A DNA stretch of 63,307 nt, the filler included, from Reticulomyxa filosa (lineage: Eukaryota; Protista; Foraminifera), in the NCBI GenBank assembly GCA_000512085.1. It is 29 parts of 29 records of this genome, joined end to end, with 100 filler letters (N's around TTAATTAATTAA, not from the genome) between each part and the next. Parts side by side here need not be neighbours in the genome. Positions count along the whole stretch, not along the records: positions 61,454 to 63,307 come from ASPP01028979.1; 28 more parts are not named here. The stretch is one strand, 5' to 3'. The position numbers and the translations under genes are program-made. Positions 1 through 63,307 of the stretch are shown one piece after another (positions within the stretch are counted from its first letter, which is position 1; each line of letters starts with the position of its first letter). The notes below the pieces were generated by a model. The model worked only from the letters and a program-made list of their open reading frames with translations. It ran no database searches and was not told the DNA's origin.

Positions 1-795
1 TGTGATAATCCAATCAAATTATAAAGTGCTGCTGCAATCATATGAAAAAAGTTATAACAATTTAACTTGATTGTATCTTTGTTCATTATTCCTTTTTTTT
101 TTCCGAATATGGAACGCACCCAGCAATTTATTTATATTGATGTAAATTTCAAATAAAAGCACAAAAGCGAGATTTAAATCAATAGGATTCCTCCCACATT
201 GCACTTATTGTAGAGTTAGTTGTATATATTCATCGTATCTTGTTCATGCCAATAATATCGTTTGTGTATCTATTTTCGCATTCCACGCAGCAATTTCGTT
301 ATTTTTTTTTGATCGTCATTAATATAATATATGTAAGACTTGCAAACAAAATTTCACGCTCATGTTCGCGTGGAGAGATATCCATGATACATCAAAACAA
401 AATATTTTAGGTGATCGTCTCATAGAAGGATGAAAATGCAAAATACATACCTGATCATTGTTATGCATTTGTGTGGTTTGTAAATTATTAGAAGCACTTA
501 CGTGGCTAAATTCAAAATTGCATAATGTGCCACAACGCAATAATATTACACAGATTTCATGTAATTGAAGTGGATATCCAATATATTTATGAATATTATT
601 ATGATATACTTTCTTTATTTAATGTTACCTTGAAATGAAGAGTATCTCGAATGACCGTCAATTTGTGAAAATCACATTCATATAAGAATGGACTGAATGC
701 AAATTTTTTGTTCGATGGAACAATTATTTCTGGGATATGTTTTGACAAACTCGCTCCTTCCATCCCAATTGTACCATAGAACGATAGTCTATTTC

Positions 796-1808
796 CTAAT
801 AAACTTGAAGTATTGGATAATGGAGAAGGTGTTTGTAAATATCGTGTAACAATACATCATTATTATTCATATTTGATACAATTGATGGCTCACATTTATC
901 AAATTCACATTTGAAATATATTAGTTTATCTTTTCCATGGATAAAACGTTGAATTCCTTGTTTTAAACTCATTTGATAAGGGTTCAATGGCCCTTTGTAT
1001 GTTAACATATATCCATCTTTCCAAATGATCTGGAAAGAATTGAAATCCTAGGATTGTATTAATGTAATAATTTTATTTAAAAAAGGGATAATTGAATATA
1101 CGTGTATATTTTGTTTGATTAGCCGAGAGTCAATTTGATAGATAATATCTATCAAGATGATCAAATGTGTGGAAGTACCAAATATGATTGAGAATGAAAC
1201 AAGCCCATTTGGCGTGTGTCTTATTAATTTTATTGTAATATCGAATTCCAACGATTATTTGTTTGGATTCCCGATTTGCAAAAATTCTATCTTTTTCTTT
1301 GTTTGTATCTAATAACATGACTGCTCGATATTGATAATCAAATACAATTTCATAATCTTTCCATTTTCCATCCTTTAACATGCATATCGTTTTTGGAATA
1401 TAATATTTTCTTTTGTATCCGTTATTTTTATCAATAAGATAATATTACTTTTGAATCATTTGCTATTTTGTTATACAAACAAAATAAACACATATGTTAA
1501 CAATACGTGATTTGTTGTTAATCAATATTTGATAGCATTTCCAACAACCTTAAGAGTATGATATCATTATTGGGATAATACTAATTATCATTTCGTTTTT
1601 CAAATCCAATTTTTTGTAAACGATTTTTCAAATTTGAAAAAACTTGATCAACATTTCCACATAATTTATGACATTTGGATTTTAAATTATTGTACAAATT
1701 CTTATCACTTATTTGTTGGTATTTTACATTTTGAGGATATTTTAAAAAATTCCATAAGATGTGTAATCTCATTTTTGTCATTATTTTTGATTCATTATCT
1801 TCTTTCAA
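796..1808 (-). pseudogene. Fragmented gene with a PUB-like domain
   Basis: LHILWNFLKYPQNVKYQQI...LQKIGFEK resembles the PUB consensus (L..I..NI...P...KYR.I ... L...GF). The downstream coding-like sequence is split over several short ORFs by stops and frameshifts. Confidence 0.45.
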
Positions 1809-2124
1809 TCTGTCATTTCAAATAGCGACAAGAATTCTTTCTCAACAGTAATGCATGTATATATTATTTTGCTTGTCCGCATTTTAATCCTTCCTATGCA
1901 ACTTGTGACAAATAATCAATTTCCATTCAGTTTATTTTTTGTTCCATTGCATTTGATCCAATTCCATAACATATAGCATATCAAAAATTTCTCATACAAT
2001 TTCGAAATGGATATATTATCGAATATATTTGTCTCTGGTTTATTTCGAATATCTTTTTTTTTTTCTCTTCATTATCATCATTATCATTATTATCTTCTTT
2101 TTCTTCTTGTGCTTTAATCATCTG

Positions 2125-3060
2125 TTATCTTGTGAGATAACAAAACAAACGCAAATACAATGAAATGTGACTCAACAACTTCAAACTCGGATTGTCGATC
2201 AACATTCGCATCAATATATCTGCTTGATCACAATCCTTTTAATCGTCATCATCACTGTCTCTTGTGACACTTTGAAAGTATGCACAAATATACTTTCGAT
2301 GTCTTGTGACTGAAATTCAATGATCTCAATCAGTCTCGCATTTTTCAGATCGATTTGTGACAATGGCACGATAATTTTTGCTTTCAATGCAATATCGGAG
2401 CCATCGTTTTAATCCAGGATTTTGATTTAATTCGCTTGCAATCGCATCAAATCCATTCAAAATCACCAATCCATTCTTTGAATACACAATTTTTGTATCA
2501 TTGGAATTCCACTTTGGAATGTTCAATGCATCCATTACTTTCAACCATTGATTTGTTATATTATCGCTGTCGCTGTCCTTGTCATTGTCAAACACATGTG
2601 CAATCCTTCCAAATGGAATGTGCAACAGCCACTGAAATTGCATTTCATTCTTTGCCCACAAATATGCAATTACTTGTGTTCTACTTCCTGCTTTTCCACG
2701 AATGCTAATATGACGTATTCTCACTGTTTCTTCGTTCTCTTTTCTTTTCTCTCTTTCTTTGTCCTCAACCCAAAAATCTTGAAATTCTACTGTTTTCTGT
2801 CCACTACCGTAGGTCATGAAATAGTCCAGAGTGTTTAACCATTCTTCCGAGTCTTTCTCTTCTTTTTCCTCTTCAATTGCTTCGTTGTTGTCTTCCTCGT
2901 TATTTGATGTCCACTCACTTTTTTCTGGAAAGTATCTTTGTCTCAAAAGAGTCAAGCGGATGTAACAAATGTCTATAAGTTGGTTGTGATCATCAAATAA
3001 TGAAGCTAGTTTATTCTGAGACTTGCAGTGTTCTTTTAGTTTTTTTATTGTTGGTTCCAA
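2125..3060 (-). pseudogene. Degenerate NACHT (STAND) NTPase
   Basis: Decayed Walker A ISIRGKAGSRT (GxxGxGKT expected), Walker B LVILNGFDAI (LLILDGxDE expected) and sensor-1 AIVTNR. After a break, a helical-domain motif reads LIDNPSLKLLSHISLYLRLFCYL. Confidence 0.7.
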
Positions 3061-3180
3061 TTTCTTGCTTCTACTTTTTTTGGAGATATTAATGGTTCTT
3101 TTGTAAAGTTCCTTTCACAAAATACTTTACCCCTCCGACTATGGATTTTAAGATTGTAGTGAAAATTTTATTTTTTTTTT

Positions 3181-3280
3181 NNNNNNNNNNNNNNNNNNNN
3201 NNNNNNNNNNNNNNNNNNNNNNNNTTAATTAATTAANNNNNNNNNNNNNNNNNNNNNNNNNNNNNNNNNNNNNNNNNNNN
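3181..3280. other. Artificial contig linker (first of 28 identical N44-TTAATTAATTAA-N44 spacers)
   Basis: The identical 100-nt block recurs at 5221, 8260, 11139, 13105, 14591, 16089, 17836, 19102, 20292, 24802, 27313, 28413, 29821, 35436, 36556, 40778, 41943, 43173, 47049, 50357, 52389, 53673, 56362, 57680, 59018, 60254 and 61354. TTAATTAATTAA places a stop in every frame. Confidence 0.99.
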
Positions 3281-4660
3281 AGTACCAAAGTGTGTTTCCA
3301 AGATGATACGTTGGCTGTAAACGCAGACAAAAGTTAATTCTTTTCGCGTTGATCTGTGTCATGTAGAATATCGATCATATTCCATCCATTGCAGCTCACG
3401 TCGTCATCGTCGTGTAGTGCTTGCTCTTTTTGGTGAAATCGACGAGTTGGCCGAACAGAATGTGTTTCATTGCAATGCCAATACTGCTCGAGACTTCACA
3501 ACACACTTGCGCAAAACTCGTCGCCGACTTGGGCCCCGTGCCAATCGACAGTAGGAGTGGATCATGATTCTGCTTGGCCAACGGCATCACCACACTCGTC
3601 TGTGGGGTCTGCAGAGTACACGTATTACCATTGATATTGATGGGTATTATGGTCATGCGGGCAACTGATTTCGGTCATTGTCCTTTCCATCGGCTCATGT
3701 ATACAAAAGACATGATCGTACAAACATTGGACCTGTTTGGATGTGGTCATTTTCCAAATGCAAAGGGGTAACGCGAAAAGTGCAAAAACATGATATTATT
3801 TTTATGCTGGTTTAAGATTGATCTGAAAAAATTCAACTGTTTCAAAGTATTGCCTTTTTTTTTTAATAAGTATTTAATGATATTGGAAAAAGATAATCAA
3901 TTTTTAGTGTGTTTTAAAAAAACTAAAAAATAATCAACTAAGAAATAAGTTGTGAACAAAAATCGACATGTGGCGGAAATGTTTTGAAGAACAATGCAAG
4001 GTTATCAGGATGTCGATGAAGTCGAATGGGCACCTGCCATGACATCAGTTCGTTCTGAAGAGTAAGCTCAGTGCTGGAAGATGCATGTACGCCTTTGCCA
4101 CAAACCACAGAGGTACATTCGTCGACAGTAGATCGAAGAAAAAAAAGAAGAAGGACTCGCAAACAGCAGAGTTTGGATATCAGTAATGATATCCGGACCT
4201 CACATTCGATTGTGTCGATAAATGAGCAATCGAATCAATCGATTCATATCAGTCACAGAAATGGTCCATTGAATGGAATGTCTCTCCGACGGCGACAGCG
4301 ACGACGGATACAAATAATGTATAAATATAGTCATTGTTGGAGTGAAGACTGCAGATGTGCAACGCACTTCATTTCAAGGAGCAGATGATATCGAGTGTAA
4401 GTGCCAACATCGAAATTGGCGACGACGGAATAAAAATGGAGAGCTCGGGTTGACAAGTAGCCGGACATGATGATCACACTCAATGGACTTCATTCAGTCG
4501 GATACGACGTCTCATTTTGGCCAGGAGCTGCAAGAAATTTCCAACTTTTTCCATCTGTCGACACTTTAAGTATGCGTTCAGCATTGACCCTATTAACGTG
4601 TTGTCCAATGCTTCTTATCCTCACTATCATACAGACATTTCATCAAGTCGTTCGAAATTA

Positions 4661-4691
<31 letters not shown>

Positions 4692-5320
4692 TTGCAGAAA
4701 ATACTTTTTGCCAAAACACAATTGTCACTATTTGGCGAATATATCCAATGTTGTATTGCAAAACACAATATCCATATTTTGGTTTTCCACTTTGTCTATG
4801 CAATGTATTACGATGTTGATGATGTTCAACTCATTTCCTGCTATTTGCAGCTGCTTTGTTTGCAGTCGTAGCGCTTCCTTCTCTGCTTCTCTATCTTCCT
4901 CTTGCATCAGTGAACTCATTTGTCGTCTCACTCTTTTCAGATACTATCGTTGCTCGAGGCTGCACAGTTCCAGCTGTCTTTTTGTTGATTTCTTCGTTTG
5001 TCTTCTTATCTGCTGCTTCTGTTCCAGTGTGCTTCCTTTCGTTCAGTCTCCTATTCGTACCCACAATCGTTTCCACCACATTTCCTAAGGTCTTTACACA
5101 CTTTTTTTGAGGACACTGGATCGAGAGCAATTGTTGCTTTATTTTCTTGTCCACATTCATCACGGGGACCTTTTTTTGTAATGTCAAAGTTTGTCGAATT
5201 TAAATTGTGCAGTATCTTTTNNNNNNNNNNNNNNNNNNNNNNNNNNNNNNNNNNNNNNNNNNNNTTAATTAATTAANNNNNNNNNNNNNNNNNNNNNNNN
5301 NNNNNNNNNNNNNNNNNNNN

Positions 5321-5700
5321 GTTACTGTTTTTAAATCGAATACACCAATATTATTTGGATAATATGTTAAAGACAATAAATTTTTATCTTTTCCACCAAT
5401 CATTCCATGTAATCCACATAAATCATCTTGTTCCTCTCCAATTGTTAAGTTTTTCCCATCACAAGCCAATGGAAACCATTGACTTGGAAATGTACATTTC
5501 CAATTGATAATTGTTTTTGAATTGGTATATTTGTAATCAATTCTATATTATTGATTTTAATCTTAATATTGATATTACCATTAAATCCACCTAAAATGTA
5601 AATAAATTGTTGATTTTTATCAAATATACAAATTGCAAAAAAGACTTCAAAAAAAAGACCAAGTTCAATCTTTTTGTGTTTGAACAACAAACTGAGTTTT
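5321..5700 (-). pseudogene. Kelch-like repeat family member, frameshifted and partial
   Basis: IYILGGFNG and MIGGKDKNLLSLTYYPNNIGVFDLKT lie in different frames. The same family occurs at 53773 and 55860. Confidence 0.55.
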
Positions 5701-8700
5701 TTTATAACGAACATCCTGTGAAAAAAAAGTAAATGTAAAGGAAACAGGTAAAGAGTGAGACAATGGATGATCATTGTAATCAAAGTACAATTATTATTTT
5801 GCAAAAAAAGATTTATATCCAATTTCTAGACTGCATTTTAATGCGAAACAATAACAGTAAATGTACTCAAACAAAATTATATAACTTTCATAACAAGATT
5901 GTAAATGACGGACTATGCACAGACAATAAAGCTCGTGTTTTTTTTTCTCAAAAATAATGAAGTTATCAAAGAAAAAATACAATGAACGATTAAAAAAAAA
6001 AGGGATTAATTTTTTTCCGCTCAAGATAAGAATGAAAATGAAGCTTTTCTCATTATCAGTTTTTTACAGTATCTAATAAAAACAGAACTTTTCTCTTGGA
6101 TGTTAATATGTCCACGTAAAAATTTTTTTTCATCAACTCAACCGTTTCAGACTTGATCAAAGTTTTATTGTCGTCTGGAACCAATTTAAATACTTAACAA
6201 TACTTTGAAAGGAACATAGATCAAAAAAAGGGGCTTCACATTTGTATTTAATATTGCAATATGGTTTGGTATCATATTTTTCAAGATTCAATATCTTTTC
6301 GTTAATTGAAGTCCACTTTAATGAAATTAAAAAAAGTATTTTGCATTAACTCTTTTCCAACAGTCTCCATACTATCATATTATTCACTTTTCAACACAAT
6401 CAAATTTGATCTTCATGTTCATTTGCTTATCCATGTCCGCTCATATGCTTTTCGTGAATTTCTTTGTTCACACATTTGGGTATAGTATTTCAATTCTACC
6501 ACTGCTTAATTCGTCATTCAACTCGTCGTTGTAAAGATTGCTTGTAGTGTGTTCCTCGTTAATCTTAATACACCAAAAAAGAGTTCTTATATTTAGTTGT
6601 TTAAGAATTGGAGACATTTAGGTTGAAAGATAATGTGTTGGTATTTCAATTCGCATATCCCCTTTTCATTAACTTTTTTTTTAACTTGTGAGCGCAAGAT
6701 ACCTTTTTATTTTGATTTTTTTTTTACTTAAAGGGATTTAATGAATGCAATTCTATTTCTGGCATTATTATAAAAATTGTTCACAATTTTGTAAATATAA
6801 ATTTTTGAAAACAAACAAAACAATATTCGCTGATCAAACAACAAATGTTCGCTCTTTCCACCTAGAATTGCCGCCCTCATAATCAATTTGAACGCTTGAC
6901 AGGGCTGGAGACTGATGATGGCTGACTCTATGAAAAGTTTGATTCCGGTTTAATGTCTCTGTCAATCTCGTCAAACTCTCGAATTGACAAAATTGTCAAC
7001 TGCGTCAGTGGAGAGTTCTTTATCTTCAACATCACACTCCTTACCGAAATGGTGGTTGTGTGATTAGCAGCATTTCCGTCATGTGGCACACATTCTCTCA
7101 TGGACATATAGGATTTGTGTGAGTGGTATATCCACAACATGGATGGGGAAATGGACACGACATGTGATTGGTACATCATATAGCGGGTCTATATATATAT
7201 ATATTTTTTTTTTTTTTACGATCGTATTGAAGATCATCGCACTAATGACAATTGCAACTGCGAATATGATTACTATCACTATTACTATCGCTTACTACAT
7301 AGTAGTACATTTATCCGTCCATGTTTTTAACGTATTGCACATGCCAATCGTATACGTTTGCGGATGAAACATGTACTACATGGCAAAAATGATGAAAGCC
7401 AAACATACAATATTACCATTTCGAAGAAGCGTGAAGTTGAAGATAAAGAACTCTAGACCGACTCAACTGACAATTCCACCAATTCTAGAGTTTTATTAAA
7501 ATGTCAAGATACACTTAGCCGGATTAAACTTTTCAGAGTATGTTCCTCCGGGAGTGGCATATATTGGATATTTCAATGACAACTCACTACACCCAAGAGT
7601 AGTGATCCAGCAAAATGCTAGTCTCATGTGCTGACAATTTTTGATAGCCTCGATTTGCACATTTGTATTATGTACTTTGTCAAAGATGGGGTCAATATAA
7701 TGTGGTGTGGATTTTTGTCAACGCGGTGGCAAAAAGCTTGAATGAATTAAATAATTGGTTTTCTTGCAACACAAGTGCGTTACGTGTTATGTGTTAGCAA
7801 GTGACCAAAATTCAGATCAAGCCCTTATGTACCACAGCACTGCTAAAAAAAAACACTACATTATAATAATCATCCTTTTCTATTGACAAAGTAACTAATG
7901 CAAATTTGACAATTGATGATATTCAAATAATTAATGGCATGCAAGAAACTGACAATTTGTTGTGATGACTACACACTCGCATTTACTGTATATCAATGTA
8001 CTTGCGAAGTTGGGATTGAATTAACATTGTGATATTGATGAAAGATAAAATGATGCCAAAAAAAAAAAAAAATCAAAATTTTTTTACATACTAAGCGACA
8101 CATATTAAAAATGGACGTGCTTGTCAAGAAGATAAAATATTGTTTCCAGTTTGAGTGAAGCTGTGCAGGTAATGACATAAATGATATGATATGAATAGAA
8201 GAAATTGTTGAAACGATTTCAGAAAAAAGATAAAATTATTCGTTTGCCAAACAAAAAAANNNNNNNNNNNNNNNNNNNNNNNNNNNNNNNNNNNNNNNNN
8301 NNNTTAATTAATTAANNNNNNNNNNNNNNNNNNNNNNNNNNNNNNNNNNNNNNNNNNNNCTTTTGTCAGCAGCCCAAAATTCAAAAAACACACAAAAGAA
8401 AAAAATTCCTTCAAAAAATGCTTTTCAATTGTGAAAACCTTTTATAAGCTATAAAATTTGCTTTTTTCATTAACAAAAAAAATCTTCAAATAAATTTTAC
8501 TGATCACACTCGTCTTAGTTGTACTATTGGTGAACCTCTTTTTTACTTATCCTTCTGATCCATACAATGTAATACCATGACACTCGCCAATTGCATCCAA
8601 AACACCTTGTACGTCGTGCAGATTTCCATAACAATTGTAAAGATCGCTGAATTCAATCCAAACCACAAATAAATCAAATAACTTCTTGCGAGAAGCTACT

Positions 8701-8720
8701 TAACGATATAAATCTAAAAA

Positions 8721-8823
8721 AAAAATCAATTATTCAGTTGAATAATCAATTATTCTTTAAAATAATCAATTATTCAGTTGAATAATCAATTATTCTTTAA
8801 AATAATCAATTATTCAGTTGAAT
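8721..8823. repeat. Tandem repeat of five 20-bp units alternating two variants (40-bp higher-order unit)
   Basis: AATAATCAATTATTCAGTTG alternates with AATAATCAATTATTCTTTAA. Confidence 0.92.
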
Positions 8824-8827
8824 AAAT

Positions 8828-8944
8828 CAAAAAAAAAGAAAAAAAGACAAAAAAATCAAAAGTAATAGTTTTTGTCTGGCGTCGTAGAACGACGCCAGAT
8901 AAAAACTCTTACTTTTGCATTTTTTCCCTTTTTTTCTTTTTTTT
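8828..8944. repeat. Long inverted repeat (hairpin or foldback)
   Basis: The 28-bp core arms 8858-8885 (AAAAGTAATAGTTTTTGTCTGGCGTCGT) and 8889-8916 match at 26/28 positions around an AGA loop. Pairing extends imperfectly through A-rich and T-rich flanks. Confidence 0.85.
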
Positions 8945-11238
8945 AAAATTAATTTTGTATGCTTTTACTGACCATGCAATTGTTGCTTTTTTTTTTAATG
9001 TTTGTACTAATTAACTTGGTTCATATTTTGTACTGTTTCGTAAAATACAAATTAACTGACTTTTCCACTCAACAAAATCTAAGCATACGAATTATTTATG
9101 TTTATGTTAAAATAATAACAAAAAAGAAAGAATAGTCTTGAGTCATTCAATATTTTTTACTTTCATTTCAATATTACTATCATTTATACTCTTTTTAACT
9201 CTTGTTTTTTCATAAGCACTAATATATAGCAGTCGTGTTGTACGTGTCAGAGATTACGAACTGATCTATTGCGTCCTTTCAAATGCAATGTTAGCTTTAA
9301 GTCCTTAGTCTTTTTTCATTGTCTATCAGTAGTTGAATATCACTTTGTATGAAATTGTGGTCTTCACGATCCCACATTGACGTCCAATGAGTATATGCCT
9401 TTTTGTAAAAGCATTTAAACTCCTCTCTTATTTGCTTATTCTTCTGGAGTTTGTCCCATTTGTCGTGTTTATCCAAGTTTAATTCCTTTTCAAGTTATTA
9501 AGTGCATTATCTTCTTTATTTTCTTTTTCTTGTATTTCTTGGATGGATTTGAATCACTGCTTTTTATGTACTCCACTCCTCTTTTGTTCCACTAAATAAA
9601 AAAAATGATTAAATGATGAAAAATAAGCTGATACACAAGTTGTTGTGCTTCTTCAATTTCATTTTTCTCAAATATGATTTGGCGTTGCAAACAGTATTTG
9701 CAGCCAAAATGACACCATCAACTATATTATCCTCCCGATTGCAACAAACTAAAAGATGCTTGATATCCAAAAAAATCACGCATACACGGGGGCATCCAGT
9801 CCTTCGCTGTCATGATCCAAATAATATTATATCGTACCAAACTAAAAATATGCTACTTTTTTTTGTAATATGTATGCATATTTTTTTCTTTTTACAGTCA
9901 AACGTTAAAAACAAAAAAATAAGTATCCATTCATCTCATAGTGTTCCTGCAACTTCCCTTTCTTCAATGACCTTCATTTCTTTCCTCCACTTTTTTTTTG
10001 AAGGATGTGTAGGAGATAGAACCAAAAAAAAATAACGTGTAAAAAAAAACTAACTGATTAGCAAGTAGATGCACAAAGTGTACAAAACAGACGCCCCAAG
10101 TTGTGCTGTAATACAAATACAAGCTTTCCTCTTTTGTAATGCCATCCATGATCTCTTCAATGGTACCGCTGTTCATTTGCTCGACTTTAATTGCCAACTA
10201 GACTTTTTTCTCACCGTCTTTTGACAATCGATTGGCAATTTTGATACCCAATTTCGGCTTCGCGTCGTTCATGCAGTCGCCGTCGTCGTTTGTCTTCGTC
10301 ATGAGGTGTTTCTCCTCATCCTTCAACTTGTAGCCGCTGGCGTCACCTTCTTTGCTAAGCTTTCGTACAAATAATGCGTGTGCTTTTCTTTCACTTTCGC
10401 CTTGTCATCATCTTCATCATCTTCTTTATCATTATCTCCTTCTTCTTCCTTTTTTCCTCTATCTCACAAGCGATCTCAATTCTCTCGATTATCCATACAT
10501 CTTTATTGGTTTCTGTTTGTGCCAACAGCAGCGAGACATTGCTCGCGTCCGGACTTAACATATTTTTTTGTCCTGAATGGTCTTGATCTATTTGCATTAA
10601 TTTTATTTTACTAGCTTGTTCGGCCTATAGGAAATAAAACTATGAAAGAATATTCTAGAGTTTTTCCATGCTCAGGAGCATTGAAATTTGATATTATTCG
10701 GGCAAAAACATTTTCCAACAATAACAAAAATTTCATACAATCTGCTTCCTTAAAGAGAAAAAAAAATGAAAAGGTTTGAATTACAGCCAATTTCGATCAA
10801 TCAAAGAAAACCAGTGGCAATGTGGTACAAAAAAACAAAAGTTATTTCTTGTCTTGTCAAAACGTTATAATTTTGAAATTGTTATTTATCTCAACGAACA
10901 AGTCGGATTATATACATTTTTACTGTATAATCTGTTTTTTTTTATATACGATAGGTAGTCAAGATACAAAAAAAACAAAGACAATCGCTGAATTCTCGTT
11001 TAAATATTTAATGTAGATTTTAGATTGTGTCGTCTCTATCTTTATTTTTCAATGGGGTTGCTGCTGCCTTAACGAAAACCACAAAGAGGCGCGTATGAAT
11101 ACAGGGAATGTGAAGAAATATCAGTTTGAATTTTTAGTNNNNNNNNNNNNNNNNNNNNNNNNNNNNNNNNNNNNNNNNNNNNTTAATTAATTAANNNNNN
11201 NNNNNNNNNNNNNNNNNNNNNNNNNNNNNNNNNNNNNN

Positions 11239-11397
11239 AAAAGTTATTAAAAAATCAATATCATATTTAAAAACTACAAGACTTGTAGATATTTTTTAAA
11301 AAAAAAATTAGGTCTAAATGTTGATTTTTCATTGAGAAAATCAATTATCATCATAAGATATGTTTTAGGCGTTCAGTTTTCTTTGCAACATAATGTA
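11239..11397 (+). mobile_element. Tc1/mariner-type terminal repeat copy (diverged)
   Basis: ATATTTAAAAACTACA..GTAGATATTTT..AAATGTTG.TTTTTCAT.GAGAAA is shared with copies at 40182, 40656, 43345 and 52489. It lies at a contig end. Confidence 0.65.
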
Positions 11398-12584
11398 TTA
11401 ATATCATTTCATTTTTGTCTTTTTTATTACATTTGTAAAAATTCTAGACATTGAATAAAATACATTTCAGTTTTGACATAGCACTATTAGTTCAATCTCA
11501 TCATCCATACACTACAAATTTGTCTGACGCAATCATCTACGAGAAAAAGGAACGTTTTTCGCGAGTGTCTAGGAAAAAAGTGAAATTAGTTTGTTATTGA
11601 TGTTGTTTGGATTTGTGCAATCATTGACCTCGATTTATACTTAAAATAATCATATCAGTTTCAATTTTCTTTAATTAACTAAGTAATTGTTACATTTTTA
11701 TGCTGTTTTAACTAAAATAATTTTAATTGACAAAAAATTGTAGTAAAAATGAAATGCATTTTGAAACGTTTGAAAAAAAGTAAATTTAAAGCTAACTTGA
11801 ACCTAGCTAACGGCAGTGTACATCACCATGTAATATATTAAAAGAAAATTTAAAAATATTGATTTTTCAAATAGAAAATCGATCAATTTCATAAGGTGTC
11901 ATTTAATTGTGTCAGCACTTTGTCATTATATGTGGTAATGACAATTAGTTATATCATTATTATTTTAATGTTTATTTTTCATTTTAAAAAAAAAAAGATA
12001 AACGAACAAATAAAAAATATAATTTGTAATATACATGCATATTGTGTATATGTTGTGAAAGTTTAACATTAATTTTTCATTTAATCATTATATCACTTTC
12101 GTCAAATGTATTTGTTTGTTGATATTATTACGACTTAAATTAGCGAGAGGTGAAATAATGAACTGAGCAGAAGAATGACGACAACGAAACCTTTCAGCTT
12201 GTTTTGGCTGTCATTGTAGTTTACGTACATTTTGCAGTTTTTGTTTCAACTTGTTGAAAACTCCCTTTTGTTCTTATCACTTAATTGTTTTTACTTTCAT
12301 TATCTCAGACAACAGTTTTAACTTTAAAAAATTGACTATGTTCTCGCAAAATAGTAATAAGGAGACTTATTATCTGCAAAATTTTTTCAATGTAAAATTT
12401 GATATACTAGAATTCTGATTTAGGACTTTCCTTGAAAATAACTCTTTAAAAATAATTATTTTTTAAAAAGATAGTCAGTAAGTTTGAATTACATGTATTC
12501 TTTATGTTGGAAACTAAACTTTTGAATTCTTTGAAAAAAGGACCCAAAAAATAGGTAGCCCAATTAGAAAGGATAAAATAAGAA

Positions 12585-13104
12585 ATGTCGAATAAATTTT
12601 CTTCATGTGGGCAACCACTTGCCTCAAAATCTGCAAAGCATGTGATACCAGTAGTGCATTGGATAAGAATGACAAGTCATACCTGGACATCAGGGAAGAC
12701 GACGAAGAACGAAGACGAGGGAAAGGAGCACTTAACAAATGTGGTCTTTTTAGTTCAATTCCGTGACATAATAGGCAAAGATGCATTAAAGAGTCTGCAG
12801 TGGAAGATAAGTTATGAGCAGAAGGATATAGAAGTAAAAGGATGCATTTATAGTTTTGTGGTAGACGAAGAGGACGACAGCGAATCGAAGACAAAGATGG
12901 AATGTTCGATCAAGATAGTGATTGTGCCGAAAGATGATACATTGCAAATTCGATTTCAATTGTGGAGCAATGGCGAGTGTCTGTGTACCCGTTGGGAGCA
13001 CTTTGTGCATCCAAGGCCAGCAGTTATTTCATCATTTCCCAAGGGGAGCCAATCAACCGTAAGAACAAAAGAGAGGGGAGCGACTAAATTTTTTTTTTTT
13101 TTTT
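12585..13104 (+). CDS. Hypothetical protein fragment
   Basis: Coding-like composition over ~170 codons running into the contig end. No family recognised. Confidence 0.35.
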
Positions 13105-13210
13105 NNNNNNNNNNNNNNNNNNNNNNNNNNNNNNNNNNNNNNNNNNNNTTAATTAATTAANNNNNNNNNNNNNNNNNNNNNNNNNNNNNNNNNNNNNNNN
13201 NNNNAAAAAG

Positions 13211-14590
13211 TTATTTATAAGGACAGTGATGTTCCTTCGTTAAATTTGTCAAGAATTGAAAAGTTGAAGTTTGAAGTGCTAAGTTGAAAATTAAACCATT
13301 AGATTCTACTACATTTGTATTATTACGCTTTTTTAAATTTAATACTTTATCTACTTTATCAAAATCATTTAATTTTTTTTCTACATCTGCACGTGTAAAT
13401 AATAATGTACGAAATGTATTAATTAATTGTTCTTGTTGTTTATTATCTGATATATTAAATTTACTTGGTATTAATGAAAATATTCTCATATCATTTGCTG
13501 TTGCTATTTTATGTAATAATCTACCATCCATAGCATTATTTCTTGCACCTTCTAATGCAAATCTTAATATACCTTTTTGATATTCTCTTAACCATTCTTG
13601 TACTTCTTCATCTGTCCACATTTTTGCCCATCCTTGTGTTGGTTTTTCTGTATGCCATTTTTCTTCTAATTTTTGTATATTTGTTGTTATAACACCAAAT
13701 TGTTGCTCTAATTTACCATATATACTTTGTGCTTCCGATTGTAATGTTTTCCAACGTTTATCTAATACTGCAAAAAAATCATCTAATACACCTCTCATTC
13801 TTGATGCACGTATCCATGTTGGTGGTAATACATATCTATTTGCTTGTAATAATTTTTCTGCTTCTTTACATTCTTCCCATAATGCTTCCCAACCAGATGA
13901 TTCATCTTTTAATCTTTGTAATAATGTAACTGCCTTTACAATATCTGTTATGGTACTTACAGTAAATGATGTTTCTTCTAATTCATATTTACCTTTGGTA
14001 GCACTGCTATGAAAATCTCTTAATATTTTATCTAAATGTACAAATAAAGTTTTAAATGTTTGTTTGCGAAATTCTGTATATTTATTATCCACTTTACTAC
14101 GTACATTACCAAATTGTATTATAATAGGACCATAGCTTTTTTCTGTATCTGTATTATCAAATGCCGATTGCATTTGTTTCATATCATTTAATAATTTTAT
14201 CCATTTGCCAATATTATCACCTAATGCATCATATATATCAGAAGATTTTAAATCCCATAATGCTTGATATGATAACCATGAATATGCATATTTTGTAGCA
14301 TCTTCACATAAATGATGTATTTTACTATAACAATCTACTATCTTATTCATATTTATATGATCTAATATACTACGATATGTTGATTCTTCTTCACTTTGAT
14401 CACTATCACTTCTTGGACGTTTTAAACTAACTATCATTGCTAACCATGTTTGTAAATCTTGTCCTAATACCATTTTTGCTTCTGACATTGGTGGTTCTAT
14501 TTCTATTTTTTGATTAGGTGTCATCTTTATAACATGTATTATTGCTGAATTTCTCCAAAATGGATTTTCTTTTTTTAATTCTTCTATATC
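13211..14590 (-). CDS. Cytoplasmic dynein heavy chain, tail-region fragment with an inserted SAM-like domain
   Basis: WLSYQALWDLKSSDIYDALGDNIGKWIKLL...AFDNTDTEKSYGPIIIQFGNVRSKVDNKY and LLQANRYVLPPTW...KWHTEKP match the dynein-1 tail pattern (WLxYQxLWD...FDN.ET.K.FGP..I.Y..VQSKV..KY; LLERQRFQFP..W). The frame is open to the contig end. Confidence 0.9.
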   Translation of the reverse strand, partial: DIEELKKENPFWRNSAIIHVIKMTPNQKIEIEPPMSEAKMVLGQDLQTWLAMIVSLKRPRSDSDQSEEESTYRSILDHINMNKIVDCYSKIHHLCEDATKYAYSWLSYQALWDLKSSDIYDALGDNIGKWIKLLNDMKQMQSAFDNTDTEKSYGPIIIQFGNVRSKVDNKYTEFRKQTFKTLFVHLDKILRDFHSSATKGKYELEETSFTVSTITDIVKAVTLLQRLKDESSGWEALWEECKEAEKLLQANRYVLPPTWIRASRMRGVLDDFFAVLDKRWKTLQSEAQSIYGKLEQQFGVITTNIQKLEEKWHTEKPTQGWAKMWTDEEVQEWLREYQKGILRFALEGARNNAMDGRLLHKIATANDMRIFSLIPSKFNISDNKQQEQLINTFRTLLFTRADVEKKLNDFDKVDKVLNLKKRNNTNVVESNGLIFNLALQTSTFQFLTNLTKEHHCPYK

Positions 14591-16869
14591 NNNNNNNNNN
14601 NNNNNNNNNNNNNNNNNNNNNNNNNNNNNNNNNNTTAATTAATTAANNNNNNNNNNNNNNNNNNNNNNNNNNNNNNNNNNNNNNNNNNNNTTTGAATATT
14701 GTAAAAATAGTATTGGCAAACATAGTTTTTTCTTTTTTTCTTTTCTCCAATGAAATACTTGTATGTGCTTTTTCTCTACGAGACTCTATTGTATCACTAT
14801 TTCCAAATGTGACATACTGATACTCCTGAAGGTTATTTTGTTTTGTAAACCGTTCTTCGTTTTGCAGAAAGATATTGGAAACAGAAAGTTATTAAAAAGT
14901 TCTGATAATCAAAATTAGCAACGGAAGCATTAAACTTACGCGCAGAAGATTTAGAATTAATAAGTTTAGAAAAAAGGTTAGAAACTATTAAGAGAATAAT
15001 AGAGTTAGAACAAGTAATATCTACTTTTTTTTCTTTTTCTTCTTATAAACAATTATTAAAAAAAAAGTAATTGCATATGAAATATTTCGTACATAAGATG
15101 TACTATGATGCAAAAAAAAAAATACTAGATCTTTACTGTTTTTTTTTTAATATGTACTAATTTCTAATAACAAAAAAAAATTGTAAAATCTTTTGGATTC
15201 CACAAGAGTCTTTTCGTATGTTATTTCGCGTTCATGAAAAAAAGTGTTTTTAATTCCTGTTCACATAAGAACTCTCAAAGTTCTAACAATAAATGCATTC
15301 TTCAAAAATCTTTATGTAACAAAATATTCATTAAATTGAATGTTTGTTATGTTATAGAATTGGTTAACCAAGTAAAAAAGGAATCGTCGATTATAGAAGT
15401 GTAAGACATTGAATAAAAGATAGTTATAAAATATTTTTAACTGAGTCCACAACAAATGTGAATTAAACTCTCGGAATTGTGAGCCAATAACTGCAAGAAG
15501 CAAAAACGATTAATGATAGCAATCAAGTTGTTTGAAAGCATTGAATAACAATTGAATGTTTTCATAGTCACCTTGCAAATCTTATTGATAAAGTGTTATG
15601 TTACATCACATATTTACATCATATTCATCAATGTAGGAATAGACTCTAATCACATCGAATTTTTCATTGTAATAGCTTTTTGGTAAAACTGTTTTAATTT
15701 TATCAGTAAATTGAAATTCAAGTATAATGTCAAAAATGGGAACCACATTCAAATTAACAAGCATGTCTACAAATAAATAAGATCAAGTGATTGTTTTCAA
15801 TATAGCAGCTTTTATATGTTTATATTTAAATAATACTGTGTGTTATTGAAAAGATTTTGTTTTATATTGTGATGTAATCTCTTTTATCTTCACAAAATAT
15901 TTTTGTAAAACCAAGATATAATTTTTATGAATTGTTCTTCCCAAAAATTGGAATTTTTTTTTTGTTATATGCATTTGTAGAAATGATAAAATCACTATAC
16001 ATTGTCAGAAGAAAAGTATTTTTTAGGTAAGAGACGCTGTTGAATGAAGACTTAACGTTTTTTGGAAGTGAAAAGCTTTATGTAAAAANNNNNNNNNNNN
16101 NNNNNNNNNNNNNNNNNNNNNNNNNNNNNNNNTTAATTAATTAANNNNNNNNNNNNNNNNNNNNNNNNNNNNNNNNNNNNNNNNNNNNTCTTGTGATTAT
16201 TTGTTACAAAGCTAATTCATAATTTTCAGCAATTTATACTTTTCCAAAAGTTTTTGACTATAAAGACTTTAAGACAAAAGTCATGAAACATCAAAATGGT
16301 ATCTTATAAAGATATCTAGATCAGTGAAAATGTAATTGAAAGCTGTCTTGATCAAATGTATTGATTAGTTAGACAGTCGTAGACTCCTTTTTTCATTTTC
16401 TTGGCGGATCGAGTTCTTGGGCTGGCGTTGCAGATATGTGCGCGCAATTTCAATGTTTGCTTCCAAATGACGCAAATGTTATTACTTTCAAAGATAGTCA
16501 GCACCACTCCACAATTTTCACTTACAACGGGTGCCAAGACCATAACAACGACCAAGTCAATTATAATCATCAATCAAATCAACAGTCTGCCAACTATTAC
16601 ACCAACAAGCACAAAACAACTACCACACAAATCGCTAATATAAAAACAATTTGCCAAATACATGCATGCCCAATCGCTGACTATTGTGTGACCTTGCACT
16701 TCAGTTACTTTCATTATGTCTTTATGTTTCAATTTAAAAAAATTAAAAAAAAAAAAAGATTTGTAAAGTATGTGAAAAAAACTTTGATAGTAATAATAAT
16801 AGCAATATGTTTCAATTTCATATATATAAAAAAACAATACAATAGACAGCACGTTAGGACGACCAGAAA

Positions 16870-17750
16870 TAGTGCTTTGCTCAAGCCAAGGCTATATACG
16901 TAGCAATGGCGATGCAAGCACAAATGATGGTACTACTGACGCTGCTCGCGTTGTGGCAAGTAGCACGAATTTTAAGGTGGATGTCGTGGATGGCAATGAT
17001 AGTACATTTGCTCAAGATAATCTGGTCGTGAATGTTATATTGGTCTTATGCACGACAATGCAACTGATGATCTGTCATCTAAAGGGCATTGTGTTGTCAT
17101 CGAATGCGCCCGATATGCAATATACAAATAGAACGGTCATTGTAGATTGCGATGATATTGTGTACAATTGGCTTGTGCAATCATTACATCGATCTGGCTG
17201 TCATTTCAAACAGTATCAATTTGGGCGACAATGGCTAAACGTGTGGAGCATGTTAAAATCAATCATCGCACACAATGGCCCGTACTTGGCGGAATACAAA
17301 GTGCCGACTTACCACGACGGTTGCACATTTTGCAACAACAAAAAAAGGCCAGACAATATTACGTAATTGACACGGCCAATTGGTATGTCCAACAATTTCT
17401 TATATACGTATATATGTACACTTTTTTTTTTATGCGTAATTATCCTTTTAAAGCAAATCCAAAAAACAATGTATTGTTGTTATGTTTTATAACTTATTTT
17501 TTAAAAAAAACAGACAATGACGACACCAACAATGACAAGCAGAATCGGGGTAGAAACCGCCACCGTGTCCGAAAGGAATAAAAAAGGTTTGTTTTATCTT
17601 CATTTTTTTTAAAAAATACATTCATCGTTGTATACTTGTGTATAGGGGTCCCCCTCCACATACTACCGTTACTTATTTGCCACCCCAATCTATGCAAAAA
17701 AGTTTGAGGTTGAAGGCCTCCCCGTCTCCGAAAGGAGTGATAATGGTTTG
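16870..17750 (+). repeat. Decayed multicopy gene or element with Cys/His-containing segments and PSPKG-type exon modules
   Basis: Colinear similarity with 60400-61350 (ATGCAAGCACAA..GATGG; CACACAATG.C.CGTAC; GAAGGCC..CCGTCTCCGAAAGG.GT.ATAA.GGT). A partial third copy lies on the minus strand at ~18715-18760. Confidence 0.6.
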
Positions 17751-19201
17751 TTATATTTGTATATGTATATATTTTTCTTTTGTTAAAATAATGTGATTGT
17801 GTGTGATAAATAGGAATTCCCTCAAAGAAAAAAAANNNNNNNNNNNNNNNNNNNNNNNNNNNNNNNNNNNNNNNNNNNNTTAATTAATTAANNNNNNNNN
17901 NNNNNNNNNNNNNNNNNNNNNNNNNNNNNNNNNNNTATAACTATCTACAGTGTCGATGTCGCCGTTGCGATATCAAATGTTGTATTTTTTTTTTTAATTT
18001 TCTTCTTTTTTCTCTTTGTTTTTACTCTTTTTTTTTTTTTTAATTTTTTCTCATCACAATCTTTTTTTATTTTATTTTTCTTTTACATTTTGCAACATTT
18101 TTTTTTCCATTTCTTTTTAAATTATTATTATTAATTTTCTTAAAAAAAATTTTCTACTTTCCCACTTTCTACCCTTTCCCCTTTCAAATTCATTTTCCCC
18201 CCCTTTTCAATCTATTTTCTTTTCAATCCCTTTTTTTCAAATCATTTTTTCCCAATTTTAAATATATTTTCAATTTTATTTTCTTTCCCCCAATTTTTAC
18301 TACCAACTTAAATATAAATGAAAAAACAAAAAACAGCATTGTCCAATCTTTTTTTTTTATCATTGAACATATAAACACAATCAAACACACTTTTGTACGT
18401 GAGCTAAAAGCTCCAATTACAATTATCTTTTTTTTTTCTTTGACATGGAGGGCAAATATAATTTTTTATTGGTGGAGGCATGCCTATTTATAAAAATAGA
18501 TCATTTGATAAATAAAAAATAAAAAATAAAAAATAAAAGATACAAACCCTTGGTTTTTTTGATGTGATGTGGCTTCAACACCAAAATTTTCTTTACAGAA
18601 ATGTGGACGGAGGACGTATACAATATTTTTTTTTTTTGAACAGACGGGTTGCGGCTGTTAACGAAAAAACAAATAAAGTGAATTATGTCAAAAAAAAAAT
18701 TTATAAATAAATACAAACCTTTGTTACTCCTTGCGGAGACGGGGGGCCTTACCCCATATTCAATATATTTATTTTTTCTTTTGCTGAAGGATGAACTGCA
18801 TCCACACAAAAAAATTGTCATTTTTTTTTATCAAAGTGCGAAGTCTGTCCAAAAAAAAAAACACAACAATCTTTTAAGTTACAAAAGTATTTTTAAAAAA
18901 AGAAAAAAGACATACCAGTGCTTAGAGAGAGATGGCGAAGATCACCCTAATTACGGATTGGTACGAAGAGACAACAAAAGAAAAAAAAAAGACCTTTTTC
19001 TTAAGTGACACATAAGTGAACAACTCATAAATATTTATTTAAAAAGATGAAAATTTACAATTTTTTGTAATATTTTGACAAAATAAATTGAAAAAAAGAA
19101 TNNNNNNNNNNNNNNNNNNNNNNNNNNNNNNNNNNNNNNNNNNNNTTAATTAATTAANNNNNNNNNNNNNNNNNNNNNNNNNNNNNNNNNNNNNNNNNNN
19201 N

Positions 19202-20226
19202 ACAATAACAATAACAATAACAATGATGACAACAGCCCAAATAAGAATAAAAAGAATAAGAATAAGAATAAAAATAAGAAAAAGAAAAAGAAAAAGAACA
19301 ACAAGGACGACATTGTCGTGGAGAGCAAAGACAATAGCTACGATAAACAAGACGTGAAGCTAGACAATGCACACGACGGGGGTCAATTGTTTCCAAAAGA
19401 AGAGTTTATTGTCATGTCTGACGAAAAGTTGGGTCGCGGTGCAAGCGCTATCGTCATCAAAGCCTTTCATGTTGTATCTTGTCGCGTCGCTGCTATCAAA
19501 GTTTTGCACACAACATTACATATACAATATATGCATATATATATATATATATGCATATATACATTTATATAAAATGAAATAATGTTTGCAATGAAGACGG
19601 CCCGTTCAACGCATAAAAACATTCAACACCAAACGAACCAAGAGATTAACGTGCTGCAGAAGATGAACTCGTCAAAGTACATAATAAACATGATACGACA
19701 TGGGAAGGACTGTGAGACGAACGCGACGAAGATAGCATTGGAATACATGGACGGGGGATCTCTCAAGGACTACATCCAAAGTCACTCGCACCGCCCTTGC
19801 ATGGAAGGCATTGTGAAGTATGTGAGTTTCAGCGTGTTGCAAGGCTTGAAGCAGCTGCACGAGCAAAACTATGTGCACAACGACGTCAAGCCGGGCAACA
19901 TTTTGTATAACATGGCCGGCGATGTTAAACTTAGTGACTTTGGCACGGTGATGGAATTGCATCCAGATTGTCCAGGCTTGGACATGTTGACTGTCAATTG
20001 CGGCACCGCCAAATACGTGGCGCCCGAAAAAGCGCAAGCCACGCAAATACGCTATGGCGCGAAGGCCGACATTTGGTCCTTTGGCTTGGCCATATTCGAG
20101 CTATGTACCGGACAGCTCATCCATTCCGACACCCCTTCTACACAGTTGTACTTTCATCCTCCTCAATTGGACGCCTTGGTTTTTTCCAAAGACTGTTGCG
20201 ACTTTATACGATCTTGTCTCATTCAA
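19202..20226 (+). CDS. MAP kinase kinase (STE7-like) Ser/Thr kinase, partial; intron 19501-19596
   Basis: Motifs LGRGASAIV, VAAIK, IALEYMDGGSL, HNDVKPGNIL, VKLSDFG, GTAKYVAPE and KADIWSFG. The GT-AG intron joins AAIK to TARS in frame. Confidence 0.9.
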
Positions 20227-20391
20227 GTTTATTATTTTTTTTTTTTATTTAAAAAAAAAAAAAAAAGGGAGATACCCCCCCCCTCCTCCTTNNNNNNNNN
20301 NNNNNNNNNNNNNNNNNNNNNNNNNNNNNNNNNNNTTAATTAATTAANNNNNNNNNNNNNNNNNNNNNNNNNNNNNNNNNNNNNNNNNNNN

Positions 20392-22760
20392 TCCCTGGTT
20401 TTAGTTAGTTGGCAAACCTCGTTTCTGCTTATATACTGTTTGCCTGAGATTGATGCCAGTGTTGGCCCGATCATTGATGATCATTGTATATACAAATTTC
20501 TTGCATTTTGTTCCTTCTTGTCACTGCCACAAATCTTGTCATTTATTTCACGATTTTGATTCTTTTTTCATATGGCCATGTTTTGTCACCGATTACTAAT
20601 TTTCTCATGCTCAGTTTTCAATCAATTAATTGTCGTACACTAGAAAATTAAAAGTACAATGTTTGGACAATCACGATGAAAATATTTATGCGCAGACTTC
20701 TGCAAGATTATCGATATTGAATATGTGTTGAAATATACTGATCACTTAATTCTGTCTTTGGTAATGGGCCAACAATGTAATGCGATCATTTGAAAAGGTC
20801 TTGTTGATGGAAAGTGTCAATATTTACATCGTTCGCTCACTTGGACACTTGACAGGTAAAACAATGCTTGCAAAATCGTTTTAAATAGTTAACTAACACT
20901 GTACAATATAACCTTTCTTGAATCATCGCTTAAATTGTTGTGCAAGATGCTGTGCTAGTGTATGATAATGAAAGTATAAGATTGCATCATTTTGTATTGA
21001 TTTTGGTACAATTTGTTTGTAATCGTATGTTAGTATTTCCATTTTGTTCAATCCAATTTTTTGTTGTTCAATAGATTTCCTCTAAAGTGCCGATATTGCT
21101 TTATTTTTGTTCTTTGTGTTCATATATCATTCTTTGGTCCTTTTATAGTTACCGGAATTTGTCCTTTTCGAATATTTCATCATAATCATGTTTATCACTA
21201 TTTATATTGAAAGCTTTTTCAATTTTAGCAAACATCAATATTTTCGTTTGTGTACGCTAATAATTTCTACTTTTATTATGTTGATATATGTCATAATTAC
21301 TACTTTTTCAGCTCTCGTCAATGATATCTGTTAACTAGAATAAATCAGAAATGACATTTCAGTAAAAGTAAAATAACTATTTTCAAATGAAACTCGCTGA
21401 ACATTTGCGACTCTATTAGCTTGTTTTCCTTATAGCGAAATAACGAAGCTATATTTTTGTGATCAGTATATGCAACAATTTTCAAACAATAAATATTAAT
21501 CTATTTTTGTACTACGTAAACAAATTAGTACAATTCTTTTTCGGAGTCAATTTAATTTATAACAGTCAAATGTTTAGAAATGAATTCGATATGCACAATT
21601 GTATCAGTTTCATTACGATTGATTCTTTGTCTTTAGTTTTGATACATTTAGACTATTAATGTAGCTTGGATTTGATATAACATGATCAAGGAATAATATT
21701 TCATTTTGAAAAAATCATTTTTCCATTGTCAGTTGTAAGTTGCATTTGTCTAAGTAATTTGCTTAATAATGTACTTTCTTATATATGATGTTTACATGCA
21801 AACATTTTATAAGTATAAAATTCTTTATGTTATAGCATTTATGTTAATTTCTTTACATGTTCATCAAATGTCGACAATTGCTTATTTATTGCTGAATGTC
21901 AATTTTATTATTTTGAAAAAAAATTTTACGTAAAGTCTTAAAATTCTATTTAATAAGATAAATCAATTTCGATTGATGTTCATATTTTTAACTTTTTTCA
22001 TAAATGATTATAATAATGTCTTCTTCAAAACTTTTTACGTCCAACTAATTGTATGACTATACAAGTCATTTTTTGTTTATGTCCTCTTTGTAGTGATTTG
22101 TTCCAAACTCAATGATTTGTTATCATCAATTTAAGTTTGAACTAACAACATTTTGCGCACAAACCTTTCGTACAACTGCGTATCTGGTCCTGTTGAGTCA
22201 CCGCAATCGTAATTCTATATTCTATTGTCGATACTGAATCTTTACCAAAGCGCTAAATATGTTCGTTGCATTTGACATCTTGCTTTGTCTTTGAACAACT
22301 GGAGCATATGTTGTTTAATTCGATTCTAGCTTCAGTTGGATCAATACATTCATAAAACGTATTCTTGCCAAAATATTCAAACAAACTCTGTCTACAATAT
22401 TTTGAATTCTTTCGGATTAATGTTCGCCAATTACTCGATTGACACCTGGCGCTCCTTGATCTCCTTATCTTTGCTTGTCAGTTTATTGCCGGCAAATCAT
22501 TTACCAAGTCTATTTGCGCCTTTCAGTCACCGTTTTTTTCGCCAGCTTCTCTTATGGTTTTGCTTCACCGATTTGTTCGCATCACCAACCCTTTCCTGAT
22601 GCCGTGGACTTCTAGCATCTGCCGTGCCATTTGACACTAACTGTTTAGCTAGCGAAAAAAAATAAGTATAGTTTTGTAGAAGTTTAGCCCACTGTGGACT
22701 TCTCAGGCCCTTTAGAGTTCCGCCCTCTATAGTACGGACTTGCCCTATATTACCTTTAAA
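20392..22760 (-). mobile_element. Decayed Ty3/gypsy LTR retrotransposon (integrase remnant ~20690-20890, LTR-like sequence ~22660-22760)
   Basis: The minus strand reads CKHCFTCQVSK*...FPSTRPFQMIAL..VGPLPKTEL.DQYI, nearly identical in DNA to 43530-43700. Segment 22660-22760 (rc AAGTCC.TA.TA...CAGTGGGCTA.ACT..TACA) matches 34570-34630. Boundaries are approximate. Confidence 0.7.
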
Positions 22761-23019
22761 AAAGAAACATAAAATTTAAAACTGCAAATAAACACCAAAA
22801 TTATATATAGTTGGAAAATTACTTCTTTCTCATAATTACTAGAAATTTTCTTTGTGTGTTGCAGTATTTTATTGATTTAGGAAACTTCTGGAAAAGATGT
22901 CGTCATTGAATTCAAACGATTCACCAAGAAGGGCTTACGACCCTTTCTTTGTGTTCCATCATTGGACATTTTGATATTTTTTTATTATCATTTTTTTTGA
23001 TTTATTTCTCATAACTTTA

Positions 23020-24801
23020 ATGTCAGATCTCAATTCCCTCAAAGATGGTCATGAGCAATTGCTAAATGAATCTGGTAAAGACAGTGCTTTGTTAGACAAA
23101 CCAGCACAGGAGAAAAAAAACCAGCGTCGACCTCCAAAATTCAGACCTCCGCGTAAAAAGAAATCTACTCAAAGCCTTAAAATGCATCACTTGTGGACTG
23201 ATCCAGCGAAACGTGTGTCATTATATGTGTTATTTGTATGTTCGGTGACGTACATGTTCAATACAGTTGAGCATATTTTTTGAGAAAGAGGGGAGGGGGA
23301 AGGGGTAAAAAAAAACTCTATTCAAAACTTAAAAAATTATTTTTTGAATTTTTTTTTTTTTATTTATTTAAAAAAAAAAAAAATTAGCAAAAGTTTGCAG
23401 CAGTGACCTCTTTTTTGTGGAATAAAAGGTGGATCGATATTTAATTGGAGTGACGGCCTCAAACATGCAACAATCGCAGGGCTGGGGAAACGGAGAAGGC
23501 ACAGGTAAACAATTTGACATGTTAGTCGGGCCAGTGTTTAGTGCCGTATATATTCCAATGGGTATTGTCTTTGGAATGATGGCAGACCGCATGGTGAAGT
23601 ATCGCAACTGGATGTTAGTGGCAGCACTGCTGACGTGGTCTTTGGCTTGCGTGTGTACTGGACTTTCGACTACGTATACCGAAGTGGTATGTGCCCGCAT
23701 CGTGCTGGCCCTCGCGCAAGCGGCATGTACTCCTTTAGCAGGCGCGATTATCACCGAGTTTTTCCCAAAGTCTATCCGCGCCACTGCATTGGGTATTTAT
23801 GGTTGGGGAGTTTATATTGGATATAGTCTGACTGTGGGCGCTGCAAATGCAATGACTAGGTATTATTATATATATATATATATATGTATATGTATACATA
23901 TATAAATACATATACATATATATATATATATGTATATTTATATGTGTTTATAAAAAGATGCAACCATAATTTTGGGAATGGAATTTTTTAAAAAAAATAC
24001 AGTTGGGCAGGATGGCGTGCAGTTTGGTATGCGTTTGGCTTTGCAGGCATCGTGTGGTGCATTTTTGTGGGATTGCTACCTCGGCCTTTGAAGACACGAC
24101 GACGCGAGTTTACTCAGTCGTACGAAGGGAAGAAAAAACTCAGTGTGTCGTTTTCGCTGAACGATTCGGCGGGAGGCAGAAACCAACAGTATTCGCAATT
24201 GTCGGCACCGCCTTCACGCGAGTCCAGCGTGGAGCCGGCATACAACGCGGAAGACAAGGGAGTACAGTTGCTCGAGGTACTACGCTACTTTGCTTTGACC
24301 CCTGCCATTTGGCTGCTGTGCTCCGCTGCCATGATTCGACAAGCAGCGGGACTCATCTGGGCTTACAATAGCAAAGATTTTTTCAGTGATGTTCGAGACC
24401 AAAGCAACTACCAACAGTCCGTCTTTATGCTATGGATTCCTGCCTTGTTTGGCTGTTTAGGTTCCGTTTATGGGGGATACGTTTCCGATAACTACGTCAA
24501 ACACGCTAGCAATAGCAAGAGATTAATCATTTTGGTGGTATGTAATACTTATATGTATACATATATACATAATATAAATATATGTACCTTTGTTTTGCAC
24601 TTCTTCTTCTTCTTTTAAGTTTGTTTATGTTGTTGTTGTTGTTGATGATGATGATGATGCCAAAGGCGTCGAATTTGTGCGCGGCGCCGTTTGTTTTTGG
24701 TGCATTGCTTACCCCTTGCCCTTGGTGCTATCTTTGGCTTATCCCCAGTAACATCATGTTGGAACCGAAAGGGTTTGAATTCCGGGTTTTTAAAAACCCG
24801 G
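23020..24801 (+). CDS. MFS transporter, Spinster-like, multi-exon and 3' partial
   Basis: YMFNT|VDRYLIG, GIVFGMMADR (MFS motif A) and ARIVLALAQAACTPLAGAIITEFFPKSIRATALGIY, plus a second-half GGYVSD. GT-AG introns include 23266-23428. Confidence 0.9.
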
Positions 24802-24997
24802 NNNNNNNNNNNNNNNNNNNNNNNNNNNNNNNNNNNNNNNNNNNNTTAATTAATTAANNNNNNNNNNNNNNNNNNNNNNNNNNNNNNNNNNNNNNNNNNN
24901 NGCAAAAGGAGAGGAATTTCGTCGCATGTTTATTTATTGGTACGACTTTTTTTTTTTCTCCTTGCAATGTCAATGTTAGTATTTATGTATGTGTACA

Positions 24998-25030
<33 letters not shown>

Positions 25031-25052
25031 TTGGCATGTGAGGGGGGCGGTA

Positions 25053-25151
25053 TGGACAATGGACAATGGACAATGGATATTTCATATTGACATTCAACAT
25101 TCAATATTCAACATTCAACATTCAACATTCGATATTTGACATTTGATTATT
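25053..25151. repeat. Heptamer tandem array with a drifting unit
   Basis: GGACAAT x3 grades into AACATTC-type units and then GACATTT-type units. Confidence 0.8.
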
Positions 25152-25323
25152 GGGCCACTTGGCTCATTTTGAAAATATAAAGGTTGGAGTGTTATTAGTA
25201 CCATTGACCTTCATGTTATGTTTTTTTTTTTTGTATTGTTTGCTTGCAAACAAAATACACTCCATTTTTTTAAAAATATTATTGTTGCTGTGTCGTTGCA
25301 TTGACAATGTCAAATCGAAATAG

Positions 25324-26781
25324 TCAAGTGGCCTAAGGGCGGGAAAACGTCTGTTTACTATGCAAGGCACCGTGGAGGCCTTGCAGAGACAACAGTACCC
25401 CTGCAATGTGTACTTCAAACCTTGCGAAGGCGAGTACCAGAAAGAAAAACAGGAGATTCGTAGTCGTGTCGCTCGAAGACGCCACAAGAAGATGCAACAA
25501 GATTTTCGAAGGCAGTTCAATGACAGGGCTTTGGGACAGTACAATCTTTGGAACGCTGGCGAATCCGAAGCCGCGTCGTCGCGATTTGCCAACACTCATT
25601 CCCTCAACGACTACGTCTCCAATCCTTTGAAGAATATGAAGATGCGCAAGTCTACTATGAGTATGACCATTCAAGAAATCATGGACGACGACGACGACAA
25701 CAACGACAAAGTTGGACAAAACACAACGTATCGACGTGCTCGTCCGTTGGCTAATGGCGAATATGACGGCGATTATGACAGTGACTCTTATTGTTTCGTT
25801 GTCTATACATATATACATACATATGTATACATATATATATATATATGTGTATACGTATGTATGTGTATGCTTGGGGGGTACTAGATGATGTCTTTGAAAC
25901 GAATGACGATGCGGAGCTTACGGAAGACAAACCCGAGGTAAATGGTGTGACTCCAAATCCGACCGACAATCAAGTGCAGACAAACGATCAAAAAGACACG
26001 CCAACTATTGATCCAAAAGGTCACCATCTGCTTGCTGAGGATAACAAGGACAACGAAACAGAGCCGTCCCAAGATAGTGATTTGGCCAGCGGAGTGATAG
26101 ACGAACTCGAAGACAATCACAATCCTAGCAACAGCAACAGCAACAGCGACAATTCCATAGACAACGGAAACGAATGGTGGTGTTCCAAAAACCCATTGTT
26201 TTTTCCTCGAAGTAACGTATTATACATATATATATATATATGTATATATATGTACATATATAATTTTTTTTTTTTTTTTTTAATTTACTGGATTTTATGG
26301 TACGTGTTTAGAGTGGATCAGAATCCCTGAAGACAATCTTCAATGGATTTTGTGCAGTAGCTGTGAGTATATTGGTGCCAAAGCTAGAGTGGCTCCATTT
26401 TCAAAACTCGGTGATGGTGTTTTGCATTTGACATATGCTAATCAAATGAGTCGAGCGGAATTAGTAGAGTGTTTGCAAAATTTGCACAACGGTATTTCCT
26501 TTTTGTATGTGTGTGTTTTTCTGTAGCTATGTGTTATCCGCTCTCTGTAAGGCCAGAGGCTATAATCGTCATATATGTACAATTTATACTTGTATTGGAT
26601 GTGTGCGTTTGAATTTGCAGGAGAGTTTATACAACAACAAAAAATGTATCACGCAACATGTACGGAATTTGTTATTCAACCTCATAGTATGAAACCGTCA
26701 TTAGACATTGACGGAGAAGAAAAACAGTCTTCACCTTTGTATGCAAAAGTTTTAAAACGCAGACTAACTATTGGGTCTTAA
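25324..26781 (+). CDS. Sphingosine/ceramide/diacylglycerol kinase family protein, C-terminal exons
   Basis: WLRAGKRLF (RWLG..R-like), ARVAPFSKLGDGVLHL (AP.A...DG.L.L) and LDIDGE followed by the terminal strand and a TAA stop. A long acidic low-complexity insert lies between these. Confidence 0.7.
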
Positions 26782-29102
26782 TTTACTTTGGTTGTTTGCC
26801 CTTTTTTTTTTTCTCAAGTATTACTCAAATTTACGCAAATCTGTGCCTTTTTATTTGTTTGTTTATTTTTTTTTTTGCCGAATGACGATAAATAATTTCT
26901 TTTTTTTTTTGACTTTCTCAATCAGCTTTTTTCGAAAAATGAAAATCTAGTTGGGACGATACTTTTATTCAACAATTAATTGAACAACAATCATTGTGTT
27001 TGGAATATGGTTAGAATTTACATAGCTTGTTTTAGAAATGCTTTTGGGAATAACCCAATATAGTGATTTTTAACTCTCTAAATCATTCATTGTAATGTGA
27101 GTTTACTTTTAATTTGCAAGAATCTATAACTTGAATTAGTTTTAAAAATTCATTTCAATATCTTTTTTTCTTATGAGCCAATTTTGTATTGTCTTCTCTT
27201 TCAAAAAAAAAGAAAAAAGTGATGCATGAAATTTTGGATGATCATTACATCTGCAAAAGGTTATTTTCCCAAGAAATAGAAAGAGAAGAGAATTTAATGA
27301 AAGCAGTTTTTTNNNNNNNNNNNNNNNNNNNNNNNNNNNNNNNNNNNNNNNNNNNNTTAATTAATTAANNNNNNNNNNNNNNNNNNNNNNNNNNNNNNNN
27401 NNNNNNNNNNNNTGAGCCAAAGGAACAAAGTTTCTAAAATGTTTTTGGACACCAAATGCAAGCAACGCATGTTGACTATAATTATCTTTGTAATGTGAGT
27501 TATTTCTTGCTTATAAAAACTGCTGTTGAATAAAAAGTCTGCCAAATGGACTGTTGTTGCCAAAAGATATCGCTGTTATCCCAACATTATGTTAAATTAA
27601 TTGAAATCATCGAACGTTTTTATTTTATTTTTTTAGCAAAGGTACATATATATATTCCATTTTTTTTACAAAAGAAATTGTAGAAAATGAATACTTGATC
27701 AAAAAGGGAATATGATCTTATTATTTTTTGGTTGATTCCTAGTATTCACTCATGTACTAAAATTGCTATCAAAATTACTAGTTATCAGCATGCTAGCTTT
27801 CCGTAAATTTTATTTTGTGATGCAAAAAGAAGATATGTAGGTAATCACTACATCTATACATCAACAAAGTATTAATTTTGTGAATATCATTTTTGAAAAT
27901 TGAAATATTATAATCAACATACAAATTTCATAAAACCTTTAAATCGTGTGGTATTCTTGCACTTGTATGTGTTTTTTTCTTCTTTCACATAATTTCAAAT
28001 TATTTAATTATACGTCATTGTCCATAATGTCATTTTTTTTACTAATATTGTTTTTGTATTGTTTGTTCAATTAAAAATGTAAATATAATCACTGCTTTAC
28101 TATTTTCACATCCCAGAAAACTGATGATCAAAATAATAAATAAATGTTTTGTAATAAAATGTGTGACGGAGTTAACATTAAACAGATACTAAAAATCGAA
28201 AATCAATAAATTTGAAAGTAAACATTTAAATATATTTCTTAGCTCAATTATATTTTTATATACTTGCATTATGTCAATTTTGTTTATTCATATTTTCAAT
28301 AAGCAATTGTATTATAAATAAGTATATCTATAACACTTTTTAAAAAATTTTGTTATAATATAAAAATAAAATATCTTAACAACAGACATTTTTCAGTTAT
28401 TATCAAACTGATNNNNNNNNNNNNNNNNNNNNNNNNNNNNNNNNNNNNNNNNNNNNTTAATTAATTAANNNNNNNNNNNNNNNNNNNNNNNNNNNNNNNN
28501 NNNNNNNNNNNNTAAACTGAAATCCAATGATATCTGCCGTTTATCGAATATATTAGCCACCCAAAGAATGAATGAAATTTGGTTATTGATATAATATCCT
28601 TTCCAATTACTTTTGTGTAATAATACATATGAACGCAATAATTATTTACATCTTATCATCAATAGAATTGGTTTTCTTTGACAGATGGAAAAAATCGAAC
28701 AATACTATCAAAAATGAAAGACAATATAATGTTCAATTATTGAATATAGAAAAAAATTAAAAAGATTGCTCTTAAATACATTAAATTAAATTAATTAAAA
28801 TTTGAAAAATAATACTGTAAATTAAGATGATGAAATTAATAAATTGAAATAAACAGATTTTGATAAAAAAAATTAACTCAAAAAATGCAAATAGATAATG
28901 AAATAATAAATAATCAAAAAGAAACTAAAGATAATCTGGAACATTATTAATATTTTCAATGAATATTTTTCAAAGTGTTATTTGATAAACTTTATTCATG
29001 CAATAAATATGTTTGCAAACTTACAAAATTACATCAAGACGAGGTGTCTATGTCTCAATAAAGCAAGCTTTCAAAGTGAAAAAGAGGGCCAAAAAATTGA
29101 AA

Positions 29103-29820
29103 ATGGGAAATAATAACTCAGGAAAGAATCAATCAGATACTAATAAAGACAAATCAACTTCGCAGTATGCATTAGACTACAAACGTAATTTTGACATAAC
29201 GGCGGAGAAAGGGGACGGGATAGTGTTTGGTTATCACGAGGCAAGTAAGAAGACACGAGACGAGGACCAAGCGACATACGTGTGTTGGAAGCACAGCAAA
29301 GACGGGACGATCCATGGCTGGGGCATATTTGATGGCCATGGAGGTTACGAGTGTGCGCTGTACAGTAGCCAACATTTCTTGCAGTTCGTCAAAGAGTCGC
29401 ATAAGAACGCCCCAACAGGCAGCGATTGGAAGCAAATCTTGAGCGACGCATTTTCGCAGTTTGATCAGCATTTGGGTACGTTGCACATCCGAGGGGGTTG
29501 CACGGTATTGTGTGTGTTCTACGTGGTGTCAAAAAAGCAGTTCATCGTCGCAAACGTTGGCGACGCCCGCGCTATTCATACAACAAACAATGGGACGACG
29601 GTGTGTCCACTGTCCTTTGATCACACGCCTGTCAATGAATACGATCGCATCGCCACACAAGCTCGCCAACTTCTCGAAACACAAGCAGAGTCTCCTTTGG
29701 CCAAGTATTTTCGCATCCCATCCAAAAGCGAGTTAATAATTAAAGATGACAATGACGACAATAATACTAATAATAATAATAATAATAATAACAATAATAC
29801 TAATAATAACAATAATAATA
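29103..29820 (+). CDS. PP2C/PPM protein phosphatase, 3' partial
   Basis: Motifs RDEDQ, WGIFDGHGG, GGCTVL, VANVGDARA and LSFDHTP. The start MGNNNS fits the MGxxxS N-myristoylation consensus. Confidence 0.92.
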
Positions 29821-30559
29821 NNNNNNNNNNNNNNNNNNNNNNNNNNNNNNNNNNNNNNNNNNNNTTAATTAATTAANNNNNNNNNNNNNNNNNNNNNNNN
29901 NNNNNNNNNNNNNNNNNNNNTAGTGCCATTTAGGTATGTCAGTTTTTTTTTGCAATCTACTGTATATTCATTGCTGCAGGCAGTGTGTTCATTAAATAAC
30001 TAGTTGTATTTGATATCCCAAAAAACGAATGTTTTTTGTCAAATGATGAAAAACAAACGATATTGCGACAATTATGATATGACAAAAATTTCATGCAAGC
30101 TACAAAATTTAAATGTTCGTTAAATGATGAATTTGCTTGTTAGTTTCCAAATTCTATACACGAACAGTATTATCAGTTGATCCAGAGCAACGAGTTGGTC
30201 CATCCTAATTTTAATGTTCGGATCCAGTTCTAAATAATTAATTGAATCTCTTCTTCTGGCTGATCAATCACAAGTCATATAAATAAATACAATAAAACCA
30301 AATGGCAATTAGCTTTTTGACACTGTTCATCGACTGTCTTGTCAACACAAATATAAAGTTTGGTTTATGTTTCTCTTTTTCAGAACCCTCTACGTTACGT
30401 AAGGTACGCTGTCTCTTTGTTTTACGCTTTTTTTAAAGGAATTCTCAAAGGGATTTCCATCCAAAAAAACTTGCGATTTTATATTAGTTAATAAATCTGA
30501 GACTATAGAAAACAGACAAGCCAAAAGCAAAGAAAGTGAACTGAGTAAAGTTGAAAATG

Positions 30560-32070
30560 AAAAAATGAAAGAAAAAGAATACTTATTGAAACTGGAGTTG
30601 TTCCAATTTCTTTTTCTCAGCAACGCTTTGACAGAAATTGAGTGATACAACTGAACACACAAGAACAAATTAATCATTTTATTTGTTTCAATTGCAAACA
30701 ATCCAGTTGAAATTAATTGACCTCAACATGAAGACATTGATTGCTGGAGAGAGTTGTTAAAACAATTTCTAAGAAACAATAATAATGCATGTCCTGTCCA
30801 ACCCCATTATTGCTGTCAGTATTAGAAAGCAAAAGCAATGCAAAGGCAAATCAACGAATTAAATGTTATTTGTCATATGCAATTTAAAGATTTGAAAATA
30901 ACTGGGAGAAATGAAGAAGGACAAACAGACTGATATATGACGTTGCTATGTGACTTTAAAGGAAAAATAAAAGACATAAACGAACACCTAAATACTTCAT
31001 GTGTATCAAAAAAAGTCAATTGACTGTTTATACAATTTGGATGTAAACATTCTTGTCTCGATAGAGATTTAAATAACATTTTGATTTAGTAATTAAAAAA
31101 TACAAATTGATGCGACATATCATCAAACAACAACAGGTCTGGATTTATTTTTATCTTTCTTAAGGTGCAATTGTAATATCAAATGATATATATATGATGA
31201 GGTCAAACATTTAAAGTCGAAAAAGAACTATGAAAAAAAACAAATTGAAAAGATTTTAAAAATAAATAATGACAACTTAATCTTACAACAAAAGCTTGTG
31301 TGTTTGTTTGTTTTTTGTATTCACAACACAAATAACAATAAATAACATCAATTCGAACAAACTCCTCACTGAACAATTTAAAAAAAGAGTTAAAATCAAA
31401 AAATAATGAAATTAATGAAATAAGCGTTAATAGTAGCGAAGACAAAAAAGAAATAATCAAATATTACAATCAAAATCTAATTAATTGCCTACATTCAATT
31501 TTGATTATTTCGTTCATCATCCAAATTACTCAATACATTCACTGGACACAAAAGTTGTGTTTACAGTATTGATTCAATTCATTTGTTCTGGTATATTGGA
31601 TATCCAAATGGCCAAACAATTTATTGTGTTTAATTGTCATAAGGTGCCTTGAGAATTGTAAAATGTTTATCAAATGAATTAGTCAATACAATATTATCTG
31701 GATCATATGATAAAAGTGTTCGTTTATGTGATATCGATCTGGTGACAAATCCAAGTGTTCAATGGACATAAAAATTACGTATGTTGTGTTAAATATTCAC
31801 CATTTGTAATAAAGAATAACACTGAAGTTGTTGGTTCCATGTGCTTTGTTCTGGACCAAGTGATAATACAATTCGTTTTTGAGACATTCGGTCAAATGAG
31901 AAAGAATTTTGCATGATTAGACTCGACAAGAAAGATGATGAAGTAATATACTGTCTTAAGTTTGTATTATTGAATAAGAAGGTAAATGACAATGAGCAAA
32001 AAACAAATGATGATTGTGTTGTTAATTTTTATTATGGCTCATGTAAAGGTTTAATGCACGTTTTTGGATA
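30560..32070 (+). pseudogene. RING/TRAF zinc finger, coiled coil and WD40 family pseudogene
   Basis: Fragments LKQFLRNNNNACPVQPH and CDFKGKIKDINEHLNTSC precede WD40 pieces TFTGHKSCVYSID, SGSYDKSVRL, FNGHKNYVCCVKYSPF and DNTIRF*DIRS. There are many stops and frameshifts. Confidence 0.8.
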
Positions 32071-32455
32071 AATCCTTAAATGAATTTTGAAGTTGTCACA
32101 CATTTTGTGAAATAAAAAAACGATAAGATTTTGCTTGATTTTTTTTTTTCAATATGTTCATTTTAGAATTTGGATTGTTCTATTTTACTAAATATTTTTG
32201 CAACAAGTCAACGTTTGTGTGAAATGTTGAGTCAATAACAGTAATATGTTCTACAAAAAAAAAAAAAAAGATTGGTTTCAGCACATTTGTAAGTGATGCC
32301 GAAAGGAGTCAATCCTGACGAAAAGTAGGAAAAGTGAAAACTAGTAAATTGTATTTTTTATTTTTTTTTTAAAGTTGTCTTGTCAAACAACAGTCAGACA
32401 GTAGCTGTGACAAAAACAAACACCCCAAACAAACATAAGGACAATGCACCAAGGA

Positions 32456-34260
32456 CTACATTATTCCCTCAAATTCATCAGAGTCGGAGGAGGCAAACAT
32501 GTTGCCAGTGACATAGGCATATATTTCTTCCACGAAGTCTATGTCGGTACCTTCGAAAAGTGTATTGTATTCGTGTTGAACGCGACTGAAAGAGAAGCGA
32601 TTGATCTCGGGCAATATGGAATATCCTCTTAGTAATATTGTATAGGAAAACCCATAAGGCGAAGCAGTTTGCAGCGCGTATTGGCAGTTTGAATGCAGCA
32701 TGGAATAGTCGACTTGAATACCTCTTTGGCCTGTTTGAGTGTTCTCAGTGGTATATAGGAACGAATACATCATCGCAGAAAATTGGCTCGGCGTAACATT
32801 AAAATCTAAACTATTCACTTCTGTGGAATGAAGTAAAGAATATCCGATAAATTCGCACACCATCTAAAAATGATTTATATTATATATACATATATATGTA
32901 TACGTAGTGTGTATGCCAAATTATATTCGGCAAAATATTCGAAACTGCGATAATTTCCACGGGAACTTTCAGCGAAAACCAGTCGGCGATATTAATCGCT
33001 GTGGATTGAATGCGATGAGACCAAATTAGAGTATCCAAAACTCCAGATTGATTACTCAAAGCTTCACAAGAACGGTGAGCCATATAGTACAACTGCTTTT
33101 TTGATTCAACTGAAAAATATTCAGACGTTATTCCTGAAGAAGGATAGATATCAAAGCTACGTGACACTATATACATATTTTTTATTTTTTATTTTTGCGT
33201 AATTTTTTAAAATTGAAATAATAAGTACATGCAAGTATGTTCGTGCATGTGAGTATGTATGCATATATTGCACGTGTGTGTGTGTGTGTGTGTATACGTA
33301 ATAGAATGTAACTAGTGGGATTGTCTTTGTTTTTGAACTCCACGACAATTTGATTGAGAATTTGAGACGATGCGAACATCTTTTGCTCCAAAGTGAGTTT
33401 CTTTTTGATGCGTCGAAGGGAATGCGAGACCATTTCGAATCTTACGGAGACGCTAACACGAATGTCTGTCGCTGACGCACTTTTTTTGGAAGCTTCTTTT
33501 TTTCGATACTCTTCCCTCTCTTCTTCTTCTTCTTCTTCTTCCTCTGAGCTGTCGAAATCACTAAATTCCAATTCAAAGATATCATCGGGATCCGCTCTTT
33601 TATATGTACGTATACATATATGTATATATATATATATATTATATTATACGTATAAAAATATATATACATATGTACATATTACAAATATGTATAATTTAAA
33701 CAGACCAATATATACGTATACAATCAACCAATCACCAAAAAAAAAAAAAAAAAGTTAAACTTTAAATGATGGAGTTTGGAGTGGTCAATACAATTTTGCT
33801 TGTTACAATAACGATGAATATTGGAGGCATACAGCACGCAGCCTTGAGAATAACTGACGCAATGGGTGTCCACGGCATGCAGCCACTCCTTTTTTTGTTC
33901 GTATCTTTCCATGCGCTTTTGCTCTTGGAATTGAAACTTGCTCGAGTTCTTTTGGTTCAGCAATCCTTTCTTTCGCCTTATTATAATGTGCTCTTTTTGT
34001 GGCATTTTTCGTCCTTTGTTCTTTATGTGTCTTTTCACTTCGCTTTCACTCGCTCCCATATGTCCTCGTATTTCACGCTTTCTTCGCGCTTTGTGATGCT
34101 TTGCTTGCAGTCCCGATCGCAACACGCGCTCGCCCTTCTGCTTCTTTTGTGATTGCTTGCGGTGACGATTCTTCCATCGCTTCATCACAAACTGGCTCTC
34201 GTACTTGCTCGACTGTATCTTTGGTCGTGCCAATGACTCATCCTCCCAGTTTAGCTCCAT
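32456..34260 (-). CDS. Multi-exon hypothetical protein with a basic N-terminus and an acidic tract
   Basis: Four long coding-like ORFs are separated by TA-microsatellite, intron-like gaps. No family recognised. Confidence 0.6.
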
Positions 34261-34532
34261 TTATGCTACTCGAATAACTAATTCACACAAATGTGGAAAA
34301 TTTACAAACAAAAAAAATTTCACCAAATAAAAAAAAGTTTGAGAGTTTGTAGTCAAAAGAGGAAAAACCCCCCTTCGTTTTCTGTTTACAGTCCTCGACA
34401 AAAAAAATTTTTTTGTACTTTCTTCAAACAAATTTGTAATGGCCATTCCAAACAATATCATGATATTATATTTGACGTTATAGTCTTTTCTAGTTTTATT
34501 GGATTAAAGCGAATATCTACTCAACTTATTTC

Positions 34533-34786
34533 TGTTATCAACGTTGTCATATTATTTGTTTATCTGTAGGTTAAGTCCCTATTAATTCTCAAAGAACTTG
34601 GAACCTCCAGTGGGCTAGACTCTTACAACAACACACTTTCCCTTTTCTTATTTTCGTTGTATTCTTTGTTTTTGTGAATTATTTTTATTTAATTAGTTTC
34701 ATTTTACTGAAATTTTGTTTCTGGAACAAAGTTCCTTTCGTATTACGTTTAGTCATAATTCATCGTTCCTACAGTAGACATCAACA
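34533..34786 (+). mobile_element. Candidate solo LTR of the gypsy family
   Basis: It begins TGTTA and ends AACA. The 5' part matches rc 22660-22760. The 3' part (CCTTTCGTATTAC.TTTAGT...AGAC.TC..ACA) matches 44360-44411 downstream of the other integrase. No target-site duplication is visible. Confidence 0.5.
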
Positions 34787-35146
34787 AAGATGTGTATTCA
34801 GTATATATAAAACACAGTGCAAAATTAGTTTAAATAATTCAGGGTAAGTTAAAATAAATTTTAACAAAAAATAGTCATAAATTCGAAAATATACCTAGGA
34901 AGTAGTTTATCTAAAAAAGAAAACAAGCCCATAAAATAACATTTTAGATTATTATGTTTTTTTTTTGCAAGCTGCCGCATACATATATTCATTACTTATA
35001 TAATTTATATATTTAATACACTAAGTGTCAAGTTGTTTACTAAAAAAATTAACACTTTACACATTAAGATACCAAACTAAAAAAAACGAGTTCTTTGGCA
35101 GGGTGAAGAATAATAAAAAACCTGAAAAACTCTATAAAAAAAAGAA

Positions 35147-35435
35147 ATGGAAGCTAAAGCGGATATACTGCATACATCGTTTTCATTTACTTCATTGAAT
35201 TTTATGTATTCCCCTTGGTATGTTTGGGTGTTTGAGCGAGGGTTTGCTACATTTTGTTTGTTGGTAGTAGCAAGCCTAACAAGCTACCATTTTTGGCGTT
35301 TGTATGAGTTTAACAAATCGCGAACGTTTGACCCGCTGGAGTCACCACGCTCGAAAAAATGGCGTCTATGGTCAAACATATTTACCGTTTCGGTGTTATG
35401 TTTGATAGTATTGTACAATGTTTATTACATATGCA
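35147..35435 (+). CDS. Membrane protein, N-terminal fragment
   Basis: ATG-initiated ORF with two hydrophobic segments, truncated by the linker. Confidence 0.45.
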
Positions 35436-35535
35436 NNNNNNNNNNNNNNNNNNNNNNNNNNNNNNNNNNNNNNNNNNNNTTAATTAATTAANNNNNNNNN
35501 NNNNNNNNNNNNNNNNNNNNNNNNNNNNNNNNNNN

Positions 35536-35942
35536 ACCTCGTGGCGTCGCGCGAGGACCTGAAGAACGCGGTGATCCTGGCGGAGCCAGACTTCCTCATC
35601 GAGGCGCTGCCCTATTACCTTCCCAATCGGACTTTCCTGTTGCGGCAGGACGCGTTCGGCTCGGTCGTGAAGTTCTCGCGATCGGTCAAGTCCTCGGTGA
35701 CCCTGGGCGAGGTGCTGGCGGCCGCAAGGGCTCTGAAGCAGTCGGAAAGGGTGCCGGTCCTCGTCCTGCTGCACCACAGGCTCGATCAGATCGTTCCCGA
35801 CCGTCTCTACGGTGAAGGTTACGGCTGGACCTTCCGGGCAACGACGGACGAGATCCGGGATTTCCGGAACGCAACGGAACTGATCGCTCGCTTCGGGCGC
35901 GCAAAAACCGATGAGACCTACGACGTCTATGAGCTACACTGA
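35536..35942 (+). CDS. Bacterial hypothetical protein, C-terminal part
   Basis: High-GC contig with GC3-biased codons and no introns. The ORF ends about 50 nt before the next gene. Confidence 0.7.
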
Positions 35943-35991
35943 GGACGGTCGCGCGTGCGGCCCGCAAAACCAGAGTAGAGACATCCGCACC

Positions 35992-36555
35992 TTGGCAACC
36001 AATGAACAGCCGGAGACGGCCGACGCGCGGCTCAAGGACTATCTGGCGATCGCCCGCTTCGATCACGGCACGAAGCATATCTTCGTCATCCCCGGCATCA
36101 TTCTCGCGTACATGCTGCGTGGCGTCCATACAGATGCGCTCGTTCAGTCGCTGATCTTCGGCTTTCTCTGCGTAGTCTGTATCGCTTCCGCGAACTACGT
36201 CATCAACGAGTTCCTGGACCGCGAGTTCGACAAGCACCATCCGACGAAGTCGGAGCGATCAGCCGTTCAGCGCCGAATGAGCGGGAAGATCGTGGCGATC
36301 GAATGGGCCGTCTTCGTTATTTGCGGCCTGGCGTGCGCCGCTCTCGCCAGCAAGCTGATGTTTCTGGTGGCATGCCTCTTCGCGCTTCAAGGCATCGTCT
36401 ACAATGTCAACCCGATGCGCACCAAGAACGTCGCCTACCTCGACGTTCTATCGGAGTCGATCAACAATCCGATCCGACTCATGGTCGGCTGGGCGATCGT
36501 CGATCCGACCTCTCTTCCTCCCGCATCTTTGATCCTGTCCTATTGGCTGGGCGGC
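35992..36555 (+). CDS. Bacterial UbiA-family prenyltransferase (decaprenyl-phosphate phosphoribosyltransferase-like), partial
   Basis: ASANYVINEFLDREFDKHHPTKSERS matches the UbiA NDxxDxxxDxxxxxKxxR motif. KNVAYLDV and several transmembrane helices follow. The TTG start is inferred. Confidence 0.85.
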
Positions 36556-37519
36556 NNNNNNNNNNNNNNNNNNNNNNNNNNNNNNNNNNNNNNNNNNNNT
36601 TAATTAATTAANNNNNNNNNNNNNNNNNNNNNNNNNNNNNNNNNNNNNNNNNNNNGAAAGCACTCAAAGTTCAAAACCGGCAAGGGAAGGAAGAGAGAAC
36701 AAATGCAAGGAATAAAAGATTCACTGATTTGGAAAGTAGAGTTTTTTTAAGTAAGAAGTTCTGCTCACTGGGCAACCTTCGTATTTTAACTGTTTAGAAC
36801 ATTTCTCATTTTGTAGTTTTATCCAAAATTTTAATTTTGAAATAGATTTTCACCTTTATGATCAATTTTTTCAATTTATGATTAGATCTGTAAATATGAT
36901 TTCTTCAATTTCACAATATTCAACGATTTACCATATATCATACTTAGATTAATATAAGAAAACTTGTTTGAAACTTGAACAAGCAACATAATACAAATAT
37001 ATGCAAATGTAACAAAATTATCCGGCGAAAAACCAGATCACAAATTTAAAGAACAATAGTCGTACATTATTAATATGTGCGTTGGTAATGCAAGTAAATA
37101 TCGACATTTGACAAAAAATGTTGCAAGTGCTTTCATTGTGGTTCATGCAGGATCTATTACATTACAGGAAAAAATTTCAATATGACTAATATTAAGAATA
37201 AATGCATTAATGCTTAAAATTAATTTTACGTATTACACTATGTTTGACTCGCTGTTCACACAAAATGTTGCATACTAACTTAAAATTTGAAAAAAATCAT
37301 TATTTCATTATAGTCTTCGGCATTCACTTTATGTATAAGTTTAAACCACTTAGCTCTAATTTCAAGTGAAAAACTAAACACTGACAAACAAATCATAATT
37401 ATTTTACTTAAAGATATTCCATGTTTTTAACGTGTTAGAATTATGTACTAAGACATCGATGTTGGCAAGGGTCTTTTAAGTGACACTAGCTTTAAATTTC
37501 TTAGCAAGCGAATATCAAC

Positions 37520-38502
37520 ATGTCGATATTTTCTGGTGTAAAAAATGCCTTTGTTGTCAACTTTGGCAAGAATAAATATGAGGGAGCGTCACAATGGACT
37601 GAGGATTTGGGTTTGTTTTGGTCTTTGAGTGCGCGTGACATTGACGGGAAGGACTTTAGCTTTGAACAAGTGAAAGGTAGCGTTTGCCTGGTAACCAATG
37701 TCGCATGCAAGTGTGGTTTTACCCAATCATCATACGATAATTTGGAAGCTTTGTCGCAAAAATATGCAGAGTCTAATTTTCGAGTGTTATGCTTCCCATC
37801 TAATCAGGTTTGGTTCTGTTGTGAAAGGGAATATCTTACACTAAGTGAACTACATTAAAAATGTGTGTGGAAATAGTTTCTCGGCCAAGAACCATGGAGT
37901 GAAGACGAAATCAAAAAATGGGTATTTGGAAAATGGCCAAAACTTCAAGCCCAGTTTTTTTCGAAAATTGAAGTGAACGGAGATAAAACTCATCCTGTCT
38001 ACGTATGGCTCAAAAAAGTATTTCCAGGTTTCTTGTGATTGTATTTTCCACATTCCATTTTTTCACTTTTTGTCTCATGCAGGTAAACATCTTTTATGAA
38101 TTGATCATAGGTGATATTGTGTGGAACTTTTCCAGTAAATTTTTGATTGGTGCAGATGGTAAGCCTCTTGCCCGATTTGAAAAAAACCAGACTTGGCCCG
38201 AAATTGAAATCGCAATCCAAGAAGCATTGAAATTGGTTGCTGATCAGAATAAATCTGAGGGTGATTTCAATTTTTTTTTTTTTTTGACGTAGTTTTTTTC
38301 GCCTCATTGACCTAGTTTTTTAAAAATAATGTGTCGTGGATAAATAACAGAAAAAACAACTGAAAAGACAACCGAAAAGACAACCGAAACGACAACCGAA
38401 AAGACAACCGAAAAGACAGCCGAAAACACAACCGAAAACAACAATCCCGGAAGTGATGAAATGATTCCCACAAAAACAGAAGAAGCCAAGGAGAACGTAT
38501 AG
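37520..38502 (+). CDS. Cys-type glutathione peroxidase with a repetitive C-terminal tail; introns 37808-37876, 38028-38110 and 38261-38350
   Basis: Motifs VTNVACKCG, LCFPSNQ|FLGQEP, KIEVNGDKTHPVYVWLK and IVWNFSSKFLI. All three GT-AG introns keep the frame, ending at TAG 38500-38502. Confidence 0.93.
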
Positions 38503-39654
38503 TTATTGTCGAAAGTTTTCGACTAGAGTTTTTTAAGTGTGCATTTTTTTAGCCCGAAAGTGCTTCAATCTTACAATTTATTAAATGTCTCAATTTTATT
38601 ATACGCCAAGGAGGCCAGAAAATTCCTGCACTTTGACTTAGTTTTGGTCACCTTATTTTTCCGCCACTGAGAATATCTAATTTTTTTAAATGAAAAAGTT
38701 TGAAAAAATAGTAACATTGTCTGGATATGTAACTATGCAAGAAGAAAAGCAAAAAACTGAATAGGATTGCATCAACATTGGAACTTATAGAGGTCTGAGA
38801 TTGACTACAACGTACTTGATCAATGTACGCTTATTTTAACTCTACGTCCAGAATAAAATTAAATGCTAAAAAAGAAATTTTGTTAAATTCTTTGAAGACT
38901 GCAAAAATATCTTTGAAGGAGCAGTTACCCAATTAAATGAGTACTTCACAAAAAAAATGACAGCTTGTAATGTAAAATTTTTTCTACTTATGTATGATAT
39001 AGCACTATATAGAAAATCAACATGCTCAATGTCTTATACATCATAAACCGAACAGTTAATTCAAAAAATGTCTTTAGATTTTGCAGTAATTTCTCATGAA
39101 AAACATATACTTCGTAATTTTATTTTTTTATGACGAAATATATTCAAAAATAATTGTTCTATATCTCAGTCTTATAATATAACACAAACTTGTTGGAGAT
39201 ACTCTTTTGTGTTTGATATTTTAATTTTTGGATCTTCTGCTTTAACATATTAATAATAGTCAATTAAAGTAATTCCCAAACTCTTAAGACATAAACCTAG
39301 TATGAAAACTGACGCCATATTATAAATTTTTTTATTTTTTAGAAGGAAAGCATAATATAATAGTATATTTGTATCACCACAATTTCTCAAGTACATAAAA
39401 AATAAAAACTGTGGTCTAAACAGAGCTATTTTTTTCACCAAGATTCAAAATTTATTTCGAAAATTATAATAGTGCGAAAAAATTGACATAAAAGTACATT
39501 ATTTCAAGTTTACTGATTTTCTTAATGAAGAATAGTCATTTAAAATATCTGCAAATCATGCATTTAAAATAATTGATTTTTGTTTTTTCATTTTTTCAAA
39601 AATTTAATCATTTTTTTTTAACTTTTGAATGTTTTAAAACTCAAATCAACAAAT

Positions 39655-40044
39655 GTATAAATGCATATATTTACAAAGAAATTTTATGTGATAAAATATC
39701 AAAAGCATTAATTGATGTTTAGAATATAATGACGATTGGATATTTCAGCAAGATAATGTCACTAGCCACAAAGCAATTACAGTAAAAGAATGTTTTGAAA
39801 AAATAATATCAAAGTATTATATTTCACTCCAAATTCTCCAGACATGAATACAATAGAAAATTTGTGGTTGATAGTGAAAACAAAATATACAAAAATGGAT
39901 CATTAATCAAAAGAAAAACTTTGGAAACAAGTTGAATTAGAATGTGAAAAAATTAATAAATAAACATACACAAACTTAATAAAATCAATACTAAAGCGAA
40001 TACGAGCATTATACAATGCAAAAGGTAATTTAACAAAATGGTAG
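39655..40044 (+). mobile_element. Tc1-family DD34E transposase remnant (frameshifted)
   Basis: INAYIYKEIL...WIFQQDNVTSHK...TPNSPDMNTIENLW...KRIRALYNAKGNLTKW*. There are 34 residues between D and E after restoring one base in an A-run. Confidence 0.88.
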
Positions 40045-40181
40045 TTTTCACTAAAAAAAATTTTAGTTCTTATGCTTTTGAATTAACTTGGTGAGTGAAA
40101 AGTGTTAGGAAAAGTTTAACCCACCGGGAGCTCATCGGCCCCTTTAACGATTCTGTCTATATAGTATGAGCTTATACTACA

Positions 40182-40311
40182 ATATTTAAAAACTACACTA
40201 TTTGTAGATATTTTTTTAAAAAAATTAGATCTGAATGTTGTTTTTTCATGAAGAAAATCAATACTATATGGTGCAGTTTTATATGTCAGCTTTACTTTGC
40301 ATTCTACTATA
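40182..40311 (+). mobile_element. Tc1-type terminal repeat copy downstream of the transposase (probable right end)
   Basis: Same repeat family as 11239, 43345 and 52489, oriented outward from the transposase stop. Confidence 0.65.
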
Positions 40312-40655
40312 CTAATAATGATCGATAGATTCACCATGTATGTAAATGCAGCATCATTAAAAACTAACTCAGCAAATGAAGTCTCATTAGAGTTTGTGAA
40401 TAAATAAATATGCAAATTTAGAGTACTGAAACAATACTATATAATAATGGCCAACAGTTCAGATGAATGATTGTAAGCATGTTGCTGAATTTTACCTTTT
40501 CTTTTGTCCACTTTTCCTTTTGTGAGTATGTAAATGTTATAATATATCTATTGAACATCTGTCGGAAACGATTGGCAGATTCCAACGCAAGTTTTGACGA
40601 CATTTCGATCTAATTGCTAATAATTTCATTTGTAGCGTTATACGAACATAGCAAA

Positions 40656-40777
40656 TACATTAAGATAAAAAAGAAAGTGACTATAGAGATGATTGTGTTT
40701 CTCCATGAAAAAACAACATTTAATCTAAAATTTTTTTTAAAACATATCTACGAATCATGTAGTTTTTAAATATCATT
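40656..40777 (-). mobile_element. Tc1-type terminal repeat copy in inverted orientation at the contig end
   Basis: TA-CATTAAGATAAAAAAGAAAGT...TTTCTCCATGAAAAAACAACATTTAATC is the reverse complement of the 43345 and 52489 copies. Confidence 0.75.
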
Positions 40778-42042
40778 NNNNNNNNNNNNNNNNNNNNNNN
40801 NNNNNNNNNNNNNNNNNNNNNTTAATTAATTAANNNNNNNNNNNNNNNNNNNNNNNNNNNNNNNNNNNNNNNNNNNNAATGGCAAGGAGTTCGATTTGAA
40901 GGTATATATTATTTGTATCATGTTTTCAGTTTTTGTAATATGTCTTAATCAAAACAATGTGACATGAACCTTTTCATTGTAGAATGATTTATTTTAGATT
41001 TGGAATGAAAGAAAGAGAAAGAAAAAGAAGCAAAAATGCCGATCAATGGTATTAAAGACATATGGATTATTTCAAGAAATAAGTCAAGTTGCAATGAATT
41101 TTGTATGAACTTATCAAGTGAAGCAGGTAGACAGTGTAAATGAAGATGATCGACGAAATCAACCCCTAAAAGGTGTTGATATGTGTCACCAAGACTATGC
41201 GTTGTTATAGATGATATTTATTAAAACGAAACTCAAATGGCAATCCACAACAACATTCAGCTTAACACACTACTTTCACTCAGGCCATCAATATGCATAA
41301 TTTGTCCAAATATCCGTCATTGCTTGTCACATGTATTTGCGATTATATCATATATGGCTCCGATGTCGATACACCAAAGATGCATGGGGGTATTTCCGAT
41401 ATATAATTGGTATGACTTTCGTGTTGATTTGATGGAAGATATTAAAGTTGTTGTATATTGCAATTTGATTGCAAAAGGATCATTGCTATTATCGTCAAAA
41501 AAAATTGGCAGGAAATTATTGAATCGGATTATTTCACTTTATGACCGAATGCCTTTGAAAGAAGATTTCAGTTAAAAAAGCATGGATTACTTTTATCTTT
41601 CTTTCTAAACAATTTGAACTAATTTGTTGTTTATTCGTTTGTTGTTTTTACAACAACTAGAATACGTTAGTCCACAGGCAGTGTATATGGTGAAACCGCA
41701 AATGAAGAAGAAGGAGAGGATGTGCAGAAATGTTGGAGCAAATGCTACTGTCTTAGTAAGAACGGAGGCATTACAAAAACTAAAAAAAAGATTCGATGTG
41801 CAAACGATATCCAGAGGGCAACAATATAGTGACTCTTCCATGACAAATAACATCAACGACAGCAAAAGAGATGATCGGGAAACAATATCAATACGTTCAC
41901 AATATCGGACGTACAATCTCCACTTAGTCAAATACAAATTGGNNNNNNNNNNNNNNNNNNNNNNNNNNNNNNNNNNNNNNNNNNNNTTAATTAATTAANN
42001 NNNNNNNNNNNNNNNNNNNNNNNNNNNNNNNNNNNNNNNNNN

Positions 42043-43148
42043 AAATATCAAATAAATTAACAACATAAATTCCTAAATCACGTTGCAATGCCAATAAATG
42101 TTGTTTGGATTGATAAAAAACTTTAATAATATTTGGATTTGTGAAAATAACATTTAATTGTTGTAATACTCGTCTTAATTTGTAAACCTCAGATCGTGTT
42201 GATATTTGTAATACACAAGCCATTCCTTGATAACTATGAATATTATCATATCTTAAATCCACACCAATTCCATTAAATTTGTCATTACCAGCTAACTCAA
42301 ATTCTGATACAATGTGATCAATCATTTCAGTTAATTGAGCAGTAGTATTCACCCAATATATTGCAGTCTATTTATATTCATTATTATTTTAAAAAATATT
42401 AATAACTCTCTATATTATATTTATATATGTGTATAAATATATAACCTCTTTTAATGGTCGATACATAATTGGTTCTCTTCTTTTAAGTTGCCGTTTACAA
42501 TACTTAAATTGATCAATTTCAAAAGCATAAGGATTTTCTAATTGTGATTCTGATTGTAATTTTTGTAATGAATTAGGCTTTTTCAATAATTTTGGTTTAA
42601 ATGGAGTATCAATTGAATTATCAATATCATCAAAAAATTCAGTTTGAGGTCGTAATGTTCGCAATGATTTGGATGACTAATTTATTATTGTTATTATTAT
42701 TAAAAATATATATATATTTAATATTTATGAAACAAAACATACCCATTCTTTTCGTTTTGATCTTTGTTCTTTTGTTCCAATTATTTCATCTTCATTCTTT
42801 TTAAGTTCTTTATTTTTTTGTAATGATCGGATTTGATCTAAACTTATATCAATTTGTTCAAAACAATGATCTGAAATATCTTCAAATATTTCTCTTTTTT
42901 CAATTGAATCTTTTGCATTTGCTAATTTTTGTTTTGAATTCATAAACCCACACATATGATCTAACATTTCTAACAATCCTTTGTGACAATTTTTGTGTTT
43001 CACCACGGAAACTCGAATACGAAGAGTAAAACCGAAAATCAGTTCCTGTTGATAATTTGACTGCTCTTGAGTGTAATTTTACGCTTTCACTTATCAGAGC
43101 TTGACTGAATGAGTCACTTTTTGCTTTTAAATCCCTTGGTGTTGTCAT
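42043..43148 (-). CDS. RRP6: Rrp6/EXOSC10 homolog with substituted catalytic residues and one apparent frameshift (possible pseudogene), partial
   Basis: PMC2NT-like DFRFYSSYSSF, then LRPQTEFFDDIDNS.DTPFKPKLLKKPN and NPYAFEI, then exonuclease-domain VLQISTR and LQRDLGIYVVNLFD. Confidence 0.85.
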
Positions 43149-43344
43149 TTCTTTTTTTATTATTTTTAACTTNNNNNNNNNNNNNNNNNNNNNNNNNNNN
43201 NNNNNNNNNNNNNNNNTTAATTAATTAANNNNNNNNNNNNNNNNNNNNNNNNNNNNNNNNNNNNNNNNNNNNGGCAAATTTCATGACTACGAGAAAAATA
43301 CGATTGTCAACTTTTTAAGAAATTTTACCAAATCAAATGAAAGA

Positions 43345-43503
43345 TCAAAATTTTTGAAAAAATTGGAAGACTTAATAAAAAACTACACTATTCGTAGATA
43401 TTTTTTCAAAAATTTTGATTAAATGTTGTTTTTTCATGGAGAAACACAATAATCTCTATAAGGTGGCATTTTAGGTGTCAACTTTCTTTTTTATCCTACT
43501 GTA
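43345..43503 (+). mobile_element. Tc1-type terminal repeat ending ...ATCCTACTG followed by TA
   Basis: The reverse complement starts TA-CAGTAGGATAAAAAAGAAAGTTGACAC, a TA target followed by the CAGT terminus typical of Tc1/mariner. It is nearly identical to 52489-52667. Confidence 0.8.
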
Positions 43504-44411
43504 TTAGCCAGAATTGGTTGATGATTTAAAACGCTTTTGCAAATATTGTCTTACGCGTCAAGTGTCCAAGTGAGCAAGTGACGTAAACGTTGGCGAAATT
43601 CAACACTTTCCAGCAACAAGACCTTTTCAAATGATCTCATTGTACATCGTTGGTCTACTACCAGGACAGAACTAGGTAATCAATATATCCTAACAATTAT
43701 GGATCGATTCACACGTTATGCAGCTGTATATTGTGAAAAATTTCACTTGGTGCCAGATATAAAATTGCAATTGGTTAAAAAAGGAGATGAGCACGTGCAT
43801 GAGTCATTGCATGAGTACAAATGTACTATCAAAAGTAACTGCAACTAGTCAGTGATGGAGCATTATTGGCACAAAGAAATTACAACTACAAACTTATAAT
43901 ATTTAAAAACAAGAAAAACATAAAGACAATTTTGAAATAGGTGATTCATTCATATTGTTCGTAGGTGACCATATAGTAGGTAACAAATCAAAATTGTTGC
44001 CAAAATTTGTTGGCCATTATACAATTATTTAACGCATGTGTCCATTGACTCTTAAGATAAAGAGTTAGCATGGCTTTGAAAAGATTTTGCATGTGTCAAA
44101 GCTGCAGAAGTTGTACATGGAACATGAGAATAAAGAATCTGAAACATTGTCATAACAAAAACTTCCCCATTAGAACTAGCAGACTAGTCAAATCTGCCAT
44201 TGGGACCAGTAGATCTGTTACCACAATTGGAAACAATTGACGAGTCACCTCCATCGTTGGAATCATTGGACAATGTCGAAGAAGTTGTATAATGTCATTT
44301 CATCTTTCATTTATTTAATTTACTTTTGTTTTGCCGAAAACCTATCTCTTTTTGAGTAAACCTTTTCGTATTACATTTAGTGCAGTCTATTATCAGAGCA
44401 GACGTCCCACA
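43502..44411 (+). mobile_element. Ty3/gypsy integrase pseudogene and 3' LTR-like end
   Basis: Y*PELVDDLKRFCKYCLTRQVSK...FPATRPFQMISLYIVG...GNQYILTIMDRFTRYA (zinc-finger end and rve core), GPY/F-like KLLPKFVGHYTII, and LHVSKLQK. Confidence 0.85.
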
Positions 44412-44761
44412 ATTAATCACAATCAAAAAAAAAATTTTTGCTCAAGTTGGAGCTTATCCTATTAAAGAAAAAGTTGCAACATTATAATTAATTTTTTTTT
44501 GTTTTTTTTTATTCTTGTTACATTGTGGTAGTGCGCACTTTTTTTTAAATTTTATTTGATGAAATAACTATTTTAATTTGATAAAAATATAGATAAGAGC
44601 AAAAGTGCTAGATATAGTTTTTGTGAGTGCCGCAATATGTGTTAGTGTACAGGTCATTTTTTTTGGATTGGTTACCGGGAAAATTTTAATTTGGTGTTTG
44701 GAAAAAGAATTTAGGTTAAAAGTAAAAACTTTTATGTGAACGTTCGGGTTTCATTATTGAT

Positions 44762-46898
44762 ATGACGGAAACGAAAGAAGGGAAAGATGCAGCAGAAGAA
44801 AGGATACTCATATTTTTGAGGGACACAATCAGAATAGACGGTGAAGAAGCCTCAAAGCTCGCGCCTTACTTGCGTCGAGAGAAAAAGCAGTAGATTGCAA
44901 AGACGTTGCATTGATGGAGCCACAACAATGGATAAATGCCTTTACACACGTGAGATTGGCTCTAATCCCAAAGAAAAAGCTATTGAAAACAGTGAATCAA
45001 ATGCGTGAAAATGAAAAAGAGAAGCTGTTGGATGTCGACAAAATAGTAAGCAGCGAACCATCTAGCTCTATCCCCAGCCACATAACCATATGGCAAAAGT
45101 ACATGACCATATATTTTTATGTTGACAATAGTGACAAAAGGGAAATTGCTTGTATTTTCAACACAGAAGACAAGATTACGCGCAAATTGTGCACACCAAT
45201 GACAATATGGCGAATATTTTGCTGGAAGTATGTGTTTTAAAAAAGAATGTCTCTAACCTGAATATATTAAGCAATAATTAAAATAAAATAGGAAAAACGG
45301 ACGAGATTCAATATAGAGGATGACAAATGGAAAAGTTTTGGTTTGAAGAATGGAGATGAAATATTTTGCGAGTACTCATTAAAGTCAAACTCAAATGCAC
45401 CAGAGAGTGGGTTAAGTGTGGACAATATTAAATTCCCTGTGCTTTATCGAGGTGAAGTGAATGAAGATAATAACTTTCAATTTATACCTGTTCAAGTGTA
45501 TTGCATAAAATCGGTACTATTACACACAACATCTATATACATTTTTATAATATTAAATATTGTGAATACCTTTGTTTGTGAAAGCAACAAGAAACGAAAG
45601 TGAAACTCGTGAATGATAGTCAAAAGAAAGAAAAATGGAGGATTGGAGACAAAGTGGAGTTCCGTTGCAAATATCACAATGATGCATGGACTGCTGTTGA
45701 TATCAAAATCCTTCAAAGAGCCCCTCTGTTTAGCCTTTTTTTAAAAAAAAAAACTTTTGTTCACAATATATATACATAAATATGTTTATGTGCATTTGTG
45801 TGTCAGACGAAGAATAGGAGTTATCAAACCAACTGCGACAGTGACAAAAAAACAAGAAAAGGTCTCCCACATTTTGCATTGGTTAGAAAATCCTTCGGAA
45901 GGTACTATCAAATGTTCTTTTTTTTTTTAATCGAAAAAATTTGAGTCTTAACGATGTTTGCAATCATTACAGAGAAGATTGATCAGGACGAATACAAAGA
46001 TATGAATGTGTCAAATCTCATCAATCAATACAATGCAAGTAAGAATGACGACAAATTGAAATGGCTGAAAACTCATATAACAGTAGAAGCAATGAAATAT
46101 GTAGCGAAAGAATGCATGATTGAAGCATGCAGCATTCCAAATGAACTGGTGGAACGAGTAATTCGAAGCGTTAGTGTATCGAATACAATATCGTCTTTAA
46201 AAACATTCATTGAGAAGTATCATAATACAAATGAAGAAGATGATTTGACCAAGTTGCAAGAAGAATTAAGACAAATAGATGTCTTTCCAGTATCGATTGA
46301 ACAACAAACTTCAGATAATATGTACTGGATCATTTCAAAACAAGCAACAAATCCACGAAGACTACGAATCTATTTATATTGTCCAGAGTTAGAAATCAAA
46401 TCTAATCGTGTTTGGAGTGTCTTTTTCCTTAATATATCTGGAGGTATGTCTTTCCTTCTTTTATTATTTGCAATTGATCACCTTTTTGTCCGTTTGGAAT
46501 AAATAACAACAGCCGATAGACGATATCCATTAAAACTTGCAAAGGAAGATATTCCTTGGTTATATTGGAGTGATTTTCAAGTGGCTCCCAACTTTGAATT
46601 GCTGTGCAGTATATTCGATCAAGAAAGAAAGATTGCAACTGCCACCATTTCTGCCTCTTCTCAAGTCATTGTTGTGGAAGAACAATCGCTGCAATCCAAA
46701 TCGAAACGAAAAAATGTAACTACATTAAGTTATGATGGGAATATTGACACCAACACCAAAAATATAGAGATTTTCAAACATTTGATTGACGAAGTCAAGG
46801 ACGAGTCATCTTTTTGCTTTACTGTGACTATTGCCAAAGATTTAAAAGTACAACTTGCCCCCTCCGAATCTGACATTTGTGAGGCATCGACTGATTGA
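44762..46898 (+). CDS. Multi-exon hypothetical protein, possibly frameshifted, with a possible SAM-like N-terminus
   Basis: A series of coding-like ORFs separated by intron-like gaps. No confident family assignment. Confidence 0.45.
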
Positions 46899-47157
46899 CA
46901 TCACTCCAAACTTGGATCAACTCGATGTGACTCGAGAACATGTATTAGCACACATTTTTTTTTATGTTTTTTATTTTTGCTATGTGAGAAAGACACAACA
47001 AAGAAAAAAAAAAATGAATAATCATGAATCTAGGTGTATCAAGCACTANNNNNNNNNNNNNNNNNNNNNNNNNNNNNNNNNNNNNNNNNNNNTTAATTAA
47101 TTAANNNNNNNNNNNNNNNNNNNNNNNNNNNNNNNNNNNNNNNNNNNNTTTTTTTCG

Positions 47158-47193
<36 letters not shown>

Positions 47194-47660
47194 TGCACAG
47201 CTATATCCACTTTTGCCTTGATTGGGTGTGATTGAAATCATAGGAGCTTATGGGTCTACAATGTCGAGCAATTACAACTCCAGACCTTTGGCTCCAGAAA
47301 TTCTGATAAATTCGGAGCATGACACACAGTTGATACGAAGGCGTCAGTCGAATTTTCAAATGTTTGAAAATGAGTGGCCCATCGTTCAATCTAAACTTTA
47401 GAAAAAGGGGAGGAATTGATTTTTTTTTTTTTTAACATTGATTTATTACAAGATGCAATTATGTTCATTTAAAAAAAAAAAAAGAGTGATTTTTTTTTGT
47501 AGGCTTGTTATTTTAATGATCGCACTGCAGACTGTGCTCATTACTTTTTAATATTATCACCAAGGCTTTTTTGTACAAAATATTAAATCTTTTTTTCTCG
47601 AAAGTGAAAGTACATATTTACAGTTTTAATGCTATCACAACTAAAAGACAAAGAAAGCCG

Positions 47661-48751
47661 TCATGTTGACGGAATGGTGGCAACCTCAATAGAGCTCAAG
47701 GTATTCGTGCCATTGGTAGCGCCTCCAAACACCAATATTTGATTGTTCCACGTCATAACGGAGGCAAAAAATCGTGGATTATTTAAATAAGTCTCGCTGG
47801 CAAGAATGACTGACTCAGAAGCTAGATCAAAGAACTCAACACTCGACAAAGCATTTCTATCCTTGTCCTGACCGCCGATAATTAATGCAGCATTCAGACT
47901 CGGCACAATTACAGATCTATGCCCTGACCTGGCTGCGTTCAGTGTTGTTGGCAACGTTGTCCATGTGTTTTCCAAAATTGAGAACCTTTTTTTTTTTTTT
48001 TTTTTTTTTGTATTGGTTGCTTAAAAAAAAGTAAAAAAAAAAAAAAAAAAAACCTTTCAATGGACGACAATGCACTGGTATTTTGGTCGCAGCCACCAAA
48101 GATATAAATGGAATTATTGAACAGGACGCAGCTGCTCAGATATCTCCCCGTATTCATGAGTGCAAAGTCTTGCGCCGGGAACCATGCATATAGCGACGTG
48201 TTGAACGCCACCATCATTCTGAAGCTCTCCGGATCGGTGGCATTTGTGCCTCCGATGATGTATAGCAATTGATTGCTGTTATCACCGACCACACAAGGGA
48301 GCTGGGCCAGATCCGGCAAATTTCCCATCACCTCGTCGTCGAATGTATTCTGAGCCGGGTTGAATATCCAAGACGACGTTGGAGACAGTTTTTGACTAGT
48401 TGGAGAGACAATGAAAATATTAAATTGTGATGAATTCTGAGCTTTTTCAGTCATCGATGCACTTCCTTGGTGCACTGTTGCAAAATAACTTGGAGCATTT
48501 ACATGCGGGGTTTTCGAAAATATTTGATTTTCGAATGAATAGGTGTACACGGATTGTGTTAATTCTAATGCTCCTGGATACGCTGGATCCGGAGTATACC
48601 CTCCCAAAAAATATCCGGTGTCATCGTCGTTTCCGTAGGCGACAGCCTGAAATGGCTCTGGCATTGACACAGAACTTAGTTCCCATGTCAAAACGTCTCC
48701 ACCAGCAAATCCTAAAAACAAAGCACAAGCCAACAGAAATATAATTGTCAT
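47661..48751 (-). CDS. Secreted Kelch-repeat beta-propeller protein; intron 47986-48053
   Basis: Signal-peptide-like MTIIFLLACALFLGFAG, with Kelch GG motifs YFLGGY, YIIGG, YIFGG, LIIGG and LVFGG. The intron joins IER to FSILENTW in frame. Confidence 0.88.
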
Positions 48752-49748
48752 TTTATACCGACGTGATCTTTTTTTTCCCTTGTTTCTGGAGGTTTATCCC
48801 TCCCTGTTTATTTGATCACTATCTTTTTCATTTCGTAAATGCTGGCATGTCTATCGTAATCAATATTTTTATCTTGTACTTGTCTAATTTGCATGCCAAA
48901 TGTTCCTCTTTTTCTAATGCGAACAACCGTAATAACTCAATATTATTATTAAAGAAAAAAAAGTAAATGATCATTTTTCATGAAAAACAAAAAAAGTTAA
49001 TTGTTTTGGCAGGCGAAACAATTTCCGAGATGATTAAAAGCGAGATACAGTTTCAAACTCAAATGAAAGATTGGTTTGTTGCAACTTCTTAGCTACAAGC
49101 GGCAGAAGTGACCTAACTGGTGATGTGTCGACAATGCAAGACACAAACAAAAAAACAATAAAAATAAAAAATTCTTGTTACTCAAAAAACAAAAACAGCA
49201 CATCGTGCACGAGAATTTAATTATTCTCAAATTTTCAGTCCAAATCGCTTGCTGACTCACTAAAAAAAAAAAGAAGAAAACAAAATAAAATAAAACAAAA
49301 GCCAATAAACAAAAAAGATTACTTCCGCGTGAAAGTATTAAGGCCACTTCTTATTTTCGTGCAATTTTTTCCCCTCCCATAAAGCTAGTCAAACAAAAAC
49401 AAAAATTAAAAACAAAAACAAAAAGGAGACTTTTTTTGATAAACTCAACATTCAACAAACCAACTGACAAGAAAAAAATATTAAAAAAAACCGTCAAAAC
49501 GAAAAATAATTTAACAAAAATTGTCGGTTATATTTTTTTTATTATTTTACGAAGCGTTATCTTTTTTTTTTTTTCGTATTCGTGTTTTGTTCTATTTATT
49601 AATTTTGCACAAAGTTTTTTGTAATCCGAAACTGCTCACGCCCATTTGTTTTCACATGTTCTTTATTGCAAACAAACGAGCCCCAAATTATGGACAACGT
49701 TTTTTTGTTTTTTTTTAATTGTATGATATCAAACAGTTCCCTTTGCAA

Positions 49749-50247
49749 TCAGGCAGTGACAGAGGAGCTGATAGTGTGTTGGAGATCGGGAATACTTTGC
49801 TGTTGACTGGAACAAGTGCTATCAGTCGTGTTTGAGTTGTAAGTTGAAATCGATTGCAAATGGGATGCCTGTTTGGACAGCGTGGGGGCGGCGTGTTCTT
49901 CTTGGCAATCGTTTTCGTTTGTATGTTCGTTGTTGGATTCCACGACCGGAGACGGATGATACGGAAGACGAACCCCTGGGGGTAGCAGCAAAGAAGAAGA
50001 AGAATTCTGCATCAAAATGTGCTGCTTCCTCAATAGGGTCTCTTCCTCTTCTTCCAACTTTCGCAAATCCACATGCTTGAGAATGAAAGGGTGTTGGCAT
50101 AGCGTATCGCAATTGAGTCTCTGTTGAGGGTCCACATGCATTAGTCCTCTCACACACGATATCGCCTCAGGGGACACGTTGTCCCAATGTACTTTTGGAA
50201 ATCGGTACTGACTACGAGTTATCATTCCGTACATTGTACGAATTGAT
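49749..50247 (-). CDS. CaMK-group protein kinase, last exon
   Basis: YRFPKVHWDNVSPEAISCVRGLMHVDPQQRLNCDTLCQHPFI matches subdomains X-XI. A TAG acceptor lies immediately upstream. Confidence 0.85.
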
Positions 50248-52488
50248 CTAATTACAAAAAAAAAAAGTCATCAAAAGGGGGGGGGGGGAAACAGAAAAAA
50301 AACTTTTAATAAAAAAAAGTATCATTATTTATCGTTGATTTATTTCTTTTTTTTTANNNNNNNNNNNNNNNNNNNNNNNNNNNNNNNNNNNNNNNNNNNN
50401 TTAATTAATTAANNNNNNNNNNNNNNNNNNNNNNNNNNNNNNNNNNNNNNNNNNNNGATTCAATTCAGTTCAGGTCATAACAATTTGGTTCAGTTTGATT
50501 TTGCTTGTTTCGTCCAGATCAATTAGATTTTCTTCAATCCAATACAATTTAGTTTTGCTGGTTATGTCTAATTTAATGTGGGCCTGCAACCTGTTTTGGC
50601 AAAGTTATTATCTTTAAATATACAACAAACAACATAAATATGTATAAATGTGTACATTATTTTTTTTATTTATTTTTTTTTTCAAATAAAAAAAAACGTA
50701 AATACTATTTTCAAAAATATGTGCACATATGCATATGTGTACGTGCATACAGACCTGTCCTGTTAGTCATAAGTAAAAAAAAAGAAACTACAAATCGGTA
50801 ACTGTTCATCATCACGAGATAATATCATTCAATTGATGCCATTACACGTTTGCAAATATGTCCAATTATGTTTATTCCAATCAAGTGGCTCGTTTGGGTC
50901 AGTTCTCCAATCTTGCCGAAAATTCTTTTTTGAAAATCAGTAGTCGATCTGTTCAAGTTCGTTGTTGACCCAGCATATATACTTTGCCTTTGATGTGATG
51001 AACTATCTTCCAATCTCATTAATCACCAATGCCTGTTTCCAACGCAGATAAAAAGCCAAACTCGATGATATCACAAGAAACTACAAACCTATGTTTCCTT
51101 TGCTTGTGTTTTTATCATTGTTAGTTTTTAAATATCAAATATTTTTGATATTTCCACAATGGACTTTCGTTTTTCTTTCCACAGGCCTTTTATTTTTGTT
51201 TGATTCTGCGTTTTCTTTTGCAACGGCCTTTGCCACTCATTTATTTTTTTTATTTGGCAAACAAATAATTATACTTTTCATAATGACCCTGCCTTGTACA
51301 TAGTATCCAATGCAAAATGTGGCAATTGGATACAAACAAATAATTTTCAATACACGATATTGCAACTTTGTTGGACAATATCCTTGGGACTCTTTTGCCA
51401 TACGTAGTTGTCTCGATGGACATACTCTTTCAATAATACTTCACATACTGGTTCAGCATATCTGCCATTCTAATCAAACTTTCGAATTGATAAAATATTC
51501 AATTGCATTTGTTCGAGATTATTTCGCCATGCTTCTTGTCAAAATTATACATTGAATGCGCATCTCATGTTCAGTCCGTTGACGTATACGTTGAGGTGGA
51601 TAATACATATATATGTGTATATAATATTGACGGATAAATGTACATTGATGTAAGTAGCAATAGTTATGATACTAAAAGTAACAATTATAGTATGATGAAT
51701 ATATTTGTCAATGTAATAAGATATCTTTAGTATCTGCTGTGAAAATGTACACATCCATTATATATGCTGTACCAATCACAAATTGCGACCATTTCTCCGT
51801 CTGTACTATTAATATATTATCCACTACCGTCGCATATCCACGATGAAATGTCCGCCACGTGATTGAAATACAGAGAACCACACGATGTACATCTAAACAA
51901 TAAAATTAAGGTCGAAGACGCAATAATCTAGGCCAACGCAATTGAAAATTTTATCAATTCGATAGTTTGATTAGAATGGCAGAGACGAGGAACACACCAC
52001 AAGCGATCTTTATAACAACGAACTGAATAATCAATTAAACATTGTAGAATTGGAATATATTGTACCCAAATGGGTGAACAAAGAAATTCACGTGAAGTAT
52101 TATGAGTGAGCCTAGATAAAAGTGGATAATAATATGATAGTTATATAAAAGGATTATTGAAATAGAGTTAACATAGAATATTTCATTAAAGTGAACTTCA
52201 ATTGATGAAGAGATATTATTGAATTTTGAAAAATAGGATAGACGCTGAACCAGAGTGGGAGATGCTTCGAGCCGACTTGTTGATGTCGTCCATAAAAGTG
52301 ATTTTAGCCCTTGATATTAAAAAAATCTTGCAGGGGACTCTATCCTGCAAAAATTTGACCATTAAAAAAGAGGCCCTGTACTGTGAGANNNNNNNNNNNN
52401 NNNNNNNNNNNNNNNNNNNNNNNNNNNNNNNNTTAATTAATTAANNNNNNNNNNNNNNNNNNNNNNNNNNNNNNNNNNNNNNNNNNNN

Positions 52489-52667
52489 ATTAAAATTTTT
52501 GAAAAAATTGTAAATACTTAATAAAAAACCAAGATGATATTTAAAAACTACAAGATTCGTAGATATTTTAAAAAAATTTTAATTAAATGTTGTTTTTTCA
52601 TGGAGAAATACAATAATCTCTATAAGGTGGCATTTTCGGTGTCAACTTTCTTTTTTATCCTGCTGTA
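52489..52667 (+). mobile_element. Tc1-type terminal repeat ending ...ATCCTGCTG followed by TA
   Basis: Nearly identical to 43345-43503 and located at a contig start. Confidence 0.8.
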
Positions 52668-53239
52668 TTACTATTCGTTTATATGCACATTTATTATTAT
52701 TGCTTCAAGCACGCTTTATATAAGCTAACAAACAATAACTATTTATTAATCAAGAGCTCGAAAATTAAAGCCAGTGTATGAAAGTTGTTTAATTGGAAAA
52801 AGAGTTAATTTTTGGATTGAATCTATTATAAGTCGACACTCTTGCGCTATTGAAGTGCTTTAGGTGACATCATATTGTTCATTGGCTAAGAAAAATTTGT
52901 TGTGCAAATAAGAATCTATTTGTGAATGCCACTTTTGTTGGTTAGATTAAATTCGCCAACATTTTGGTGACAAAGTTCCTTTAGTAACGGATTGATGAAA
53001 TCATCAATTTAGAAGCAAATTCGATTCACACGGCGACAAATAAACAAAAAAAGGAATAAAAAATGTACAAAGACTTTGAAGTTTGTCTTTGTTGGGAAAG
53101 CTTACAAGTTTTTGAAATAAACAAACAAAAAAAAAACAACAATAAAGTATTGTAATCTTCAGTGTATTTTTCTTTTTAAAACAAACAAAGCAGCTTTTTA
53201 ATATTTTTTTTTAATCTCACACACGAAAGCTAAAAGGAC

Positions 53240-53620
53240 TCAAGCGCCAAACCGAGAAAACTCTTTGCACAATTCATCAATATCAGTTTGAAAGTGTGCC
53301 GAAGGCATGAGTTTATTTTCGTTCATAACAGTGATTTTTTTGGTTAGCTCTGAGGCATAGTCTTTTGCTAAATTCTTGTTGCCTCTGGTGATCATTGCAT
53401 TAAACGAAAATTTTAGCTCTTGTTTGAAATCTTTGAAGTACTTGGGCATCAAATTTTGTAAAAAGACTGGCATTTCTATCAAAGTGGTGCAGAGTCTAAC
53501 AAGAGAAAGTAAGCCTTCAATTCTGAGTCTTAGCACTTCTTCTTCTTTCTTTTCTTTTTCCGTTTCCTTGTCTTTTTCTTTATCTTTTTCATTTTTTACG
53601 TCTTTATCATTTTTGTCTGT
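53240..53620 (-). CDS. Terminal exon of an unidentified helical protein
   Basis: Coding-like ORF after a T-tract and CAG acceptor, ending in TGA. Confidence 0.5.
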   Translation of the reverse strand, partial: TDKNDKDVKNEKDKEKDKETEKEKKEEEVLRLRIEGLLSLVRLCTTLIEMPVFLQNLMPKYFKDFKQELKFSFNAMITRGNKNLAKDYASELTKKITVMNENKLMPSAHFQTDIDELCKEFSRFGA

Positions 53621-53772
53621 CATAAAAAAAAAAAAAAAAAAAATAAATAAAAAAATAAGAGCCACTACAAAANNNNNNNNNNNNNNNNNNNNNNNNNNNN
53701 NNNNNNNNNNNNNNNNTTAATTAATTAANNNNNNNNNNNNNNNNNNNNNNNNNNNNNNNNNNNNNNNNNNNN

Positions 53773-54503
53773 GGAGTGCGTGCAGTAATTGGTGGAAGCA
53801 ACAATAATTTGTTATAAGTTTATTATTAGTGTATTTGATTTAAATATATTTCAATTTATTAAACATGATACTTTACCTGTTATAAATTATACTTGGATAA
53901 AATACCATTGCTTTGTATCAATGTCAGAATATGGACAAGGACAAACAAATAATAAAAATTTTGTTTTGTGATAAGACAGGATTATCAATTGAGTATGATG
54001 AAGATAGCAATATTTTTCAATTTCATCGGCTACCTGTTAATAACAATATTACAAAATTTATTAATTATGCATATGTGTATATCAATGATATCATCTTGTT
54101 TTTTGGGGATGGAATGATTTTGATTGGGTCGCTTTAAAATCAATATACAAATATTCAATCCAAAAAAACAAATGGACAACATTTCAAAACACTTTACCCA
54201 ATCCATTGTATCATTGTATTGCAATACTGAGCGAAGATGACAATGATATACACATAATTGGAGGAAAAGATATCATAGTATCAACTCATATTAAGACAAA
54301 AGTGTGTACATGGGATGCTTCACATATGGTAATTTTTTTTTTCTTAAACATAAATAAATTTTATTGCATGAAATAAATAATGAACACTCAAAAAATGAGT
54401 TAAAAATTATTATTCAATATTGGACTCGAACTTTAAAGATAAAATTGGGATGGATCAATGATTTTGATAAAATTATTTTCAAATACTGCAGAAAGAAATT
54501 TTG
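53773..54503 (+). pseudogene. Kelch-like family member, frameshifted
   Basis: GVRAVIGGSN, ISVFDLNIFQFIKHDTLP, YAYVYINDIILFFG and IHIIGG occur in shifting frames. Confidence 0.75.
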
Positions 54504-55859
54504 AAATCTAAATTTCAGACAATTGGAATTGGTTATAATTTTTGTAAATTCTTTTAAAAAAGTTGACAGTTATGCCCGTCTCATAATCATAAAATTTACC
54601 AATTTTTCTTAAAAATATACAAAAAGATTAACGATTAAAATAAATAACAAATTATTTTATTATTCATTATTTAAAAAAAATAAAAAGCTGACCCAAATTG
54701 CTCATTCATGAACTAATTAAAAAATGTTACAATATGTAATTGGAAATAGCAATAATCTATCATTTATGAATAAATGCATCTAACATAATTTGTTCTTATA
54801 CGAATAGGGCAACACTGTCAATTCTTTGTACAACTGATAACATTTACTTACAAAGAAAAAAATACAAAAAAATAAACAAGTCCGTTTTCTTGGATGGATC
54901 GTACTTATATTTTTTTACATAAAAGAATAATTTAAAAAAGTAATTAAATCAAAAATCTTTCTGCTCAAGTATTTAGAAAAACACAACACTTGAGTGATGA
55001 ACTTTTGAAAGGAAACACTGGTTAAAAAAATTAGCCTAGAGAACTGAAATATGTATATTCAAACAACATCAAACTGGTGTTACATATAAAGTCTCTTATT
55101 TCACATCTATTTCTTAATGTAATCAAAGCTGAATTAAGTAACGCCCAAAAAGTATTTTTCTGAGATTATCTGTGTCTTCATTACTATTTCATTTATTTAG
55201 AATCTTTCTGCGTTGCTTTGTTATTGTGTGCTGTTCAATGAATATTAGTTGATTATAAACAAATCCATTCAAAAATAAATGATTTAAACATTTTTTTCTT
55301 TTTCTGTTATTTTCAACAACTTGTGAAAATGAAAAACTTTAAAATTGCACACTTTTTAAAAACTCTTTGTTTTTGATTTTTTTTTGGCTGTTTCTACTAA
55401 TAACGAGGACTCTTTTCTTAGAAGAGGAAGGAAGATGTTAATTGAATCTTCAGACAAAAAGGAGTTGAGGAGTCTTAAGTCCAGAAATAGTTTATTGTGA
55501 AAATTTTTTAACCCTCTTGCAAATGCAAACATGTTGAAAAAAAGAATGAACAGTACAATGATTGATTTTTATGGGTTTGGATTTAATTTTGAACAGAAAA
55601 ATCTTCTGTTTTTGCATAAAAAAAAAAGGGAATTATCTCCATTTAATTATCCGTTCAGTAAAAACAAACGAATGAAAAAACTCAAAATGAATTAAGGACT
55701 GACAATTTATTATTTGTTATTTGATTGTTGACCTTTTTTCACATGATTTGAAAATAATTAAGAAAAAATTGGCAAATTTCATGACTATGAAATAAAACTA
55801 AAAACAAAATCATATTTCACAAATATTTGATTGCGCCCCTTCAAAATTTATTTCATCTA

Positions 55860-56361
55860 CTGTATTTCATAATAATTTTATCAAAATCTTCGATCCATCC
55901 TAACTTTATCTTTAAAATTCGAACCCAATGTTGAATAGTAAATCTTATTTCTTTTTTTGACTATTCATCACATGTAATATAATTTATTTGTGTTTGATCA
56001 AAATAAAAAAAACAATAAATAAATAGATCATTACCAACTGTAAAGAGTCCCATACACGCACTTTAGTTTTCATGTGAGTTGATAATATTTTATTTTTTTC
56101 ATTTTCTCCTCCAATAATGTGTATATGATTGTCTTCTTCACTCAATATTGCAACACAAGATCTTAATGGACTGGGAAAAATGTCTTGAAATGTCATCCAT
56201 TTGTTTTCTCGAATTGAATATTTGTGCACTGATTTTGAAACAACATAATAATCATATCCACCAAAGAACAAGATTATATCATTGATACACACATATGCAT
56301 AAAAATGGAATGGTTTCATATCATCACAAACAGGTAGTTGATGAAATTGAAAAGTATTGTT
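55860..56361 (-). CDS. Kelch-like family member, partial, convergent paralog of 53773-54503
   Basis: YAYVCINDIILFFGG...VHKYSIRENKWMTF...IHIIGG...STHMKTKVRVWD, with the intron in the same position as in the plus-strand copy. Confidence 0.75.
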
Positions 56362-56461
56362 NNNNNNNNNNNNNNNNNNNNNNNNNNNNNNNNNNNNNNN
56401 NNNNNTTAATTAATTAANNNNNNNNNNNNNNNNNNNNNNNNNNNNNNNNNNNNNNNNNNNN

Positions 56462-56498
<37 letters not shown>

Positions 56499-56509
56499 AA
56501 TACAAAAAA

Positions 56510-57365
56510 TAGCGGATTTAATATTTATGATAATCTTCACCAGCGAAATGACAATGAAATGGGCAGCGTATGGGCTGTACAAAAGCGCTCGGCCGAGCGA
56601 CGCGGACGACGACAAAAGCACGGACGAGCGGGGTTGGAACGGACAAAAGAGTGTGAGTGGAGAAGACGGAAAAAAGAGCAGAAAGAAGATTGAGTCGAAC
56701 ACGTCGATGAACATGGTCGGACAGCGACAGCATGTGGAGCATGTGTCGATAAAAAGAGGAGAGGCAAGTACGAGCAGCAAGCGAAGAATGGGAAGTGGCA
56801 AGAACAGCAGGAACAGTAGCAATAGCAACAGCAATAGCAATAGTCATAAGGGTAGCGAGATGAAAGGAATTGGATATTTCCAAAATGGTTGGAACGTATT
56901 GGATTGTATTATTGTAGCAGCAAGTTGGTTATCGTATGGGACGGAAGGGAGTCATTACACCGGACTCCGAGTGCTGCGCGTGTTGAAGCCTTTGAGGACT
57001 GCGCGAACAGTGACCAAGTTGAGACCGTTGCGGATATTGATTGGTACCATCCTTCGATCCTTCCAAAGTTTGGCCGACGTTAGCTTGCTGTTGCTGTTTT
57101 TTATTGTCACTTTTGCCATTGTTGGCACGCAAATGTTCGCCGGCGCATTGCATCAGCAGTGCTTTGCTTTGCCCTTGTCGCAAATACATCATTTCGATTG
57201 GAGGCAAAACAACACCTTGTGGTTGCCACAAACCCATTTTTGTCCCGACGTGCATCCCTCTCGTATCTCCTCGTCATGTCCTTCCTCTTATCCGTATTGT
57301 CTGTCTATTGCACCTAATCCAAACAGGTTCTTTATTTATTTTGAGCAGAGGAGGTACACTCAAAT

Positions 57366-57405
<40 letters not shown>

Positions 57406-57625
57406 AAATAAATAAAATATATGATATAATCATATAAAATAGCCATCTATCGTCATTCGACTCCTTTCCTGCATCGCTGCTGACAGTGTTTGTGTCCATC
57501 TCGTTGCAAGGCTGGGTTGACATTATGTATCAAATCCAACACTCTGTGTCCCCTTGGGCGTGGATTTATTTTTATGCTGTCACTTTTGTTGTTGGCTTCT
57601 TTGCTGTCAATCTTTGTCTTGCTGG
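56510..57625 (+). CDS. Voltage-gated Ca2+/Na+ channel superfamily, repeat-I-like S2-S6 fragment; intron 57327-57442
   Basis: S2 IIFTSEMTMKWAAYG, S3 YFQNGWNVLDCIIV, S4 LRVLRVLKPLRTAR, pore SFDSFPASLLTVFVSISLQGWVDIMY and S6 VGFFAVNLCLA. Confidence 0.92.
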
Positions 57626-57644
57626 TACATTCATCTTTCATTCT

Positions 57645-57679
<35 letters not shown>

Positions 57680-58103
57680 NNNNNNNNNNNNNNNNNNNNN
57701 NNNNNNNNNNNNNNNNNNNNNNNTTAATTAATTAANNNNNNNNNNNNNNNNNNNNNNNNNNNNNNNNNNNNNNNNNNNNATAAAATAAATGAAATAAATA
57801 AGTGCAAACAAATTTTGTTACACGTTAATAATATTAAAAATATAAGATCAGATCGGTAAGAAATTCAATATCTTACCAAACTTTAATTTTTCTATTCGTC
57901 TAAAGGAAGTTGGAACTTTTCATCTTCCTTTTTTCGAAGAAAAACCCAAAGGGCCGCAGTCTTACTGCAATATGGAAATTTTCACCGAAATGTGAAAATT
58001 TCCTCTCAATCTCTTTTTATTCTCTTGTAAATTTTGCTGTCCTAGCTGCAGTTTTTTTAAATAGTTACTAAGTGTTTGTTGAAAAAGTGACATTTTGTGA
58101 CTA

Positions 58104-59017
58104 GATGACTGAATTGGCTAAAATGGTGAAAGAATTGTCTATACAAAAACAATTAGAACAATACAAAAAAGTTAGATTCAAAAATCAGTAAGTGAAACTT
58201 GGTGTCCAATATCACTGAAATAGTACAAATATACTTCTTACAAATAAGAAAGTTTTGATTTGCAAAAAAAAAAGGACACTACAACTTTTTTTTTTTTTTG
58301 AATTGTTTTGACGCTTTCTTTGCAAATGAAATGGTAATAACAAAAGGACGAAGACATAGTAAGAAGGAGTAGAAAACTTGCATTTGCGTCATGTGTCAAG
58401 ACCAGGTCCAATTGCTAATAGCGAGCTCGTTGACGCAAAAGACCTCTTTGCAATTGAAGAAAGAGTTGTAGGGCTGCATACTGATCAATGGAATCTACTG
58501 CGTACAAGAAAGTATCGATGACAAATGGACAATCATCTTTTCCATGGCCATTGGTCAAAGGACCAGACAAATGGAAAAATTTTCAACCTGGAGATATTTT
58601 GGACGTTCAAGTTATATATGTATATATGTATATTTATATATTATTCAAATTTGTGACAAAATTTTTTTTTTTGGATCATTGGATCGGAAATGATCATAAT
58701 GCTCTATCCACTGTCTACGACATCAAAGTTTGTATTTGTTATTGTGTAAATACAATATGAATATATTTCCTTCTTTTTTTTTAAAAAAAAAAATTATGTG
58801 TGTTTGTAAAAGATGCTCAAAGTTGCAGATGTGGCAATGTTAAAGAAAGCCATTGCAAAACAATTTAATGTGACAAGTGGATGATTTATTTGTTTGTGAT
58901 ATGTGGAAAAACAAAATCCATCACGACTTGAAAAACCGTGATATGATTGCAGAAGTCAATCGTCACAATGATGACATTGTCGTGTATTATGTACCAAAGC
59001 CGTCAGCATCAGACGAT
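58104..59017 (+). pseudogene. USP4/15-like deubiquitinase fragments (DUSP-like and UBL-like segments)
   Basis: RPGPIANSELVD (DUSP PGPI.NS.L) and DDLFVCDMWKNKIH...DDIVVYYV. The frames are broken and no catalytic Cys box is seen. Confidence 0.45.
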
Positions 59018-59439
59018 NNNNNNNNNNNNNNNNNNNNNNNNNNNNNNNNNNNNNNNNNNNNTTAATTAATTAANNNNNNNNNNNNNNNNNNNNNNNNNNN
59101 NNNNNNNNNNNNNNNNNTTTTTTAAAAAGTTTGATGCATGAAATTTTAGTTCATGTAGTGGAGTTAAACGATATTAACATTTTTAACTACCTCATGAATA
59201 AAGATGATGAAAATGCGAATTAATTTGAAATATTTTTAAAAAATTTGATTGCTGAATAGATAGTTATTTTTCAAAAATATAAAATTTAACATAAAAATTA
59301 AAAACAACAAATTTATTATGCATTTGACGAGATGAGCCACAAGAAGACACTGCAAAAGAAACACCAAAAGAACAAGCAACACACAAACCAGACGTTGCAG
59401 CAGAAAACGCTGACTTGGAAAAGGAAAACATATCGACAT

Positions 59440-60200
59440 TTGAAAAGTTAATTTTATGATCGCAGCAAATTTTACTGCTTCCTCCAAGATGAATCCACTG
59501 ATTAACAATGCTGTTTCGAATAACAGCCACACCAGATCTTTAATTGTCTTGTCAGATTGATCTTCTGCAAATTTTTCTTTTAAGTTAATCACAATCGCGT
59601 TGTTCGGGTTGACTTCCATTGTTTTCTTCGACTGTGTGTATTGAGTCATCGAATTATCTTTAAGGCTTGAGCCTTCATAATTCTTTCCATACGACGACCA
59701 TCCATATTCTCCTGTAACCAAATAGCACATCGAACCAACCATTCGATAGCTGACAATAACTTTTTCCACATTGTGCACCAGGATATCCTTTATTTTTTTC
59801 GTAAGCGATTTATACTCCACTTTTTCGTCCTCTAGTTTCTATAAAAACACACAAAAAAACAATTATACGTAATGTTTTTAGTTTTTTTTTTAAAGAAGTA
59901 TACTACTTTTTAAAAACTAACTTTTTCTTCGGTTAATGGTATAACCAAACATTCTTTGGCAACGCAAATCAATTTCTTTCCATCATATTCTCGCAATAAT
60001 TGGGCCGCGGATACGTCGATAGGCACTAAAAATAAGACTTCCAAGTCTATCTTCTTCAATGCTTCCAAAAACAGCGACACTTCTACATTTGCTCGCGATG
60101 CACCTGTAATGTAATAAGTGTGCTTTTGTTTTTCCATTTTGTAAACATATTCTTTTAGCGACTTGATTTCTTCATTAGATTTGATCGAGTGATATCTCGA
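59440..60200 (-). pseudogene. HSP90: HSP90 middle/C-terminal pseudogene
   Basis: SLKEYV, YYITG, EYDGKKL, VTGEYGWS, SKKTMEVNP and DKTIKDLVWLLFETALLISGF are present. Conserved positions are altered or deleted, and the sequence is truncated with no MEEVD. Confidence 0.88.
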
Positions 60201-60399
60201 CTTCTTTGACACAAATAACAATTCACAAATCTTTTTTTTTTGTCTTAAAAAAANNNNNNNNNNNNNNNNNNNNNNNNNNNNNNNNNNNNNNNNNNNNTTA
60301 ATTAATTAANNNNNNNNNNNNNNNNNNNNNNNNNNNNNNNNNNNNNNNNNNNNAAAAAAAAATATGTATATAATAGACAATGACATTAGTGGGGGTCCC

Positions 60400-61350
60400 A
60401 GCATAACGATATGCTCAAACAAAGGCCGCAATGGCAATATGTACAAAACATCAATGCAAATGCAAGCACAAGAGATGGAATTGTGATCAATCAATCTACC
60501 TTAATTCGTCGTGTTGTCACTGTTGGACTTGTGACAAGAGGCAAGAATTCTTGCTCGGCGATTGGAAATCCAAGTGGAAGTATTGTGGTGATTGTGAAGG
60601 CGATCAATATATTTTCGTCACAAGTTGGTGTCGATATGTTATGCATTGGACACCAGTGTATTGGACTTGTGGGGTATTATCTCAGTTGCATCACACAATG
60701 TCACGTACATAATGAAGGACAGAGAGGACATATCACAATGACGACTGTGTGCTGCGCAACAAAGAAACGAATGGACAAGTGCACGCAACATTGACACCTA
60801 AGGTCCAAATGATTCTTTTTTTTTATTTATGTGTGAATAGGTCTTTTAATAATCAATAAATATATGTACATAATTTTTTTTTTAAATAACAAAACAATTT
60901 ATAATTAAAACGTTTACGCATATTGTATGCATTGTACATGTTATTGGAAAAAAAGTTAGACAATGACGACAATTGACGACGACAACGGTAAAAAACGGAG
61001 CAAGTGTATTGATGATTGTAAAGGCAATGGACCAAACTGCGTTTCAAAAAAAAAGGTAAAGTTTTTAATTTTTTTTTTTGACATAGAGACAATATTTGTG
61101 TGTTTTCACAACAGTTCACAATCGGAGGTGGCTTCTATCCCTTTTTTTTTTTCATCACTGTCTCCGAAAGGAGCAAAAAAGGTTTGTTATATATTTTTTT
61201 TAAATAACAATATATTAATCTGTTGTATGATTGTATACAGGAGTCACCCGTCCACAAACAGCGTTACATTTTTGCCCAATGCCCTCAACACACACAAAAT
61301 ACTTTGGGGTCGAAGGCCACTCCGTCTCCGAAAGGGGTAATAACGGTGTG
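60400..61350 (+). repeat. Second copy of the decayed family at 16870-17750
   Basis: Colinear shared motifs, including two CTCCGAAAGG modules at ~61160 and ~61325, each followed by a GT donor-like site. Confidence 0.6.
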
Positions 61351-62671
61351 TTANNNNNNNNNNNNNNNNNNNNNNNNNNNNNNNNNNNNNNNNNNNNTTA
61401 ATTAATTAANNNNNNNNNNNNNNNNNNNNNNNNNNNNNNNNNNNNNNNNNNNNCCACTTATTGGCAAACAATTAAACAATATCAAAATTTGATGGGATAT
61501 CAATACTCAAAGTCCTTTTTAATTACATGTTGACTCTTTCCTCTGTGAAACATATTTTTATAAAATTTTATATTCAAGTATTAAAAACTTTGAATGTGTT
61601 TTCTTTTTTTGCTATCATTTGCTTAAATCGGTTGGTCTTTTTTGTAATAGAACAAGTCACATAAAAATGACTTTTCAATTAAAGTTTGTTGCAGTGAATT
61701 CTTTTTGTACACATTTTATTTTTATTTTTTCTTTATTCAACAAATCAAAAACTTTGAACAAAAAGTGTCTTGATTTTTTTAAATTAACAAGAAAACATTA
61801 TTTGATCAATTCCGTTTGCCTAAGCCTACAAAAGAAAATTTAAATCGTAATATTTGAAGATAAAAAAATCAAAATGAAGATTCAATTCAACTGATGGCAT
61901 CAAACAAATGAATTGTTGTACTTTTGATTATTTTTTTCTTCAATAGTTCATACAACAATTTTTTAAATCAGTACAAATTTTGTTCAAGATATTTGAAAAT
62001 CACAACAAATGCAGAAGTTAGTCATTTAAAAAAAATCCAGTGAATTACAATGATGAAAACAAAAACAAAACCATTATATTTTACAAGTTATGATAAAAGT
62101 TCTGGTTGAACCCTTTTTTTTTTGTTGTTGTTTGTCTTCTTCTCGTTGTTTTTTTGGCTTGCTTTGGGATTTCGTTGATATCTTTTGTTATCCCTTGCAA
62201 GGCAAGCTTGTCTTGTTTTCTTTTAAAAAAATTTCTGGTCCCGTTTGTCGGACTTAGTGAGTGTCTGTTAAAAATACTTGGCCAGACCATTGCCAAGTGA
62301 GTCGGTGATAACTGAAAGGGTATCTTGTCATATATAATTTTTGTTTGTTTTCTTGTGCTTTCAACTCCGTATGAAAACACATAATATTTTTTTAAATACA
62401 TTTGTACAGTCAGCAACGGAAACGGCGTTATTGTTAAGCTTTGCGTTTGCCAAAATAATCAGCAAATTGAGCAAGCACAGCAACAGTTGCTTGAAGGTAG
62501 TGTATGTTCGCAATTTGTGTGCTTGTGTTTTGGAAGTTTCAATTTACGAAATGGCCAACAAATTGGTATGTAAAAATTAAGTCGTGTGTCGGCCAACAGT
62601 TTCACAATTACAATGCTTGCCAACGTCTATATATGTATTTTTTTATTTAAAATTTATTTAAAGTAATTAAA

Positions 62672-62981
62672 AGCGGCATAGCTCAACGGTAGAGCCCGCT
62701 AGAAAAGTAAGGGGGACTAGGGCCATCCACTCTCAGGGCTTCGGGATTGCTCGGAGTTCGGGAGAGTGGCGTAACTTCAAAAGGGTTACTGGGTTGGTCT
62801 GTGTTGCGGGGGTGCGTCAGGCATATATAAGCTTAAGTCGCAGGGGCTTATATTTTGCTTGCCCTCAATGTGGGCACACATTGATCTCATGTGGGAGGTA
62901 GCAATATCTTCCATGTGGGGTTTTTGTGCAGCCCCCTTTACTTTCCAGGCGGAGATGTGGGTCCGACTCCCACTGTCGCTT
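62672..62981 (+). ncRNA. tRNA-like RNA of ~310 nt with a large structured insertion replacing the anticodon loop
   Basis: Acceptor AGCGGCA/TGTCGCT (7 bp), T8-A9, D arm GCTC-AACGGTA-GAGC with a consensus A box (TAGCTCAACGG), T arm GTGGG-TCCGACT-CCCAC (B box with C55) and an A15-T48 pair. Segment 62696-62715 pairs with 62932-62952. It is a GC-rich island in AT-rich DNA. Confidence 0.85.
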
Positions 62982-62987
62982 ATATTA

Positions 62988-62996
62988 TTTTTTTTT
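62988..62996 (+). terminator. Candidate Pol III terminator (T9)
   Basis: A run of nine T starts 7 nt after the acceptor stem. T runs are common in this genome, so the support is positional only. Confidence 0.5.
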
Positions 62997-63307
62997 ATAA
63001 AAAAAAAAACAACAGCTCAAACAACACTCAAATGATAATAAAAAAAAGATTACCAGAAATATTACCTTGTATTTGCCAAATGTCCCCCATTTGACTTGCA
63101 CATTGATTTTTGATCGTGTAACAATGTAATGTGCGCTGATCGTTGCAACATGTTTGTTGTACAAAAGCATAAAAGGTGCTTTTGTCGACGAGAGGCGAGA
63201 TTGCATGTTTGTCTTTGAATAGCCCCCTTTTTTTTTTTTTTTAAGTAAGCATGTGCATCGTGCGTGCAAAAAGACTTAGTCCATTACTCCTTCAAATAGT
63301 TATAATG

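Follow-up and report, generated by a model that had tools for sequence, protein, structure and literature searches.

In a 63,307-nt stretch of DNA (filler between its joined parts included) from the foraminiferan Reticulomyxa filosa, hereafter the window, a 310-base element on the + strand (62672-62981) combines the outer arms of a tRNA with a large folded domain in lieu of the anticodon loop (Table 1). The explanation we favor, tentatively and with somewhat less than even confidence, is that the element is a tRNA-derived Pol III carrier gene, with the inner domain as its payload, rather than a gene for a decoding tRNA. The element lies on a 1.85-kb piece of a highly fragmented assembly. Its surroundings are AT-rich and free of ORFs, and we infer a nuclear origin only from these flanks. 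Against them the element stands out as a sharp GC island (49-55% GC vs 21-39% GC in the flanks), the edges of which are the tRNA ends, intact to the base on both sides.

Table 1. Features of the element and its immediate flanks, numbered along the window.
Feature	Positions	Strand	Sequence or remark
Direct repeat, AT-rich	62630-52 and 62981-63003		23 nt, 74% identical
Acceptor stem, 5' strand	62672..62678	+	AGCGGCA; A1-U72 is the first pair
T8, A9 and D arm	62679..62695	+	T8 at 62679; D arm GCTC-AACGGTA-GAGC
A-box-like sequence	62679-62689	+	TAGCTCAACGG; within the T8/A9/D-arm stretch
Extended "anticodon" stem, 5' strand	62696..62714	+	CCGCT-A-G-A-AAAGTAAGGGG; from the fold
Inner domain	62715..62933	+	~219 nt; three-armed multibranch junction
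Arm A	62720-62800	+	hairpins 62727-62769 (loop AUUG) and 62771-62789
Arm B	62808-62866	+	hairpin 62818-62861
ATGTGGG, four copies	62868..62961	+	at 62868, 62889, 62913, 62955
Arm C	62873-62933	+	18-bp stem 62883-62900/62905-62922; GCAA loop 62901-62904
Internal T5	62921..62925	+	possible weak Pol III stop, partly in arm C stem
Extended stem, 3' strand	62934..62952	+	CCCTTTACTTT-C-C-A-GGCGG; from the fold
Variable loop and T arm	62953..62973	+	AGAT (62953-56); T arm GTGGG-TCCGACT-CCCAC
B-box-like sequence	62960-62970	+	GGTCCGACTCC; C at position 55 is the one consensus departure
Acceptor stem, 3' strand, and discriminator	62974..62981	+	TGTCGCT, T73 (62981); no encoded CCA
T9 run, terminator-like	62988..62996	+	7 nt past the discriminator

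The intact tRNA body that had originally been predicted is seen in the fold, in ARAGORN with introns allowed, and in Rfam searches of the two halves. The acceptor stem (62672-78/62974-80) has seven pairs with a single G.U (5:68) and a mean pair probability of 0.93, and both the 4-bp D stem GCTC/GAGC (62681-84/62692-95) and the T stem GTGGG/CCCAC (62957-61/62969-73) reach 1.00, giving an overall range of 0.93-1.00 for the shell helices. The D loop AACGGTA carries A14, A15, G18, G19, and A21, while the T loop TCCGACT supplies T54, C55, C56, and A58, and C61 is also kept. The element therefore has an acceptor stem, a D arm, a T arm, and the conserved tertiary nucleotides of a tRNA: the contacts retained include T8, A14, A15/T48, G18, G19/C56, and T54/A58, together with U12-A23 with A9, and C13-G22.

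When the two halves were submitted to Rfam separately, not joined, the tRNA model (RF00005) was the sole + strand match for each. Its positions 1-29 aligned to 62672-62700 and its positions 38-71 to 62948-62981, the latter at 16 bits (E 0.17); no full-length Rfam tRNA match was obtained. ARAGORN called no gene at its default settings, and with introns allowed it recovered the shell with exactly the ends 62672 and 62981.

Two irregularities of the shell count against the carrier-gene reading. With AGAT as the variable loop, no nucleotide 26 is left between the D stem and the anticodon stem or, equivalently, C26 and G44 form a Watson-Crick pair. In addition, position 55 is C in place of the near-universal U55, just as the original prediction had stated. 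T loops of the form TCCGAxT are present in genuine bacterial tRNA-Gly and tRNA-Thr genes among the metagenome matches described below.

By sequence, the element carries the parts of a type 2 Pol III gene: an A box, a B box, and a downstream T run. Promoter-like elements in the shell had been proposed, as had a box spacing of ~270 nt and an internal T5, and all of these were found. Yeast TFIIIC copes with A-B spacings of several hundred bp, and yeast RPR1 and SNR52 are examples of other noncoding RNAs driven from tRNA-like A- and B-box leaders. No T run inside the element exceeds the T5, and just one other, a T4 at 62853, reaches four. Judged by its sequence, the T5 could halt Pol III at ~250 nt, with loss of the 3' half of the shell, which is a further point against the carrier-gene reading.

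As a carrier gene, the element would be bound by TFIIIC at its A box (62679-89) and B box (62960-70), and Pol III would start just upstream of 62672 and stop at the T9 (62988-96). RNase P and RNase Z would then recognize the 12-bp acceptor/T-arm stack and trim the ends, after which CCA would be added. The predicted product is a ~310-nt RNA whose anticodon arm, extended coaxially from an intact tRNA body, bears the structured domain of ~220 nt. An L-shaped body held by contacts between the D and T loops would stabilize this RNA and make it exportable, and the three-armed inner domain would be its working part, most likely a scaffold for protein binding. No recognizable protein-binding or catalytic motif was found in the inner domain, whose putative role as an RNA product is predicted from a modeled fold at one locus. 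That the RNA remains whole is the fate we consider most likely for it, although we suggest this with low confidence.

The element folds more stably than expected by chance. The minimum free energy (MFE) of the whole element is -139.9 kcal/mol (z -6.1), and none of 100 dinucleotide shuffles folds as well, whereas overlapping 310-nt windows of the flanks on the + strand give z values from -1.65 to +1.3. A signal on the minus strand at 62074-62383 (z -3.1) was not upheld on the 121-nt sub-stretch 62225-62345 (z -0.5).

The original prediction also held that the many G-U pairs work only on the + strand, and the numbers agree. The core fold has a z of -6.9 on the + strand and -2.0 on the - strand, the corresponding values for arm C are -6.1 and -0.2, and the helices contain 23 G.U pairs against one A.C mismatch. 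This asymmetry, combined with the excess of G.U pairs, favors selection on RNA over a DNA palindrome or MITE. We rejected the MITE or palindrome as a candidate because the structure is not equally strong on both strands. A G.U-rich pattern confined to one strand of the modeled fold is what RNA-level selection predicts and a DNA inverted repeat does not, and thus argues for the former.

Four of the five hairpins that had been proposed for the inner domain (1, 2, 3, and 5) appear in the MFE structure, with mean pair probabilities of 0.83-0.99. Hairpin 4 (62866-83) is formable, yet it is absent from both the MFE and the centroid structures. Hairpin 5 is indeed a GCAA-capped stem, but it is an uninterrupted helix of 18 pairs, seven of them G.U, rather than one of 17. 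The motif ATGTGGG occurs four times, always on the + strand, against 0.24 expected in the span searched, and none of 100 shuffles reached four; the fourth copy (62955) overlaps the variable loop and T stem.

The same observations bear on a rival that we consider rather unlikely, namely that the locus is inert and has no RNA function, being either a tRNA gene or pseudogene disrupted by a mobile element or duplication, or a member of a family of tRNA-related repeats. That a tRNA gene with a young insertion would look equally intact weighs against the carrier-gene reading. Just one copy was found in the piece and the collections searched, its anticodon loop is destroyed, the four ATGTGGG copies hint at internal duplication, and the highly fragmented assembly suits a repeat-rich genome. 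The AT-rich direct repeat around the element also fits, but it is of low complexity and its upstream copy stops 20 nt short of the element. A target-site duplication would be a direct repeat, whereas the stem extending the anticodon arm is an inverted one. Neither a poly(A) nor a LINE-like tail is present, since the element ends with the 3' half of the tRNA and then the T9, and to have that half at the extreme 3' end is unlike a SINE. Finally, the GC island, whose limits fit the two tRNA ends to the base, does not accord with this rival, and neither do the strand asymmetry and the 23:1 ratio of G.U to A.C, which are unexpected of a palindrome, a MITE, or a sequence decaying in an AT-rich genome.

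The long stem that had been predicted to replace the anticodon loop, at about 18 pairs, comprises 17 or 18 depending on its register. In the MFE structure it has 17 pairs (5 + 1 + 11) with A.A and A.C mismatches, and the originally proposed register, which pairs GGGGG with CCCCC around a bulged T, is just 1.9 kcal/mol worse. Neither directly nor after excision does the 5-bp stem close a 7-nt anticodon loop that has both U33 and a purine 37. The loops that can be enumerated on the real 5-bp stem are only CUUUCCA or AUUUCCA, both with a pyrimidine at 37, or AGAAAAA, without U33. Because no excision remedies this, the element is probably not a canonical intron-containing tRNA. This enumeration and ARAGORN with introns allowed bear out the earlier view that an anticodon loop is missing. 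The related claim that an intron-containing tRNA does not fit holds as regards the usable loop but requires a qualification, because the canonical 37/38 geometry does admit a relaxed bulge-helix-bulge (BHB).

This relaxed BHB consists of the 5-bp anticodon stem, a 3' bulge CCA (62945-47), a 5' bulge AAG (62705-07), and an 8-bp inner helix, and its central helix AGAA/CTTT forms three of four pairs, including a 32:-3 anticodon-intron pair. It opens the way to a second rival, which we regard as unlikely. A cut by the tRNA splicing endonuclease at 37/38 would free a ~240-nt functional RNA (62707-62946), linear or circular, from a tricRNA-like cassette; the ligated 71-nt tRNA-like remainder would be non-decoding, and the tRNA part a disposable carrier. 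The relaxed BHB lies exactly where eukaryotic pre-tRNAs have theirs, but its conformer is 10.2 kcal/mol less stable than the continuous helix of the MFE. The relaxed scan yields 62 such motifs in 310 nt, so that one BHB at the canonical site is weak evidence. The A-run and T-run in this region also make register slips easy. The best splice choice leaves the loop AGAAAAA, with anticodon AAA and no U33, and we know of no eukaryotic nuclear tRNA intron of such length. On the favorable side there is a metazoan precedent, in that tRNA introns there become stable circles and large structured inserts are tolerated (PMC4536317; bioRxiv 10.1101/497545).

Searches for relatives of the element gave no family. 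Rfam searches over the piece and over the element assigned it to no family; for the element (326 nt with E up to 10 and lax filters), only chance miRNA and lncRNA fragments were returned at E ≤10, in keeping with the original view of an undescribed RNA. Models for group I introns (RF00028), SRP RNA, RNase P RNA, YrlA, and snRNAs gave no match at E up to 10 in the same 326 nt. The tmRNA mode of ARAGORN (-m) found nothing, and the Rfam tmRNA model (RF00023) aligned only as a 7.2-bit T-arm fragment. We rejected tmRNA on these grounds and on its defining features: pair 3:70 is C62674-G62978 and not G3.U70, and a 4-bp D stem is present at a probability of 1.00. That tmRNA would not fit had likewise been anticipated.

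Searches of metagenomes, viral contigs, prokaryote genomes, and proteins were similarly unproductive. A metagenome pattern specifying the D arm, a gap of 248-278 nt, and a T arm with C55 gave 50 matches and no homolog, nearly all of them adjacent bacterial tRNA genes. Neighboring sets such as Thr-Tyr-Thr and Gly-Lys-Gly were seen among them, as was one true YrlA (L115). The 5' 20-mer GCATAGCTCAACGGTAGAGC occurs in 15 viral contigs, in most of them within real phage tRNAs of many identities, and a 17-mer from the T arm occurs in 70; these two probes say nothing about identity. A 20-mer from the insert had no matches in viral contigs and two in prokaryote genomes that are alike over the 20-mer only, as expected by chance. 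Stop-free frames across the element, searched as pseudo-proteins, gave no candidates, and an exhaustive search returned only bacterial repeat proteins. Of ten ORFs of the piece that begin with ATG, none had an exact counterpart in the protein collection. The literature search found no description of such an RNA. The original suggestion of an undescribed noncoding RNA agrees with these results as regards Rfam and the literature, but with only this locus found, to speak of a class is unfounded.

These results leave it quite improbable that the element is a very divergent member of a known group of large RNAs with a tRNA-like module, whether tmRNA-like, SRP, RNase P/MRP, telomerase RNA, or snRNA. 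A length of ~310 nt with Pol III-type signals would suit SRP, RNase P, and Pol III telomerase RNAs, the topology of tRNA-like ends, long helix, and large domain is that of tmRNA, and GUUUUUG (62920-26) loosely resembles an Sm site. Against this stand the Rfam and ARAGORN -m results, the lack of G3.U70, and the presence of a D stem. On reading the sequence, moreover, there is no CR-I/CR-V-like motif, no internal loop like those of helix 8 (arm C being uninterrupted), no C/D or H/ACA box, and no C-rich repeat-like template.

Still less probable is a gene for a real decoding tRNA that is interrupted by a giant intron of ~220-240 nt. With introns allowed, ARAGORN does model a "tRNA-Lys(ttt)" whose intron of 218 nt lies at 32/33, and in other respects the shell makes a good class I tRNA body. 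However, the anticodon stem of that model is defective, with A.C and G.G mismatches, and it leaves an unpaired "variable arm" of ~20 nt. The enumerated loops lack U33 or have a pyrimidine at 37, no BHB is stable, and an unconstrained intron should drift toward AT richness, whereas the insert is strongly folded and has 50-55% GC. The short piece, the fragmented assembly, and the abrupt change in composition might raise the suspicion of a chimeric assembly, or of contaminant DNA joined to AT-rich sequence. Such an origin is scarcely credible, because the change marks exactly both ends of one coherent folded unit that a T-run terminator follows, and a misjoin would not leave two complementary tRNA halves separated by 260 nt that include a complementary stem.

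If the carrier-gene reading is right, the element may represent the first "tRNA-scaffold" RNA of natural eukaryotic origin, a stable Pol III transcript of ~310 nt with a CCA tail that has given up its anticodon arm to a dedicated functional domain, but we consider this proposal doubtful. Its tRNA body would then serve as the handle by which the RNA is processed, exported, and perhaps aminoacylated or imported into an organelle, and the gene would represent a new way to express and stabilize large Pol III RNAs. Questions of charging, of ribosome or organelle entry, and of the binding partner of the domain would follow. Foraminiferan mitochondria have no tRNA genes of their own and depend on import (PMC10127745). 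If the host is truly foraminiferan, a tRNA body could bring a large RNA cargo into these organelles. Should the inner part instead be released, it would be by far the largest tRNA intron product that we know of, with the tRNA purely a carrier; a dead, disrupted tRNA gene would be a mere oddity.

Cells reuse the shape of tRNA in several settings, including tmRNA, YrlA, viral tRNA-like ends, and mascRNA. The element is like tmRNA (SsrA, RF00023) in that its paired ends form an acceptor stem and T arm from which a long helix leads to a large domain, and its size is similar to the ~300-400 nt of tmRNAs. Those RNAs are bacterial or organellar, contain pseudoknots and a tag reading frame, and have G3.U70 but no D stem. 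The element differs in having C3-G70, a full D arm, and eukaryotic-looking flanks, and as a true scaffold it would be a nuclear analog of the tmRNA architecture that arose independently. With intron-containing nuclear pre-tRNAs and tricRNAs it shares exons that flank an anticodon-arm insert extending the stem. Nuclear tRNA introns usually span tens of nucleotides, up to about 100, and leave a normal 7-nt loop, whereas the insert of the element measures ~240 nt, its BHB is disfavored by ~10 kcal/mol, and splicing would leave the loop AGAAAAA.

Another structured insert of ~200-250 nt is that of the group I introns which interrupt the anticodon loops of bacterial and plastid tRNAs (e.g., trnL-UAA), but no anticodon loop flanks the insert of the element, and its context is neither bacterial nor plastid. 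In SINEs, BC1, and the leaders of yeast RPR1 and SNR52, the A and B boxes of tRNAs are reused for transcripts that are not tRNAs. To our knowledge, the extra RNA in all of these, and in the tRNA-miRNA RNAs of MHV68, lies past a tRNA-like head, and none is enclosed by the halves of one cloverleaf. The payload of the element, in contrast, lies between two halves of an intact cloverleaf. The MHV68 RNAs reuse tRNA boxes in the same manner (PMC4337559).

YrlA (RF02553; PMC4201824) is a larger noncoding RNA with a module that mimics the D, T, and acceptor arms of a tRNA. It ends in a Ro-binding stem and its acceptor-like stem is closed, giving a permuted topology (PMC4201824), whereas the element is not permuted and has no Rfam match to YrlA. 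A likeness in design is found in engineered tRNA scaffolds, where an RNA grafted onto an extended anticodon stem gains correct end processing and nuclease resistance (PMC3401473, PMC3753655). Those constructs have the same architecture as the element but are man-made for use in E. coli or human cells, whereas the element is natural and genomic. If a eukaryotic gene is truly built in this way, evolution would have reached the scaffold design of the engineers as well.

The putative RNA gene at 62672-62981 on the + strand stands out from its surroundings in composition. It is a sharp GC island, at 49-55% GC and with a positive GC skew, against 21-39% in the flanks, and the island borders match the ends of the element. 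The piece that holds it (61454-63307) has 33% GC, many homopolymer runs, and a longest ORF of at most 111 codons. The anatomy of the element is real and non-random. Its + strand folds at -139.9 kcal/mol, compared to a mean of -107.7 +/- 5.2 for dinucleotide shuffles (z -6.1), and none of 100 shuffles folds as well. In the minimum-free-energy structure, three tRNA arms form a shell, and a multibranch junction with three arms extends from the long helix between them (see table). The shell pairs with a probability of 0.93-1.00 and the main hairpins with 0.83-0.99, which confirms the shell, long stem, and hairpins of the original prediction. Its fourth hairpin can form and is absent from the optimal fold, and its GGGGG/CCCCC register for the long stem is an alternative 1.9 kcal/mol above the optimum.

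Predicted features of the element and its 3' flank
Feature	Positions	Strand	Description	Basis
Acceptor stem	62672-78 with 62974-80	+	7 bp	minimum-free-energy structure
D stem		+	4 bp, loop AACGGTA	minimum-free-energy structure
T stem		+	5 bp, loop TCCGACT	minimum-free-energy structure
Helix replacing anticodon arm	62696-62714 with 62934-62952	+	5 + 1 + 11 pairs	minimum-free-energy structure
Arm A	62720-62800	+	two hairpins	minimum-free-energy structure
Arm B	62808-62866	+		minimum-free-energy structure
Arm C	62873-62933	+	includes unbroken 18-bp stem with GCAA cap	minimum-free-energy structure
A-box-like	62679-89		TAGCTCAACGG	sequence only
B-box-like	62960-70		GGTCCGACTCC	sequence only
T9 run	62988-96		7 nt past discriminator	
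Relaxed BHB, outer stem			5-bp	
Relaxed BHB, 5' bulge	62705-07		AAG	
Relaxed BHB, central helix			AGAA/CTTT, 3/4 pairs	
Relaxed BHB, 3' bulge	62945-47		CCA	
Relaxed BHB, inner helix			8-bp	

Positions 62551-62571 (ATGGCCAACAAATTG), about 100 nt upstream, are directly followed by GTATGT and resemble a short first exon with a 5' splice site; downstream, a CAG lies at about 63010-63012. If these signals are real, the element would lie within a host-gene intron; joining gives a short reading frame that does not convince. An AT-rich direct repeat of 23 nt (74% identity) also occurs on both sides, at 62630-62652 and 62981-63003. Its upstream copy stops 20 nt short of the element, and the repeat probably arose by chance in low-complexity sequence and not as a target-site duplication.

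The likeness of the shell to tRNA is extensive. ARAGORN found no match in the element without introns and, with introns allowed, recovered the acceptor, D, and T arms at the exact element ends. Searched alone, 62672-62700 matched positions 1-29 of the Rfam tRNA model (9.7 bits) and 62948-62981 matched positions 38-71 (16 bits, E 0.17), scores that exclude acceptor and anticodon-stem pairs. For each half, tRNA was the sole + strand family, and the boundaries were exact. Direct reading finds T8, A14, A15/T48, G18, G19/C56, A21, T54/A58, and C61, so most of the L-shape-building set is kept; a U12-A23 pair with A9 and a C13-G22 pair are also present. There are two departures: C at position 55, and no free nucleotide 26 between the D stem and the next helix (equivalently, a C26-G44 Watson-Crick pair). 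The first is not disqualifying: T loops of the form TCCGAxT also occur in genuine tRNA-Gly(GCC) and tRNA-Thr(GGT) genes of bacteria in metagenomes. The 5' 20-mer of the element lies within tRNAs of many identities in most matching viral contigs and is therefore uninformative on amino-acid identity.

The element bears the marks of selection acting on an RNA of the tRNA strand. Folding z is -6.9 on the + strand and -2.0 on the - strand for the core (62715-62933), -6.1 and -0.2 for arm C, and -4.0 and -1.5 for arm A. Under strand-symmetric mutation, G-C pairs are expected to yield G.U and A.C about equally often, and an RNA read from the + strand tolerates only G.U. The helices contain 55 G-C, 35 A-U, and 23 G.U pairs with a single A.C mismatch. 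These results bear out the earlier argument that G.U pairing is specific to the + strand and speaks against a DNA palindrome. Elsewhere in the piece, overlapping 310-nt windows give + strand z of -1.65 to +1.3. Strand asymmetry, pair census, and locality thus agree against a DNA palindrome or MITE.

The best explanation, which we hold tentatively, is a stable carrier RNA: a tRNA-derived Pol III carrier gene with the inner domain as its payload. The A-box-like and B-box-like sequences, ~270 nt apart, and the T9 run would serve Pol III. Yeast TFIIIC can work with boxes several hundred base pairs apart, and in several eukaryotes T5 stops Pol III weakly. The longest T runs inside the element are T4 and T5, compared with a run of at least six about every 130 nt in the flanks, a contrast of little weight, since GC content confounds it.

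It is unlikely, though worth serious weight, that the element is an inert disrupted tRNA gene or repeat. The same three tests oppose the idea of an old insert decaying within an AT-rich genome, whereas a young insert may be compatible with them. Rather doubtful is the reading that a splicing endonuclease frees the inner domain, with the tRNA as mere carrier, as in tRNA intronic circular RNAs (tricRNAs; PMC4536317). A relaxed bulge-helix-bulge (BHB) motif does occur exactly at the eukaryotic pre-tRNA location, implying a 240-nt intron (62707-62946) and a spliced loop of AGAAAAA. However, the same scan found 62 such motifs in 310 nt, 3-nt register slips are easy in the A-run/T-run, and the BHB conformer lies 10.2 kcal/mol above the continuous helix in energy, all of which weaken this evidence.

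A divergent known RNA is improbable. Rfam gave no match over the whole element, and a cross-check of 326 nt at E up to 10 returned nothing but chance miRNA and lncRNA fragments, with no match to group I intron, SRP, RNase P/MRP, Y or YrlA, tmRNA, or snRNA; the predicted lack of a known Rfam family is upheld. On reading the element, we saw no C/D or H/ACA boxes, CR-I/CR-V-like motif, helix-8-type internal loops, or C-rich repeat-like template. Within a 94-nt stretch (62868-62961), the + strand carries four copies of ATGTGGG (at 62868, 62889, 62913, and 62955; 0.24 expected), one of them overlapping both the variable loop and the T stem. CAUGUG can pair with itself through G.U. A history of duplication, alternative pairing, or a binding site present several times may thus lie behind the copies.

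A true tRNA with a giant intron is very improbable. On the real 5-bp stem, CCGCT/GGCGG, the 7-nt loop is CUUUCCA or AUUUCCA (anticodon UUC, pyrimidine at 37) or else lacks U33, and the ARAGORN model, 'tRNA-Lys(ttt)' with a 218-nt intron at 32/33, requires A.C and G.G mismatches in the anticodon stem and an unpaired variable arm of ~20 nt. With no credible loop and a costly BHB, a decoding tRNA is very unlikely. The original contention that no intron description fits therefore holds for the loop, none having both U33 and a purine at 37, and is tempered by the relaxed BHB at the canonical site. Misassembly is scarcely credible.

Our two-anchor metagenome scan for the shell pattern (D arm, 248-278 nt, T arm with C55) returned neighbouring bacterial tRNA genes and no homologue of the element. 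Insert-specific words gave no matches or chance matches only (viral contigs, prokaryote genomes), pseudo-protein searches across the element found no homologue, and exact look-ups of ten ATG ORFs from the piece returned no match. Bacterial tRNA-Gly(GCC) and tRNA-Thr(GGT) genes with TCCGAxT are common in metagenomes (L087, L100, L105, L134, and other scan loci), and the L100 tRNA-Thr(GGT) nearly matches the element in its T arm and 3' acceptor strand (GTGGGTCCGATTCCCACTGTCGGC). A bacterial-looking locus of comparable layout, L095:1864-2169 (+) on contig Ga0315293_10046437, has a 5' part that resembles tRNA, with D arm GCTC/GAGC, and a 3' part with T arm AGGGG/CCCCT and an encoded CCA; a 10-11-bp stem, GTCCCGAAAAT/ATTTCGGGAC, joins the two. 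These enclose ~230 nt that include a complete tRNA-Ala(TGC), the sole Rfam match at the gathering threshold. The locus folds at -123.6 kcal/mol (z -4.6) with imperfect outer acceptor pairing, and it was rejected as a homologue. The pattern also found a true YrlA (Y RNA-like, RF02553) at L115:3054-3176 (+) on contig Ga0163161_10032016 (74.7 bits; gathering score 69), a bacterial ncRNA already known to contain a module that mimics tRNA.

A new class, as originally predicted, would be based on this single locus. Retarian mitochondria encode no tRNAs (PMC10127745), so tRNA-shaped mitochondrial import cargo is conceivable as speculation if the host is foraminiferan. We found no account of such an RNA in the literature, and the element fails membership as a tRNA, tmRNA, group I intron, MITE, or Rfam ncRNA. 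The prediction that it is not tmRNA agrees with ARAGORN, which found none, with a C-G pair at 3:70, and with the presence of a D stem. In architecture, tmRNA is closest to the element, alongside the engineered tRNA scaffold, whose architecture is like that of the element.
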